Position numbers and translations under genes: made by a program. The notes beneath the pieces are model-generated. The model worked only from the letters and a program-made list of their open reading frames with translations. It was not told the DNA's origin and did no database searches. 64,000 bases of DNA from a virus (taxonomy: Duplodnaviria > Caudoviricetes): positions 24,657 to 88,656 of IMG/VR virus record IMGVR_UViG_3300027007_000012; one strand, given 5' to 3'. The stretch's first letter is position 1; every line of letters begins with the position of its first letter. Of this stretch, positions 1 to 64,000 are shown in pieces.

Positions 1-1146
1 TTGAGCTTTGAAAAGTCGGAACCCACAGATGATGATGTTCTCTCAATCCGAGGACCATTCCCCAGTGCTGAGGCTTTTGAAGAAGGACATCAAGGCCCCC
101 CTCACACCTTCTCAATTGATAGAGCGAAGAATTGGACCGGAACAGCCGCTTTCCCGTTGCTACCGCCAACTCCTGAGGCTGGGGAAGTTTTCGAGACATT
201 GGCCGAAGCTCCGCCTCTCGACAGAGATGAGCCCGGCGAATGGCGTGCAAGACCTAATACGGAGTTGCATGCCACTAATGATAAAAAGAAAGATGATGGC
301 ACCGAGCTGATGAAGTTCTTTGATGAGGGTGAGACACCGCCTGATGATTACTGGCCAATTTTCAAAGGGGGGTCTTTTGACACTTGGAATCCTGATACTG
401 GCGAAAGATATGCTTGGGCCGACCCAGAGATAATGCTCGACCATCTTCAAGAAAGCCGGGAAAGCTCTTACCAATACGCTGGAAAACGGTCCGCGTTCTA
501 TGAGATGCCCGAGGAGTGGGTGTATGACAAGAGCACGCTATCATGCTTTTCTCCACGGGTTGTATTTCGAGATGTAACAAGGGCAACGGACACGCGGACC
601 GTTCGCTCAGCTCTCATCCCACCAGAGACCTTCTTAACAAACAAAGCGCCCTATTTCCTATGGCCACAGGGTGATGAGCGTGATGAAGCATATCTTCTTG
701 GCGTCCTATGTTCGATTCCTCTCGACTGGTATGCCAGACGGTTCGTGGAAACTACACTCAACTACCACATCCTAAATGGCTTCCCAATCCCACGACAAGG
801 GCAAGATAGTGCCCTTCGTCAACGTGTAGTCGAACTCTCTGGCCGACTCGCCGCTGTAGATGAACGATATGCTGAGTGGGCGGATTCGGTCGGAGTAGAA
901 TATGGATCACTCGATGAGGATACGAAACAGGAGAAAATCTACGAACTGGATGCGGTCGTCGCTCATCTCTATGGGCTGACCCGAGACCATGTCGAGGTGA
1001 TCTTCGAGACCTTCCATGATGGATGGGATCACGAGGAACGATTAGAGCGCGTTCTCGACTACTACGCGAGTTGGGCGGATCGACTGGACCTCGACCACAC
1101 CGACCGCGAGACGGAACAAGCGGCTGGAACCAGAAACGATGACTGA
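1..1146 (+). CDS. C-terminal part (target-recognition region) of an Eco57I/type IIG-like restriction-modification methyltransferase; 5' end lies outside the window
   Basis: RVVFRDVTRATDTRTVRSALIP, YLLGVLCSIPLDWYARR, NYHILNGFPIP and ELDAVVAHLYGL resemble the C-terminal TRD of type IIG enzymes; its stop overlaps the next gene's start. Confidence 0.75.
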   Translation: MSFEKSEPTDDDVLSIRGPFPSAEAFEEGHQGPPHTFSIDRAKNWTGTAAFPLLPPTPEAGEVFETLAEAPPLDRDEPGEWRARPNTELHATNDKKKDDGTELMKFFDEGETPPDDYWPIFKGGSFDTWNPDTGERYAWADPEIMLDHLQESRESSYQYAGKRSAFYEMPEEWVYDKSTLSCFSPRVVFRDVTRATDTRTVRSALIPPETFLTNKAPYFLWPQGDERDEAYLLGVLCSIPLDWYARRFVETTLNYHILNGFPIPRQGQDSALRQRVVELSGRLAAVDERYAEWADSVGVEYGSLDEDTKQEKIYELDAVVAHLYGLTRDHVEVIFETFHDGWDHEERLERVLDYYASWADRLDLDHTDRETEQAAGTRNDD

Positions 1147-4100
1147 ACAGCCACAAGTCGTCGACAACCGGGACGGCAATACCCTTGCCGCCGCTATCAA
1201 CGCCTACCTCGGGGACTTGGACGAACGGCTGGCCGATGACCCGGACCTCGACATCGCCACTGGCTACTTCAATCCGAGAGGATACTTTTCGGTCGCTGAG
1301 GGACTGGAACATGTTGATCAGGTCAGGCTTCTTATTGGTGCCCAGCCCGATCAGGAGGGCAAGGAACGCTGGCGACACCCAGAGGAACCACAAGGGGAGG
1401 CATACGAACGCAAGCGCATCGAGGAGGCCCTTCAGACACTGGATTTCAATCTCAAGCGCGACAGAGACTTGCTGGGCTTCTCGCGTAACGTCGATCAGGG
1501 CCTTCAGGAACTTGTCGACTTCCTCCGAAGTGACCGCGTCGAAGTTCGCCGCCACGAAGACAGCTTTGTCCACGGGAAGGCGTACCTGTTCTCGGACAGC
1601 CAGGGCGTGCTCGCGGGTTCCTCGAACTTCACCGGGGCGGGCCTAAACTCGAACTTGGAGCTGAATCTCGGAGCATACGATCCCCACGTAACCGGGGAAG
1701 TCAACAACTGGTTCGAAGATCTCTGGGAAGCCAGCGACCCATTCGATCTCGCCAGCCTCTACGAAGAACGATTCGAACCTTATGACCCCCATCTCATCTA
1801 CCTCCGGGTGCTCTACGAGCGGTACGGTGACGAACTGGAGGAAGAACGAGAGGACGACGGGGGTGCCATCAACCTCACCAATTTCCAACAGGACAGCGTT
1901 AGGAGAGCGAATCGATTCCTCGACAAACACAACGGTGTCATCATCGCCGATGAGGTTGGTCTTGGGAAGACGTATATCGGAGGGAAGCTCCTTGAACAGT
2001 ACGTTCAGGAGAACCGACAGCGTGCACTTGTCGTCGCACCAGCGTACCTCCGAGACGGAATGTGGGAACAAAAGCCGGCCGAGTGGGGCGTACAATTCGA
2101 GACGGTCTCCTACGCTCAACTCCGAAACGACAGCCAACTCGGCGGGGACGCCAACAATCTCAGTCTCCCCGTCGACGAGTATCAGTTGGTCGTTATCGAC
2201 GAGGCTCACGCGTTCCGCAATCCTGGAACCCAGCAATCCCACGCTCTCCGGACACTCCTCCGGGGTGATCCACCGAAGGACGTGGTCATGCTCACAGCCA
2301 CACCGGTCAACAACTCGCTCTGGGACCTGTACTACCTCCTGAATTACTTCGTCCGGAACGACGCGGCCTTCGCCAACGAAGGTATCCGGTCACTCCGGGA
2401 CCAGTTCAAGGAAGCCCAGGCGGAGGATCCGTCGGACCTCAGTCCCGACATGCTGTTCGATGTCCTCGACCAGACGACCGTACGTCGAACACGCCGGTTC
2501 ATCAAGAACCATTATGAGAACGCCACGATGCCCGACGGCGACGACGGAGAGGTTCGAATTAATTTCCCTGATCCGAAGCCCCAACGCGTCGACTACACCT
2601 TTACGGACACATTTGGTGACGACTATTTCCTCGATGTCGCGGAGGGGCTGGCGGCCGGTGATCGGGACGAAGCCGAGCTCACGCTGGCTCGCTATCGTCC
2701 ATCCTACTATCTGGAGGGCGAGGAGGATGCCTCCGAACTCTCACTGGTCGGCCTGTTGCGGACGGGCCTCCTCAAGCGGTTCGAGTCGTCGAGCTACGCT
2801 TTCAAGAACACCCTCGACGGGATGATTTCGCAAAACCGTGTCGCGCTCCAACTTATCGAGGAAGGATATTTCCCGGAGACGAACGCGATTGAGGAGTGGG
2901 TTGAGACGGATAGTGACGAAGGGATGGAAGAACTCCTCGATGAGGCGAGCGACGGAAATATTTCGCTGGCGGCGGCCGATGCCGATCCCGCCGAGCTTCG
3001 GGCGGACTTGGAGTACGACATAGAGATACTGGAACGGTGGCGCGACGGAGCCCAGGACGTCAGTCGAGACGATGACGAGAAGCTCCATGCGCTCCGTGAT
3101 ACGCTTGAGGATATCGTTGAGACGGCGAGAGAGGACGCTGAGGCCCGACAAATTTCGGACGAGGAGATCGAGGCGGCCTTCCGTCAGAACCGGAAGGTGC
3201 TGTTGTTCTCCTATTACGAGGACACCGTCGATTGGATTTACGAATACCTGGAGTCCGTCGTCTCCGAGGACGAAGACTTGTCGTGTTACGAGGGCCGTAT
3301 TGCCGCTGTGTCCGGCGACGGCTCAAAGTACGGCGTCACACGAGAGGAAGCCGTCCACGGGTTTGCACCAAACTCAGGTGACGCCCCGCCGGATGCCACG
3401 GACGAGTTTGACATTCTAATCACGACGGATGTCCTGGGTCAGGGTGTCAACCTCCAAGAAGCACGTAACGTCATTAACTACGACCTCCCCTGGAATCCGA
3501 TGCGCGTTGTCCAGCGGAACGGTCGTATCGACCGCGTCAATTCCCCGCATTCCGAAATTTATCCGTTCTCGTTCTTCCCTGAGGATCGACTGGACGATCT
3601 TCTTGAACTCGAACACCGAGTTCGGGAGAAGCTCACCCAAGCGGCACGTTCTATCGGTGTGAGTGGCGGTGTGATACCCGATATGGAGACCCTCAATCAG
3701 AACTTCGCTGAGAAGGTCGAAGAAATCGACTCGATCCAACAAGAGGAATCTGACTTCTATGAACAAGGTGGGGCTGAAGCGGCGGCCTATTCCGGCGAGG
3801 AGTACCGCCAGGAACTCCGCGAGGGACTTGAAGACCGCGAGGATCAGATCACATCGCTTCCGTGGGCCGCTGGGTCGGGGTTCCGTGGCGACGATCCGGG
3901 CTACTTCTTTTGTGCGCGAGTGGGCGACGAGGTGTTCATGCGGTTTGTTCCTCACGAGATGGAAGGGGATGACGAACTGGTTCAGGATACGCTCACCTGT
4001 CTGAAGCGTATCGAATGTTCTCGTGACACTGAACGGGCCCTCCCCGATGGAATGCGAGACCAAATCTATGGTGCATGGGAGACGGCACAGGAAGACATCT

Positions 4101-4507
4101 ATAGTCAATGGCAAGAACAGACTGATCCGCTGAATGTCCAGCCTGACATCCGGCGGTTGTTCCGTGAAGTCGGCCAACACCTCCGTGACCACTGGCCCGA
4201 CGACAAGACCCAGGAGGAGCTCCAGGAGACGGTCGAAGCAGTTGAGGCTCCCTGGGGTCGCCGCTACGAACGTGAACTCCGGGAGATCTACGAAGACGAG
4301 TCGCTGGGCCCGATCGAGAAGTCCCGCGAGCTCGTCGAGAAAGTCGATGATCTGGGCCTCCAACCGTTCGAGGCACCCGACCCGCTTCCACCGATCGAGG
4401 AGGACGAAGTGAAGTTGGTCTGCTGGATGATCGTCGCTCCTGGCGAAGGCGCGAGTGAGCGTAATGATCGCCCGGGACTGATGTCCCAAGTGACGTTCGA
4501 TACGTAA
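1139..4507 (+). CDS. PLD-domain / SNF2-family helicase, 1122 aa, RM-associated
   Basis: PLD-like HGKAYLF...GSSNFT; Walker A ADEVGLGKT; DEAH box; LTATP; C-terminal QGVNLQ, DLPWNP and QRNGRIDR helicase motifs. Confidence 0.9.
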   Translation: MTEQPQVVDNRDGNTLAAAINAYLGDLDERLADDPDLDIATGYFNPRGYFSVAEGLEHVDQVRLLIGAQPDQEGKERWRHPEEPQGEAYERKRIEEALQTLDFNLKRDRDLLGFSRNVDQGLQELVDFLRSDRVEVRRHEDSFVHGKAYLFSDSQGVLAGSSNFTGAGLNSNLELNLGAYDPHVTGEVNNWFEDLWEASDPFDLASLYEERFEPYDPHLIYLRVLYERYGDELEEEREDDGGAINLTNFQQDSVRRANRFLDKHNGVIIADEVGLGKTYIGGKLLEQYVQENRQRALVVAPAYLRDGMWEQKPAEWGVQFETVSYAQLRNDSQLGGDANNLSLPVDEYQLVVIDEAHAFRNPGTQQSHALRTLLRGDPPKDVVMLTATPVNNSLWDLYYLLNYFVRNDAAFANEGIRSLRDQFKEAQAEDPSDLSPDMLFDVLDQTTVRRTRRFIKNHYENATMPDGDDGEVRINFPDPKPQRVDYTFTDTFGDDYFLDVAEGLAAGDRDEAELTLARYRPSYYLEGEEDASELSLVGLLRTGLLKRFESSSYAFKNTLDGMISQNRVALQLIEEGYFPETNAIEEWVETDSDEGMEELLDEASDGNISLAAADADPAELRADLEYDIEILERWRDGAQDVSRDDDEKLHALRDTLEDIVETAREDAEARQISDEEIEAAFRQNRKVLLFSYYEDTVDWIYEYLESVVSEDEDLSCYEGRIAAVSGDGSKYGVTREEAVHGFAPNSGDAPPDATDEFDILITTDVLGQGVNLQEARNVINYDLPWNPMRVVQRNGRIDRVNSPHSEIYPFSFFPEDRLDDLLELEHRVREKLTQAARSIGVSGGVIPDMETLNQNFAEKVEEIDSIQQEESDFYEQGGAEAAAYSGEEYRQELREGLEDREDQITSLPWAAGSGFRGDDPGYFFCARVGDEVFMRFVPHEMEGDDELVQDTLTCLKRIECSRDTERALPDGMRDQIYGAWETAQEDIYSQWQEQTDPLNVQPDIRRLFREVGQHLRDHWPDDKTQEELQETVEAVEAPWGRRYERELREIYEDESLGPIEKSRELVEKVDDLGLQPFEAPDPLPPIEEDEVKLVCWMIVAPGEGASERNDRPGLMSQVTFDT

Positions 4508-4550
4508 CACCTTCAATTAGCGAGTACAGTTGTTTTAGACGAGCGTCATA

Positions 4551-5516
4551 ATGGTTGATGATACATCCCGGAATACCGCCGATTTGCCGTATGAATCTGG
4601 TGATCTCGTTCATATTCGGCGGTCAGCCCCACAAGAGGTTCCAGAGTTATATCACCACAAACACGCCTGTGAGGTGGTCTCTACCTACAAAGACTACTCA
4701 AGATCTGGTGACGAAAGTTCCGATGATGAACCCCTCAACAAGTATACCTACAGACTCAGCCCGGTCACGAAAGATACCACGCTCTCCACTCTATATTACC
4801 ACTCCCACCTTGTTCCCTCCCCACGAGGGTACAAGCATATCGACGCACTCCTTGGTGAGCACTCCGCCGATGACCCACCCGAGTGGGAACGTGATCTCGG
4901 CAAATTGATGCGCGAGGATTTAGAGACGATAAACACCTGTCTCTCTGTTGTCAACGATACGGACCCCACGAAAGACTGGATGCGCGAAATTCGAAAAGGA
5001 AACCTCGACCGCACTAACTCTGTCTTCGCAGAAATGCTACTCCTCTACCACCTCCGTATAGAACTGGAACACAGTTCAGTCCAGATGAACGTTCGGTTCG
5101 ACGAGAATGGGAAGGATGTCGATTTCCGAGTCATAACGAACGACTGGGATGTGTGGATCGAGGTCTACAAACCGGATTATCTTAATCAAATTCCCGAGGG
5201 TGGTGGGTGGTTCTCGCCTGAAGCAACTGGAACGTCTACTGGAAACAAGGTCCGTGAAAAATTCGACGGTGACCGGGAACGGTTCCCTGACGATGCAGTT
5301 GTTGTCCTCGCTGTTTACCTCGTGGAAAATATAACTCAGGGATTCCAGTTGGAACGATGGTTTGATCAAGACTACTTTGATGTTGGCGATTATTGCGATG
5401 CCCTATTAACATTCACCCATCTGACATTCCCTACTGAATTTCAGCATCGTCCCATAACACCCGCAGGCGAGGACAGTATGGGTTTCTTTGATTCGGTATT
5501 CGGCAATGACTCATGA
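4551..5516 (+). CDS. Hypothetical protein, possible PD-(D/E)xK-fold nuclease
   Basis: 321-aa acidic ORF containing DVDFRV...WIEVYKP; family not certain. Confidence 0.45.
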   Translation: MVDDTSRNTADLPYESGDLVHIRRSAPQEVPELYHHKHACEVVSTYKDYSRSGDESSDDEPLNKYTYRLSPVTKDTTLSTLYYHSHLVPSPRGYKHIDALLGEHSADDPPEWERDLGKLMREDLETINTCLSVVNDTDPTKDWMREIRKGNLDRTNSVFAEMLLLYHLRIELEHSSVQMNVRFDENGKDVDFRVITNDWDVWIEVYKPDYLNQIPEGGGWFSPEATGTSTGNKVREKFDGDRERFPDDAVVVLAVYLVENITQGFQLERWFDQDYFDVGDYCDALLTFTHLTFPTEFQHRPITPAGEDSMGFFDSVFGNDS

Positions 5517-5676
5517 CCGACGTATTTCGAACACCCAACAAAACCTTTGTGGACTATCTATGACAGGCTCTGTTCGCGGAGGACAAGAGTAAGTTACGCT
5601 GACGGACTCGATGTCACCAGAAACGTTGTACGTACACACTTTCGACGTTTAAGTGGGTAGCGGCCCATATAGGACT

Positions 5677-5970
5677 ATGATTCGCATCGAGTACGATGAG
5701 GCGTACCCATTCCTGATGGGGTATCTCACACGTAGTTTCGAGAAAGAGATCGACGGACAGCGATGTGGCCCCGAGACGATCATGTCTGCGATGAACGCCG
5801 AGGGTCGCGAACTCATAATGACCGACCATCAGGCGAAGTGTGTGATAGCGTTGCTTGAAGACGGGTACGACGTCGAGGAGTTGGACAACACGAAGGAGGC
5901 GGTCGAGAAGTTAGAACAGTTGAAAGATGATCTGAACACCGCACTGGATGCCACCAGCAGCGGAGAGTAG
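5677..5970 (+). CDS. Hypothetical protein
   Basis: Acidic 97-aa ORF from ATG 5677; ends with a copy of the dispersed motif. Confidence 0.6.
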   Translation: MIRIEYDEAYPFLMGYLTRSFEKEIDGQRCGPETIMSAMNAEGRELIMTDHQAKCVIALLEDGYDVEELDNTKEAVEKLEQLKDDLNTALDATSSGE

Positions 5971-5986
5971 AACATGTCAGGATGGG

Positions 5987-6024
5987 CTGCACGTACATAC
6001 GTGCACGCACATATGTACGTACAG
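5987..6024. repeat. Purine/pyrimidine-alternating imperfect palindrome (15-8-15), inverted relative to the copies at 40525 and 63003
   Basis: ctgcacgtacatacg-tgcacgca-catatgtacgtacag; its reverse complement matches 63003-63040 at 34/38 positions. Confidence 0.9.
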
Positions 6025-6505
6025 GGATCTGTGACATGTTTGGGGTAGAATCGGCATAACCCAAAGATACCCTTAGAACAAAATGGAATCGGGTGACCGC
6101 GGAGGGGTCGATTGAGACTAAGATACCCTAAAGAGCCAAAGAGTTAAATACTAAAACAGGATTTTAGAATATTCACAGACCTTACATTCTCTGTGTGGTG
6201 CGAAATGGTTATATAGTACGAGAGGTTACTTTTAGGTACATCGAGCTCGGGTTCCTTCGCCCGCTTGATGCATCCCAACGTAAGTTGGACCGACACTCCG
6301 TTCCACGCCAAACCGGGCCCCCCGGTTTCCGCCCTTCCTCAAGGGCTTTTCAGACATGCCGATCATCCCCGAACACTGTCCACGCTGTGACGAATCCATC
6401 AACGTTCAGGTATTACCAGCAGAGTGTGTACACTGCGGGTTCTTGCTCCATCGGATGAAGTGGAGCGAAAACCTGTATGAGTGAGTGATGGCGTAGCGAT
6501 ATGTA

Positions 6506-6784
6506 ATGCCAGTCTGTGAGCTGTGCGGGAGAATACGGGCGTCCTGTGTGCTCGGGGTGACCGATGACTTGCAGGACGACGACTGGCTCCGCCTGGACGT
6601 GAGACAGGTGAAGCTATCGTGCAACCAGTGTGCGGATACGCTGGTGAGTAAAGGGAGAGCGAGAGAGATGCCGTTAGAGGGTGGAGATGCGCACGATATC
6701 TGGTACAAGAACTGTCTCGAGATCACCGATGGGAAGCAGTCGATCTACGCCGGATGGGTGCCTGACATGCGGAAGATGGCGTAA
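6506..6784 (+). CDS. Small zinc-finger protein
   Basis: CELC...CNQC pairs, 92 aa. Confidence 0.6.
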   Translation: MPVCELCGRIRASCVLGVTDDLQDDDWLRLDVRQVKLSCNQCADTLVSKGRAREMPLEGGDAHDIWYKNCLEITDGKQSIYAGWVPDMRKMA

Positions 6785-7170
6785 GCGTTTTTGAAACTTT
6801 TCTTGGGTTGAGTGGAAGAAATGTTGTGAAAGTTGAGTGAAAGCTGGGTTGCGTATATGTATGGAAGCTGTCTCGTTTTTCTGTACCTGTTCAGAAGGGG
6901 GTGAAATCGATAGACGGCGATGGGATTGGGATAGGATTGTTTTCGGGAAAAATCGAGAGATCCTCGTTTAGGGACAATGCTATTCGGGCAATACAGACCC
7001 CCTACCCCCCAAATTCGGGCACTTGGAAACCCCAAATATGGGCACTCTCAGGGCCTGTGAGGCCCGTCTACGGACTATCGAAGCTCCCTGAGTTGATTCT
7101 GTGGACTCATTTTTGGACGTTCGTCTATATATGTGGACACACGCTGGTGGTGGCATCGAGAGCTGCGAGG

Positions 7171-7373
7171 GCTATCTTTTTCGTGCTATCCCAGTCCGAC
7201 CGCGTGGGTTACCAAAAAACTGCTATCCCAGCCGCTTTCGCGCGCGGCCCGCCGGCTCACGGACTCACTCGCCGCTCGCTATCAAATCTGTGCTATCCTG
7301 CGCCGGGACCGTCGTGCGCTATCAAAAAATCGCTATCCCAGAGCTGCGTGGGTTATCTTTTTCGCGCTATCCT
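7171..7373. repeat. Iteron-like array of five bipartite GYTAYC-N8-GCTATCC units
   Basis: Units start at 7171, 7208, 7278, 7318 and 7352; N8 spacers are A- or T-rich; region lacks a credible ORF. Confidence 0.8.
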
Positions 7374-7536
7374 ATGCCTGGTTCGATCTCCAGTCGAAAC
7401 CGGGGGCCTCGTCGCTGCAACCCGGTGTGAAACCTGTCGTGAACTCGTGAAGCGATAACCATGCTACGGGAACGGTTTTACCAGCAGTTTTATCAGTATA
7501 ACATATATTTATTATCTTACGTGTCCTACATAGATT

Positions 7537-7908
7537 ATGGCACAAAAAGGCCACCCGACGGGACGCAGCTGGGACGAGCGGGTCCAGGAGCGACTGGAGA
7601 ACCTCGAGTACGTCGAGCACGTGCACCTGGATTCGGGCGAGCGCGACTACCTGGCGGGCCAGAGAGATGTCGACCGAGTGACGTGGCTGGTCAGGCTGGA
7701 TGAGGCGACGATTCAGCAGATCGAGTTCGTCGAGGCGGGAGACATCGATGGGAGCGAGACGTTGCGCGGGATTCGCAACGAGTTCGAGCTCGAGATGGGC
7801 CTCGCCCCCGGCGACTCGTGGATGGAGTGGGAGGAGATGCAGCGGGGGACGATCTACGTGACCGGCACGCACGACAACCGTCCGGGAGGGAGCGACGTCT
7901 TCCGCTGA
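7537..7908 (+). CDS. Hypothetical protein, first gene of cassette 1
   Basis: Leaderless start MAQKGHP directly after the conserved promoter; acidic 123 aa. Confidence 0.75.
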   Translation: MAQKGHPTGRSWDERVQERLENLEYVEHVHLDSGERDYLAGQRDVDRVTWLVRLDEATIQQIEFVEAGDIDGSETLRGIRNEFELEMGLAPGDSWMEWEEMQRGTIYVTGTHDNRPGGSDVFR

Positions 7909-7925
7909 GCGGCCGGTCGCGGCAA

Positions 7926-7968
7926 CCCGGCATGGTGCGTCGTGGGGGTTCGAGTCCCCCACCGGGCA
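7926..7968 (+). ncRNA. Mini-tRNA-like element 1 (acceptor-like stem plus T-arm)
   Basis: GTGGGGG-TTCGAGT-CCCCCAC (7942-7962) enclosed by CCCG/CGGG; no D or anticodon arm. Confidence 0.65.
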
Positions 7969-8013
7969 TGGGCCGAGAAAAGTCGGGACTGGCCCACCCG
8001 AACGGAGCAACCG

Positions 8014-9999
8014 ATGAGTGTAGACGACGCGCCCGCTGAGGAGCGGGCACTGATAGAGGAGCACCGCAACGAGATCGCCCGAACCGCCGTCGACGACGCG
8101 GTCGAACTGTACGACCTGGTCTCGCGTGTCGGGTTCATCGCCGAGGACGCCGCCGCCGAGCTCGAGTTCGTCGACGAGGACGAGGGGTCGCTGGCGGATG
8201 TCCGTCTGGCCCTGGACATGCTGGACGAGATGGACAACGCACTCGTGTACATGAACCGACAGAAGCGCCGCGTCGAGGGCCTGTTGGAGGAGCTGGCGCA
8301 CATCGAGGAGGACCTGTAGATGCCGTCGACATCGATCGAGGTGGCGGGTGACGTCGTCAAGGCCCGGTACTTCGGCGAGGCGGAGGGTGACTACGCGAAG
8401 CTGGTCGTCCACCGCGACCTGTTGGCGAACGAGGATGAGGCAACGCGCGTCCTCGACGAGATGCGCGACACGATCGCCCGGGAGGGCCGCTGATGCACGA
8501 CACGTGCCAGTGCGAGGAGTGCAAGCTGGAGCGCCAGCGCGAGTACGAGGCGTCGTACCCCGAGCAGGCGCGCCGGGACAAGCTGGAGTTGGGTGCCGAG
8601 GCGACGACCGAGTTCGCCCGAGAGGAGGCACTGCTGCTGAAGACTGGGATGACCGAGCGCGATGCGCGGGCCCGGGGGCTGATCGACTGATGACCGCGAT
8701 GGATGACCTGCGCGTCGAGCGTCAGCACTCGCGCTACGCGATCGCGCTGGAGAACGTCGAGGCACTCGCGCACGACGGCCTCGAACAGACCAGCGCGAAG
8801 GAGAAAGACGAGATCCTGCGCGAGATCGAGGCGGTCGCGACGGGGGCGTTCGAATGAGCGAAGTGTCGAAGAAACGCGCAGCTGCGATGTTGGAGTTGCT
8901 CGATAAGGACGAGACGATGAGCGAGGGACACGACGACTCGACCGACCCGGAGTGTTGGCGGGAGTCGTTCCTGGAGAGCGCGTTCGAGGAGGCGGTGTCG
9001 ATGGTGACCCAGGCGTCGATGGCCTACGACGAGGAGCACGGAGAGATGAACGACCAGCCGCACCCGATGGACGTCATCCGTGGGGAGAGCCTGTTGCGCG
9101 TCTACGCGACGAGTCGACCGTGGGCGGTCCCGGTCGTGGTGGTCGAGGTCGCAGAGGCGCCGGCGTACTTCGAGAACGGCATGCTGACCGATGTGCGGGA
9201 AGTGTACGCCCGGCGGAAGCCGGGGCTGTCGGCCGACCCGACGCACGTGAAGATCCAGATTCGCCAGGGGCGGTCCCGATGAGCGGCGCGACGCGACAAC
9301 CCTGTGACGTCCGGGATTCGGTGGCCGAGATGTCGACGGAGTCGCTGCTGTTCCAGACGGCGATGACCGACGCCTACGGGGGTGAGGTTGCCGACCTGAT
9401 CGACTGGGAGCTGGACAGAGAGATGCGACACGAGCTCGCCTCACGCGGGGTCGAATGGTAGTGTACGCGATGGTGACCCTGATCGTCTGGTTGGGTGGCC
9501 TGCTCGCGTGCTGGATGGTGTACAGAGCGGCGGTTGGAACGATAGACCACAGACAGTCATGAACAGAGACATGGAGGACGACAAATGGTGAACTGGGGCG
9601 GGCGGTACCCGCCAGGAGCAGCGAACGACCCGGCGGCACCGTACAACGAGCCGGAGATGCCCGAGCCCGGGACCGTGATTACGCACGACGTCTCGGAGGC
9701 GTACTGCGCGGACTGTGACGAGACGGTCGGGCCAAACAGCCCGGACGTCGTCGCGGACATCCTGCTGGACGAGCACCACGGACACCAGGTGGAGGTCGAG
9801 TCGTGGACGGAGGAGGAAGTCTGGGGAGGCGACGATGCCCGGTAGTCACGAGCGCCACCTGGACGAGTTCGGTATCTGTCAGTGTGGCCCGTCGCGATCG
9901 GGGACGGAGCCGATGGCGCTGGAGTACCAGGATGACATGACCGGGCGGTGGGTGACCGAGCAGGTGCCGGCCTGCGCCGACTGCTTCGGGCTCTTGTAG
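8014..9999 (+). CDS. Cluster of about 9 short translationally coupled hypothetical ORFs (8014-8319, 8320-8493, 8493-8690, 8690-8857, 8854-9282, 9279-9461, 9585-9845, 9835-9999); several CxxC microproteins
   Basis: Acidic ORFs with ATGA/TGATG stop-start overlaps. Confidence 0.7.
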
Positions 10000-10019
10000 C
10001 CCGGACGCCCTTTCCGCTT

Positions 10020-10330
10020 CTGCGCGCCGCCCGCGACGACCCTGGTTTCCGGTCCAGGCCGAAATAGTAGAGATTCTGATTATATGCAGAACCCGAGAGA
10101 TGAATACAACTCGCCTCAGCGGCACACACGAGGGTCTCCCGGCGACCAGTTTTCTGGGGTCTCACCCCCCACCCTCTCCATGTCGCAAACGACCGTCCAC
10201 GGGCCGCGTTCGCGGCGTCTACGCACGATTTTCGAAGTTCTCATTTTATGCCTTTTGCTCATCGGCGAACCCTGGTTTCTGCTCCGCGAGCCCCGGCACC
10301 GCATCCCGGCGCATGTAAGATAATAGAAAC
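10020..10330. repeat. About 300-bp non-coding spacer with diverged copies at about 19015-19330 and 21540-21840
   Basis: Shared ordered blocks ccctgNtttccggtcca, ctcagc, cggcgac, cccc-rich tract, ttYYgctcc and cccggc. Confidence 0.75.
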
Positions 10331-10401
10331 ATTTAATATCGTACCAGACCAAGTATACATTGGACATCGAGAAACCGATGGCCAGCTGGAGTGTCAAAGA
10401 A

Positions 10402-10860
10402 ATGGCGAAAACGACCAACGCGGCCGGCGCACAGCAGACGAGCATCGCGAGCGACGCGGACCTCGTCGACCCCACGCAGCACGTGGTGGGGTTTAACGAC
10501 AAGACGATGAAGCGCGCGAAGTGGGAGGAGTACGACTTCGTGGTCACGGACACCGGGAACGTGCAGGTCCGGAACGCTTCGTATGGGGACGACGCAGACG
10601 CGCACACGTACCACGTGGTGACCGACGCGTCTGGCATCCCGAAGTGGTGCCTGCACGCACTCGAGGACGACCACGAGGACGACTGGGCGCCATGCCCGGC
10701 GATGGCCTACCACGCAGCGAGGAAGAACAAGGAGACGGGCCTCGACACCGAGGAGCTGATCGCCAACGGCGAGTACCGTGTCTGCAAGCACGCCCTCGCG
10801 TACGCCCGGAACGAAGCGATCGTCCAGGCCGTCCGCCGGGTCAAGGGAGGCGACAACTGA
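10402..10860 (+). CDS. SWIM-type zinc-finger protein
   Basis: KRAKWEEYDF...NASYG...CPAMAYH...CKHA, similar to haloarchaeal SWIM proteins; SD-like GGAGTG upstream. Confidence 0.6.
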   Translation: MAKTTNAAGAQQTSIASDADLVDPTQHVVGFNDKTMKRAKWEEYDFVVTDTGNVQVRNASYGDDADAHTYHVVTDASGIPKWCLHALEDDHEDDWAPCPAMAYHAARKNKETGLDTEELIANGEYRVCKHALAYARNEAIVQAVRRVKGGDN

Positions 10861-11437
10861 TGAGCACCGTCGAGGTGCTGAACGACCACGGGACGGTCCA
10901 GTACCGCGAGCACGACCTCCAGGTCCGGCGCGTCGACGCGGCGTCGGCGGGCTACGACACCGGGTTCGAGAACGAGTTCGAGCTCCTGGTCGACGACGAG
11001 GTCGTCGCGACCGCGACCGAGATCGAGGCCGAGGGGTGGAAGAATCCGTGGGCCAAGTCACTGCGCCTGTATGGGAAGGCGTTCGTCGACGGGAGGCTGG
11101 ACGGATGAGCCGTTTCATCCAGGCCATGCGTGCAGAGTTCGGGCACGAGGATGCCCGGAGCAACGAGGACTACCGAGCGCCCGTCCGCAAGGTGTACTAC
11201 GAGGTCGACGGGACGCGACTCCGCGCCACGGTCGTCGGGGCCACCGACGAGGAGGCGCGACAGACGTTCGACGAGCTCGCGACCGCTGAGGGACTCGACA
11301 CCGCGGAGGTCACCGAGATCGTCCCGACCGACGCCCAGATCGCGGACCTGGACGACCGACTGTACAGTCACGTGCACCGCAAGGCGTCGCGCCGGGACCA
11401 CGGTGCGCTGAACGCCGCGTTCAACGGGGGCGAGTGA
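10860..11437 (+). CDS. Two hypothetical proteins (10860-11108, 11105-11437)
   Basis: Coupled acidic ORFs. Confidence 0.7.
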
Positions 11438-11904
11438 TGCGGGCGCGATCGCGGCGCTGGATGGTCGTCACGGACCCGGACACGGACTGCGAGTCGCCGG
11501 TGTTTCGCCGCATCCCGTCGAAGTTGGAGGCGCACAAGCTCGCACAGTTGACGGTGCGCGCCTACGACGATGGGACCAGCGCCGGCGTTGTGGAGGACCT
11601 CGGAAAATGACGGGGGACGTTCGCCGACGAGAGCACGTCTACGGGAGGGGGCGGCTCGTCGTCTACGAGGGGAACCCGAACACGTCGACAGCGTTCGTGG
11701 CCGGGAAGCCGGTCCCGAACGAACCCTGACAGTTTCTGTTTTTGCGCGCCGCCCGCGTCGTCGATTCACCCAGACCGCACTGGATGCCACCAGCAGCGGC
11801 TCTCGCCCCACATATGACAGATAATAGAAACATTTAATATCGTACCTGTCATAGTATAGTATAGGTTACTGAGGGAAACCTCGGTGCCCACCTGGAGTGA
11901 AAGA

Positions 11905-13569
11905 ATGACGACCAGCGACAGCAGTGGCAAGACGGAGTACAGCACGGGACAGATCGGCGTCGACGAGGAGCGTATCATCGACGAACTGATCTTCAGCCAG
12001 GCGGAGGGCATCGTCGACGGCATCCGCGAACTCGCCCAGAACGGGATCGATGCACCGAACTCGACGACAGTCGAGATCGATGTCGACCACGAGCAGACGA
12101 TCGTGATCGACGACGGCCAGGGGATGGACCTCAGCGACGAGGAGATTCGAGAGTTCCTGACGAACCTGGGACAGTCGACGAAGATAGACGACGAGGACAC
12201 GATCGGCCAGTTCGGCATCGGCTTCGGCCAGGCACTCGCCGTGGGCAAAGTGACTGTCCACAGCCAGGACTCGAAGGTCGAGTTCGACGCCAAGAACTGG
12301 TTCCGCGACTACCGCCTGTACGAGGCCGAGGAGACGTTCGATGGGACGAAAGTCACGATCGAGCACTACGAGGACGAGGTGCCGGCCGAGGGGTCGAGTG
12401 AGTGGTCGGACCACCTCGCGGACCTGCGCACCCGGTTCCAGTACATGGAGCTCGTGAAAGGCGTCGAGGTCTGGCTGAACGGCGAGCGCGTCTCGAACTA
12501 CGACCCGGCGGATGACCTGGAGAACGCCACGGTCTACGACTCGGAGCTGGCGTACATGGTCCTGAAGCACGAGAGTTACGACTGGCTCGAAGTGTACTCG
12601 GCGGGGCTGAAGGTCACGGACGTCAAGGGACACGGCCTTCGCGGGTACGTGATCACCAAGCGCAACCTGGAACTGAACACCGCCCGGAACAGTATTCGCT
12701 CCGGGTGCGAGGTGTGGCCGGAGGTCGAGAAGGAGATCGCCGATGCACGTGCCGAGATCCTCGCGGACGTCTCGGATTCGAACCTGTCGAACCCAGGCCG
12801 GGCCGCGATCATCCGCCTCGTGCGTGAGGGCCACGACGAGTTCAAGGACCGAGAGGTGCTGAAGATGGCCAACGGCGAGATGACGACGTTCGAACAGGTC
12901 GAGAAGCGGGATAGCATCATGTTCGCCGGCCAGACGGACAAGGCGGCGGGGAAGCTGGCCGACCTGGGCAAGATGGTTCTGATGCAGGGCGACAGCGCCG
13001 TCTCGCAACTCCGTGAGGGGGCGAAGCGGGGACAGCTGACGCTCCCGGAGACGAAGAACATCCAGGCGACGGCGGCCGCGCTCGGCATCAAGAACGGCTA
13101 CGAGATCCTCGAGTTGGACGAGTTCCCGAGCAAGCCCCTGGCACTCGCCCGCATCCTGCGGATCAAGATGGCGGCGTACAGCCCGTACGACCTGGACCGG
13201 GAGATCATCCCGGGAGAGGACAAGACGGCGCGGGCGTGGACGAAGCCCCGCCCGGACACGCTGAACGGCGACGAGCGCGCGGCCATCGCCGACTCAGAGT
13301 TCGACTCGTTCGTCGCGATCACCGAGACCGCCTACACGTCGTGGGCGAGTGAGATACTCGTCCTGGAGCTCTGGCGCATCATCGCGCACGAGTTCGCCCA
13401 CACGGAAGACTCGACGGGAGAGCCGTCCCACGGGTCTGGCTTCGCTCGCCGCTTCCGCAAGATCCTGGACGCGACCCAGCCAGCGGCCGTGGAACTGCTC
13501 GAGGAGATTCGGTCTGACGGCCTCGGGGCAACGTTCGAGCGATACGACCACGGGGTCCCGGACGTCTAA
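11905..13569 (+). CDS. GHKL (HSP90/MutL-like) ATPase with a C-terminal HExxH motif
   Basis: RELAQNGIDA, DDGQGM and IGQFGIGF Bergerat motifs; HEFAH near the C-terminus. Confidence 0.85.
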   Translation: MTTSDSSGKTEYSTGQIGVDEERIIDELIFSQAEGIVDGIRELAQNGIDAPNSTTVEIDVDHEQTIVIDDGQGMDLSDEEIREFLTNLGQSTKIDDEDTIGQFGIGFGQALAVGKVTVHSQDSKVEFDAKNWFRDYRLYEAEETFDGTKVTIEHYEDEVPAEGSSEWSDHLADLRTRFQYMELVKGVEVWLNGERVSNYDPADDLENATVYDSELAYMVLKHESYDWLEVYSAGLKVTDVKGHGLRGYVITKRNLELNTARNSIRSGCEVWPEVEKEIADARAEILADVSDSNLSNPGRAAIIRLVREGHDEFKDREVLKMANGEMTTFEQVEKRDSIMFAGQTDKAAGKLADLGKMVLMQGDSAVSQLREGAKRGQLTLPETKNIQATAAALGIKNGYEILELDEFPSKPLALARILRIKMAAYSPYDLDREIIPGEDKTARAWTKPRPDTLNGDERAAIADSEFDSFVAITETAYTSWASEILVLELWRIIAHEFAHTEDSTGEPSHGSGFARRFRKILDATQPAAVELLEEIRSDGLGATFERYDHGVPDV

Positions 13570-13594
13570 GCGGCCGGTCGCGGCAACCCGGAAC

Positions 13595-13641
13595 GGCGTC
13601 GGTTTTGGCGTGATGCTGCGGATCGAATCCGCTCGACGTCC
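13595..13641 (+). ncRNA. Mini-tRNA-like element 2
   Basis: GGCGTCGG (13595-13602) pairs with TCGACGTC (13633-13640); T-arm GCGG-ATCGAAT-CCGC. Confidence 0.55.
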
Positions 13642-13842
13642 TGGCGGCCTCCGCTACTGTCAAGTGGAGTGACCGCCTACTCCCGCCTGGATGGGTCGGT
13701 TCCGTCTGTGGTAGGCGGCTCGGCCCGTCCCACTCCAGGTGGCCACGGCGTTCGCGATCGGGCTGGCTCCCTCGGGAGTTAAGTGGTCGCGGCCGCGGGC
13801 ACCGAGCCCGTGTCACCTTTCGTACTGCTTCCCTGATACCCC

Positions 13843-13878
13843 GTATGTACGTACGTACGCGCCCATACGTACAGACGC
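13843..13878. repeat. RY-alternating element with TACGCGCC core
   Basis: gtatgtacgtacg-tacgcgcc-catacgtacagac; same core as 31014, 40525 and 63003. Confidence 0.85.
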
Positions 13879-13982
13879 GCATTCTCACCTTCCTTACCTG
13901 TCAGAGTTCAGTAACACTTATTATCGTACCCTGAGTAGGTCTATATGGACTTCGAGAAACCCGAAGGCCAGCTGGAGTGAAC

Positions 13983-15614
13983 ATGACAGATACAGCACGC
14001 CTTGTTGTCAACGGTTATGTAGAGCCACAAGAACGATCGGTCCGGATCGTGTCGATCCTGGGGAGTCTGGCGAACGTGCCGGACGGCCACCGCTTCGAGT
14101 ACCGCGGGATGGAGCTCGAAAAGCGCGTCACCACTGCACGAGCGCGGCGCGAACCCGAGCTCGCCGTGTACGACCCCGATGGCGAGTTCGTCGACCAGTT
14201 CCAGCCTCTGGAGCTCTCGTCGTACGGGATCGTGGAGATGCTCGATACCATGCGCGCCCACTGGGTCGAGACGAAGCGAGCGACCTCTCTGTGATCGAGG
14301 TCGTGATCGCGGTCGCGGTCATGGTCGCTGGCCTGGCATTGTTCTACGCCATGGTCGCGTACTTCGACTTGTGACCGAAAACTGGTATTTACCGGGTGGG
14401 CCCTACCGTGACATGGAGTACCAGAGATGCCCCGATTGATCGAGCGCATGGGTTGCGTTGCCGACCGACTGAGTGACGAGTGGGAACTCGACGACATCGT
14501 AATCGAGCAGTCGGCGACAGCCACGGCGCTCTATCGCCACGAGTCCGGGGCGATCGTCATGTGGTCGGCCGACCCGGGGCATCGCGTTCAGCTGTGGGAG
14601 CCAGACGGCGCGATGGAGACCTGGTTGGACGACGACGTGGTCGACCTGGATTGCGCGGCCGAGACGGTCCAGACGTGCATCGAGATGGTCGAATACGAGA
14701 CCAGCACATCGATGCCACCAGCAACGTCGGCGCCACGTCCGTAACCGTTTTTCCGCGCCGCCCGCGCCGGTCCTGTCACATCGATTGACCACCTGTACCA
14801 TGCTACGTTTCTCGATTACCAGCAAACCCCTCAGATATACATACATTAATATCTGTACCACGCATAGGTACATATAGGTCAAAAAACTGGCCTATCCGAA
14901 CGGAGACTGAGAAAGATGAGATACAGAGTCTACGGCACACGCAGTGGCACCGATTTCCAGGCACCCGTCTACGCGCGGACCGCGTCTGACGCGATCGACC
15001 TGTTCCTCGACTCCGTGGGCGACCACGCGGCCGAGTACGACAACGTCCGAGCCGAGGTCTGGGGTTGACGATGGAGAAGCTGTCGAATGTGGTCCGCATC
15101 GAAGACCACGAAGTGGTCGTCAACCGACTGTACCTGGCCACGCTGGTCGACGACGTCCAGTACCGACTGAGCGCCCTGGGAGACGAAGACGTCGGTGACT
15201 ACGAGGGAGAGTTGCACGAGGCGCTGTTCCACGCCCAGGAGGCGCTCGATGACTGACGACGACGACCGACTCCCGCCGGACGCGGTCCCGGACCCGTCGG
15301 TTTGGATGCCCCCGGACGTGGTGGTCAGCAAGGAGACCGCCGAGGTCGCGCTGCGCGAGCTCGACATCCTGATTGAGCACACGGGCGGCCCGGACACGGC
15401 GGTCGAGGACTGCTGCTCGCCGCTGGCGCTCGCGTACGACCGGGTCGAGAGACTGGAGGGCGAGGGGATCGACCCGTTCACCGTGGGGACGGTCCTGCAA
15501 GTGTTGGTCGGTGTCGGTGAGGAACGAGGCGTCGACCTGTCGGGGGAGGACCCGTTACAGGACGACGTGTTCCAGGCGAGGAGCGAGTTCAGGGACGCAC
15601 TCGGCGTCGAGTAG
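13983..15614 (+). CDS. Small hypothetical ORFs of cassettes 4-5 (13983-14294, 14427-14744, 14916-15068, 15071-15256, 15249-15614)
   Basis: Acidic coupled ORFs downstream of the conserved promoters. Confidence 0.7.
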
Positions 15615-15631
15615 TCGCCCCTCGCGGTTTT

Positions 15632-15680
15632 GCATCGCTGCTGGTGGCATTCCGAGCTCGGTTCGATTCCGAGGCGATGT
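15632..15680 (+). ncRNA. Mini-tRNA-like element 3 (contains a near-copy of the dispersed motif)
   Basis: CATCGC (15633-15638) pairs with GCGATG (15674-15679); T-arm CTCGG-TTCGATT-CCGAG. Confidence 0.7.
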
Positions 15681-16026
15681 GTGGCTCCCTGGCCGGAGAC
15701 GATACGTTGATAGGCTGGTGGAGCCTATGTCTGCACGACATCCCATAGTGGATGTCGTTCCGTTCGGGTGGGATAGCACGCGTCGGGCTGTCTCGGCAAG
15801 GGCAACCACGCAAGTCGAGATCAGAGGCTCGTGCATACCCGTTGTCCGGGGCTTTGTCCCCGGACGCCCTTTGTGACCCTGAGCGCCAGCTCTCAGTTTT
15901 CGCGTATCCTGTCAGTATCCTGCGGGGCCGGTCGCGCTAACCCGGTACCCATGCTACGGTCCACAACTATCAACAATATTAGTTGTCATAAATATTATTA
16001 TATCCCTACCCTGAGTAGTATAGAAT

Positions 16027-17363
16027 ATGGGAAAATCAAAATCCCACTCGAGCGGTGAGCGCGTGAACAAGCGGCGGTACCGCGGGAGCGAGCAGACCGA
16101 GAGCTTCGACCTGCAAGCAGAGCTCGCCAAACTCGGCGGCGACGAGGAGGACGAGGACGATGAGTGAGCGAGCGTACCGAGAGCCGGCCAAGTTCTCGGC
16201 CGACGAGCTGTCAATCGGCGATGAGATCGTGGTCGCCGGCCTCGTCCACGAGGTCCTGTCCGTGGGCGAGCCCGGGAAGCAGTGCCTGGTCCGCACGGAC
16301 CGAGGGGCGTTCTCGAAGGACGGTCTGAGCAGTGGCATCGACGACGGCTCCGTGGAGGTCCTTGGGGGAGGCGACGATGGGCGCTGACTTCGGTCCTGTC
16401 AACGTGCGCTGGGAGGGGCCGAACGGGGACGTCCGCAACCGGGAGTTCGCACAGCACGGTCTGTCGACCGGGTGGATCGTCGGCTACGATGAGGACGACA
16501 ATGCCGAGCGGAAGATACCGCGGAACCGGGTCTACGAAGTGGAGGTGCTCTGAGATGAGCGAGAGGGTCGACGAGATCAAGCGCCGGATCACGGGTGTGG
16601 ACCTCGTCGAGATCTGGGTGAGTGAGGGCGACCGACTGTTACTCGGCATCCAGCCCTACGCCGACGCCGACGGGGAGGCTGTCGCGCACTACCTGGAGCG
16701 ACTGTTCGACGCACGCATCGAGCGGGTCACGTACGACTTCGTCCTCGCCGAGGTGGCCCGATGAACTTCGACGAGATGAGTCCGGCCGAGATCGACGACC
16801 TGTTCCAGGTCGAACCGCAGCACGACCCCGAGTTCCAGATGGAGCGAATGCGCGAGCAACTGGAGTACGCTGGCTGGGACGCGATCGAGGGGCTCGTCGA
16901 CCCCGGGGACGAGTACGTCGTCGAGGAGTCGCACCTGCTGACGCCCGACCCGCTCGACTACACCGACTTCGAGTGGACGCTCGTCTACCGCGAGAAGCAC
17001 GTCTTCGACGTCATCGACCCGTTCGACAGCACGCGAGGGGTGATCCCCGCCAGTCGGGATGGCGAGGACATGATGCAAGCGTTCGGGGAGTTCGCCGAGG
17101 CGTTCCACCTCGAGTGCGAGATCGACAAGTTCCACGATGAGCTCGGAGAGATGGAGCCCGGGGAAGTCGTCCTGCTCCCGAGCGGCAAGCTCCGCATGGA
17201 CACGAGCGACCGGATCGTCGTCTACAACCCGATGTACGAGCCGGTCGTGACGACCGACCCGGAGAACGTCACGGTCGAACTGGTCGAGAGTATCATCGAC
17301 GACTGGCGGGCTGAGATGCGCGAGAAGTACGAGGGGACGCCGATGGAAGACCAGTTCGACTGA
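16027..17363 (+). CDS. Cassette 6 ORFs (16027-16167, 16160-16387, 16377-16553, 16555-16764, 16761-17363), hypothetical
   Basis: Leaderless MGKSKSH start; coupled acidic ORFs. Confidence 0.7.
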
Positions 17364-17431
17364 CCGCGCCCGTTTTCGCGCACCGCCCGCGGCGAATGAG
17401 TTATCGACATCGAGATAGTATCGAGTAGCAG

Positions 17432-17938
17432 ATGGGATCGCGACCGTGGGAGAACCCCGTCACACTCGCCCGGGCCTACGCCAAGCATGGCTCGGCCGAA
17501 GGCGTCGCCGACGCGTGGGGGTGTTCCGAACGCACGATCAGGACCTGGCTGCACGAGCACGACGAGATCCGCGTCCAGCGCCAGGGTCGCCGGCCCTCGT
17601 GGGAAGACGACGACCCGGCGAATCACGTCCTGGAGGACGACGAGGGCTACGAGATCGTCGAATCGTTCGTCCCGGTCCGCGATGAGTCAGGCGAGCTCGT
17701 CACGATCGAGCGCAAGACCGTTCGTATCCACCGTCTCGTCTGCGTGGCCGAGTGGGGCTTCGACCAGGTGGTCGACCAGGAGGTGCACCACATGGACGGG
17801 CACAAGGTGCACAACACGCGGGAGAACCTGATCCCGTTAGACCCGAAGACGCACGGGTTTATGGACCCGGCGCGGCGCTGGCGGATGCCCTGGGTCGGCG
17901 ATTACGAACTGGGCGATCCTGGCCCTGCTGGCGACTGA
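17432..17938 (+). CDS. HNH endonuclease with N-terminal HTH
   Basis: RIHRLV...VHHMDGHKVHNTRENL HNH motif; N-terminal AEGVADAWGCSERTIRTWL helix-turn-helix. Confidence 0.85.
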   Translation: MGSRPWENPVTLARAYAKHGSAEGVADAWGCSERTIRTWLHEHDEIRVQRQGRRPSWEDDDPANHVLEDDEGYEIVESFVPVRDESGELVTIERKTVRIHRLVCVAEWGFDQVVDQEVHHMDGHKVHNTRENLIPLDPKTHGFMDPARRWRMPWVGDYELGDPGPAGD

Positions 17939-17960
17939 CCCGTGGGCTTTTGCTTTCGAC

Positions 17961-18055
17961 GTATCCCCGCTCGCTTTCTGTCGGCGGGTATCCCTGCTCG
18001 TTTTCGGCGGTTGCGTATCCCTGCTCGCTTTCTGACACCGCGTATCCCTGCGGGC
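17961..18055. repeat. Tandem 27-bp repeat, four copies
   Basis: GTATCCC(C/T)GC at 17961, 17988, 18015 and 18042 (exact 27-bp period). Confidence 0.9.
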
Positions 18056-18189
18056 CCCGGCACCGCTTCCCGGTGACCAGACCATGCGATGCTCGGAAAC
18101 TCACAGCAGTCCAAGCCGCTTCGCGAGTCTCTAATACCCTACCCTGAGTAGCATAGAATGAGGAACAAAAATTCCTCACCCGAACGACC

Positions 18190-18429
18190 ATGAACGCAAT
18201 GGAAGACGTAGAAGGACTCCGTTACACCTTCTGCAACGTGTGGCTGGAATCGAACTCTCAAATCTCGCACATAATGGTGAACAAAGGTGGTGAAGATGTG
18301 TGGGAGGAGACGCCAGAGACAATACTCGTCAACAATTCGATATTCGAAGGCGAGTGCTACTTCCGAGATGTGATGAAGGTGGTGCTCGAACCACGAGAAG
18401 ACGAGATCAACGTCAAGATCAACCCCTGA
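18190..18429 (+). CDS. Hypothetical protein (cassette 7)
   Basis: 79 aa, preceded by an 11-codon leader ORF that overlaps its start. Confidence 0.65.
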   Translation: MNAMEDVEGLRYTFCNVWLESNSQISHIMVNKGGEDVWEETPETILVNNSIFEGECYFRDVMKVVLEPREDEINVKINP

Positions 18430-19361
18430 CGGCAACGAGATGGGGCTCCCCATGTGAGCTCCCGTTTTTGCGCGACGCCCGCCGCCCACGACTATCCCAG
18501 ACCATGCGATGATCTTCGATTCCCAGCAGTTCCAGCCGTCTTACGCGTCTTTATATCACTACCCTGAGTAGTACAGAATGGGAACAAAAATCCCAACCCG
18601 AACGATGAGCTACGCAACCCACGTTCAGATTCAGAAGCTGAAGCGAGCGAGAAACGAGAGTCGCTGGCCCTCGGACGAGAGAGAAGACGACGAGTAGAGC
18701 CGACGCCGACTCTTTCCATTTTCGAGCGCCGCCCGGCGTGACCCACCGGCGTTCCCGATGTGAACGTTTCCAGACAATATCAGCCGCTAAACGTGTCTTT
18801 AATACCCTACCAGTGGTAGTATAAGATATGGGACAAAAAATCCCAACCCAGCGGAACTGAGTGTAGAGAGTGTGCGAATAGAGGGAGAGAGTGGAGAAAA
18901 GACACTACGAGTGCACAGTGTGCGTATAATAGAGGGAGAGCTCATCGTGAGAGCCTACGAAGATTTCCCACTTCACTCTGACATCTGAGTGAGTGGGAGA
19001 GCGGTCCACCGTTTTTGCGTGCGGCCCGTCGGCCTCGAACCCTGATTTCCGGTCCACGAGATGATTTTGCTTCCTTGCAGCACCTGAGAGGCGAATACAA
19101 CCCGTCTCAGCGAGGATCTCGAGCGCCTCACGGCGACACGTTTTCTGAGCTACAACCCCCTCCCTGTGGACGGTGCAAACGACTGTAATCGACTGTCAGC
19201 AGCGAGCTCACACGTGCATATTCGAGTGCCTCAGTGTATGTAGAATAACGTATACGACGAACCCCTGTTTCTGCTCCACGCGGGCCCGCTCGCAGCATCC
19301 CGGCACCGTCTCTCTTGCCGCTTCGCTGATATTTATTACCCTACCCTGAGTAGCTATAGAT

Positions 19362-19739
19362 ATGGGACAAAAAAATCCCAACCCGAACGACGAGAGCGAC
19401 GAAATCCTCCCGGCCCTCGACCACCGAGGACTGACGGGACACGGCAAGAAACGACTCGACGAGAGCGAGCTCGTCACCCCGTACCTCGTGCAGACGCTCC
19501 AGGACGCTGACCCGACCATCCTCCGAGCCATCTGTCAGGTGGCCGATGCAGCAGCGTCGGCACGGTACGCACCGATCCAGAACCAGCTGGCCAAGGACGA
19601 GAGTGCCAGCCGAGAGATTCAGCAGGAATACTGGAACCAGCTGGACGACGTGAAGGGGCTCTCGCTCCTCTGCACGGAACTCCTGCGAGACCAGAGAGAC
19701 GGCGTCCCAACCGAGGAGGACCCCCGACTCGGCTTCTGA
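19362..19739 (+). CDS. Hypothetical protein (cassette 10)
   Basis: Leaderless MGQKNPNP start encoded by the conserved hairpin. Confidence 0.75.
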   Translation: MGQKNPNPNDESDEILPALDHRGLTGHGKKRLDESELVTPYLVQTLQDADPTILRAICQVADAAASARYAPIQNQLAKDESASREIQQEYWNQLDDVKGLSLLCTELLRDQRDGVPTEEDPRLGF

Positions 19740-20091
19740 ACACGGGAACCGACCCAGGGCTACCGATTTCGCGCCACGCCCGTCGTGAAAACCACCGCAC
19801 CGATGCCACCAGCAGCGCCGGCCCCGGCGTGAATCGTGCACATCGCGACCAGTGTGCCTCGACGAGCGGCGACCAGGTTTCGCGAGTGGAACCCCTACCC
19901 CGTAGACGCCGCCAACGAACCTCCGAGAGCTGGGCCAGATCGCCGTCGTGAAGGGCCGTCGTATCAGGTGTGAATACTTGCGGGCCCCGGCACTGAATCC
20001 AGGGACACAGCGGCTATGCGATGCTCTGGAACTACCAGAGTTATCAGCCGTTTTACATACCTTAAATACCTCACCCTGAGTAGCTAAGAAT

Positions 20092-20370
20092 ATGGGAAAA
20101 CAAAATCCCATCCGAACCGGCGAGCAGTGCGGCAAACACGACGTCGTGGCCTTCGTGGCCCTCGCTGCGGACCCCTCGTGGGTCGATGCACCGACGAACC
20201 CGGTCACGCCGGGTAACGGCACCGAGGACTGGGCCGCCGACATCGAGGGCGCCGACGGGGGCGTGATCATGAGCGACTGGTCTTCGCTGGCGGGTGCGGG
20301 CGCGATCGACCCCCTGTCGGGACGAGAGCTGAGCGATGAGGAGCTGCGAGAGAGGCTGGGGGTCGAGTGA
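20092..20370 (+). CDS. Hypothetical protein (cassette 11)
   Basis: Leaderless MGKQNP start. Confidence 0.7.
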   Translation: MGKQNPIRTGEQCGKHDVVAFVALAADPSWVDAPTNPVTPGNGTEDWAADIEGADGGVIMSDWSSLAGAGAIDPLSGRELSDEELRERLGVE

Positions 20371-20562
20371 GATGCTGAGCCCCAACGGCGATACGGCGCG
20401 GATCGATGCGCACGAGTGCGAGCTCGAGCCGACCGGCCGCGGAGAGGGGATGCACGAGGAGTTCGAGTGCCGAGTCTGTGGGACGGTCACGACGCCCGCT
20501 GTGGGCGTCCGGCGAGCGAAGCGGCAACGGCTCTGGTGAGGGCCAGCCCCTCGTTTTCGAGT

Positions 20563-20598
20563 GCGTGTACGTACGTACGAGCGGGTACGCACAGACGG
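20563..20598. repeat. Degenerate RY-alternating element
   Basis: gcgtgtacgtacg-tacgagcg-ggtacgcacagac. Confidence 0.6.
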
Positions 20599-20775
20599 GT
20601 GGTGGGACCATAGCTTCCGCTTCTGCGCGCCGCCCGCGACGGCCACCGTCCCCGACAGCCAACGTAGCATCTATGCGCGCTACTCGACAGAGAAACTTAA
20701 ATTCGGGCTCCTCTGGGCTTCTACGCAAGTTTTACAACCGAAGTCTTTATATCTGATACCTGAGAAGTCTTAGAT

Positions 20776-22962
20776 ATGGGACAAAAAATCCCAACCCCCG
20801 AACGGAGCGAGAGCGAGACGAGAGCAGCAGAGGAGGGACGATGATGCGCCCCGAGTCGCCGATTGAGTGGACTGGCGAGGCCCACCTCGTCACGGTGAGC
20901 TGTAGCCGCTGCGGGAGCACGATGAGCGTCGACGAAGATACGGCGCTCTGGTACGACGAGCAGGGACGCGAGCACGTGTGCGAGGAGTGTGAGTGAGATG
21001 CGCCGAGTGCGTACGATGCTGCTGGCCGCGAGAGTCGTCGCTGGGATCGTCGTGTTCCCGATCGCGCTGACCGCCGCGAGAGCTCGGGCCCGGGTGGTCT
21101 GATGAGCTGTCTCGATTGCGGGTCGACGTCGCTGGCGAGCGAACGAGTGGACGTGGTCGGGCGCCCCGACGAGCGGGTGACGTACTGCGAGAACTGTGGA
21201 GAGGTGCAGTACGTGGATGTGATTCGATGATTACGCTGCTGGTGGCATTGGTGGTTGCCGGGCTGGGCGTGTGGGCGTTCCTGCTGATCGCGAGGGAGCT
21301 GTAGCGATGGACTGGTGCCCGGAGTGCGGGTCGATGGCCCGCGTCGACGAACGACGGTTGGAGCGCCAGGACGACAGCGCGCTCGCCAAGGAGGTGCTCG
21401 ACGTCGTCTGCATGCAGTGTGAGTACGAGGGCGAGAAGCGTCGCACAGTGCCCGCCGTGTTCGAGCGGCGGCCAGCAGAGACGGGGCGGGGCGTGAGCGA
21501 GCGCGAGCCGGGTCACCCGCTCGACCGCTGAGCGCCCCGGTTTCGCGTTCCGCCCGCGCCGACCCCTGTTTCCGGTCCACGAGCAAATAGAGTTCGCGAC
21601 GCGTGTGCATACGCTCGTCTCAGCACGATCCCCCAGGGCCTCACGGCGACGGGCTCCTCGGGCCATCACCCCTCCCCTGTGGATGTTGCTCACGACTGAC
21701 TGGGAGCACACGAACGCACGCCTCAGCGCCTCTACGCGCACTTTCTGTCTGGGGATTTATCATTGGCTTCGACCTTGATTTCCGCTCCACGCGGCCGGAC
21801 GCGGCAACCCGGCACCAGAAGTATCAGCCGCTTTACATGACTATATACCTGTACCATGAGTAGCTAAGAATATGGGAAAACAAAATCCCACCCGACCGGA
21901 ACTGGCCGAGAAGCGACGCAAGCTCGTCAGCGAGCTCCCGTTCACGAGCCCCGCCGAGAGCGGCAATCGGATCGTCGTGTGCGTGCAGGACCGCAAGCTG
22001 TCGAAGTTCGAGCGCGTCGTCGCGGACCTGGACCTGGAGATCGTCGAGCGAGAAGACGCTGGGCACTCGATGCAGGGCCGACGCCAGCGCATGGTCCTGG
22101 AGGCGTCGTAGCATGCGCCGATCGACGCCGGCGGACCTGGAGCAGCGCCTCGCCGCGATCGAAGCAGAGCTGCGAGCGATGAGTCGCGGAGACGTCGACG
22201 CGGGAACGTGCCGGTGGCTGCTGGAGGAGAAGGCCGAGCTCAGAGACGAGCGCGACCGGCTGCACGAGACGAGTGGGCGGTGGGCCTGATGAGCGACGAG
22301 GGATTTCTCCCGCCAGCGCCGACGGGCGGCCACCCAGCAGACGCCGTCGAGCGAGCGCGAGAGATCGTCCAGGGAGCACCGGCGACAGAAGAAGAAGTGG
22401 CGTGGGCGGCGGAGGTCCTCGCAGACGTCGAGTAGGGTCTCCGGTTTCGCGCCGCGTCCCCGCCGTCCCCGTCAGTTTTCAGGCCGATTTCAGGCCGATT
22501 TTCGCAGAAACCCTCGAAATCGAGTGCCTCAGAGCCTCTACGGGCCAAAGTCTTTATATTCGCTTATGTCAAAGATTTAAATGGTATGGCAAAAAACCAA
22601 ACCACCCGACGGGAAGCAGAGCAGGAGAACGAGAGCGACTGGTGGAGCGAGTATCTGCGAGAGCTCGACGAGATCGTTGTGGGAGTGCTCCCAGCCGAGT
22701 CAGATGCGGCACGCCGGCTCGCAGCAGACGAGTACCCGACGTGGAGCCAGCGATGAGTGACGAGACCGGAGAGGCGTGTGCGAGGGGAGTCGAGAGTGCG
22801 AGCAGTGAGCGAGAGCGTGTGCTGGTGAGAGACGTGACCGCCGTCGCGCAAGACCTGGAGACTATGTCGGACCACGATCACTTGAGAAGCAGCCGCATGC
22901 TCGAGAAGACGGCGCGAGAGATCGTCGACGCAGTGCACGTGTACGCAGACGACGACGCGTAG
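20776..22962 (+). CDS. Microprotein ORFs of cassettes 12-14, including CPxCG-type zinc fingers, a short membrane peptide, 21872-22111 and 22586-22756
   Basis: MDWCPECG and MSCLDCG-type starts; leaderless MGQKIP, MGKQNP and MAKNQ starts. Confidence 0.6.
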
Positions 22963-23686
22963 GGAGAGGGGTTGCCGATTTTTTTGGTGCTGTCCGTGAG
23001 CGCCGGAAACGCGCGCCGCCCGTCGCCCGTCTTTCGTGTGTGCAACCGCATGGCTGGGTGAGAGAGCGAGCAGGAGATGAGCAGGAGCGTGTGCAGTAGA
23101 GCCCCCCGCTCGCGGGCCCCACCAAGAGCTGGTGCGCGGCCGGGACCCATTTAGACCTACTTTTACCGCGACACTGATTTTCAGGGATGGGACCGAAACG
23201 AATCACTATACTATCTCACATCAATCCAGTCTTTGTCTTCAAACTCGGTGGCACAGATGTTACACAAATCGATGTCAACTTCTTTCGTTGTCCCGTCCTG
23301 GCGGTCAATCTCAAGGTGATGTTCAGATCCAGTCCTATCGTTACAAACTGAGCACTCCATTTTTAGAAAGATTACAGGTGAACCGTTTTAGTCGTATTCC
23401 CCCTGATCAGTGTCCCACTAAGGTGTTTTCGTGGTGTTGATTCGATTTGATCTACTTTTTACGGGCACCCTGTTTTCAAGCAGTCGCCTCTGGTGGCATC
23501 CAGTGCGGTGACATGAACCAGGTCCATTGACCCTAATGTACCCTTATTTCGAAGCATAACGAAAATTATATATCCGTTCCCTGACTATCTCCATATGTCC
23601 TCCTTGGAACGGAGTGACGCATTGCATGAAGCGAACGAACGACCGGCCTGGAGACCCGGTCACGACCCCGAGAAGCACCGCTTCGG

Positions 23687-26600
23687 ATGCCACCAGGAAC
23701 GGTGATTTTGGTGAGTGAAGCTGACCAGTTCACCCCCGAGATGGTGGAACGTATCGAGGAGTTGCAAGATGATGAGTCGGTCGATTCCCGCAACACGAAC
23801 AGACACGACGAGGGCTGGATCAGGTTCTACGTCGAGTGTCCTGACTGTCACGTCCCGATGGCTCGCACGACGGTCGAGGCGAAGGACGTCGACGAGACAC
23901 ACTCGCGATCGACGCATCGATGCATCTGTCCTGAGTGTCACGCAGTCCAGACGAACCTGACTGTCTACCGCGAGACCTACCGCTTCGACGAGAAGCACCG
24001 GAGGGACGATGCGTAACAAGTATTTCGTCGACGATGTCTCGCGCCAACAGGCGGGTGATCTGTGGCATATCGCCGACGAGAGCCCTGATCCCTATTCGAA
24101 CTGGGTGGCCCGCGTCGCGTGGCGACTGTACAGCGAGCTGGACATCGGCGAGCGCGGCCGACTCAAGTTCCGTGGGGAGAGTGAGTACAACCGGGCTTGC
24201 AAGCTGGTCGAAGTCGAAGCGATTGGGTCTGCATACGGCGACAAGCCCGATCTCGAACGGTCGTGGAAAGACCTGCTGGACAAAGTCGAGAACGCACAGG
24301 TGGTGCCCTGATGTCGAGCGATCCACGGTTGCTTCAGCTGATACAGAGTCAGAACGAACTACTTCGCCAGCAGAACGCGTTCGTTGCCGATCTCGCGAAG
24401 ACGCAGAACGACCTGCTACGGTTCCAGTACCTGGAGCGGCTGGGTCGGATGCCCGAGGTCGAGGAGGCCGAGGAGTACGTCCACTCGGACAAGGTGGAAC
24501 GACTCCGTATCACCGGAGTCAAAGGCTCTGATGGGGACACCCCAAAACTTCACGATTAAAGATGACAAATCGCATAGCGCGTGAGACAGAGGTATCGACA
24601 GATGAATAGGGTGGCTGACATTTCCCCGGGAACGGTCCTGGTGGCCGGGTTCACGGGGAGGCGGTACGTGGTCCAGTCCGTCGACGAGGACGAGGGACTG
24701 GTGTACGTGCGGGGGCTTCCGGCCCTCCCGATGGACGAGCTCCAGCGGGACATCGCCAACGGCAAGATCGGAGTGGTCGGATGAGTCACCTCGAATCTGA
24801 GCTGGTGACAGACATGGACGCGATCGCCGGCTACTCGCGGCGGGCGCTGAACAAGTTGGCCGTCGACGATGTCGATGGAGCGGAACGACTCGTCGAGGAC
24901 ATCCGGAACATCGCGTCCTCGTGGGAGGAACCGTGAACTACGAATCCGCTGGAGTCAACGACCGGCGTGGTGAGATAGGCGTTATCGACGCCTACGTCGT
25001 GTCCGAGTCGCCCTCCGGCGACGGAACGATGTACACGATCCAGTTCGTCCCCTTCGATGAGGGAGAGTGGGTGCCGTCAGACATCCGCTCGGAAGGGTCG
25101 TGGGTACACGTCCAGGATATCTTCCGCGGTGCCCTCCACGAGGCGATTCAGGCGGTCCAGGACGAGTGTGACGTTCGGGTCCCGTTCAACCGACCTGGCT
25201 TCGAGGAGGTTGGGGATGTCTAACCTGGGAGAGGAGCGACGATGTCGACGGTGCGGCTTCACGTGGGTCGACGAGTACGGGAAGTACCGCTCGTGCCCGC
25301 AGTGTTACGGAGAGAAAGATGAGTGACAACGAAGCGATCGCGGTAGAAACGGACGGTGAGACGTACGCCGACATTCGCGTCGACGGCGCAGTGGCCGCGT
25401 CGGTCGACGTCGTCGACGAAGATCAGGTGAAAGCAAAGCTCTACGAGTTGGTGAACCCCGGAGACAGAGACGCGATCGATGTCTGGTTCATCGACCGGCT
25501 GACGGAGGAGAGTGACGAAGATGAGTGACGACATCCACCAGCAACTACGGGAGAAGTACAGTGACCTGATAGAGCGACACAGGGAACTGAAAGCATCTGC
25601 GAGGGAGGCGGATATAACGGAGGACCCGCTCCACTCACCTGGGGAGATACGGGCCGAAGCAGACGGCGTCATCCTGGGAGTGCGGGCTATCGAGGACGTG
25701 CTGAACGCCATCGAGAGGGACGGAGATGAGTGAGAAAGACCCGATCAGGCTGGTCGAGATACTCGAGGACGAGAAGCTCGACTTCGTGGTCTTCCAAGAT
25801 GGTGAGGAACAGACACTGTTCGACAGCTTCGGTGAGGCGGTCGATAACATCCTGAACGTGGTCGGTCTGGACGTTGGCATCGTCCAGGCTGTCGGTGGTG
25901 GCGCATCACGGCCGGTGTACCTCTCGGTGGATGGCGTTATCGAGACGCTCCTGGAGAAGACGCCGGATGACGACGAGGTCGTCGTCTCCCGAGAGCTCCT
26001 CGCTGACACGGCCGATGCGATCGTATCGGCGGGTGCAGAACCGAGTGAGTCGGAGAAGGCCGTGGTCGACGCGATCAACGAGGTGTTGGCGGATGAGTGA
26101 TGACTACGTCGCGACTTACGCACTCGAGCTCAAACGAGACGTCGGCGAGATGACCGCCTGGTATCAGGTTGAAGCGAAGGGAGACGTTGATCTCGACGAG
26201 GCTGATCTCCGCGAGATGGGAGTCGAGACGGTCGAGGAAAACATCCCCGAGGTGCCCGTCGACGAACTGGTCCTCGCGTTCGCCGAGATGACGGAACTGG
26301 AAACGCCGGCGTACACGTTCGAGTTCTCGGCGAAGGTCGACTACCACGCCGACGACAACGACTGTCACGGCATCGCTGTTGGTGGCACCCTCGACGATGA
26401 TGGGGACCTCCGTCTCACGGTCTACCGGACGGAGATGGACGGCATCGACGTGAGCAAGCCGAAAACAGTCGACAGGGTCCTGCTCGACGACGTGAAGTCG
26501 GTGGTGGACGATGAGTAGCACAACGAACGGACAGGTCCAGCGGGGGTCCTCGTCGTTTTCGAGCTGGTGGGAGATCGAGCTCGAGATCCCGTTCGAGATG

Positions 26601-27431
26601 GCGATGGACGCGTACTTCGTCTTCCGTGAGTCGAGCCACAAGTGCTCGGACCGGATGGCGAACGCGCTGTACTACGGCCTGAAGATAGCGAACCACGAGC
26701 GGTCGGACGTGGTGGAGGTCGACGTCCAATACTGGGACAAGGGATGGCGAACCTGGCTCCTGAAGACAGCCAACATGCGACCGCACTACGCATCGGACCC
26801 TGAGCAAATCAAGAACCTGGAGGAGCTGACTGACCTGCTGGAGAACATCTGATGTCGGTCCAGGAGACGGGGACGTGTCCTTACTGTGACATCAACCTTA
26901 AACGGACGGGGACGGCCTTCGGAGAGTTCGACTCGGCGGTGCTGTTCACGTTCGAGGGCCACATCGTCTTCGAATGCCCGGACGTACCCCCAGAGGCACG
27001 GGCATACTTCGATGAGGGAAACAGTCATACCTCTCAGAAGTGAAATGTCAAGTATGAGTTTCGAGAAGTACAAGGGGTCGAGCCGTGGTCGGAAAACGAT
27101 CAGTCACCCAAGTGTTAAAATCTGGTCGTCCGGGAAGATCGCCTTCAACGACATGGCGATGGACGAGTGGCTCGACGGCGCTGAGTACGTCGCGATATTC
27201 ACCCACAGCGATCTCCCCCAGGTGGGGATCGGACCTGAGACGAAGTCCAACTCTGGTCTCCCTCACGTATACGCGCTCCACACACAGGGGACGTATCAGG
27301 GAAAGCTTCTCCAGGTCAAGAAGTTGCTTCGCGATCTCGACTGTGTTCGACCGGACGAATCCCTCGAGCTCGACGCCTGGTACGACGACGATCAGGAGCT
27401 AACGGTCGTCGACCTGTCCCCGCTGACGTAA
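23687..27431 (+). CDS. Operon of about 13 small hypothetical proteins (e.g. 23687-24016 Zn finger, 24009-24311, 24311-24559, 24602-24784, 25319-25528, 25521-25733, 25726-26100, 26093-26518, 26511-26852, 26852-27043, 27045-27431)
   Basis: Continuous ATGA-coupled acidic ORFs; the first start codon is uncertain. Confidence 0.7.
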
Positions 27432-27473
27432 CCCCCACCCCCGAGAGGCCGAATACAGGTCTCCGGGAGCTGC

Positions 27474-27515
27474 GCCCTTCTGGGATTCGGGTCGGTTCGA
27501 TTCCGACCAGGGCCA
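27474..27515 (+). ncRNA. Mini-tRNA-like element 4
   Basis: GCCCT (27474-27478) pairs with AGGGC (27509-27513); T-arm GTCGG-TTCGATT-CCGAC. Confidence 0.7.
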
Positions 27516-27596
27516 TGTGCGCCACCCACGCTGGCGCCCAAGAAATCGCGTGTGGAACGGAGAAGGATATGAAACAGACACAGGAGGCGCGGTGAC

Positions 27597-27968
27597 ATGG
27601 ACGTCATCGTCACTGCGTACGGAAACGACCCGAAGCTGGTCACAAAGGCCGACAGCATCGTCAGAGACGGCTACCGACCGGATGTGTGGGTCCTCTGCGA
27701 ACAGCTGCTCGGAGAGAACGACGACGACATGGTGATCCAGTTACGCAACGACGAGGGAGACAACTGGCTGGTCGACGAGAAGGGGCTCAGGACGGCTGTA
27801 CTCCAGCAGGATTGTATCTACGTCACGGTCGAGCACGAAACAGAAAACGCGGTGTTGCTCGATCTGTACGGCGCCGGTACTGTCGACGGACTCTCGATGC
27901 GGAACACGGTCGGCGAGGTGTGGCTTCCCCGGAGTCAGATCACGTCGTTCGAACTGAAGGACGATTGA
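27597..27968 (+). CDS. Hypothetical protein
   Basis: 123 aa, SD-like GGAGG upstream. Confidence 0.7.
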   Translation: MDVIVTAYGNDPKLVTKADSIVRDGYRPDVWVLCEQLLGENDDDMVIQLRNDEGDNWLVDEKGLRTAVLQQDCIYVTVEHETENAVLLDLYGAGTVDGLSMRNTVGEVWLPRSQITSFELKDD

Positions 27969-27988
27969 CACCACCCCAACGATAGACC

Positions 27989-28525
27989 ATGCTACGCCAA
28001 AACGCAACTGGAGAGGCCGACGTAAACACGCTGGAACTAACGATCACTGACGGTCACCCACTCGACGCGGTTGCGGCCGCGCTCGATGCCCTGGGGGTGA
28101 CAGAGGATCGTGTTGTCACCGCACAGATAGCCGTCACCTACGAAACGGAGGTCGAGACGGTCGAGCCCGTTATCGAGACGAACGGTCAGGATGATAGTGA
28201 GGACGTCGAGCTCGACATCAACGCTGTCGAGACGTGCTCGATCTCGTACGGGAGTCAAGCCTACGCGATCCTCAAGCACCTGGAGGATGTCACGGACGGT
28301 AACGAGTGGGCGACCACACGGGAGATCGCTGAACGACTCGGGGATGGGGAGAAAACAACGGCGGTGAGTGCTCAGGTTTCGAAGTGGAACGAACAGAACC
28401 TCGTCGAGAGAGCACCACGCGACGACATCCCGCAGAAGTCGTACAAGTACAAGATCACCCTGCTGGGGCGCGAGGCGCTTCGTCGATCAGAACACGAAGA
28501 AGAAACCCGACAACCAGTCGTATAA
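27989..28525 (+). CDS. Protein with a C-terminal winged-helix DNA-binding domain
   Basis: ILKHL...WATTREIAERLG...VSAQVSKW...LVER...YKYKIT pattern. Confidence 0.6.
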   Translation: MLRQNATGEADVNTLELTITDGHPLDAVAAALDALGVTEDRVVTAQIAVTYETEVETVEPVIETNGQDDSEDVELDINAVETCSISYGSQAYAILKHLEDVTDGNEWATTREIAERLGDGEKTTAVSAQVSKWNEQNLVERAPRDDIPQKSYKYKITLLGREALRRSEHEEETRQPVV

Positions 28526-28562
28526 CACATGCACCCAGATGCCACCAGAAGCGGGAGGAATC

Positions 28563-28844
28563 GTGAGCAGTAAACGCGCCGGTCTGTCTCCGAAACAGCT
28601 CGGGGCACTCACCAGAGGGGGACTCGTCGAGGTCGACGACGGGACGCGTCGCTCGGTCGAGCTCTATTGTGAACAGGATGATGCCGAGGTGTGGTCTCGG
28701 ATTGCCACCACAGACGGTGGCGAGGAGTTGACGGTCCTTTCGTTCCCGGAGGATGTCTGGGAAGACGTTCTCGACGTACTGGGCGTCGAGGATGGCCGAG
28801 ACAAGATCAAGGTCGGGTCGATGGTGTGGGTACAGCGCGGCTGA
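28563..28844 (+). CDS. Hypothetical protein
   Basis: GTG start; flanked by convergent copies of the dispersed motif at 28538 (+) and 28850 (-). Confidence 0.6.
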   Translation: MSSKRAGLSPKQLGALTRGGLVEVDDGTRRSVELYCEQDDAEVWSRIATTDGGEELTVLSFPEDVWEDVLDVLGVEDGRDKIKVGSMVWVQRG

Positions 28845-29152
28845 CGTTTCTGGTGGCATCCAGGTGATGGGTCGATATTAAAAATTCTTATAGTTGCCAA
28901 CTTCTCGAAATAAGAGATCTGTATAGAAGAGGCGTTTAAACCTGTCTGAAGGGCTTATCTGTGAGGTAATCCGAAAGTTATAATGAGTTGGGGGACCGAG
29001 TGTATGTTACCAGATATGGGTACACAGATGGGGGCGGTCGACACGCTGTTGATCACCCCGAACCCCCACGAGACACGAACGCACTACGAGCTCCTCGAGA
29101 TCGGGCGCGAGGAGTTCCATGGAACTGTTACAGTCGTTGGACTGGCGTCGTA

Positions 29153-29545
29153 GCCCGGCGAGACGATCTTCGAGCCATGATCCCCACCCCCGAGACATCG
29201 AAACCACGTGCCCGAGGCCCGGTAGCGGGTCGTGGGCTGGCAAAAGTGATCGATCATGGTGGATATGGCGGACAAGCGTCCGTAGTACCATACTATGTTG
29301 GGCGCAGTTCTAAATACTCTGCACCCATATACGATTATACGGGCAAGTGCTCTGGTCCATTCACAGACCAGCGTATGCGCTCGTTAAACTGGGTAGCTGC
29401 AAGCGACCCCTTTCGGAACGCGGGGCGACTTACCTGGGGAGGTGTCGTTCCCGTTCGCTTGCAGTTTTCGTACAGTAACGCCCGTGAGACTGGTGTCTCA
29501 CGTCCTGTTCGATTCGGGACACGGGCATCACCCGACTGGGTGAGG
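29153..29545 (+). ncRNA. Candidate large structured ncRNA ending in mini-tRNA element 5 (29480-29527)
   Basis: Stems 29175-29182/29252-29259, 29300-29307/29319-29326, 29352-29357/29366-29371 and 29397-29406/29455-29464; GCCCGT/ACGGGC acceptor-like stem with GTCCTG-TTCGATT-CGGGAC T-arm. Confidence 0.55.
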
Positions 29546-29555
29546 TTCTGAAACG

Positions 29556-30141
29556 ATGGAGGAAATACCACCAGAAGCAGCTGAGCCTGCGCACGAGCAG
29601 GAGTATAACGTCCGGATGCCCCAGGAGATGGTCGTCTACTACGACACGGTTCTCGACCAGACGGTCACGGTCCGCGATGTCGACAGCGGGAACGACGGGT
29701 TTGTCACCTACCACACGGAGGGTGGGCCGGAGAACATGGTAAGCGAGCCCATGAATCGCTTCCTGGCGTGGCTGGCCGCTGGTCGCTTCGTCAAGCTGGG
29801 AGATCGGATGGACGCCCACGGCATCGATGCTTACGACGAAGACATTGCGAACGTCTTCGCCGAGGCGTACGGCTACGACCCGCGCGAGTTCCGCCCGTTG
29901 GAGCTCGCCCGGTTCCTCCTGGCCGAGCGGCTCGACGAGACACTGGTCATGGAGGACGATGGGTAGCGTCCCTGTCGACTTCGACGAAATCGAGGTCACG
30001 GATGACCGATGGCACCACCTGGAGGTGACGATGAACGGCGCGGACGTCGAAGGGGTCGTCTTCGACGGCGACATCGTCTTCGCCACCGAGCAGTACATGG
30101 ACGAACGAGACGATCTGGACGACGTCGACGTGGGTCGCTAA
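29556..30141 (+). CDS. Two hypothetical proteins (29556-29966, 29959-30141)
   Basis: Acidic coupled ORFs. Confidence 0.7.
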
Positions 30142-30303
30142 TCGGGCGATCCATGTCTACTATCAATTACCAGTTTACTTCCTCCTGCTGGTTAATTCTA
30201 AGTGGAAAGTCGGTCGTTGCGACGAATGATAGCCGAAACTGTGGAGTTAGTATATAAACTCACCGCAATGCTTTTCTGATACAAACGACCAAGTATCACA
30301 TAG

Positions 30304-30984
30304 ATGAGTGGTGGACGCCGCCCGGACATCGACCGGTCCCCGTTCCGGGACGAGATCCGGATGCTCCTCAAAAGCAAGGGCCGAGCACACAGCCCGACCT
30401 ACGAGGAGGTTCAACAGCAGATCGAAGAACGGTACGGCGAGGAGTTTACCGTCCGGCAACTCCGCGACTACATGAACAAGGAGCTTCTCCCCGAGGAGCT
30501 CATGCCGGCCCAGGAAGCACAAGAGGAACTGGAGCGCCGGAAGGAAACTGTCGATATTGCCGCGAAGCGACAGGATCTCGTCGAACTACAGGAATCGCGC
30601 CTCGGCAAGGCCGTTGAGACTGAGGAACAGATGGGCGGGATGCTCCTCGACCAGGTGAACGATCAGATCGAGCTGAAAGACAAACTGCTCGAATCGCTCT
30701 CGAAAGACTACGAACGCCTCGGCGTGCTCCAGTCCACGAGTGAGATCGACATCGACGTTAACCAGGTACAGGCCGACCCGTTCAGCCAGATGCTCGCCGA
30801 ATCCCTCCAGGTAGAGCTTGATGCCGACGACGATGGCGACGACGAACACTCGGACTACCGCGATCCCGAGGACATCCGAAACGAAGCGGAGTCCGAGGAT
30901 GACTTCGAGGAGGGTGAGTCCGAAGACGCCTGGATGGAGAAAGACGCCGACGAAATCACCCTCGACGACCTCCCCGACGAATAA
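30304..30984 (+). CDS. Terminase small subunit candidate
   Basis: N-terminal helical/HTH-like region, coiled coil and acidic tail, directly upstream of TerL (position-based call). Confidence 0.5.
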   Translation: MSGGRRPDIDRSPFRDEIRMLLKSKGRAHSPTYEEVQQQIEERYGEEFTVRQLRDYMNKELLPEELMPAQEAQEELERRKETVDIAAKRQDLVELQESRLGKAVETEEQMGGMLLDQVNDQIELKDKLLESLSKDYERLGVLQSTSEIDIDVNQVQADPFSQMLAESLQVELDADDDGDDEHSDYRDPEDIRNEAESEDDFEEGESEDAWMEKDADEITLDDLPDE

Positions 30985-31013
30985 AAAAAACCCCACTCGA
31001 TGCCACCAGAGGC

Positions 31014-31047
31014 GTATGTACGTACATACGCGCCCATACGTACGCCC
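31014..31047. repeat. RY-alternating element with TACGCGCC core, next to a dispersed-motif copy
   Basis: gtatgtacgtaca-tacgcgcc-catacgtacgccc, between TerS and TerL. Confidence 0.85.
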
Positions 31048-31075
31048 CTCCTGGCACCCCTGAAGCCCTCCCCAG

Positions 31076-33835
31076 ATGACAACAGCGAACCTCCTGAACC
31101 AGAAGGTCGGTAAATTCGGCCAGGTCCCCGGCGCCGCCTCTCGTGCTCGCATGTCCGAGCTCGTCGAGGGGAAAGGCGCACTCGATCTCCGCGACTACCA
31201 GCAGCATTTCGAAAAAGCGTTCGACGATAAAGTCACTGCGCAGCTCAAGTTCGAGAACTGGTGTTGCCGCGTCAAAGACAAGCTGATAGAGGAGTCGGGC
31301 ATCACTCTCCGCCCCTACCAGAAAGAGTTCTCGGACCGTATCATCAAGTCGGTCGTCAGGAACGACGGACAGACGTTCTTCGCCGAGTGGGCCCGACAGT
31401 GTCTCGACAAGGACACAGTCGTCCTCGACTACGACGGTTCAGCCACCCGCATCAAGGACCACCCGAGAGCGTGGAAGACCGGCGTGAAAGATGCGTACCG
31501 TCTCAAGACGCAAGGTGGGTGCGAGATCGTCGCCACCGATAATCACCCGTTCTGGACGCCTGACCGAGACTTCGTCGACTTGGGAGACCTCTCGCCTGGT
31601 GACCTGGTTGGAGTCACTGATGGTATCGACCGCCAGTGGAACGACGAACAGGTGTTCGAAACCACGTACGAGAAGTTCGTCAACATCCACCGGACGGACA
31701 CAGTCGATCTCCGAGAGCCTGTAACACACGACTTCATGGTGTTCCTCGGACTGATGACCGCTGACGGCACCGGGTACGAACCCGACTCGTCACAGTCGGT
31801 GAAGTTCACGAACACGAACCGTGACTACTGCGAATGGGTTGCTGATTTCGCCTACCGACGATGGGGTGTCGACCCACAGTGGTACGAGAAGGGCAACGGC
31901 TGGGACGTCGTTCTGTCGACGCGAGACAACGGTGCGACGAACCCCGTGAACGAAGCGTTCCGCACTGTCGAGCTCGACGATGGCTTCCCTACGGCGGTGT
32001 TCGACACTAACCCCGAGGCTGTTGCGTCGTTCCTCAACGGTCTGTGGGCGGGCGATGGCTACCTCTCTGTCATCGATGAGTCGCGTGACCGCACGGGAGG
32101 TCGTATCGATCTCGGCGTTGCTGGTGGCAACCGAGAGGTGTTCGTTCGGTATGTCCAGCAGCTGCTCCAGAAGGTCGGCATCGAGGCCCGCGTCAAGCGC
32201 GAGGTGATGGAGAAGACGACTGATGGAGAGCAGTTCTACCGCATCCTGGTTAACGGGACACACGGGGCGAAACGGTTCTTCGACCTGATGGACCCGGTAG
32301 TGGGGAAAGAAGACGCGTATGCTCGCGTGAGGGCGGTCGTCGACGCGCGTGACGGACGTGGGCGTCGTGTCTACGGCGATCACACGGAGCCGACTGGTGA
32401 ACACATCGTCTACCGGAAGGTCACGTCCATCGAGTACGTCGGGGAACGAGAGGTCTGGGACGTTCGCTACCCAGGGAAGGACTGGTTCATCGGTCAGGGA
32501 TTCAAGACGCACAACAGCGGGAAGACGGAGACGCTGGCCTCGACAGCCTACGTCATCAGTGTTCTGTTCGCCCCGATCCGCATCGGTATCTTCGGTCCAA
32601 AACAGCGACAGGCGCAGATCATGTGGGACCGCGTGAAAGAGCGGTACAACCAGGATGTGCTCAGCGGACTCGGGCTGGAGATCGAGAAGTACGGGGGAAA
32701 CACGTTCAAGCTGTCCTCCGGTTCTGTAGTCCAGGCGATCACGGCGGGCTCGGGGAACATTGAGGGGGAGACCTTCGACCTGATCCTCATCGACGAGACG
32801 CAGAAGATCAGTCGCCGGATGCTCCTCGCCGAGATCTGGCCGATGGGCGCTGAGACCAACGCGACGAAGTGCTGCATCGGGACACCGCACTTCCAGGACT
32901 GCTGGTTCCGCGAACAGCTGGAGCGGCTGAAAGGCACGCCGTTCTGCATGATCTACGACTGGCGGACGCCAGCGAAATACTCACAGAACTACCGGAAGTC
33001 GATCGCTCGCCAGTTGGAGCAGATGAGTCCCGAGTCGGAGGAGTTCCGCACTCAGTACGAGCTCGAGTGGATTCTGGAAGCCGGGATGTTCATCACGATC
33101 GAAGACTGGCGTCGGATGAACCCCGCGCCGCTGCTGGCGCCGGTCGTCACGAAGGAGGACCTCCGGGACGACGATGTAGACTCGAAGTGGCAAATCCGAG
33201 CGGGGCTGGACCTCGCGAAGGAGCACGACTCGACCGTCCTCACAGTCACTGGCAAATACTTCGGGTCGTGGGACCCTTACTGGGATTACTTCTCGAACGA
33301 GACGATCGTCCTCCTCGACGTGGTCGAACTGGAGGGGCTCGAATACCCCGACCAGATCGACATCATCAAAGAGGAACTCGACCGCTGGCACGCAGACGTC
33401 GTTGGGGTGGACTCGACAGGTGTGGGTGACCCGGTGACGGACATCCTGAAGCGAGAGTTGAACCAGTACGTCGAGGGCATCAAGTTCTCGCAGGCGAGCA
33501 AGCACGACCTGTACAAGCACGTCGAGCGGAAGGTGAAAGTCGAGGAGGAATGGGACTACTGCAACTTCGTCATCCCGAAACAGGTCCGGTCGTATCCCCA
33601 CCTGGAGGTTTCGATGCGGAAGATGGAAGATCAGTGGCTGGACCTCACGAAGGAGTACAAAGGGTCGCGGATGCACGTCGAGGGGCCGGACAGTGGGCAC
33701 GACGACTTCCCGGACTCGGCGGCGCTCGCCATGTGGTGCCAGGACGCCGACTACAACATCGACAAGAAGCACATGACATCCCCGACCCCGGTCCTGGGGA
33801 CGATGGATGGGATCGGCGCGACGATCGGGTACTGA
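31076..33835 (+). CDS. terL: Terminase large subunit containing an intein
   Basis: LRPYQ adenine motif, split Walker A ARQ/SGKT, Walker B LILIDE, nuclease motifs GLDLA, VDSTG and HDDFPDSAALA. Confidence 0.92.
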   Translation: MTTANLLNQKVGKFGQVPGAASRARMSELVEGKGALDLRDYQQHFEKAFDDKVTAQLKFENWCCRVKDKLIEESGITLRPYQKEFSDRIIKSVVRNDGQTFFAEWARQCLDKDTVVLDYDGSATRIKDHPRAWKTGVKDAYRLKTQGGCEIVATDNHPFWTPDRDFVDLGDLSPGDLVGVTDGIDRQWNDEQVFETTYEKFVNIHRTDTVDLREPVTHDFMVFLGLMTADGTGYEPDSSQSVKFTNTNRDYCEWVADFAYRRWGVDPQWYEKGNGWDVVLSTRDNGATNPVNEAFRTVELDDGFPTAVFDTNPEAVASFLNGLWAGDGYLSVIDESRDRTGGRIDLGVAGGNREVFVRYVQQLLQKVGIEARVKREVMEKTTDGEQFYRILVNGTHGAKRFFDLMDPVVGKEDAYARVRAVVDARDGRGRRVYGDHTEPTGEHIVYRKVTSIEYVGEREVWDVRYPGKDWFIGQGFKTHNSGKTETLASTAYVISVLFAPIRIGIFGPKQRQAQIMWDRVKERYNQDVLSGLGLEIEKYGGNTFKLSSGSVVQAITAGSGNIEGETFDLILIDETQKISRRMLLAEIWPMGAETNATKCCIGTPHFQDCWFREQLERLKGTPFCMIYDWRTPAKYSQNYRKSIARQLEQMSPESEEFRTQYELEWILEAGMFITIEDWRRMNPAPLLAPVVTKEDLRDDDVDSKWQIRAGLDLAKEHDSTVLTVTGKYFGSWDPYWDYFSNETIVLLDVVELEGLEYPDQIDIIKEELDRWHADVVGVDSTGVGDPVTDILKRELNQYVEGIKFSQASKHDLYKHVERKVKVEEEWDYCNFVIPKQVRSYPHLEVSMRKMEDQWLDLTKEYKGSRMHVEGPDSGHDDFPDSAALAMWCQDADYNIDKKHMTSPTPVLGTMDGIGATIGY
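31400..32515 (+). mobile_element. Canonical intein with LAGLIDADG homing endonuclease in the TerL Walker A (372 aa)
   Basis: Starts CLDKDT, ends KTHN before Ser+1; FLGLMTADG and FLNGLWAGDG blocks. Confidence 0.92.
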
Positions 33836-34081
33836 AAACCCCTCTGACTACCTAACAGGTTTTTGGTAATACCAGATTAGCAATACACTTAAGCGTAGGT
33901 GGTACCAGATTTGTGATATGGGAAGATCCGTAGAGACGGGCGCCGTGAACGAGCGTCCCGAAGATATCCGTCAGGACGGGAAGTGCCCGTGCTGTGGAAC
34001 TGAAGTGTCCGCAGAGGACCACGACCACGAGTGCAGTTGCTCGTGCTCGGACGAGAGCGAATAAATCTGGAGTCGCCCTGA

Positions 34082-35842
34082 ATGAGTGAAGCAGAAACAC
34101 CACCAGATGATACACCAGCCGATGAGTCAGAAGACGACGTCGAGATAACGGCTGAGGTCGAGTCGGCCGACGGGACAGCGGCGACCGTCACACGGTCGGC
34201 ATCGCTGGCCGAGGTCGTCTCGGAACCGCGAGAGATCCTCGACAAGGACCAGTTCGAAACGGACTTCGACCTGTACGAACGCCTCCTGACGATCGACTCC
34301 GAACTGGCCGGGACTGTCCGCGCACAGGCACAGTTGGCCTCTGGCTTCGAACTGATCCACCCCACCACAGAAGGAGACAGTGAGGAGCCGAGCGATTCGG
34401 ACGTTACGGCGCTCAAAGACTGTAAAGAATTGGTCCAGTTACTCGACCTGGACCTCTCACAGCCGTCGATGTTCAAGGGCATGATCGCTATGGGCAACGA
34501 CGTCTCGAAGATCATCTTCCGTGACGGGGAGGGAGTGACCGGCCTCCAGTCACTCCCCCTCCGCTCGCTGACGATCATCGACGAGGATACCCAGCCCGGT
34601 GTACAGAACGCGATCGCAGAGGCGAGAAAGGCCGTCGACGGCGACGAGGAGATCGACCTCAAGACGTACACCGACAACCTCCCCGATGCGGTTGTGCAGG
34701 ATGCAGACTACTACGTCCTGAACGAGGGCAAGAAGGACATGAAGATGATCGAGTCGTGGAAGATCCTTCATCTCGCCGCCGAGCGCCGTAGCAACTGGTT
34801 CACGGACAAGTTCGACCGGCGGACCTACGGCGTGTGGGGTGCCCCACGAATCGAGCCGACGAAGTTCCCCCTCCAGGCCAAGCACAACACGCTCACGAAC
34901 AAGGTGTCGATGGATGACTCCCTGATCGCCCGGGAGATCTACCACATCGACGTCGCGACGCTGTTCGGACACATCAACAACGACGAGCGCCGAGAGGAGA
35001 AGGCCAAAAAGTACGCGTCCGACCTCAAGGAGACGCTGGAAGGGATGGGGCCCGACGAGAAGCCCATCCTTCCGGACGAAGTAACTGTCGACGTCAAAGG
35101 TCCCGAGGGGAAGGCCAAGGAACACGGTGACTTCCTCGACCTGATGAACGATTCCATCATGCACGCGCTGACGTTCAACGTCTCGGGCGTCGGGCGTGAC
35201 GCTGGTGGTCCGTACATCGGGAACCGGCCGGCGAAGGATACGTCGCTGAACAACGTTCGTCACCTTCGCGAGACGATGGGCCGACAGCTCCGAAAGCTGT
35301 TCAAGATCCACCTGCTCCTCAAGCACCCCGAGTGGCGCGAGGACATGGTCGACCCGGAGGACGTTTCGACCTGGAAACTCCGGGACGACATCACGCTCCC
35401 GAAAGTCGAGTGGGCGCAGATGGAAGATGGCGACCTCGAACGTGTTGTGAACGCGGCAACGAAAGCGTACGAGTCCAAACTGATCACGCGGAACGAGGCC
35501 CGCGAGATGTTCGGCCACGACCCGATCCCGGACGACGAGCTCGATCGCCTGTTCCAGGACCAGTTCATGAACATGGAGATTCAGGACGAGTTCAACCGTC
35601 GCCAGCAGGAGCGCCAGCAGGAGATACAGGATCAGGAGCAGGAGACACAGGACACGGACGAGGAGGAAGAAGACGCAAGCGTCGCCGAGACAGCCGAGAC
35701 CGCGCACTCGATGCCACCAGCAGCAGTCGCCGAGGACATCGACAACGACGAGTTCCGAGAAACGCTGACGGATTCGTTCGACAGCGCGATTTCGAAGATG
35801 AACGCGTCGTTGAGCCAGGGAGGTAACGATGAGTCTGCGTGA
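34082..35842 (+). CDS. Portal protein
   Basis: 586 aa directly after TerL; C-terminal LITRNEAREMFGHDP typical of portals. Confidence 0.75.
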   Translation: MSEAETPPDDTPADESEDDVEITAEVESADGTAATVTRSASLAEVVSEPREILDKDQFETDFDLYERLLTIDSELAGTVRAQAQLASGFELIHPTTEGDSEEPSDSDVTALKDCKELVQLLDLDLSQPSMFKGMIAMGNDVSKIIFRDGEGVTGLQSLPLRSLTIIDEDTQPGVQNAIAEARKAVDGDEEIDLKTYTDNLPDAVVQDADYYVLNEGKKDMKMIESWKILHLAAERRSNWFTDKFDRRTYGVWGAPRIEPTKFPLQAKHNTLTNKVSMDDSLIAREIYHIDVATLFGHINNDERREEKAKKYASDLKETLEGMGPDEKPILPDEVTVDVKGPEGKAKEHGDFLDLMNDSIMHALTFNVSGVGRDAGGPYIGNRPAKDTSLNNVRHLRETMGRQLRKLFKIHLLLKHPEWREDMVDPEDVSTWKLRDDITLPKVEWAQMEDGDLERVVNAATKAYESKLITRNEAREMFGHDPIPDDELDRLFQDQFMNMEIQDEFNRRQQERQQEIQDQEQETQDTDEEEEDASVAETAETAHSMPPAAVAEDIDNDEFRETLTDSFDSAISKMNASLSQGGNDESA

Positions 35843-36698
35843 CCGTCTCGACAAGCACCTGATCGCCCTCGACGAGACACACGAGACGGTCATCGACGAG
35901 TACATTCAGGATGCGTTCGCCCAGGGTGTTAGCGAGGAAGTCACATGGCTGAGCAATCTCGGTGTTCGGACGGCAACGCGCGATCCTGAACCGACAGACG
36001 CTCTCGAGGAGATCCGAGCACGAACGGTCGACAGAGTCGCCCGCTACGACGAGTCACTCCGCGAGAGTGTGTTCGAATCGCTCGACGAGTCGAAAGGGAG
36101 TACGTACGAAGTGATAGCCCGGCTGTTCGACGATGGCCTCACGGTTGGGGCGGGAGACGAGACACACGACGTCAAATCGGTCAGTGCGGACGGGTCGGCG
36201 TCGATCGTCTCCCGGGCGGGAACCGTCGCCATGACGCTCGAACCGTCCGCGTATTTCGACTGGGTAAGCGCAGTCGCAGTCGTCGAGGCGCGAAGCGCCG
36301 GCCGGGTTGCCGCCCAGCTCGGGTCTGACGACGTCATGGGACACGTCTGGGTCGACCCACTCGACGAGCAGACGACGCCAATGGCCGCCCGTCTCCATGG
36401 TGAGACGTTCGGTCGCGATGGCCTCCCGTTCCATCCACCTGTCGTCTATGGCGGGCGATCCCGTGTGTGGCCACTGTTCAAGGCATCGTCACCACAGGCC
36501 GAAAAACTCCCCTCCGTGGATGCGCTCGTGGGCCAGCGGGAACGCTGGTTCATCAACTACTCGCGGATGCAGAACGGTGAGCTCCCGGAAAACGACTGGG
36601 CACACGAACCAGTTGTCGATGAGGAGTACAACCTGGCGTTCATCTACACGCAGTTGCTCCCGCGAGACTACGCACAATACCTCCCCACCAACGAATAA
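35829..36698 (+). CDS. Head morphogenesis protein (SPP1 gp7 / Mu F-like)
   Basis: WVDPLDEQTT...LHGETF...FHPP...GRS resembles the F-family C-terminal motif; follows the portal. Confidence 0.6.
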   Translation: MSLRDRLDKHLIALDETHETVIDEYIQDAFAQGVSEEVTWLSNLGVRTATRDPEPTDALEEIRARTVDRVARYDESLRESVFESLDESKGSTYEVIARLFDDGLTVGAGDETHDVKSVSADGSASIVSRAGTVAMTLEPSAYFDWVSAVAVVEARSAGRVAAQLGSDDVMGHVWVDPLDEQTTPMAARLHGETFGRDGLPFHPPVVYGGRSRVWPLFKASSPQAEKLPSVDALVGQRERWFINYSRMQNGELPENDWAHEPVVDEEYNLAFIYTQLLPRDYAQYLPTNE

Positions 36699-36964
36699 TG
36701 TCCCCCAACAAACCGCTCGCAGACTGGCAAAAGCTGACGATCATGGCCCAGGCCCCGTTCCGGGGCAACCGGACAATCGCGAAACGCGCTGAGTGTTCGG
36801 TTTGGGCCGTCAGAAAGTACCGCTCGCTGATGAAAGAAAACGGACACGCTCTCGACGTTGGTGTGACGGAAGAATACGATGAAGCCCTCGTCTCAGAGGA
36901 AGCGATGGCGATCTTCGACACAATCGTCGACGAAGGGCTGAACCAGGAACGGGGGCGGATATGA
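36698..36964 (+). CDS. Small HTH-like protein
   Basis: NRTIAKRAECSVWAVRKYR. Confidence 0.5.
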   Translation: MSPNKPLADWQKLTIMAQAPFRGNRTIAKRAECSVWAVRKYRSLMKENGHALDVGVTEEYDEALVSEEAMAIFDTIVDEGLNQERGRI

Positions 36965-37191
36965 TGCCCCGGGCGAAGGACGTGGTGAGTGTCCTCCTGG
37001 TCGGCGCCGTCACGAGCGTGTGGCTCTACCAGACGCTCGACCCGGCGCTGGCCGAGGACTTCGCCGTCAAGGCACTGGCGCTCACGTTCGCCGCTGCTGG
37101 TGGCATCACCTTGTTCGGGCGGGGGACGATGCAAGCGGCAAAGAGAGTGGCTGAATCGACACTCCGCCCGCAAGAGAAGACAGACGAATGA
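36961..37191 (+). CDS. Small membrane protein with two hydrophobic segments (holin-like candidate)
   Basis: VVSVLLVGAVTSVWLY and ALALTFAAAGGITLFG segments. Confidence 0.55.
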   Translation: MMPRAKDVVSVLLVGAVTSVWLYQTLDPALAEDFAVKALALTFAAAGGITLFGRGTMQAAKRVAESTLRPQEKTDE

Positions 37192-37601
37192 GGCTGGTCA
37201 AGCAGGAGAGTTGGAACGACTGTGCTCCTGCGTGTTTAGCGATGGTGACTGGCGTACCGATTACAAACGTCAAAGCGTTCGTCCCGGTGCCGACGACCCA
37301 CGCGGAAATGTATTCGTTTCTCTTTCGCCGTGTCGACGATGTCCATCTGATCACAATCCTCGACGAGATCAAGATCCGCGACCTCAAAGAGCGACGTGAC
37401 CTGTTTCGTACCAACCGACCATTCGAGGAACGGACGATGATACTCACCGTCGCAGCACCCTATCCGGAGGTATTGTGGCACGCAATCGTCGTTCACGAGG
37501 GAAAGGTCCTCGACCCGACCGACGAGTGGCGCGACATAGATGAGATCAATGGCGTGAGCTGTACCTGGGGCTTCGACATCGAGCTCGACAGCGACCTGTA
37601 G
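37188..37601 (+). CDS. C39-like cysteine peptidase
   Basis: Q...DCAPACLAM plus WHAIV...VLDP catalytic Cys/His/Asp pattern. Confidence 0.8.
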   Translation: MRLVKQESWNDCAPACLAMVTGVPITNVKAFVPVPTTHAEMYSFLFRRVDDVHLITILDEIKIRDLKERRDLFRTNRPFEERTMILTVAAPYPEVLWHAIVVHEGKVLDPTDEWRDIDEINGVSCTWGFDIELDSDL

Positions 37602-37682
37602 ACCTATCAGAGAAGATAGTTCTATATCGGTCGAACCACCAGACAAGTAAGCTTTTTAGCAATGTAACGTATTTGGTAATAT

Positions 37683-38708
37683 ATGCAAGCTGTCGTAGAT
37701 GCAACTGGAAATGCACCCAGCCTGTCGCCCCTCAACGCCCGTCGGTCCCGATTCACCCTCCCGGTCGCCGGAGAAACAATCATCGAGCGTGTGGTGAACG
37801 GGTTGGTCGACATCGGCGTCGAGCGGGTCGCCATCGTGACCGATGAAGACTCTATTCGGACGGTCTTCGGCGCGGAGCGTGGGGTCGACCGACTCGGGTT
37901 GGAAGACGTCGAGCTGTGTTTCATCCCACACTACTACGGCGAGACAGCGTCGAAGACACGAGGACTGGCCGAAGATACGGGGTTCCTGTGGGTTCGTGGC
38001 GACACGCTCTATGACTGGGAGTCCCTCGCGGAGCTCGCCGAGCACGACTCGGCGCTCGGGTACGTCCCCCATCCACACACGGCGACCCACGGAAAGATTC
38101 AGATCAACGGTGATGACCTGCGAGCGACGCCCGGGGAGTACACGCACTCGGGCGCACACCTGGCCTACGCGTACAAGTTCCCACCCCGAGCCCACGAATG
38201 GGACTACGGAATCGATCCCATGACAGAGGAACTCGCCACACAGACCGACTCGGAGAGCGTCGCCATCCGGTGGACGCCCATCGAGAACCCTGCTGACTAC
38301 TTGGCGGCGAACCTCGAGCGAGCCGCTGCTGGTGGCATCGATGTGGAGGTTGACGGAGCGGCAACCGTGATCGGGCCATGTGTCGCCGGCGAGGACGTCA
38401 CGGTCGGGCCCGGCGCAGTGATAGAGTCGTCGGTCCTCATGGACGGGGCGACAGTTGGAGCCGGGTCGTACGTCGGTCACTCGGTGGTCGGCGAGGGAGT
38501 GACGATCGAGCAGAACGTGACGACGAACACACGGTCGGCCAGCTGTGAGACTGTGGTCGCCGAGTTTGGTGACGAGCGTGTGGACACGGGACGAACAGAG
38601 TTCGGCGCAATCTTCGGCCCAGGGTCGACAGCCCAGGCCGGGTCGACCGTCCTCCGAGGGACCACCGTCGAGACGGGGCTCACACTCGAACCAGGGTCCG
38701 TCAACTGA
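37683..38708 (+). CDS. Degenerate sugar-phosphate nucleotidyltransferase (GlmU-like) with a left-handed beta-helix C-terminus
   Basis: LPVAGETIIERV...I and hexapeptide repeats are kept, but the GxGTR and PK motifs are replaced by TGNAPS and SR. Confidence 0.75.
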   Translation: MQAVVDATGNAPSLSPLNARRSRFTLPVAGETIIERVVNGLVDIGVERVAIVTDEDSIRTVFGAERGVDRLGLEDVELCFIPHYYGETASKTRGLAEDTGFLWVRGDTLYDWESLAELAEHDSALGYVPHPHTATHGKIQINGDDLRATPGEYTHSGAHLAYAYKFPPRAHEWDYGIDPMTEELATQTDSESVAIRWTPIENPADYLAANLERAAAGGIDVEVDGAATVIGPCVAGEDVTVGPGAVIESSVLMDGATVGAGSYVGHSVVGEGVTIEQNVTTNTRSASCETVVAEFGDERVDTGRTEFGAIFGPGSTAQAGSTVLRGTTVETGLTLEPGSVN

Positions 38709-38717
38709 GGGCACAAC

Positions 38718-40166
38718 ATGCGTGTTCTCATCTTCACGCTCGCCTACCGGAACGAGTACGCCCTCTCGAGTGGGACCATCTCGGATGCTGTGAGCTGGGC
38801 GCAATACTGGACCGATCGTGACCCGACGCTACACGTGTATCTGGTGGTGCCCGACAGGGACGACGTCGCCTGGGACACGGAGTTCCTCGTCGACGCCGCG
38901 TCGGGGGACTACCCACAGATCACGATCATTGAAGCCCGGCGACCGGAGGATACACTCGGGATTCGAGGTTTCAGTGACGACGAGCTCGCGGCGGTTGAGA
39001 CCGAGTGGGATGAACACGGTGGATACTTCGACGTAGTCATCGACCAGCGCCGCAAGGGACGAGATCGGCTTGTTCAGTTCCTGACGACACTGATGCAAAC
39101 GAAGCGGTGTCAGAAACGACCGTTCAGAGTGGTCGACTACGTTCACGACGTGTACGCTCCCTATATGTTCGGCTACAACCAGGACTTCCCGTTCGAGCTC
39201 CACGGCCGACAGGAGTTCTACGGCATGACCTACTCGGACCGCATCTGGTTCTCTGCGGAGAGCAACGAACGGGACGTAGCGAAGTATGGGTCTCGACACC
39301 TCCCACAGGCGACGGTCAAGGATATCTTCGACCGGAGTCGAATCGTCCACACGCCACTCGACATCTCGATGTCGGACGCACAGTTCAGCGCCTCACCACG
39401 CTACCTGCACATCGCCGGCGACGCAGGTGTAGAGAAACGAAACCCGGACGTCGTCCTCGAGGTCTCGAACTTCCTGTACGGACGGTTCGATATCGAGACG
39501 ATACTGACGACGCGGAAGTCGGAACTCCCGCCGATCTTCAAAGACGTCGACCACATCCACGTACACAAGTCGTGTCCGTACGAGACCTACCGTCGACAGA
39601 TTGGCCGGGGAGACATCGTCCTGTGCGTCTCCAAAAACGACACGGAGGCAAGGACGATGTTCGAGCAGGCCGCCGGCGGTCAGGTACTCCTGTGCTGGAA
39701 TCGACCGTGGCTATACGACCAGCTCCCGACGGACTACGCGCTGACCATCGATCACAAAGACGATATGAAGAAACTGGCGTACTGGGCGGTCTCGAACTGG
39801 GATGAGGCGGTCGCAGAGACCAAGCGTGGGATGGAGGTTGTCGAGACGCGACGCGGGAAGGAGAACGTTGGGAACCGAACCTACGACGACATGCGTATGC
39901 TCGTCGACGAGAAACTGGCTGAGTTTTCCCTCGATGGGTACGTCGGGACGGAGATCGTCGAGAAGGCGGCTGATTCGATCAGCGAGGGAGAGTTCACGAT
40001 CGAGACGCTCAACGATAGAACTCAGTATTTCACCGATTCGGGAGCGACGCTGCTGGACATCTACTTTGAGTCGCGAATGAACCTGGTGGATGCCCTCCGG
40101 CGGCTGGGGTACGTCGACACGGGAGAGCGAACACCTCGCTTCCGAAAGGCTGGAAAACAGGTATGA
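38718..40166 (+). CDS. GT-B-fold glycosyltransferase-like protein
   Basis: YRRQIGRGDIVLCVSKNDTEARTMFEQAAGGQVLL resembles the GT4 donor-binding segment. Confidence 0.6.
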   Translation: MRVLIFTLAYRNEYALSSGTISDAVSWAQYWTDRDPTLHVYLVVPDRDDVAWDTEFLVDAASGDYPQITIIEARRPEDTLGIRGFSDDELAAVETEWDEHGGYFDVVIDQRRKGRDRLVQFLTTLMQTKRCQKRPFRVVDYVHDVYAPYMFGYNQDFPFELHGRQEFYGMTYSDRIWFSAESNERDVAKYGSRHLPQATVKDIFDRSRIVHTPLDISMSDAQFSASPRYLHIAGDAGVEKRNPDVVLEVSNFLYGRFDIETILTTRKSELPPIFKDVDHIHVHKSCPYETYRRQIGRGDIVLCVSKNDTEARTMFEQAAGGQVLLCWNRPWLYDQLPTDYALTIDHKDDMKKLAYWAVSNWDEAVAETKRGMEVVETRRGKENVGNRTYDDMRMLVDEKLAEFSLDGYVGTEIVEKAADSISEGEFTIETLNDRTQYFTDSGATLLDIYFESRMNLVDALRRLGYVDTGERTPRFRKAGKQV

Positions 40167-40191
40167 CCACAAGATTGCGAAGGGAGTAGCA

Positions 40192-40518
40192 GTGTACGTC
40201 GAAGACCTCTCCGCTGGCTACTGGATGGCCACCCTTGCCGTCGAACAGTGGGACCAGGACTACGGCGCGATGGACTACCTCGACCACGGAACGCTGTCCG
40301 ATTTCGTCTACGGGCGAGACGATCACCCACTGGTCGTCAGGGAGGAACGGCATCAGGCGACATACATCCCGGTCTACCCGGAAAGTTCGATCCCACGAGA
40401 CACGCTATTTGTCCCCGGCGACACGGATGACCCCGCATGGGATCGGGAATGTGTACTTATCGCAAAGGCGACACATGCGGTAAAACTACTTCAGTTCTTG
40501 AGCGAGGACCCCCTCTAA
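40192..40518 (+). CDS. Hypothetical protein
   Basis: GTG start with GGAG upstream; start uncertain. Confidence 0.55.
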   Translation: MYVEDLSAGYWMATLAVEQWDQDYGAMDYLDHGTLSDFVYGRDDHPLVVREERHQATYIPVYPESSIPRDTLFVPGDTDDPAWDRECVLIAKATHAVKLLQFLSEDPL

Positions 40519-40524
40519 ACCCCC

Positions 40525-40560
40525 GTACGTACATATGTACGCGCCCATATGTACGTGCAG
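40525..40560. repeat. 36-bp site identical to 63005-63040, with 13-8-13 inverted-repeat architecture
   Basis: gtacgtacatatg-tacgcgcc-catatgtacgtgc(ag). Confidence 0.95.
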
Positions 40561-41061
40561 AAGGGTAGAGGTTCTGAAAGACATTAGGTAGGGAATCTTT
40601 CATGGTGACCCCCGGCGACCCCCTTTCCAGACCCCAACCCCCACCCTGTAGGCCCTGTAAACGCCTCTCCGGGCACTTCGGACCCGATTAGTTTCAAATC
40701 GACACTCTCAGACTCTCTATACGTGGTATACGGCATAGCTGAGCGACATTCCAGTCCTTCAGAACAGTTTCCTCTCCGCTAACCTCTCATGTCCGATAGC
40801 GCGTCATAATATTCCTGACACCCCCACGCTCTCGATGCCACCAGCAGCGGTTTCGACGATTCATGAAAGGCACGTAGAAACGGTTTAGGTGGAATCGATA
40901 GACTGGTCTTCATTAAACTAATGAATGAGTCTCGATAGAACAGAAATCTTTAATATCATATCCCACATATTTCTACTTACCCACAGCTACCCAGTGGGAC
41001 GCACTCCAGGAGTGCGTGGAACGGAGACATACATGAGAAAATTGCGACAGAAGTGGGGGCA

Positions 41062-41874
41062 ATGAAAATCAAACTAATCGCAGGCACGCCACACCCCGAA
41101 CGACTGGTGTGTCTCGCAGCACGAAATGACTACCGCGCTGAGGGCGTCATCGACCACTCGTTCGCCGAGATCATGGACGGCGTGAAGGTGGACGACGACG
41201 TCGTCGACGAGCTCCGCATTGAGTGGTTCGACGACGATGATATCGCACGGGACGACCCGTGGGATGCGATGCCCGCAGCGTTTAGAACCGAAGCAGAACA
41301 ACGCTCCCTCCTCAAGCATACCATGAACGAGGGGCACTGGGGCGTGTTCGAACACCCGCAGGCGACGCTCGCGCTTGAGGGCATCACCCGAACAGCGATG
41401 GCGCAGATCACGCGCCACCGACACTTCACGTTCGACATCATGTCCCTCCGGTACGTGACACTCGACTTCGACTCGGTCGAGGAGATGAAGGAGCGATTCG
41501 CCGAACCTGATGAGATCACGGCTGAGGAGGCTGTGAGTCGACACGGCGTGAAGACCATCGACATGGACCCCGAGGAGCGCGAGGAGCTCTGGTGGGAGAC
41601 GATCGCCCACACCGCCCACACCTACAACACACTCGTGGAAGCTGGCGTTCCCCAGGAGGAGGCGCGGAAGGTCCTCGGGATGGGCACGAAGGTCAACATC
41701 ATGATGTCCGGCAACGCCCGGGCCTGGATGCATCTGTTAAATATCAGAGGGAAGGCGAACGTCCAGGGTGAAGCCCGAGACATCGCCGACGGCGTGATGG
41801 GCGAGATGAAGGAGTGGATGCCCTACGTATTCACTCGCTACGACGACATGCTCCCGCTGAGGCTGAACCCATGA
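41062..41874 (+). CDS. thyX: Flavin-dependent thymidylate synthase
   Basis: GHWGVFEHP and the RHR-X7-S motif (RHRHFTFDIMSLRY). Confidence 0.95.
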   Translation: MKIKLIAGTPHPERLVCLAARNDYRAEGVIDHSFAEIMDGVKVDDDVVDELRIEWFDDDDIARDDPWDAMPAAFRTEAEQRSLLKHTMNEGHWGVFEHPQATLALEGITRTAMAQITRHRHFTFDIMSLRYVTLDFDSVEEMKERFAEPDEITAEEAVSRHGVKTIDMDPEEREELWWETIAHTAHTYNTLVEAGVPQEEARKVLGMGTKVNIMMSGNARAWMHLLNIRGKANVQGEARDIADGVMGEMKEWMPYVFTRYDDMLPLRLNP

Positions 41875-42755
41875 ACCCCGAGGAAGCGCAGCAGCAAGTT
41901 CGAGACGAGTTCGCACTCGTTGCCGACCTGATGCCCACGTCTGGCGTCGATCCAGACGAGATGCGGGATATGGTCGACAACGTGATCGAACGATACAACG
42001 CATATCTCGGCGACGAGATCGAAAACATCTACGAGACCAATGAGTAACGCAACCGACGCAGACGCGACGATAGACAGTAGAGATGACATCCCGGATCGTG
42101 ACGAGCTCGTCGAGCTTCGACGAGACCGTGGCCTCACGAACGGCGACATCGCGGAGAACCACATCACGGAGTTCAGTGCCCGACAGATAGGGATCTTCGC
42201 CTCGATGTACGGTATCGAGAAGGGCTGGAAGGACGCCGAGTACCTCCAGGAACAGATCGATAGAGGGGTGACCCCCGAGGACCTGGCCGAGCAGTGGCCA
42301 ATCAACGCTGACACCGTCCGGGGCTGGATGAGCGAACACGGCATCGAGGAGAACCCGATCCCTGACGCCTACGCTGACGCGGTTGAGGCGCTGGAACACC
42401 TCGCGGAGGTCGTTGACGACGACGATCTGGCGACCGAGTACGAGGAGTTCGCGAACGAGCTCGCCGACGACGAGGGTAGACTGTTCGCATGAACATGTGT
42501 GACGCCGACGACGTGGTCGAGATGGTCGGGGACACCAAGAGGGTACTCATCGACCGGATGACCGAGACGGAGGACATCATCGAATATAGAGAGCTCAACC
42601 AGGCGAGACAGGCGCTCGACGATCTCGAGTCCCTGTACAATGCGGGGACAGAAAGCGATCTCGTGAAGCAAATCTTCGAGGAAGAAACAGGGCTCGATCC
42701 AGACGACTTCGACGGACCGTGGGATGAGCGGTTGAACGGTGTGATCGAGGCATGA
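41871..42755 (+). CDS. Three hypothetical proteins (41871-42047, 42040-42492, 42489-42755)
   Basis: Coupled acidic ORFs. Confidence 0.7.
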
Positions 42756-43069
42756 GCACCGAGCGGTACGAAGCGGAGGCGGTTGGTGAGCCGAACATCC
42801 TGGAGGAAGCCAACGACACGGTCGGCCAACGAGCCGATGAGTACGGGCCGCCAACGGAGAACTTCCGGTGTATCGCCGACATGTGGTCTGGCTACCTCGG
42901 CATCGAAGTCACGCCCTACGACTACGCGATGCTGATGCAACTCGCCAAGATCGGGCGGACGAAGACGGGTGGCCCCGACCGGGATACGCACGTCGACATC
43001 CCGGGATACGCACTCACAGCCGATCTCGTCAACCAGGACGGGTCGGAGCCAGGGCCGTACCTCGGATAA
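42752..43069 (+). CDS. DUF6378-like phage protein (all-alpha, nucleotide-metabolism associated)
   Basis: ILEEA...RADEYGPP.ENF..IA.MWS.YL...K..R...D..VDI.GY pattern. Confidence 0.7.
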   Translation: MSTERYEAEAVGEPNILEEANDTVGQRADEYGPPTENFRCIADMWSGYLGIEVTPYDYAMLMQLAKIGRTKTGGPDRDTHVDIPGYALTADLVNQDGSEPGPYLG

Positions 43070-43233
43070 CGCTCCTAACTACTCTTAGGGATTAGCGGAG
43101 CAATCCATAGTTTTGCAGCAAACCTACCCAGAAGTTGTCAGAAGCGGCGTGTAAGATACCCGCGCGTATCTCGCATACTATCTTCAGACATCCGGGAAAT
43201 TTATCGGGGGTTAAATCTTATTTAACCAATATA

Positions 43234-44292
43234 ATGGTAGAAGCACACTATTTTTTCTCAACCCTTGCGCAGGCAAGTGCTGCAATCGTCGGTTTCGTTA
43301 TTGCGGTCGCCGCCGCCCTCTACTCGCTGGAACGACAGCGAGTTGAGCGCCGAACAGACGAATATCGGGATGCTCTAACCGAGTTTAGGAATCGATACGG
43401 ATTCGCCCTGGTGACGTTAGATAGGATGCTGGAGGGAGAGGGAGGTGAAACAACGTATCAGATGACCGATGATCTCTCACTGGATAACGATGAGTTGGAG
43501 GAGATCGTGCGCGAGGAATACGAAGAAAAGCCGGTCACATCGTTGTACTTGGCGCACGTACGCAGAATCCTTGGAATATTCAATCGAATCGGGCCAGAGA
43601 ACGACTACGTCCTCACCCCTGACGAGTTAGAAGCTCTTCGAAAGAGTGTCTACTGGATGTATATCCAATTCTACAATATTGGGGATGAACCCAACTCCGC
43701 GATTAAGGAGTTTGTAAAAGAAATGACGGGAAAATATTACTCTGAGTACGATGATTCGGCGGATATCACATTATTCGGGGGTGAAATCGAAACCAAAGGT
43801 TTCAGTCCGGGCCAGTTTCAGCAGTGGTTCAAAGAGAGGAGGGCCGTTGAGTCCGAAATACTCAGACCCGCTCCCGATGAGGACGATGTACTCGAGATTC
43901 GAGACGAATACATCACCGGAGATAATTTCGGGACCATAAAGATATTCTCAAAATACATTTGGGATGATTTTCATAAGGTGCTACGCGAGTCAGCGGGAAC
44001 CGTGGTTCACTACGAACCCGGGATCCGGCCAGTCGTGAAAATTTCTACGTACTTGATTCTCGTAGGCGTGATCCTCCCAACGACGTTCCTGTTCAGTTCC
44101 CCGGTGACACTTCCGACGTGGTTGATTCTGACGATTCAGGTGTTGCTTCTTGTAGGGACGCTCATACTGGCTCTGAGCCTCGTTGAGTTTGTTCTCCTAT
44201 CTGCGGAACCGACTAATCAAATGGGGGATGAAAAGAATCTAAGTAGGCTTTCGTCAACAGTTGTGAACCTACTCCCGCAACTTCCTGTCTAA
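43234..44292 (+). CDS. Membrane protein with N- and C-terminal TM segments, in a compositionally distinct island
   Basis: TLAQASAAIVGFVIAV and two C-terminal hydrophobic helices; visibly AT-richer DNA. Confidence 0.75.
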   Translation: MVEAHYFFSTLAQASAAIVGFVIAVAAALYSLERQRVERRTDEYRDALTEFRNRYGFALVTLDRMLEGEGGETTYQMTDDLSLDNDELEEIVREEYEEKPVTSLYLAHVRRILGIFNRIGPENDYVLTPDELEALRKSVYWMYIQFYNIGDEPNSAIKEFVKEMTGKYYSEYDDSADITLFGGEIETKGFSPGQFQQWFKERRAVESEILRPAPDEDDVLEIRDEYITGDNFGTIKIFSKYIWDDFHKVLRESAGTVVHYEPGIRPVVKISTYLILVGVILPTTFLFSSPVTLPTWLILTIQVLLLVGTLILALSLVEFVLLSAEPTNQMGDEKNLSRLSSTVVNLLPQLPV

Positions 44293-44405
44293 ACCCAATT
44301 TAGGAAATATGAGTCTCCGCTGGTCGACCTGGTAAATTCACAAGAGGTTTTATACTCATACCACGGAAACATACAAATCAAACTACCCTTACCCCCCAAC
44401 CCGAT

Positions 44406-45809
44406 ATGTTTACTGACTCCATCACGTCCGAAACACTGACAATCGACGGCCCTGATACCACCGGGGAGATCAAACTCACACTCACCGAAGCCGGTGAAAT
44501 AACCTCGTCAGTGACCGGTTACATTCCAGCACCAGAACCAGCCACTGACTCCCTCGCGCAACTCGCTGGAAACACCGCACCGCAATACCACGACTTCCAC
44601 GGTGAAGCACTGGATGGAACCGGTGCCATGATCACTGGCGCCGTTACAGAAAGCGATTACACTGACTCATCCGACGGATCACTCACTGATATTCGCCCAG
44701 CATCCGCGACATTCAACTCTGCACCTGACACACCATTCGTAGACCAGTCCGTTACGATTAAATTCGATATGCTGAACTTCCGTGCACCGAAATACATTTT
44801 TCCACAACCTGACGACCTACCGCTCCTCACTCGTGATGGCCTCACCTTTCACTCGGACCGACTCTCCGATTTTGACGATCGCCTCAACCTGATCAAGGAA
44901 TACCGTCGGTCACTCCGTACTGGAACAATCACGCTCACTCAAGCTGTGAATGGTCCGGTGGATAGGCAACTCAATAAAGCGCTTTCCTCGCTACGCCCCG
45001 TGACGTGGCTGCTTGCGTTCGTCCAGGGCGTGTACCCAGCACCGATTCGTGCCCGAATCACCGAGGTGGACGATGACAGCATTGCGTGGACATACGAGCG
45101 GTGGATGACAACATGGCGGAACGATATAGGGAATGCATTTACGGAGCGAATCGACTGGGCGAACGACGCCCGCGTGTTCTTAGATGACGCGTACGATCGA
45201 TTCGATGACCGGGCCGATGATTATCGGTACCGCCGGTGCATCTCGTGGTATCTCGATGCGTTACTCGACCGGACGATAGATTGCCGCGTCGCGTCGATTG
45301 CAGCCGGAATTGAGATATTGGCTGAACGTTACGCTGCTTACAGCGATGGCCCAGTTGATAGTGACGGAGAAAGTGAATATGAGAATAGTCGTGTATTCCG
45401 CGTTAGTGAGGTGCTCCGCGACGTACTTGCTTGTCTCCGCAACGTAGCGGATGAGAATGAGTCCTTTGAGTCCAACCGTGAGAAGGACGATGATTCCAAG
45501 GGAAAGACAGCTGCACGGATCCAGCATCTCGTTCAAGAACTCAATGTGAATGTGGATGACCTCGTTGAGTTCAGCGAATCGTTCGACTCGAATCCAGGTG
45601 CGGTGGATGAGTACTTCTACGCGACGACACGAAATTTTGTGCTGCATAACGCTCGTGACGAACACCCCTTTGATTCAGTATTCACAGATTACGAGGCTTC
45701 GTTGACCTTGTTTCGTCGAATTTTGTTCAAGGAGTTAACTGGGTGTGTGGAGCATAACCGGTACACAGGACTCTCGGACTTAATGCCGACTGATCAGCGA
45801 TTCGAATAA
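44406..45809 (+). CDS. ApeA-like HEPN-domain protein, putative anti-viral RNase
   Basis: WYLDAL...IAAGIEILA and C-terminal RNFVLH (Rx4H HEPN motif). Confidence 0.65.
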   Translation: MFTDSITSETLTIDGPDTTGEIKLTLTEAGEITSSVTGYIPAPEPATDSLAQLAGNTAPQYHDFHGEALDGTGAMITGAVTESDYTDSSDGSLTDIRPASATFNSAPDTPFVDQSVTIKFDMLNFRAPKYIFPQPDDLPLLTRDGLTFHSDRLSDFDDRLNLIKEYRRSLRTGTITLTQAVNGPVDRQLNKALSSLRPVTWLLAFVQGVYPAPIRARITEVDDDSIAWTYERWMTTWRNDIGNAFTERIDWANDARVFLDDAYDRFDDRADDYRYRRCISWYLDALLDRTIDCRVASIAAGIEILAERYAAYSDGPVDSDGESEYENSRVFRVSEVLRDVLACLRNVADENESFESNREKDDDSKGKTAARIQHLVQELNVNVDDLVEFSESFDSNPGAVDEYFYATTRNFVLHNARDEHPFDSVFTDYEASLTLFRRILFKELTGCVEHNRYTGLSDLMPTDQRFE

Positions 45810-46157
45810 CCTCTATACCTCTCACGGATTTCCAGAAAAGTACTAAATTTGCCAATTTCGCCAGTACTCAATTCGCACGCACACTGAGCACTCATTTCAC
45901 TTTGAAGAACTCAAAATCAATCCATTGTGAAGAGTTGTATGACACTCTCTCTAATTAGAAAGTATGAGAACTTATTATAGTCCATAAGACACCCATATAA
46001 CGTACTTGGTTAGTGATTAGCGGAATAGTCACATTACAAACTATCGTTGAGAGACATCAAGAGTGGTCAAGTGATGCGTTTTTTAATGGTAAGAAATGAA
46101 ACTTATCAGTTTTAGAAAACTATTTACCCCTCCCTTGCCTACTTATAGTTACCCTCT

Positions 46158-47114
46158 ATGCCGACCCAATTAGCCGTTGAACAGGACAGTCGGAACCACT
46201 GGGCGCTCCTGTGTCTCGCTCTCTATCAGGACGAATACACAAACGGTGCGACGACACGAGAGCTGTACGAGTTGGCCGACGGGGTGTTCGGAAACGCCCA
46301 GGGTGTCTCCGGAGCGTGTTGTAACTTATTCAACGAGCGTCGGTTGATCGAGCGAGAAGACGACCCGAGTCACCCGCGAGCATATCGCTACTATCTGAAC
46401 GAGAGCGGGTGGTCGATGCTCAAGCACATCGGGAGCCCCACCCGGACGCCCGATGGGGGCCGCGTTGGCACGGTCGACCTTCCGGACAAGCCGCCGTGTG
46501 TGAAAGCGCCGAGTGAGTACAAGCAGGTCGAGATTACTGACGATGTGGATGAGGCCGGGCACGATCCTGGTCCGTTTGAGTCGGCGAAGTCGCGACGTCG
46601 GTACTTCGCTGAGCAGAACGAGAAAGAGTATCTCGACTGGCTGGAGAACGAGTGGGCTCCGTCGAACCCTGTCTCGGAGGACGAGACCGACCGAGCGACG
46701 ACGGGTATGGACGAGTTCATCGAACTGAACCGGCGTGCCGATGCAGAGGGCGAGATTCGATTCGAGGGCCACGAGGAGATGATGGAGCAGGTGTTCGGCG
46801 ACGAAGGCGACGAGCCGGTCGAGACGGTCGATATCTCACCCGACTGGGACTGGCTCGGAACGCAGCTCGTCAAACTCGGCTTCGTCGGCCTCGCACGGGA
46901 TGCGTTCGAGGCGAAGCTCTCGCCGAACATCGTCTTCAACGACATCCTCGACACGATCCACGAACACGCGTCGGACCCGGACGTCGACCTGGACCTGGAG
47001 ACCGGCGCCGGCGGTGCAACCACCGTCGAAGCACCGGCCGATCCCGAGCAAGTGTCTCGGTTCAAGAAGGCACTCGGTGTCGACGATGCCGACTCCGGAC
47101 ACGCAGTCGCCTGA
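46158..47114 (+). CDS. Hypothetical protein with an N-terminal winged helix
   Basis: ATTRELY...GVSGACCNLFNERRLIER...YRYYL. Confidence 0.6.
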   Translation: MPTQLAVEQDSRNHWALLCLALYQDEYTNGATTRELYELADGVFGNAQGVSGACCNLFNERRLIEREDDPSHPRAYRYYLNESGWSMLKHIGSPTRTPDGGRVGTVDLPDKPPCVKAPSEYKQVEITDDVDEAGHDPGPFESAKSRRRYFAEQNEKEYLDWLENEWAPSNPVSEDETDRATTGMDEFIELNRRADAEGEIRFEGHEEMMEQVFGDEGDEPVETVDISPDWDWLGTQLVKLGFVGLARDAFEAKLSPNIVFNDILDTIHEHASDPDVDLDLETGAGGATTVEAPADPEQVSRFKKALGVDDADSGHAVA

Positions 47115-47137
47115 CGCACCCCCGATGCCACCAGCAA

Positions 47138-47175
47138 CCCGTTTGGAGCACGGCGGTTCGACTCCGCCGGCGGGC
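47138..47175 (+). ncRNA. Mini-tRNA-like element 6
   Basis: CCCGT pairs with GCGGG; T-arm CGGCGG-TTCGACT-CCGCCG; directly after a dispersed-motif copy. Confidence 0.65.
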
Positions 47176-47223
47176 CTGCGCTCCCCACCAGCGCGATAGA
47201 AATCGTGGGACGGAGTACAAGAA

Positions 47224-48254
47224 ATGACCGCAGATACCCAGTCTACCAGCACCGGGTCTACAGAGGACCGGGAGCTGATGAGAGTGGATGTGCTCGCTGA
47301 GGACGGGCACCTCCACGAGTTTCGAAACGTCGTCGACGCGCACGAGCGTGGCGACGGGGTCCAAGTAACGTATCTCGATGACGATGAGGAAATCGTCGAG
47401 AACGTCGGCGAGATGGGCGGGCGCATCGTGTGCGCACTCATACCGGCCAGGTACGGGGAGCGGCGCGATGATTGACCCGGTCTACCTGGTGGTCCTCGAC
47501 GGCGAGTGTGAGGTGTTCGAGGACGGGTATGGGTTCCAGACCGCCCACCGCGTCGCTGTGACAGACTATTACGGCGACTTCCAGTTCCCGAACGCTGAGG
47601 TACACCTCCCGGCCATCAAAGGACACGGGGCCAACGGGAAGGTCTACGTCAAAGAACAGGACATCAACTACATCGTCGACCTGTCGACCGACGAGTTCAG
47701 ACCCGTCGATGGGGAGCGTGAGTGACGTGACTGACGACTTTGTCCCCGTCCGACGGGAGGACGCTGAGACGGCCGCAGACGAGCTCGAGTTGCTCGCCGA
47801 GTCCGTCCAGGATGAAGACCCCGCTGTAGAACGGAACGTGAGAGCGGGCCTGCTGGAGGCCGCAGAATCGATCAGGGTGTCACTCGCTGGTGACCACGAC
47901 GGAAAGCTCAGCCACCCCGACCGTGAGACGTGTGTCAGAGAGGAAGTGTTCCTCGAAGAAGACCCGACTGACGAGTACCTGGATGAGGCCGGGTGGAACG
48001 TCGTCTACAACTGTCCACTGTGTGGTCGGCGCTACGAATACTTCTACGGGTTCGAGGGCATCTACGACACGGAGACGAAGCGGTACATCACGTCAGAGTC
48101 GTTCGACCCCTCGTGGGAGTGGGACGAAGAAGACGGGTACCACGATGGACAGTGTTTCTCGATCCCCGCCACCGACGACGCCCGGTACGAACGGGTGTAC
48201 ATCATGGACGGGCTGTACGACCCGCTCGATCACGAACAGATCTGGAGCGTCTGA
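47224..48254 (+). CDS. Three hypothetical proteins (47224-47475, 47468-47725, 47709-48254, the last with CPLC)
   Basis: Coupled acidic ORFs. Confidence 0.7.
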
Positions 48255-48940
48255 TGGCGGTTACGACACAGTATCCCGGGAGCCTCCCGGACTGGTACCA
48301 CCAGCACGACTACGCGGCGGTCGAAGACCGACTTGCTGCTGTACGAAAGGTGACCCTCGGCGGCGATATCGAGCAGGCGGCCGAAAACCTGCGACGGGCG
48401 TACTACTTCGCAGTCCTGTCGATTCGGACGGTCAAAGACATCCACGAACACGCGTTCGAGCTGTGGATGGACGGCACCGCACTTGAGGACGCGGTGCGTA
48501 TCACCGGAGTCAACTTCTACAAGAACAAGCTCAGCTGGATTCGAGAGACCGAAACGTCGGTCCACTGGGAAGGACTCGTCAGCAGTGTTCGTGACCACGT
48601 CGACGACGACGAGCTCGGGTCACTGATGGACCTGAACGAACGCTTGTGTGGCGTCCACTACGCGAAGTGGGGGTTCACACTCGCCCTCGCCGGCGTCTGG
48701 GAAGTGATCTGCATCGACAGTAACGTCAAGAACCACTACGGCATCGGCGGACGGCTCGACTTGCGGTCGAAAGGGGGCATCGATACCTACCGGGAGATGA
48801 TAGACCGCGTGGTACAGGACGTTCCGGCGGATGTCCCACCGTTCGTCGCCCAGTGGGTTGTCTACGACTACCAGCGAGGTGAGCACGCCACACACGACCC
48901 GTACTTCGCGGCGGCGTACCCGTTCGTCGAGAGGGCATAG
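48254..48940 (+). CDS. HhH-GPD DNA-glycosylase-like protein
   Basis: YFAVLS, GVNFYKNK, CGVHYAKWGFTLALAG and ICIDSNV align by eye with the Ogg/HhH hairpin and catalytic Asp. Confidence 0.55.
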   Translation: MAVTTQYPGSLPDWYHQHDYAAVEDRLAAVRKVTLGGDIEQAAENLRRAYYFAVLSIRTVKDIHEHAFELWMDGTALEDAVRITGVNFYKNKLSWIRETETSVHWEGLVSSVRDHVDDDELGSLMDLNERLCGVHYAKWGFTLALAGVWEVICIDSNVKNHYGIGGRLDLRSKGGIDTYREMIDRVVQDVPADVPPFVAQWVVYDYQRGEHATHDPYFAAAYPFVERA

Positions 48941-49942
48941 ATGGACGTCGCCGAGATCTACGAGCAAGAGATCAACGCCCGGGAAGACATCATCGAGGCG
49001 TGTCCTATCGACATCTACGTCGCGTCGATCAACCCGTACTGGGCCTACCCGAATAAGCTGATGGCGTACTACGAGACGCGGCCTGGCGTTCGTGACTCGT
49101 GCCGCCAGGTGATCGTCGACTCCGGGAAGACACGTATCGGCAACATGAGCGAGATCATCGACGCGGCCATCGACATGGACGCCGACCAGGTGATCCCGCC
49201 AGACCCGACACCGTACACAGACGGATACGACGATCTCACGCCCCACGGTCACGCCGAGGAGCAGGCACAGCACTACTGGGAGTGGTATCGAGAAGACGTC
49301 GACGGGAAGCTTCTGCTCCCGATTCACCCGCCGTATCAGCGATTTATCGAGGAGCTCGGTCGGTGGGACCCGGGACACATCCTCGGCTACGAAGACGACC
49401 CGTACTTCGACTACCCGAGTACGCCCGACGCTGAAGAACGCTACCTCGCCGGCGTCGAGCACTATTCGCTCACGTACGACCTGGTCGGTGCCGCCGATGG
49501 CGTGGCGGTCGGTGGCCTCCTGGGCCTCGACGTCTTCGAGCAGATCACGGCCCTCAAGCAAGTGCGCAAGGCGGTCGGCCCGTACAAGCACGTCCACGCA
49601 CTGTCACCGACACCTCGGCCCGAGATGTTGCTGTTCCTCCGACGCAACCCCGGTGTTATCGACTCGCTGGACCTGTCGACACCGGAGACGGCACCGGCCG
49701 GGAACAAACTCCCCGACCTGCGGTTCTACCCGCAGATGAAGTACCTGTTCCCACCAGCACACGCGAACATCAGCCCCGTCAGGGGCGCGGCGTCGACGAT
49801 GATCGCGCTGATGCTCAACTTCTGGTTGAGCGAGTGGGTCAAAGAGGAGGAACTGCTCGACATGCTCGAGGAGCACTACGACTGGGTCGAGCGCGAGCCC
49901 ACCGCACAGACCGGCCTGGAGGCGTTCGGGCATGGCGACTAA
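48941..49942 (+). CDS. Divergent TGT-fold (queuine tRNA-ribosyltransferase/DpdA-like) protein
   Basis: VIVDSG, GVAVGGL, VHAL and IDSLDLST motifs. Confidence 0.7.
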   Translation: MDVAEIYEQEINAREDIIEACPIDIYVASINPYWAYPNKLMAYYETRPGVRDSCRQVIVDSGKTRIGNMSEIIDAAIDMDADQVIPPDPTPYTDGYDDLTPHGHAEEQAQHYWEWYREDVDGKLLLPIHPPYQRFIEELGRWDPGHILGYEDDPYFDYPSTPDAEERYLAGVEHYSLTYDLVGAADGVAVGGLLGLDVFEQITALKQVRKAVGPYKHVHALSPTPRPEMLLFLRRNPGVIDSLDLSTPETAPAGNKLPDLRFYPQMKYLFPPAHANISPVRGAASTMIALMLNFWLSEWVKEEELLDMLEEHYDWVEREPTAQTGLEAFGHGD

Positions 49943-51161
49943 CCTCGTCGATAGCGGGCACAGACCCACCCCGGAACGGGAGACGTTCAGACACGTCTGG
50001 GCCGGCGAATCCGGGCCGTGGGTCGTTCTCGAACGCATCAAAGGGACGCGAACGGATAGCGGTGAGATCGTCGCCGAGTGTGACGACTACCTGAACGCCC
50101 TCGCGTACACCGTCGACAACGAGACTGAGGACTGGGTGACTACGGAGATTGCGGGCCAGTGCTGCAACTGTGACCAGTTGGTTGTCGTCGACGAGCTCGC
50201 AGAAGAACCACTGTGTCCACACTGTGACGACGTGCTGTGGCTGGCCACCGAGCAGCGGAAACTCGCCGAGTTCGCGCGGGAGCGACTCTCGTTCGACATG
50301 TACTGGGGCGTTGCGTCCGGCGCACAGCGGAAAGCGATTCGCGTTCTCGCGCACGGCTTCGACCATCGCGAGCCCGACGATCTCAACATCATGCTGAACT
50401 ACGCGACGCAGAACAATCAGGTCCTGACCGAGAAGGGGCTTGAGCTCGCGACAAACGTCGACACGTTGTTCATCGACTCAGGGGGCTACTCGTTTTTCGA
50501 GCGTGAGGGTGGGTACGATACGTCGGATTATGAGTATCTCAGGTACATTGCTCGAGTCCAGCCAGACTACTTCGCGCTGAGGGATTACCCATGCGAGCCC
50601 GATATCCTGGATGCACGCGACACGACCATTCGATGCCACCAGCAGCGGACGACAGAGAAAGCCCAGATCCTGCTCGATATGCTCGATGACTTTTCGATCA
50701 CGGCCACACCCGTCGCGGTCGTCCAGGGGTGGGCGCCCGATGATTACCGGTCACACCTCCGTCAACTCAACCGTGCGGGTGTCCTCGACCAGGTAGAGCA
50801 CATAGGCATCGGAACCCTCTGTGGTCGGGAAGACGTCGCCCAGATCGCGACGATCATCGAGACGGTCAGAAAGAGTGTCGGCCCGGACTTCAAGATACAC
50901 GGGTTCGGGGTGAAACGAGAGGCGTTGGAACGACCGGACGTCGTCGAGGCACTCGATTCGGCGGACACGCTGGCGTACAGCATGAAACCGATGTACGATT
51001 CCATCGCTACTGGTGGCATCCTCTCGAACACTTGGAAACACGAAGCCTGGGGGTTCTTGGACTACTACGCCACGGTCCACGAGTCACTCAGGATGATCGA
51101 GCACGGAGAAGCCGACGAGGATGTTGTCGCCCAACAGACCCTAACGTCATATGGAGACTGA
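49932..51161 (+). CDS. dpdA: DpdA-like 7-deazaguanine DNA transglycosylase with an N-terminal Zn-ribbon extension
   Basis: LFIDSGGYS, DYPCEP, VVQG, IGIG, IHGFG and DSADT motifs; N-terminal CCNC...CPHC. Confidence 0.8.
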   Translation: MATNLVDSGHRPTPERETFRHVWAGESGPWVVLERIKGTRTDSGEIVAECDDYLNALAYTVDNETEDWVTTEIAGQCCNCDQLVVVDELAEEPLCPHCDDVLWLATEQRKLAEFARERLSFDMYWGVASGAQRKAIRVLAHGFDHREPDDLNIMLNYATQNNQVLTEKGLELATNVDTLFIDSGGYSFFEREGGYDTSDYEYLRYIARVQPDYFALRDYPCEPDILDARDTTIRCHQQRTTEKAQILLDMLDDFSITATPVAVVQGWAPDDYRSHLRQLNRAGVLDQVEHIGIGTLCGREDVAQIATIIETVRKSVGPDFKIHGFGVKREALERPDVVEALDSADTLAYSMKPMYDSIATGGILSNTWKHEAWGFLDYYATVHESLRMIEHGEADEDVVAQQTLTSYGD

Positions 51162-51293
51162 AAGGAATAGAGTTGCCAAGCTACTGTCTTGCGATTTCAA
51201 TAGGTAAGAAAACAGAAACTTATTTTACCTACTACTGCATACTATAGATTACCCACCCGGCACCAGGCCAGGTGGTGTGGAACGGAGTTACTA

Positions 51294-54200
51294 ATGGAAG
51301 ACGAAGGACCAGATACGCACGATGTGCCCGGACACGACCGGGCCACCGGTATCGACGATCCCGTACCCGACAGCGAGTACGGCGATCAGGACTACCGACC
51401 AGAGGACGAGGTCGACCCCGCCGAGAACGACGACGGCTACACGATGGAGGACGAGTACGCTGTCGACGATGTCGACGGATACGGTTCGGCACAGCACTAC
51501 GGAACATACTGTGCAGACGGATTTGCGCAGGCGGCTGAGCAAGCACAGGCCGAACACCCGGCCCTGGACCTGGGATTCGTCCACGTCACCCACCTGGAGA
51601 CTGGGGAGACACAGCACGTCGAGGTGCACACTGGGGGCGATGACGTCCCCGACGATCTCGTGGTCGAGCTCGAGGGAGACATCGGAACGCTCCAGCCAGA
51701 GGTCGACGACGAGGAGATGGAACGTGTCAACAACTCGCTCGAGGACTGGATCGCGTCGCTGGAGCTGAACGCGTTCCTCGACACGTACGACTACATGTGG
51801 GCCGAGTACCCCGTCGGTGACACTGACGAGGTCGTCTACGTCGTCCCCGACGCTGAGCGGTCGTTCACGACGAAGGAGGAACTCGCGTACTTCATCCACG
51901 AGTTCGAGCAGTACCCGAAGCAGGTGGCTGTCACGGCCACCGTGGACGTTCGATTCGACCTGATGCTCGCATCGCCAATGCGAGACTCTGAGGAGGTCGC
52001 AACGAATCAGCTCGTCGACGCGGTTGAGTCGGTCGGACTGACCGTCGACAACGCGACCATCGTCGACGTGGCGGACGTGCCCGAGTACCCGGAGAGCGAG
52101 CAGGCCGATCCAGTGGACCCGATCCCGGACATCGGAGACACCGTTCGGTTCGTCCTCCCGGAGGAAGATGGCGAGTTCGACGGCGTCGTCAGGAACGTTA
52201 GGGGGTTCGACGGGAGTGTCGAAATCGAAGTGCAGACCCCACCGGACAATAACCAGACCTACGTGTCACCAGAGCAGATCACGGCCGTCCAGCCCGCTGA
52301 GGACGCCGACACGCCGGACCACGAGGTGTTCAACTGATGGGTCTGTTATCCAAAGTTCGACGCATGGTGTCGCGGTCTTCAGACCCTGACCCCTCCCCCG
52401 TGGAGGCTGACAACGAGGCTCTGGAGCCTGTGACACGCGACGTGCATATCTACCCGGACATCGACGACGTTATCGAGTTCGGTGGGCGTCGTGGTCGTGT
52501 CATTCGGTACGAGAACGGGACGGCCGTGATCGTCAAACTCGAGGAACAGCCGGCTCTTACGCCTGTCAACGTCGAACAGATCGACTGTATCGTTGCTGGT
52601 GGAAGTCCGCGCCTCCCCGACCACGACGTGTTCGGCACAGAAACGCCGGACCACCCCGTCTTCGACGCAGACGAGGACCTCCCGGACCACGAGGTATTCG
52701 CATGAGCGATGACGAGGAGAGTCTGTTCGAGGTGACGGTCACTGTCTCGTACACGGAGACGTTCGACCTGGAACGCGCTTCAAAAGAGGAAGCCCGAGAG
52801 ACGGGCGTGTTCTACGTACAAGACGACATCAGTCAGGGCGTCATCGACATCGATGCCTTCGACATCAACGCGACCGCCACGGAGGTCGTTGAATGACCGG
52901 GACGATCAGGAACATCGGTCGAGAGCCTATCGGGGAGTGGGAGTTTATCGTCGGCTTCGGTCACGCCGTCTACGGCGCGGTCACGCCCGATGGAGACATC
53001 ATCGCGTTCATCGGCTGGTGGCAATCGAGCTACGCCACTCGGACACAGATGGCGATCATCCGGGCGCTTGCAGACGATGAGTACCGCGGGCGACCCAGCT
53101 TCCGTGACGACCACGTTGTCGTCACCACGCAGTCGAGCCAGGTCCCCGACGTCCTCCCACCGTCGCTGTACGAGTACGCGAACGACCGCGCGGCCGCCGC
53201 CCACGGGGTGGCGGTATGACTGTCGTCGACGTCGTCATCTCGTTCGCTACCTCGGCGAAAGTCGAGATCGGCGACTACGACCGAGAAACCGCCTTCGGCG
53301 ACGACTTCCCATGGAAAGAGTTCGACGATGCGCTGGTCGAGTATCTCGACTCACTCCCCGAGGAGGAACTGCGCGAGCTCTATCGCGAGCCCGAGGCGAT
53401 CGCCATGGACGACCCAATCTTCGGCGGTTTCGGCGACGCAGAGGCTGATGTCGAGATGGAGGTCGAGTGATGTCCGGCGTGGAGTTCAGCGGCGAGCCAG
53501 ACCGTGTGGTCGACGGGTCCGACCAGGACGAAACGGTCGATCACGTCCCGGACAACATGGCTGCTCACTTCGCGAGTGCCTACGAGAAAGGCGCGCTCGC
53601 GAGGCGACGCGGCGAAGACCGGTCGGAGAACCCGTACGTCGCACGGTACAACCCGGACTCAGCAATGGGCGGTGAGTGGGGCCACGTCTGGTCCAACGCA
53701 TGGCGCCTTGGCTGGGAGAACGAACAGCGAGACGAAGACGGAGAGCGCCTACTGAACTACCGAAAGGCGTGGAAGATGGGGCGCTGAGACGATGGCGACC
53801 GTAGACGATACGACCCAGGGTACACTCTCCCGGATTCCACCAGAAGCGCGGTGTGTGAACTTCGCCGACTGTGGGAACGAAACGCCCGGTGGCGAGGAGG
53901 CTGGCAACATGATGTGTGACGACTGTCTCGACGAGGCGCGAGCTGCTGGCGCTGGACACGACCTGGGCGTCGACGAAGACGACGAATAGAACGTAGACTA
54001 ACCCGAATGAACCGAACTGAACTGAAGGAATCAGCCATGCCGTAACACGACAGGCGAATCGAATAGAAGTGACGTAGCAAGGACGAGAGATAGATGGCAC
54101 AGCATACACGGCCATACCCGTACGCAGAATCGCTCCGGAACACGCAGCTGATGGACCTCTACGAGACAGGTCCACGGTTCTCCGACGAGCTCCCGAACGG

Positions 54201-54970
54201 CACTCGGTTCACCCCGAGGGCACGACCCTACGTCGGGTCGATCGCCCCAACGTGGGGGACGGGGAACGCGATCTGGTTCCTCTGGGGAGACGAACGGCAA
54301 GCAGTTCGCCGATTCGTTAAGACCTACGAGGATGAAGTACGGGATGCAATGAACAGTAAGAACAGCGCGCTCTGTGCTCGACTGGACGACACCATCTGGC
54401 GGATGCTCTGCGAGGAGTTCTACTGGGGAGTCGCCACCGACGAGGAGCAGAGAGAAATAGCAACACGACAGAGACGAGTCCGTTCGAAGGCGGCACAGGA
54501 CGAGATCGACGCGGAGGCAACGGATGTCTGAAGACGAGTCGGATACCGTCGGCCTGGATGGGCTGGATGTAGAGGACAGTCTACTCGACCCAGACAATGA
54601 GACCGTATACTTCGAGCGCCGACAAGACGCCGACAAAGAGTTTCCTGACACGTATCGGCACGCACAGATCATGGAGCTCTCGACGGGAGAGACGCTGGCT
54701 ATCGAGCTTACGCTCCGCCAACTCCAGGGATGGGCCGATACACTCGGTGCGAAGCTCTCGGAGGTACGCCGACGGGTCGGTGAGGACCTCGCGGACGTCG
54801 ACGAGGTGTACGTCCTCTATCGGACGAGAGATGGCGTCAGGGCTGAGACGCGCGGCGTCGCGTTCACGTTCCGCGCCGCCAAGGAAGCACAATTGGACAT
54901 GCGAAACGAGCTCGACGAACCGTGGTGTGAGGAGATAGAAATCGACACAGTCCCGTTTTTCACGGGCTGA
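51294..54970 (+). CDS. Operon of hypothetical proteins (51294-52337, 52337-52705, 52702-52896, 52893-53219, 53216-53470, 53470-53787, 53792-53989, 54094-54531, 54524-54970)
   Basis: Coupled, highly acidic ORFs. Confidence 0.7.
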
Positions 54971-55153
54971 GTCAAGCCACACCACCGCCTCACGCCGGTT
55001 CTCACGAGTTTCCCGATACGTGCCCTACTTGTACCCCATAGTAGCGGGAGGAAATGGCTTCTCGATGAACTACCAAGCCCTAAATGATATGAAAAGTTAT
55101 AATTACAAATACCGATCAAACCGTTTAACTGACGTGACGGTAAATATTAAGGA

Positions 55154-55828
55154 ATGACGCTGATTGCGGAGTTTGAGGTATCCACCCCACTCCTCCAAGA
55201 GACGCGTCGTCTCGCGCCTGACGTGGTCCTGGAGCTGGACAGTCTCTATGCAACGCGAGATTGCCGAGTGAAGATGATCATCTGGGTAGTGGGTCGGGAT
55301 CACGAACAGTTCGTCGACAACCTGGAGAGAGACAGTACGGTCGCAGAGATGGAGGTTCTGGCCGATATCAACGGAGACGATCGGTGCTTGTGCGTAGTTC
55401 TGCTCACCGAGGATGCGTCTGATCTATCCTCGTACTGGCAAGTCATGGAGGCCGACATCGCGTGGCTCCGCGTAACAGTCAGTGGCGAGACAGGAACGTG
55501 GCTGATACGCATTCACGACCGCGAGCGACTGGCTAAGTTCGTCCAGGGGGTCAAGACCGAGACAGGAGAGTCGATCAGGCTCACCAGTCTCTACGACGAG
55601 GATGGGGACCAGATAGACGAAGTCAGTCGGTCAGGTCTTTCAGGGCCACAGCTGGAGGCGTTGACTATCGCATACGACATGGGGTATTTCGACAACCCGA
55701 GACAGACGACGCTGGGTGAGATCGGCGAACGGATTGGCATCTCATCCGGTGCTGTGAGCGGGCGAATCAGGCGCGGTGTCAAGACGGCTGTTGGGGACCT
55801 GGTCCACCCGAACGGAGGGCATGAGTAA
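55154..55828 (+). CDS. Bacterio-opsin-activator-like HTH-10 transcription regulator
   Basis: LSGPQLEALTIAYDMGYFDNPRQTTLGEIGERIGISSGAVSGRIRRG. Confidence 0.9.
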   Translation: MTLIAEFEVSTPLLQETRRLAPDVVLELDSLYATRDCRVKMIIWVVGRDHEQFVDNLERDSTVAEMEVLADINGDDRCLCVVLLTEDASDLSSYWQVMEADIAWLRVTVSGETGTWLIRIHDRERLAKFVQGVKTETGESIRLTSLYDEDGDQIDEVSRSGLSGPQLEALTIAYDMGYFDNPRQTTLGEIGERIGISSGAVSGRIRRGVKTAVGDLVHPNGGHE

Positions 55829-56102
55829 CCCGCACGTAGATATAAAACATGGATGGGAACGTGTAATCGATTATATGAGTAACGGGCGTCTGGATGGATG
55901 CCATCCGGCACCGGTTGTTGACGACGACTGGATAGAAACATTTTCTATATGTAATAGTTTATCATCCGCCATAAAATAGGGGTTATAGAGCATCTAAACC
56001 TCGAAGATAACTATTTTGTCGATATAAGAATTACTACATATAGCAACATTTATCATGGTATACCGGTAAGATAAGAGTACCCCTCCGAAAGGGGTCGCCC
56101 CA

Positions 56103-56501
56103 ATGCGGGGCGCAGCTACCCAACCTCCCCAGATGTCGACAGCCCCAACCGTCCGATCAGACGAGATCGGCGCAGAGACGAACACACTCGTCCGTGTCGC
56201 TATCGCGAATGGCGACCATGACTACGTTGTCGTCCAGTTCGAGACGGACCACAAACCCGCGACGCACTCAGAGCTACAGGAGCGAGTGCGGGTGATGTGG
56301 AACGAGCTCCCTGTCCGAGAGTTTCGGACACTTGCTGGCCGAATCGTTGCCGACTGGCCAGGAGCTGTCAAGGGTATCTGTGGCGGTGTCCTTCGACACG
56401 ACCCAGCCAACGAGACGTGGCATTGTGAACACTGCAACGTCTATCTCCCGCCAGGGGTGTGGGCCGGCCACGTCGAAGGGTGTTATCGGTCACAGTGGTA
56501 A
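56103..56501 (+). CDS. Hypothetical protein with a C-terminal CxxC/HxxxC zinc site
   Basis: CEHC...HVEGC. Confidence 0.55.
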   Translation: MRGAATQPPQMSTAPTVRSDEIGAETNTLVRVAIANGDHDYVVVQFETDHKPATHSELQERVRVMWNELPVREFRTLAGRIVADWPGAVKGICGGVLRHDPANETWHCEHCNVYLPPGVWAGHVEGCYRSQW

Positions 56502-56507
56502 GAATCC

Positions 56508-56951
56508 ATGACGACAGAACCAACGGACGTGCTGGAGGAACAGAAAGCGACTTTCGAGGCGAAGAACCAGGACTACTCGGACACGTGGATCGTGTCGGGT
56601 ATCGCCCTCTCCTCACTTCACGACGAGCCCGTGGTGCTCGAATCGGACGTCGACCACATCGTGAACGGAAACGTTCACCGCCTCCTCGACAAAGTGCTGC
56701 GCGGCTACAGCGCGACGATCATCAACGACGACGTCAACTTCGAAGCGGCGGTTGACTCGTTCCGCGATGCCGCGACCTACGCGGCCATGCTCGCGTCAGT
56801 GCTCGAGGGGGAACCAACGGAACGACTCCACACCGCGTACAACAACGCACTCGCTGACGGCCTCGCCGAAGGAGACATCGACGTGCTGATTTCGGCCCAC
56901 GAGAGCAACGCTCCGACTGGCATCGGCTACGACCCGGAGGCACAGCGATGA
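56508..56951 (+). CDS. Nucleotide-modification-associated domain 1 (DUF1599/Nmad1-like)
   Basis: FEAKNQDYSD...DKVLR...DSFRDAATYAAM pattern. Confidence 0.7.
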   Translation: MTTEPTDVLEEQKATFEAKNQDYSDTWIVSGIALSSLHDEPVVLESDVDHIVNGNVHRLLDKVLRGYSATIINDDVNFEAAVDSFRDAATYAAMLASVLEGEPTERLHTAYNNALADGLAEGDIDVLISAHESNAPTGIGYDPEAQR

Positions 56952-57289
56952 GCTGGGACACCGAGTTCGACGACCGCTACCAGGAGATGGCCTGGGTCGT
57001 CGCAGACGGGTGGGAGATGCGCCCGGAGTACAGCAGCGACCGCGACTACAACGCACAACTCGACGAGGTGCGAGAAGAAGTCCTCGAGCTCTCGCGAGCG
57101 ATCCGCGGCGAAGGGCGCGACGACCCGTCCATCATCGGCGAAGAACTCGCTGACTGTCTGATCACACTGCACATCCTGGCGGTGCAGTTAGATGTCAACC
57201 CTTGGCCATACTACCACGCCAAGCAGGAGTACAACATGAACAAGACGGGGACGAGAGCGGCTGACGGCAAAGTCATCGACGACGCCTGA
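56948..57289 (+). CDS. MazG-like NTP pyrophosphohydrolase
   Basis: EEVLEL...EELADCLITLHILA. Confidence 0.8.
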   Translation: MSWDTEFDDRYQEMAWVVADGWEMRPEYSSDRDYNAQLDEVREEVLELSRAIRGEGRDDPSIIGEELADCLITLHILAVQLDVNPWPYYHAKQEYNMNKTGTRAADGKVIDDA

Positions 57290-57384
57290 AACCGCTATAC
57301 ACGGCAACGTATACACTTATAACCGTCCAACGGCTATTACTTAATTACCCACTCCTGGAACGGAGTGTATCAGCATTAAGTAAT

Positions 57385-60300
57385 ATGAGCCAATCAGATA
57401 GTAGTGTGCATCTCCCGAAGAAACGGACTGACGGAGAGACACTCGAAGATCGACTGACAGAAAACGCGTATCAGCGGATTATTCCGCAGCGATACCTCAA
57501 GAAAGACGAGAACGGCGTCCCAACGGAGGAACCCGAGGACCTGTTCGAACGTGTCGCGAAGAACATCGCTGTCGCCGAGGCGGTATACACCGACGAAGAT
57601 GTCGTGATCCGGCCGGAGCACATCAAGCCCGACCACCCGCGTCGCGATGATCTAATCGACGAAGTGTTCTTCACGCCCAAAACGCCGACTCGAAATGACC
57701 CTGACCCCGAGACGCTCGCTGACGAAGTCGAACTGACCGAGGAGAACGCCAAGTGGGTCGACTACGATGCAATCATCGACGATCTCCCGGATGCCACCAG
57801 GAACGTCGTCGAGGACCAAAAAGAACAGTTCCAGGACCGGATGGAATACCTGGACTTCGTCCCCAACAGCCCGTGTCTCGCCAACGCCGGCGACGAGCTC
57901 CAGCAACTCAGCGCCTGCTTCGTCATGTCCCCGCAAGACGACATCGCGGACATCCACGACACGATTCGTGATGCTGCGCTGACGTTTCAGTCGGGAGGCG
58001 GCGTTGGATATGCGTTCAGCTACCTCCGACCCTACGGCGATACGGTCGGGTCGACTGGCGGCATCGCGTCGGGGCCGCTCACGTTCATGCGCACCTACGA
58101 CCAGATGTGCCGTACGATCGCCCAGGGCGGGATGCGCCGGGGGGCACAGATGGGCGTCATGCGCGTGACCCACCCGGACGTCATCTTCTTCATCCACTCG
58201 AAGAACAAGGACGTCTCGCTCGCGCAGGCCCTCCGCCTGAACGACCCGAAGGACTACGTGAACACGACCTACGGGGAAGCACTCGACGAAGCCCGAGAGA
58301 TCCTCGACGAGTTCACCGATAACGAAGGGAGACTGGCCCCACACCTGCGGAACGCGGTCGAAGCGCAGCTCGCGAACTTCAACATCAGCGTGACGGTCAC
58401 CGACGACTTCATGGAGGCCGTCCAGAACGACGAGCTCCACACGTTCATCAACCCGAGGACAGGACACCCACACATCGCGACCGAGGAGACCAAGGAGATG
58501 TACGAGTGGTTCGACCTGGGTGAGCACGTCACCGTGGGTGAACCACTGCGTGTCCCGGCTCGTGAGATCTGGGAAGACATCATCGAGGGTGCCCACGAGA
58601 ACGGCGAGCCCGGCGTTTTGTTCATCGACACTGCTAACGTTGACCACTCGTTCCCGACGGAATCGACCCCGACTTGGAGAGACGACCCGTTCGAGATGAG
58701 CACCACGAACCCGTGCTGTGCGAAAGGGACGCTCGTCAACACGCCTGACGGCTACCGACGGGTCGAGGAGATCGAAGTTGGGGACGAGGTATCGACTGTC
58801 ATCGGTTCGGAGACCGTCGACGAGGTCGAAGTACACGAGGATGTCCCGATCTACCGAGTCGAGTTCAGCGATGGTGGCTCGATGAAGGTCACGGGACAGC
58901 ACCGTTTCCACGTCCTGAAAGACGACAAGGGCGTGGATGACATCCCGCTCGTCGACGTCGACATCGGTGACCACGTCCGGTTGGAACCGGCTTCGTTCAA
59001 CGAAGTAGGAACGAACGACGAATACCGCCACCAGTTCCGCCGAGGGGTCCTCGTCGGTGACGGTTGTTACACCCAGGACACCCTCAAAGCCAACAACGTC
59101 GTCAAGATCTCGACCAGTGAGGACGACGCCGAGTACAACCGGCGGCTCAAAGCACTGTTCGAGGACGATGGATACGCGTTCAACGCCGACGAAAACAGTA
59201 GCGACGATAAGGCGCTTCGGCTGAATCTTCGTGACGGGTGGACAGTCGTCGAGGACCACGGCCTGACCCCGTCGTCGGCCCCGATGAAAACAGTCGATGT
59301 GACAGAGTTCTCGACCGAGCGAGAGGCGATGGGATTCCTCGATGGACTCCTCGGCGCAGACGGCAACGTCAACCTCTGGAGCACCCGTCCGCAGGTTCGG
59401 TACGACACGTCGTCGAAGGCCCTCGCGAAAGACGTTCGTGACCTGTGTCTCCAGCTCGGGATGCACGCTCGCATCTACGAGGTGACGGACCCCCAGCGTG
59501 GTGGTTCCATCAACGGCCGGAAGGTCAGCTCGAACCACCCGAAGTACACGGTCAACATCTCGGGAGCGTCAGCCAAGCGGTTCGCTGAGCTGTCGAACGT
59601 CGGTGACTACCACCCGGAGAAGGGAGAGCAGATGTTGGAACTCCGCACCTCGTTCATGAACACGGGAGACTCATGGAAGGCGGAAGTTGTCTCCATCGAG
59701 CCCTGTGGCGAGCCCGCAACGGTGTACGACCTGTACTGTTCTCGGTCGGACACGTGGGTCACGAGTGGCTACGTCCAGCGCGGTTGCGGCGAGCAGTGGC
59801 TCATGGAGAACGAGGCATGTAACCTGGGCCACATCAACCTCTCGACCCTGGTGGCCGAGGATGCCCCGGACTGGCGAGATATCGAGGCGGCGGCCGTAGA
59901 GGGCGGTGCTGAGCTTGACCTGGAGCACGCTGTGAGCGAGTTCCTGTGGCACAAAGCCATCGATGTGGAGGACCTCGACGCTCGCGTCGACGATGGTGTC
60001 CGGTTCCTCGACAACGTCGTGACCATGTCGGCGTTCCCGACCCCCGAGATCGAGCAAACGGTAAGCGAGAACCGAAAGATCGGGCTCGGGATCATGGGAC
60101 TGGCCCAGATGTTCGTCCAACTCGGGACGAAGTACGGGTCGGACGTCTCGAACGAGATCACCCGCCAGCTGATGCGCCACATCAACCAGCGGTCGAAAGA
60201 CGCGTCGATGCGCCTCACTGACCACCGTGGAGTCTTCGACAACTGGGAACACAGCAAGTACGCCGACCCTACGGCCCACACGGACTGGTTCGAGCGACAG

Positions 60301-61455
60301 ACCGGGGAAGCTGCTGACGTCTGGGAAGACGGCTACCTGATGCGGAATCACAACACGACCACAGTGGCCCCTACTGGGACAACTGGGATGATCGGAAACA
60401 CGAGCGGTGGGTGTGAACCGATCTTCGGCGTTGCGCACTTCAAAAACGTCTCTCAGGACATCCAGGGAGACGAACAGCTGGTTGAGTTCGACGACTACTT
60501 CCTGCGCGTCCTGGAGGCGAACGACATTGACGTCGAGGCGACGAAAAAAGAGTGTCTCCGACAGATGGAGAACAACGAGTTCGAGGGGGTACACGGACTC
60601 AAGACCGTCCCGAACGAGATCGGTGAGTTGTTCGTCACCACGGACATGCTCACGGGCCGCGAGCACGCATCGGTCCAGTGTGCAGCGCAGGAGGGCGTAG
60701 ACAGCGCCCTCTCGAAGACGGTGAACTTCCCGAACCGGGCGACCGAACAGGACGTGGCTGACGTCTACGAGTACCTGTGGGACAACGGGGCGAAGGGCGG
60801 TACGATCTACCGTGACGGGTCCCGGTCCAAGCAGGTTATCTCGACCCGCGCTGACCACGGGGATGTCGCAGACGATGAGCCCATGTCACGTGAGGAGGCT
60901 GAGGAACTGATCGACGAGCTCGCCGAGGAACACGCGATCCCACTCGGTGTCGAACCAGCCGAGGATGCCGCTGCTGGTGGCATCGAGTTGGTCGAGCCGG
61001 GTAAAGTCCTGACCGCACGACGTGAACGCATCAAGACGGGCTACGGGAACATGTACGTCAACATCGGCTTCGACGACGAAGGTCGACCCATCGAGACGAT
61101 CTGCAACATCGGCAAGTCCGGTGGGTTCACCAACTCGATGGTCGAGGCGATCGGCAAGCTCTCCTCGCTGGCCCTCCAGGCGGGTGTTCCCGCCGAGGAA
61201 GTGGTCGAGAAGCTCGACGGCATCTCCTCGCCGGACATCGCGTTCGACGATGGCGAGCAGATCGCCTCACTCCCGGACGGCATCGCGACGGCCCTCCAGC
61301 GGGCAATCGAGGCCGAGCAGGAAGCGACACTCCAGATCAACGCGCACAACGACCACAACCCGAACAACGAGTCCTGTCCGGACTGTGGCGGAGAGGTCGT
61401 CTACGACGGCGGCTGTCCGAAGTGCTCCCTCGGCTGCGGCTGGTCCAAGTGCTGA
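57385..61455 (+). CDS. nrdJ: Class II (B12-dependent) ribonucleotide reductase containing an intein
   Basis: PNSPCL, SACFV, GGGVG, RRGAQM, TNP/CGE, CNLG, APTGT, SKTVN and C-terminal TSCPD/Zn-ribbon region. Confidence 0.95.
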   Translation: MSQSDSSVHLPKKRTDGETLEDRLTENAYQRIIPQRYLKKDENGVPTEEPEDLFERVAKNIAVAEAVYTDEDVVIRPEHIKPDHPRRDDLIDEVFFTPKTPTRNDPDPETLADEVELTEENAKWVDYDAIIDDLPDATRNVVEDQKEQFQDRMEYLDFVPNSPCLANAGDELQQLSACFVMSPQDDIADIHDTIRDAALTFQSGGGVGYAFSYLRPYGDTVGSTGGIASGPLTFMRTYDQMCRTIAQGGMRRGAQMGVMRVTHPDVIFFIHSKNKDVSLAQALRLNDPKDYVNTTYGEALDEAREILDEFTDNEGRLAPHLRNAVEAQLANFNISVTVTDDFMEAVQNDELHTFINPRTGHPHIATEETKEMYEWFDLGEHVTVGEPLRVPAREIWEDIIEGAHENGEPGVLFIDTANVDHSFPTESTPTWRDDPFEMSTTNPCCAKGTLVNTPDGYRRVEEIEVGDEVSTVIGSETVDEVEVHEDVPIYRVEFSDGGSMKVTGQHRFHVLKDDKGVDDIPLVDVDIGDHVRLEPASFNEVGTNDEYRHQFRRGVLVGDGCYTQDTLKANNVVKISTSEDDAEYNRRLKALFEDDGYAFNADENSSDDKALRLNLRDGWTVVEDHGLTPSSAPMKTVDVTEFSTEREAMGFLDGLLGADGNVNLWSTRPQVRYDTSSKALAKDVRDLCLQLGMHARIYEVTDPQRGGSINGRKVSSNHPKYTVNISGASAKRFAELSNVGDYHPEKGEQMLELRTSFMNTGDSWKAEVVSIEPCGEPATVYDLYCSRSDTWVTSGYVQRGCGEQWLMENEACNLGHINLSTLVAEDAPDWRDIEAAAVEGGAELDLEHAVSEFLWHKAIDVEDLDARVDDGVRFLDNVVTMSAFPTPEIEQTVSENRKIGLGIMGLAQMFVQLGTKYGSDVSNEITRQLMRHINQRSKDASMRLTDHRGVFDNWEHSKYADPTAHTDWFERQTGEAADVWEDGYLMRNHNTTTVAPTGTTGMIGNTSGGCEPIFGVAHFKNVSQDIQGDEQLVEFDDYFLRVLEANDIDVEATKKECLRQMENNEFEGVHGLKTVPNEIGELFVTTDMLTGREHASVQCAAQEGVDSALSKTVNFPNRATEQDVADVYEYLWDNGAKGGTIYRDGSRSKQVISTRADHGDVADDEPMSREEAEELIDELAEEHAIPLGVEPAEDAAAGGIELVEPGKVLTARRERIKTGYGNMYVNIGFDDEGRPIETICNIGKSGGFTNSMVEAIGKLSSLALQAGVPAEEVVEKLDGISSPDIAFDDGEQIASLPDGIATALQRAIEAEQEATLQINAHNDHNPNNESCPDCGGEVVYDGGCPKCSLGCGWSKC
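58714..59784 (+). mobile_element. LAGLIDADG intein at the NrdJ active-site Cys, with an atypical C-terminus (...GYVQRG/C)
   Basis: Starts CCAKGT after TNP; GVLVGDG and FLDGLLGADG blocks; the C-extein resumes CGEQ. Confidence 0.88.
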
Positions 61456-61574
61456 TCCGGTAGAACCACCGTTTTCCCGTCAGTTTGAAACCGCATGAGT
61501 GGAATCTACCTGCGTATGAAAACACTCTTAATATGATAGTACCAAGAATGTGATAACGCCTCCCCAGGTGTCAC

Positions 61575-62384
61575 ATGCAAAAAGAGACGACGGAAGTGTC
61601 GGCCCACACCAACTGGGTCCACCCGCAGCTGCGAAACGCGGGCTTCGACATATACGACGTGGAGGGGTACAGTCTGGACGAGGACGCGGATTCGGTCGAG
61701 CTGTTCATCGACCGGCGGAGGGTCCGCGACGTTCGTGGGTACAACGCCGGTCGAGTGTGGCGAGAGCTCCAGAAGACCATCGACGAGACGGAGTTAGAAG
61801 CCAAGGAATCGCTGGCGTCGAGAGCTGGCTGTGACTACGTAGTCGCTCTGTACGATGATAGCCGCGTGAAGGTGTTTAGCGTCGACAGCGATGGTATCGA
61901 GACGGTGACGGACGAACTGTCCTTCCCCGAGTTCGGCAAGTGGGTGTTCAGCCACAACTCGACGACTGAGCTCGGCAAGGAGTTCATCCACGACGACGAC
62001 TTCCCGTCACTGGATGCGGCCCTCAGACAGAACGGGACGCCGTGGCCACCAAATCTCGACGGCTTCTGGTACAACGACGATGGGGTGCAGTGCCTCATCG
62101 AGTACCAGACCACGAACGTCACGTCCCCTGCGAATCACTCGAACAACCGCTATTTCTCACAGGACCACGGTCGCTGGAAACACCTCTGGGGTCTGGCCCA
62201 GGCGCTCGATCTCCCGCTCGTGATCGTCGTCTGGTCGCCCAACGAGAAGTACCAGAACGAAGTGAAACTGAAGCGCGTCCACGATGTCTGTTTCAGCGGT
62301 CGAGATCGAGGACTGTCCTACTCGAGCGTTCAGCTCATCGAGCCAGCCCAGGTGAGCGACCAGATCAGGACGGTGGCCCAATGA
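61575..62384 (+). CDS. Hypothetical protein, possible PD-(D/E)xK-like nuclease
   Basis: PNLDGFW...LIEYQ. Confidence 0.45.
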   Translation: MQKETTEVSAHTNWVHPQLRNAGFDIYDVEGYSLDEDADSVELFIDRRRVRDVRGYNAGRVWRELQKTIDETELEAKESLASRAGCDYVVALYDDSRVKVFSVDSDGIETVTDELSFPEFGKWVFSHNSTTELGKEFIHDDDFPSLDAALRQNGTPWPPNLDGFWYNDDGVQCLIEYQTTNVTSPANHSNNRYFSQDHGRWKHLWGLAQALDLPLVIVVWSPNEKYQNEVKLKRVHDVCFSGRDRGLSYSSVQLIEPAQVSDQIRTVAQ

Positions 62385-62749
62385 CGTTCGAGTACCAGCA
62401 CGCGCGAGCGGACCGTGTCGTCGACGGCGACACGATCTGGATGACGGTGGACCTCGGGTTCTACCAGTACGTGAAGGTCCCGTTCCGTCTCATCGACGTC
62501 GACACGCACGAGATCCACTTTGTCAGCCACGACAGCGAGGAGTACAAGCAGGGAATGGTCGAGAAGCAGTACGTCGTTGACTGGCTCACCGAGGCCGAGC
62601 TCGGCCGTGGCGACTGGCCTCTGGAGCTGATCACCTACGGCACCGGGAAGTACGGCCGGTGGTTGGCCTACGTCAAGCGCAAGAGCGACGGAGCGATCCT
62701 GAACGAGGACCTGCTCGAGACGTTCGACGACGTGCGGTACGAGGCGTAG
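62381..62749 (+). CDS. Thermonuclease (SNase-like)
   Basis: RVVDGDTI, RLIDVDTHE and GKYGRWLA. Confidence 0.9.
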   Translation: MTFEYQHARADRVVDGDTIWMTVDLGFYQYVKVPFRLIDVDTHEIHFVSHDSEEYKQGMVEKQYVVDWLTEAELGRGDWPLELITYGTGKYGRWLAYVKRKSDGAILNEDLLETFDDVRYEA

Positions 62750-63001
62750 ATGATAGGTGATCCTTCGGCACGCGTTACTCGCCGTGACCTGCTGATCGCC
62801 CTTGGAACGACGACCGCTGTGTTGAGTGTCGAGCGAATGAGCGCGTCGGCGTCGGATGTGGAGGAGTGTGACTACGATACGACGTGTTGGCCGACGGGAT
62901 TCGGCGAGTGCGGCTACGGAGCGGGTGGGTTCGGTGGTATGGAGACAGACCTGCGTGACTACGGAACAGGTGGCTTTGGAATCGGTGGGTACGGAGAATA
63001 G
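62750..63001 (+). CDS. Small Tat-signal protein with a Gly/aromatic-rich tail
   Basis: TRRDLL plus hydrophobic stretch and ASA site; GFGxxGYGxGGFG repeats. Confidence 0.6.
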   Translation: MIGDPSARVTRRDLLIALGTTTAVLSVERMSASASDVEECDYDTTCWPTGFGECGYGAGGFGGMETDLRDYGTGGFGIGGYGE

Positions 63002-63002
63002 G

Positions 63003-63040
63003 CTGTACGTACATATGTACGCGCCCATATGTACGTGCAG
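63003..63040. repeat. 15-8-15 inverted-repeat site, direct repeat of 40525
   Basis: ctgtacgtacatatg-tacgcgcc-catatgtacgtgcag. Confidence 0.95.
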
Positions 63041-63045
63041 GTAGT

Positions 63046-63597
63046 TTAGACCAGATCGTCGACGACAGCGTATGTCCGGTCGGCGAGTTCGTCGATCCCA
63101 GCGGTATTTTGAACGACGCCGTCTGCACGCTGGAAGTAGTCACCCGCACCCGCGTCGCGTTCTCGCGCGGTCCGTTCACGGAGATATTGAGCGTTGCCGA
63201 CGGGGTCTTCGCCCCCTTTCCCCCTCCCTGAACGTGCTGAAAACCACCGTACACGGTCCGCAAAGGTCGCCGAGACCCAGATCACGTACGCCTCAATGTC
63301 TAACTCGGCGGCCAGGTAGTCCACTTCGGCGGGATTCCTCGTTCCCTCCAGGACCACGATCTCGGACTCGTCGAGGTGGTCACGGAGTGGTTCGACGCAG
63401 GGGATAGCGACCCCGTGTTCACCATGGTCCTCCCGAAGGCTCTCTGCGTAGGCCCATACATCCTCCTCGTCGCTTTCGTCAACGGTTTCTCTGAGTGTCT
63501 CACCCATGCTCACGACCGGCCACCCCTCATTTTCCAGGAGTTCGGCGGCTGTGCTTTTCCCACTTGCCGGATAGCCCGCGAGTGCTATGATAGTCAT
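63046..63597 (-). CDS. P-loop nucleotide kinase (dephospho-CoA/dNMP-kinase-like)
   Basis: IALAGYPASGKST, VVSMGETLR, VLEGTRNPAE; the only clear minus-strand gene in the viral part. Confidence 0.8.
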   Translation of the reverse strand: MTIIALAGYPASGKSTAAELLENEGWPVVSMGETLRETVDESDEEDVWAYAESLREDHGEHGVAIPCVEPLRDHLDESEIVVLEGTRNPAEVDYLAAELDIEAYVIWVSATFADRVRWFSARSGRGKGGEDPVGNAQYLRERTARERDAGAGDYFQRADGVVQNTAGIDELADRTYAVVDDLV

Positions 63598-63776
63598 TAT
63601 GATATGTAATGTATCCCGAAACAAGAACATTCCGCTCACTACCACCAGCAGCGTTCACTTGTACTTCGTCTATCACGGTCACTGGGGACGAGTATAGCAA
63701 AAATCTCCCCGATTGTATCTGTGAAAAGAGTAGTTACGAAAACTGGTATATATGTCTGTACGTGTTTGATAATTCG

Positions 63777-64000
63777 ATGGGTGACCCACAGACCGCCGAA
63801 ATCCTTCTCGACACCCCCGAGGTAGTCGTCGAGACGGCTGCGGACGGAGATACCGTCGAGAGCGTCAAGCTCGTCGGTACCATGTTCGCAGACGGACTCA
63901 ACGCCAACGCCTGGGGCCTTACAGAGAAGGGTGCGAAGGCGATCGCGTCCTCGCTTGAGGGCGAAGATCTAACGGCTGGTCATCCTCCCGTAGTGGGATA
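63777..64000 (+). CDS. 5' end of a probable prohead protease/scaffold protein (truncated by the window end)
   Basis: MGDPQ...GLNANAWGL...SLEGEDLTAGH resembles the N-x-N-x-W...G...H start of phage maturation proteases. Confidence 0.5.
   Translation, partial: MGDPQTAEILLDTPEVVVETAADGDTVESVKLVGTMFADGLNANAWGLTEKGAKAIASSLEGEDLTAGHPPVVG

Follow-up and report, generated by a model that had tools for sequence, protein, structure and literature searches.

A coupled gene chain in a haloarchaeal tailed virus

The window, a stretch of 64,000 nucleotides, belongs to the 88,656-bp contig of a haloarchaeal tailed virus (a salt-lake archaeal virus), for which CheckV estimated a completeness of 72%. At positions 47224-51161 of the window, the junction and gap table revealed a chain of plus-strand genes in which every gene abuts or overlaps its neighbour. 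It begins, after a 109-nt gap, with a small ORF of 83 aa (47224..47475), followed by a second of ∼85 aa with an uncertain start (47468..47725) that overlaps both its neighbours; neither has a Pfam match. An acidic 181-aa protein with a CPLC motif and no assigned role is encoded next (47709..48254). Three genes complete the chain: A (48254..48940, 228 aa), B (48941..49942, 333 aa) and C (49932..51161, 409 aa). The ATG of A shares 1 nt with the TGA of the 181-aa gene, the TAG of A is directly followed by the ATG of B, and B and C overlap by 11 nt; the three abutting or overlapping genes of the preliminary description thus lie at 48254-51161 as reported. A 132-nt AT-rich intergenic spacer (51162..51293) closes the chain, and another gene chain starts at 51294. 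Overlap or abutment of all its genes supports the idea that the chain is co-expressed.

Gene A adopts an HhH-GPD glycosylase fold

The AlphaFold2 model of gene A (pLDDT 89.3) matched Ogg2 and other HhH-GPD glycosylases, bearing out the HhH-glycosylase-like character previously read from the sequence. Foldseek aligned the model with MjOgg (3knt), Tm1821 (3n0u) and SsOgg (3fhg) at TM 0.6-0.73, and the best structural match, by VIA-align, was 3n0u (Z 16.6, rmsd 3.0 Å, 189 residues). In common with Ogg2-type 8-oxoguanine DNA glycosylase/lyases, gene A has an HhH hairpin (residues 131-147; nt 48644-48694) followed by an Asp, which is invariant in its family alignments (Asp155; nt 48716-48718). The equally invariant Lys138 (nt 48665-48667) lies in the second HhH helix, a further likeness to the Ogg2 type; this candidate catalytic Lys presumably lies one position further along the HhH motif than its counterpart in EndoIII and OGG1. 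Identity to Ogg2-type enzymes is only 11-15%, and gene A gave no direct HMM match.

Two annotated viral proteins are homologous to gene A. HGTV-1 gene 294 and HATV-2 gp064, both annotated 'endonuclease III', align to 87% of it with 29% identity (E 1e-16 to 3e-17), and G133, K138, D155 and N157 are invariant among them. These homologues have sub-threshold Ogg-HhH Pfam matches, and the Pfam link of gene A is to that extent transitive and below threshold. Most likely, gene A encodes an active Lys/Asp HhH-GPD glycosylase/lyase acting on DNA purines.

Genes B and C belong to distinct DpdA clades

Gene B matched no Pfam, PHROG or NCBIfam model; a profile search recovered 178 representatives of its relatives. 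Its AlphaFold2 model (pLDDT 88.8) supported the TGT-like fold suggested by the preliminary description. Foldseek matched it to Z. mobilis TGT (E 1e-7), and VIA-align, whose five best matches all belong to the TGT superfamily, gave Z 16.1 for arcTGT, 16.0 for the bacterial DpdA 7ui4, with which it has the TIM-barrel TGT fold in common, and 15.6 for bTGT, as well as 14.5 for Cap10 and 13.9 for QTRT2. By hhalign, the B-family profile matched the DpdA profile (98.5%, E 2e-15), and the B-family HMM detected gene C (6.6e-14); judged by these profiles, the B and C families are homologous. Since HRTV-29 gp33 matched the B family at 99.95% (E 9e-38), gene B is assigned on sequence grounds to the clade of the HRTV-29 'DpdA' and is no orphan enzyme. 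DUF6610 matched none of the 78 B-family members at E≤0.01.

Gene C was recognized as a DpdA in four libraries: Pfam PF23859 (1e-20, 74 bits; cut-off 27), phrog_1279 (1.6e-28), NCBIfam (1e-8, 34 bits; cut-off 200) and PADLOC (8e-8), in keeping with its earlier reading as DpdA-like. Some 90 homologues from haloarchaea and haloviruses are 33-45% identical to it, and C-type genes in the homologue list are mostly singletons. The DpdA core (nt 50451-50987) is preceded by an N-terminal extension of ∼115 aa, in which C77, C80, C95 and C98 form a CxxC-x14-CxxC zinc ribbon (nt 50160-50225) and residues 76-99 weakly match an NCBIfam RpoP-type zinc ribbon. The extra Zn-ribbon domain noticed in the preliminary description is therefore real: extension and cysteines are conserved in two orthologues only (P0166 and P0167), both of which adjoin a B gene. 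This restriction points to co-adaptation of B and C.

The motifs quoted earlier for both proteins were all present. In gene B, conserved positions are D60 (DSGKT; nt 49118-49120), D88, H219 (HAL) and D241-S-L-D244 (DSLD; nt 49661-49672). The subclade of B has HALS where HGxG is usual and His where the wider family conserves Gln, together with a low-confidence insertion at residues ∼140-180 specific to it. In gene C, alignment identified D182 (DSGGYS), D218, Q265-G266 (QG) and H323 (HGFG, H323-G326) as family-invariant; within the DSAD motif (D342-D345), conservation across the alignment reaches 90% or more for D345 and stays below 90% for D342. B and C are thus alike in having an aspartate in the DSG motif, another one 28-36 residues further on and a DSxD motif, either aspartate of which may be the nucleophile. 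Both the order and the spacing of these three conserved residues agree with those of Asp95, Asp130 and Asp256 of bacterial DpdA (Salmonella Montevideo, PDB 7UI4), a triad essential in that enzyme (PMC10164549).

Such a pair could form one heteromeric enzyme like eukaryotic QTRT1/QTRT2, with one catalytic subunit, the other serving in targeting or as a scaffold, and the zinc-ribbon extension of C mediating pairing or DNA site choice. TGT enzymes are dimeric, B and C are translationally coupled through their 11-nt overlap, the extension occurs only beside a B gene, and QTRT2 is among the structural matches of gene B. Both proteins nevertheless keep the full candidate catalytic aspartate set and each family is usually found alone, and we regard the heteromer as a rather unlikely arrangement.

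A second alternative is that B, C or both leave viral DNA untouched, having a host tRNA or a protein target (Cap10-like) or being inactive remnants, in which case the DNA would be unmodified. The TGT-like Cap10 among the matches of gene B is compatible with this, as are the B-type genes carried by cellular chromosomes and the unmodified DNA of some DpdA-only phages (Orion; PMC6884629). Against it, all four libraries identify gene C as DpdA rather than tRNA TGT, Pfam detected neither a PUA domain nor any other domain for tRNA binding, the contig yielded no QueC-like Cap9 partner, and the catalytic residues are strongly conserved. We consider this alternative improbable.

Host preQ0 is the likely source of the inserted base

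The preliminary description had reported folE, queC, queD and queE to be absent from the window. This holds for the whole 88,656-bp contig, on which searches for QueC, PTPS/QueD, GTP cyclohydrolase I (FolE) and radical-SAM proteins returned nothing at E≤1, with control searches recovering QueC and QueD in Haloferax volcanii. Because the contig is 72% complete, this absence is a contig-level result, unproven for the whole virus, whose missing part could hold such genes. Scavenging of host preQ0, as proposed earlier, is the natural inference from the missing synthesis genes, and the same model has been published for DpdA-only phages and HRTV-29 (PMC6884629, PMC8651126).

The reading we favour, at somewhat better than even odds, is that the operon at 47224-51161 co-expresses two DNA-guanine transglycosylases of distinct DpdA clades, B of the HRTV-29 type that lies outside Pfam models and C of the PF23859 type with a zinc ribbon, which would use host-made preQ0 to protect viral DNA. 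Each enzyme, being TGT- and bacterial DpdA-like, would use an aspartate to displace guanine from double-stranded DNA, form a covalent enzyme-deoxyribose intermediate and then admit a free 7-deazaguanine base into the vacated position. The inserted base would be preQ0 or a close derivative, drawn from what the haloarchaeal host produces for archaeosine in its tRNA. Modified viral DNA would be shielded from host restriction, the likely purpose of the exchange. As for the presence of two divergent enzymes, we speculate that they most simply provide two target-site specificities, or possibly use two substrates.

Gene A is probably an independent member of the operon

The preliminary description had combined A, B and C into one new DNA base-modification pathway. 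Integration of this kind would make A a dedicated partner of B that might flip or pre-process the target guanine, clear abasic products left over when exchange aborts, or edit the base once inserted, matching the role of DUF6884 or other coupled upstream genes for other B-type DpdAs and of DpdB for bacterial DpdA. The A stop abuts the B start here, and a gap of 1 nt separates the two genes in a relative with 54-60% identity. Moreover, 5/7 non-redundant B-type loci have a tightly coupled same-strand gene directly upstream, and these partners fall into four unrelated families: DUF6884 (HRTV-29), A, and two kinds of unknown protein, one of 246-266 aa and one of 160 aa. DUF6884, a YaaA-related protein described as binding lesions and flipping bases (PMC11701544), is also fused to 2/78 B-family members, and 7-deazaguanine in DNA is readable by the HhH glycosylases Dag1 and Dag2 (bioRxiv 10.1101/2025.10.29.685425).

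The distribution of the families argues against this single pathway, and specifically against tying A to the DpdAs. Three metagenome contigs carry A-family genes of similar identity away from any B or C gene, and the complete genomes of HGTV-1 and HATV-2, with the more distant homologues of A, contain no DpdA of B, PF23859 or DUF6610 type; there, unlike gene A, the homologue is solitary among small hypothetical genes. Conversely, a Halorarum halophilum plasmid element has B and C with the unrelated 160-aa gene in the place of A, downstream of a homologue of the 181-aa protein (51% identity). B-type genes elsewhere stand alone or follow a different partner gene. Loci with the A-B pair also have flanking genes in common, so that adjacency may be inherited gene order, and TGT-type exchange does not require a separate glycosylase. 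Because the three families also occur apart, adjacency in a few syntenic relatives is weak evidence that A is functionally linked to the transglycosylases, and cooperation of A, B and C is hypothetical. We therefore consider a dedicated A-B partnership unlikely, and that A is an independent DNA-repair or DNA-discrimination enzyme merely sharing the operon, rather than a step in base insertion, quite probable.

Alternatively, the operon could be a virus-borne restriction-modification-like or competition module, in which B and C would put their mark on the DNA of the virus and A would attack DNA that is unmarked or bears a different 7-deazaguanine, for instance that of the host chromosome or of rival viruses. 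The modifying enzymes would indeed be co-expressed with a likely bifunctional Lys/Asp glycosylase, and the bacterial Dpd system is itself restriction-modification (PMC10164549). Precedent comes from Dag1 and Dag2, glycosylases of the HhH superfamily that degrade 7-deazaguanine-modified phage DNA; Dag1, which relies on Lys/Asp residues, is apparently bifunctional (bioRxiv 10.1101/2025.10.29.685425). Their likeness to gene A is one of description and HhH fold, and they are host-encoded anti-phage enzymes, whereas A is virus-encoded. However, relatives of A occur in DpdA-less viruses and loci, where a glycosylase against unmarked DNA would be self-toxic, gene A has no PADLOC match, and its substrate in such a module is conjectural. 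We hold a module of this type to be very doubtful.

Comparison with known DpdA systems

The bacterial Dpd system includes DpdB and DpdC; no ParB-like DpdB ATPase, DpdC or restriction gene was found adjoining the B-C pair. HVTV-1 has its own preQ1 pathway and DUF6610 (DpdA4; gp69), a TGT-like enzyme of archaeal viruses to which the insertion of 7-deazaguanine into DNA has been assigned (PMC10516641), whereas the present contig has no DUF6610 match even at E≤10. Halorubrum tailed virus 29 (HRTV-29; Haloferuviridae, genus Dpdavirus; NC_062762) is likewise a tailed virus of haloarchaea that lacks genes for preQ0 synthesis; its gp33 was published as DpdA, and hijacking of host preQ0 was proposed (PMC8651126). 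Like gene B, gp33 has no Pfam match. HRTV-29, however, has a single DpdA of 243 aa, preceded by a coupled DUF6884 gene with the annotation YaaA, and no PF23859 paralogue; gene B differs in its 333 aa, ∼40-aa insertion, HhH-fold upstream neighbour and pairing with C, and DUF6884 was not found on the contig.

Singleton PF23859 DpdAs (from phages such as Salmonella phage 7-11 and from haloarchaea and their viruses) are typically 260-290 aa long, gene C being longer by its zinc-ribbon extension. With no accompanying synthesis genes found on its contig, the virus resembles the 'DpdA-only' group, phages published as relying on host preQ0, in which Orion is unmodified and 7-11 barely modified (0.02% of G; PMC6884629). 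DpdA-only viruses and host preQ0 scavenging are thus already known; what is new here is that DpdAs of two clades are paired, that one of them has a zinc ribbon and that a glycosylase gene adjoins them. One operon with two very different DpdAs and a DNA-repair-like glycosylase is a previously undescribed combination.

A coupled six-gene chain in a haloarchaeal tailed virus

The source virus is a haloarchaeal tailed virus, represented by a linear IMG/VR contig of 88,656 bp that is 72% complete (CheckV); the window spans its bases 24657-88656. Its proteins are acidic, and ThyX and a GlmU-like gene are present. A blastn search with the 5.5-kb region detected no DNA-level relatives among isolated phages and haloviruses, and tblastn with gene B gave no match in isolated phages. 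Since the presumed portal gene was likewise without a match in the isolated-phage BLAST, no family could be assigned to the virus. The large terminase subunit gene is split by a LAGLIDADG homing-endonuclease intein (window 31076-33835).

The viral gene order is matched by a 149-kb 'plasmid' of Halorarum halophilum (CP058532). Between positions 106256 and 123308 it carries, in an order like that of the virus, a hexapeptide transferase, ThyX, a 181-aa gene, B, C, an acidic 347-377-aa gene, an HTH_10 regulator and ribonucleotide reductase. This plasmid is probably a plasmid-like provirus, and its synteny suggests the group to which the viral host belongs.

The junction and gap table placed six overlapping or abutting genes in a single coupled chain on the + strand (47224-51161), bounded by a 109-nt gap before it and a 132-nt AT-rich spacer after it. 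Gene A (48254-48940, +; 228 aa) forms a TGATG junction with the upstream gene, gene B (48941-49942, +; 333 aa) follows A at a TAG-ATG junction, and gene C (49932-51161, +; 409 aa) overlaps B by 11 nt. These coordinates, the coupling and all motifs quoted for the three genes in the preliminary description were confirmed in the sequence.

The next gene chain opens with a very acidic 347-aa protein (51294-52337; 26% Asp+Glu, 3% Arg+Lys), which matched no family and is kept directly 3′ of DpdA genes in the Halorarum plasmid and in comparison locus L005 (32-38% identity). Just upstream of the region, two genes (43135-45809) have a G+C content of ∼0.50, against ∼0.60 in their neighbours, and a lower GC3 of 0.56, suggesting an island of recent acquisition.

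Gene C encodes a predicted DpdA with a zinc ribbon

Residues 174-352 of C matched the Pfam DpdA model PF23859 with 74.4 bits (cut-off 27; E 1e-20), and C matched phrog_1279 at 1.6e-28. The PADLOC DpdA match was weak (8e-8), and the score against the NCBIfam bacterial DpdA equivalog NF041059 was 34.4 bits, below the cut-off of 200. Judged by these profiles, C is a member of the DpdA family, but does not qualify as an equivalog of the enzyme of bacterial Dpd islands. About 90 homologues of 260-290 aa, with 33-45% identity, were found in haloarchaeal viruses and genomes.

C has an N-terminal extension of ∼115 aa that recurs in just two orthologues, with 90% and 72% identity, both of which adjoin a B gene. 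The extension carries a CxxC-x14-CxxC zinc ribbon conserved in both, confirming the extra domain that had been read from the window. An ESM Atlas search with the extension gave no usable match, and searching gene C by sequence against solved structures found nothing. Alignment of 34 family sequences identified D182, D218, Q265-G266 and H323 as invariant, and S343-A344-D345 as at least 90% conserved.

Gene B belongs to a DpdA clade missed by current models

No match to B was found in Pfam, PHROG, NCBIfam or PADLOC, and a word-indexed search returned only five homologues. A full HMMER profile search with the B family recovered 178 representative clusters (50% identity). The domain scan and conservation analysis, carried out on a sample of 78 members, detected weak Pfam TGT matches in 11 and a fused DUF6884 in two; PF23859 matched none of the 78. 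DUF6610 (PF20314) matched nothing on the contig at E≤10 and none of the 78 members at E≤0.01, which ruled out B as a DpdA4.

Comparison of the B and C families by hhalign gave a probability of 98.5% (E 2.3e-15) and paired the DSG aspartates and HGxG histidines, and the B-family HMM detected gene C at 6.6e-14. The DpdA of the Halorubrum virus HRTV-29, already named as such in that one isolate (PMC8651126), is a member of the B clade. HRTV-29 gp33 has no Pfam match; in hhalign it gave 99.95% against the B family (E 9e-38) and a weak 88% against the C family (E 3e-6).

The AlphaFold2 model of B (pLDDT 88.8) matched Zymomonas mobilis TGT in Foldseek (E 1e-7, probability 1.0, TM ∼0.42). The top five structures in VIA-align were arcTGT (Z 16.1), DpdA 7UI4 (16.0), bacterial TGT (15.6), Cap10 (14.5) and QTRT2 (13.9), and generic, unrelated TIM barrels reached at most 13.7. 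TGT-superfamily structures thus ranked first, supporting the TGT-type TIM barrel previously proposed for B. By sequence, the B-family profile found a single chance-level match among solved structures (a TraO chain, E 0.3). Taken together, the profile, fold and gp33 matches indicate that B belongs to a real, unmodelled DpdA clade. Invariant positions across the 78 sequences are D60, H219 and D244; at D88, D241 and S242, conservation is at least 90%.

Cap10 (9ntn_B), placed among these top five, is the TGT-like protein with which type IV CBASS attaches a deazaguanine to a protein; substrates of the TGT fold are therefore not limited to nucleic acids. A B-type gene in a Halorientalis MAG (L026:7974-8531) is split over three reading frames, probably through pseudogenisation or misassembly.

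Gene A is modelled as an Ogg2-type HhH-GPD protein

Curated models, including Pfam Ogg-HhH (PF22175) and HhH-GPD (PF00730), did not match A, PADLOC matched neither A nor the flanking genes, and the A-family profile found nothing by sequence among solved structures. The AlphaFold2 model (pLDDT 89.3) has a two-domain, all-helical HhH-GPD fold. Its best structural matches were Ogg2-type 8-oxoguanine glycosylase/lyases, with Foldseek TM of 0.6-0.73 and, for 3n0u in VIA-align, Z 16.6 and an rmsd of 3.0 Å over 189 residues; EndoIII, OGG1, MutY and AlkA-type enzymes gave Z 8-11. The HhH fold anticipated for A is thus upheld. Qng1/DUF2419 queuine-salvage hydrolase, of the same superfamily, was also considered as an identity for A; it scored far below the Ogg2 value (7ugk, Z 8.6; 7u07, Z 7.8).

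The model places a G133-V-H hairpin between helices 121-130 and 136-145, with the invariant D155 capping helix 156-162. K138, invariant in the family and the candidate lyase lysine, lies 17 residues before D155. As modelled, the layout of hairpin, lysine and aspartate would be that of bifunctional HhH-GPD enzymes, though the lysine seems one residue late compared with EndoIII and OGG1.

Homologues sharing 29% identity with A and annotated 'endonuclease III' were detected by tblastn in haloviruses HGTV-1 and HATV-2. These homologues reach the Ogg-HhH and HhH-GPD models of Pfam only below threshold. The HGTV-1 homologue, gene 294, has the canonical GVG hairpin and scored 24.9 bits against Ogg-HhH (cut-off 27) and 21.1 against HhH-GPD (cut-off 26.2); the link of A to Pfam is only transitive, through this gene. 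Atlas look-alikes of A fall in viral clusters, some with Ogg-HhH, and BFVD holds a viral protein 41% identical to A.

A, B and C do not travel as a fixed set

The preliminary description had proposed that the three genes form one possible base-modification pathway. Their distribution argues against this, since the order A-B-C recurs only in near-identical contigs and each gene is found without the full set. Related-locus searches with narrower B alignments recovered two IMG/VR contigs, both close siblings, and three cellular genomes. One syntenic relative has A-B without C, and in loci L004 and L005 the genes that follow B do not encode a DpdA. In the Halorarum element B and C are paired, an unrelated gene of 160 aa occupying the position of A, and B occurs alone in one Halobacterium plasmid and three cellular genomes. 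Genes of the A family, at similar identity, lie beside unrelated genes in three contigs, and the complete genomes of HGTV-1 and HATV-2 encode an A homologue but lack all three DpdA types. Loci with the A-B pair also have flanking genes in common, so that their adjacency may reflect inherited gene order rather than an association that arose independently. An independent role in repair or discrimination agrees better with the distribution of A.

Three sets of neighbours were compared as possible relatives, all with negative results: the Halorarum 160-aa gene and the upstream partners of B in loci L015 and L016 with A, and the genes next to A in metagenome contigs L008 and L009 with B. In L008-L010 the A-like gene is part of a conserved block. 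Also encoded there are several sugar-nucleotide epimerases/dehydrogenases, a NUDIX hydrolase, a weak ParB_N-like protein and duplicated unknown families (313/423 aa; 480/506/531 aa). The block may represent a further cluster for the modification of DNA or glycans.

B-type genes are usually preceded by a tightly coupled gene, which comes from one of four unrelated families: DUF6884 (HRTV-29), an unknown protein of 246-266 aa (two loci), A, and the 160-aa gene of Halorarum. HRTV-29 gp32 (L007:5598-5999, NC_062762), which carries the annotation 'peroxide stress protein YaaA', belongs to DUF6884 (E 3e-31), and it overlaps the DpdA start by 8 nt. This overlap and the two DUF6884 fusions within the B family suggest that DUF6884 may be a regular partner of the clade. 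DUF6884 has been described as a YaaA relative that binds lesions and flips bases (PMC11701544); together with the coupled upstream genes of the B clade, this makes an accessory role for A possible. The conserved 246-266-aa protein (L015:3211-4011 and L016:3271-4011, in two unrelated haloarchaeal contigs; 35% identity between copies) extends 11 nt into the start of a B-type DpdA gene and is a second candidate partner.

Source of the base and possible roles of the three proteins

Haloferax volcanii makes preQ0, and QueC and QueD were recovered from it as controls in our searches for synthesis genes. The same searches detected no QueC, QueD, FolE, radical-SAM, DUF6610 or DUF6884 match on the whole 88,656-bp contig. 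The lack of preQ0 synthesis genes first observed in the window thus extends to the entire contig; as this is incomplete, their absence from the virus is likely, not proven.

In bacterial DpdA, Asp95 is the acid/base, Asp130 and His181 bind the base and Asp256 is the nucleophile (PMC10164549). B and C each retain a trio of aspartates whose order is the same and whose spacing is similar; mapped by order and spacing only, those of C would correspond to Asp95, Asp130 and Asp256. Both B and C would then exchange guanine in dsDNA for a host-supplied 7-deazaguanine, a host-base model already proposed for DpdA-only phages and HRTV-29 (PMC6884629, PMC8651126). B and C share only 33% identity over 58 residues, and the simplest meaning of this divergence is that the two have different specificities. 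The main alternative is that B and C form a heteromer like QTRT1/QTRT2. If B and C differ in target motif or substrate, they would provide a natural test case for DpdA specificity.

Ogg-type pockets separate guanine from 8-oxoguanine at the N7/C8 edge, the same edge that is altered in 7-deazaguanines. Two host HhH glycosylases, Dag1 and Dag2, attack 7-deazaguanine DNA (bioRxiv 10.1101/2025.10.29.685425), which lends interest to a viral HhH glycosylase next to DpdA genes. From the pocket edge and this precedent, A could tell marked from unmarked guanine. A more elaborate scheme strikes us as improbable: B-type DpdAs would be modular and need a coupled base-flipping or lesion-handling partner, with the Ogg2-like A here replacing DUF6884. 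Joined by a second, zinc-ribbon-targeted DpdA, they would make up an ATP-independent machine writing 7-deazaguanine at two kinds of site from host preQ0, with A proofreading the mark or destroying unmarked DNA.

Comparison with known DpdA systems

Modification of DNA with 7-deazaguanines is a main viral escape route from restriction, with DpdA regarded as the hallmark enzyme. Earlier work has already described DpdA-only viruses, host scavenging, the DpdA of HRTV-29 and the 'endonuclease III' genes of haloviruses. Our literature searches turned up neither a viral operon that combines two DpdA clades nor a DpdA with a zinc ribbon, nor any HhH glycosylase gene coupled to one for DpdA. The gene chain described here indicates that one operon can co-express two distant DpdA clades.

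Published DpdA subfamilies comprise bDpdA and DpdA1-4. Current Pfam models miss the HRTV-29-type clade with its ∼178 representative clusters, a clade that differs from DpdA4/DUF6610, the subfamily published for archaeal viruses (PMC10516641). The bacterial Dpd system has DpdB, a ParB-like ATPase, and DpdC beside DpdA, whereas neither was seen beside the pair in the window; Pfam scans of the operon genes and their neighbours detected no ParB_N (DpdB-like) and no YaaA/DUF6884-type protein. The four unrelated upstream families of B-type genes hint at an unrecognised accessory factor, comparable to bacterial DpdB.
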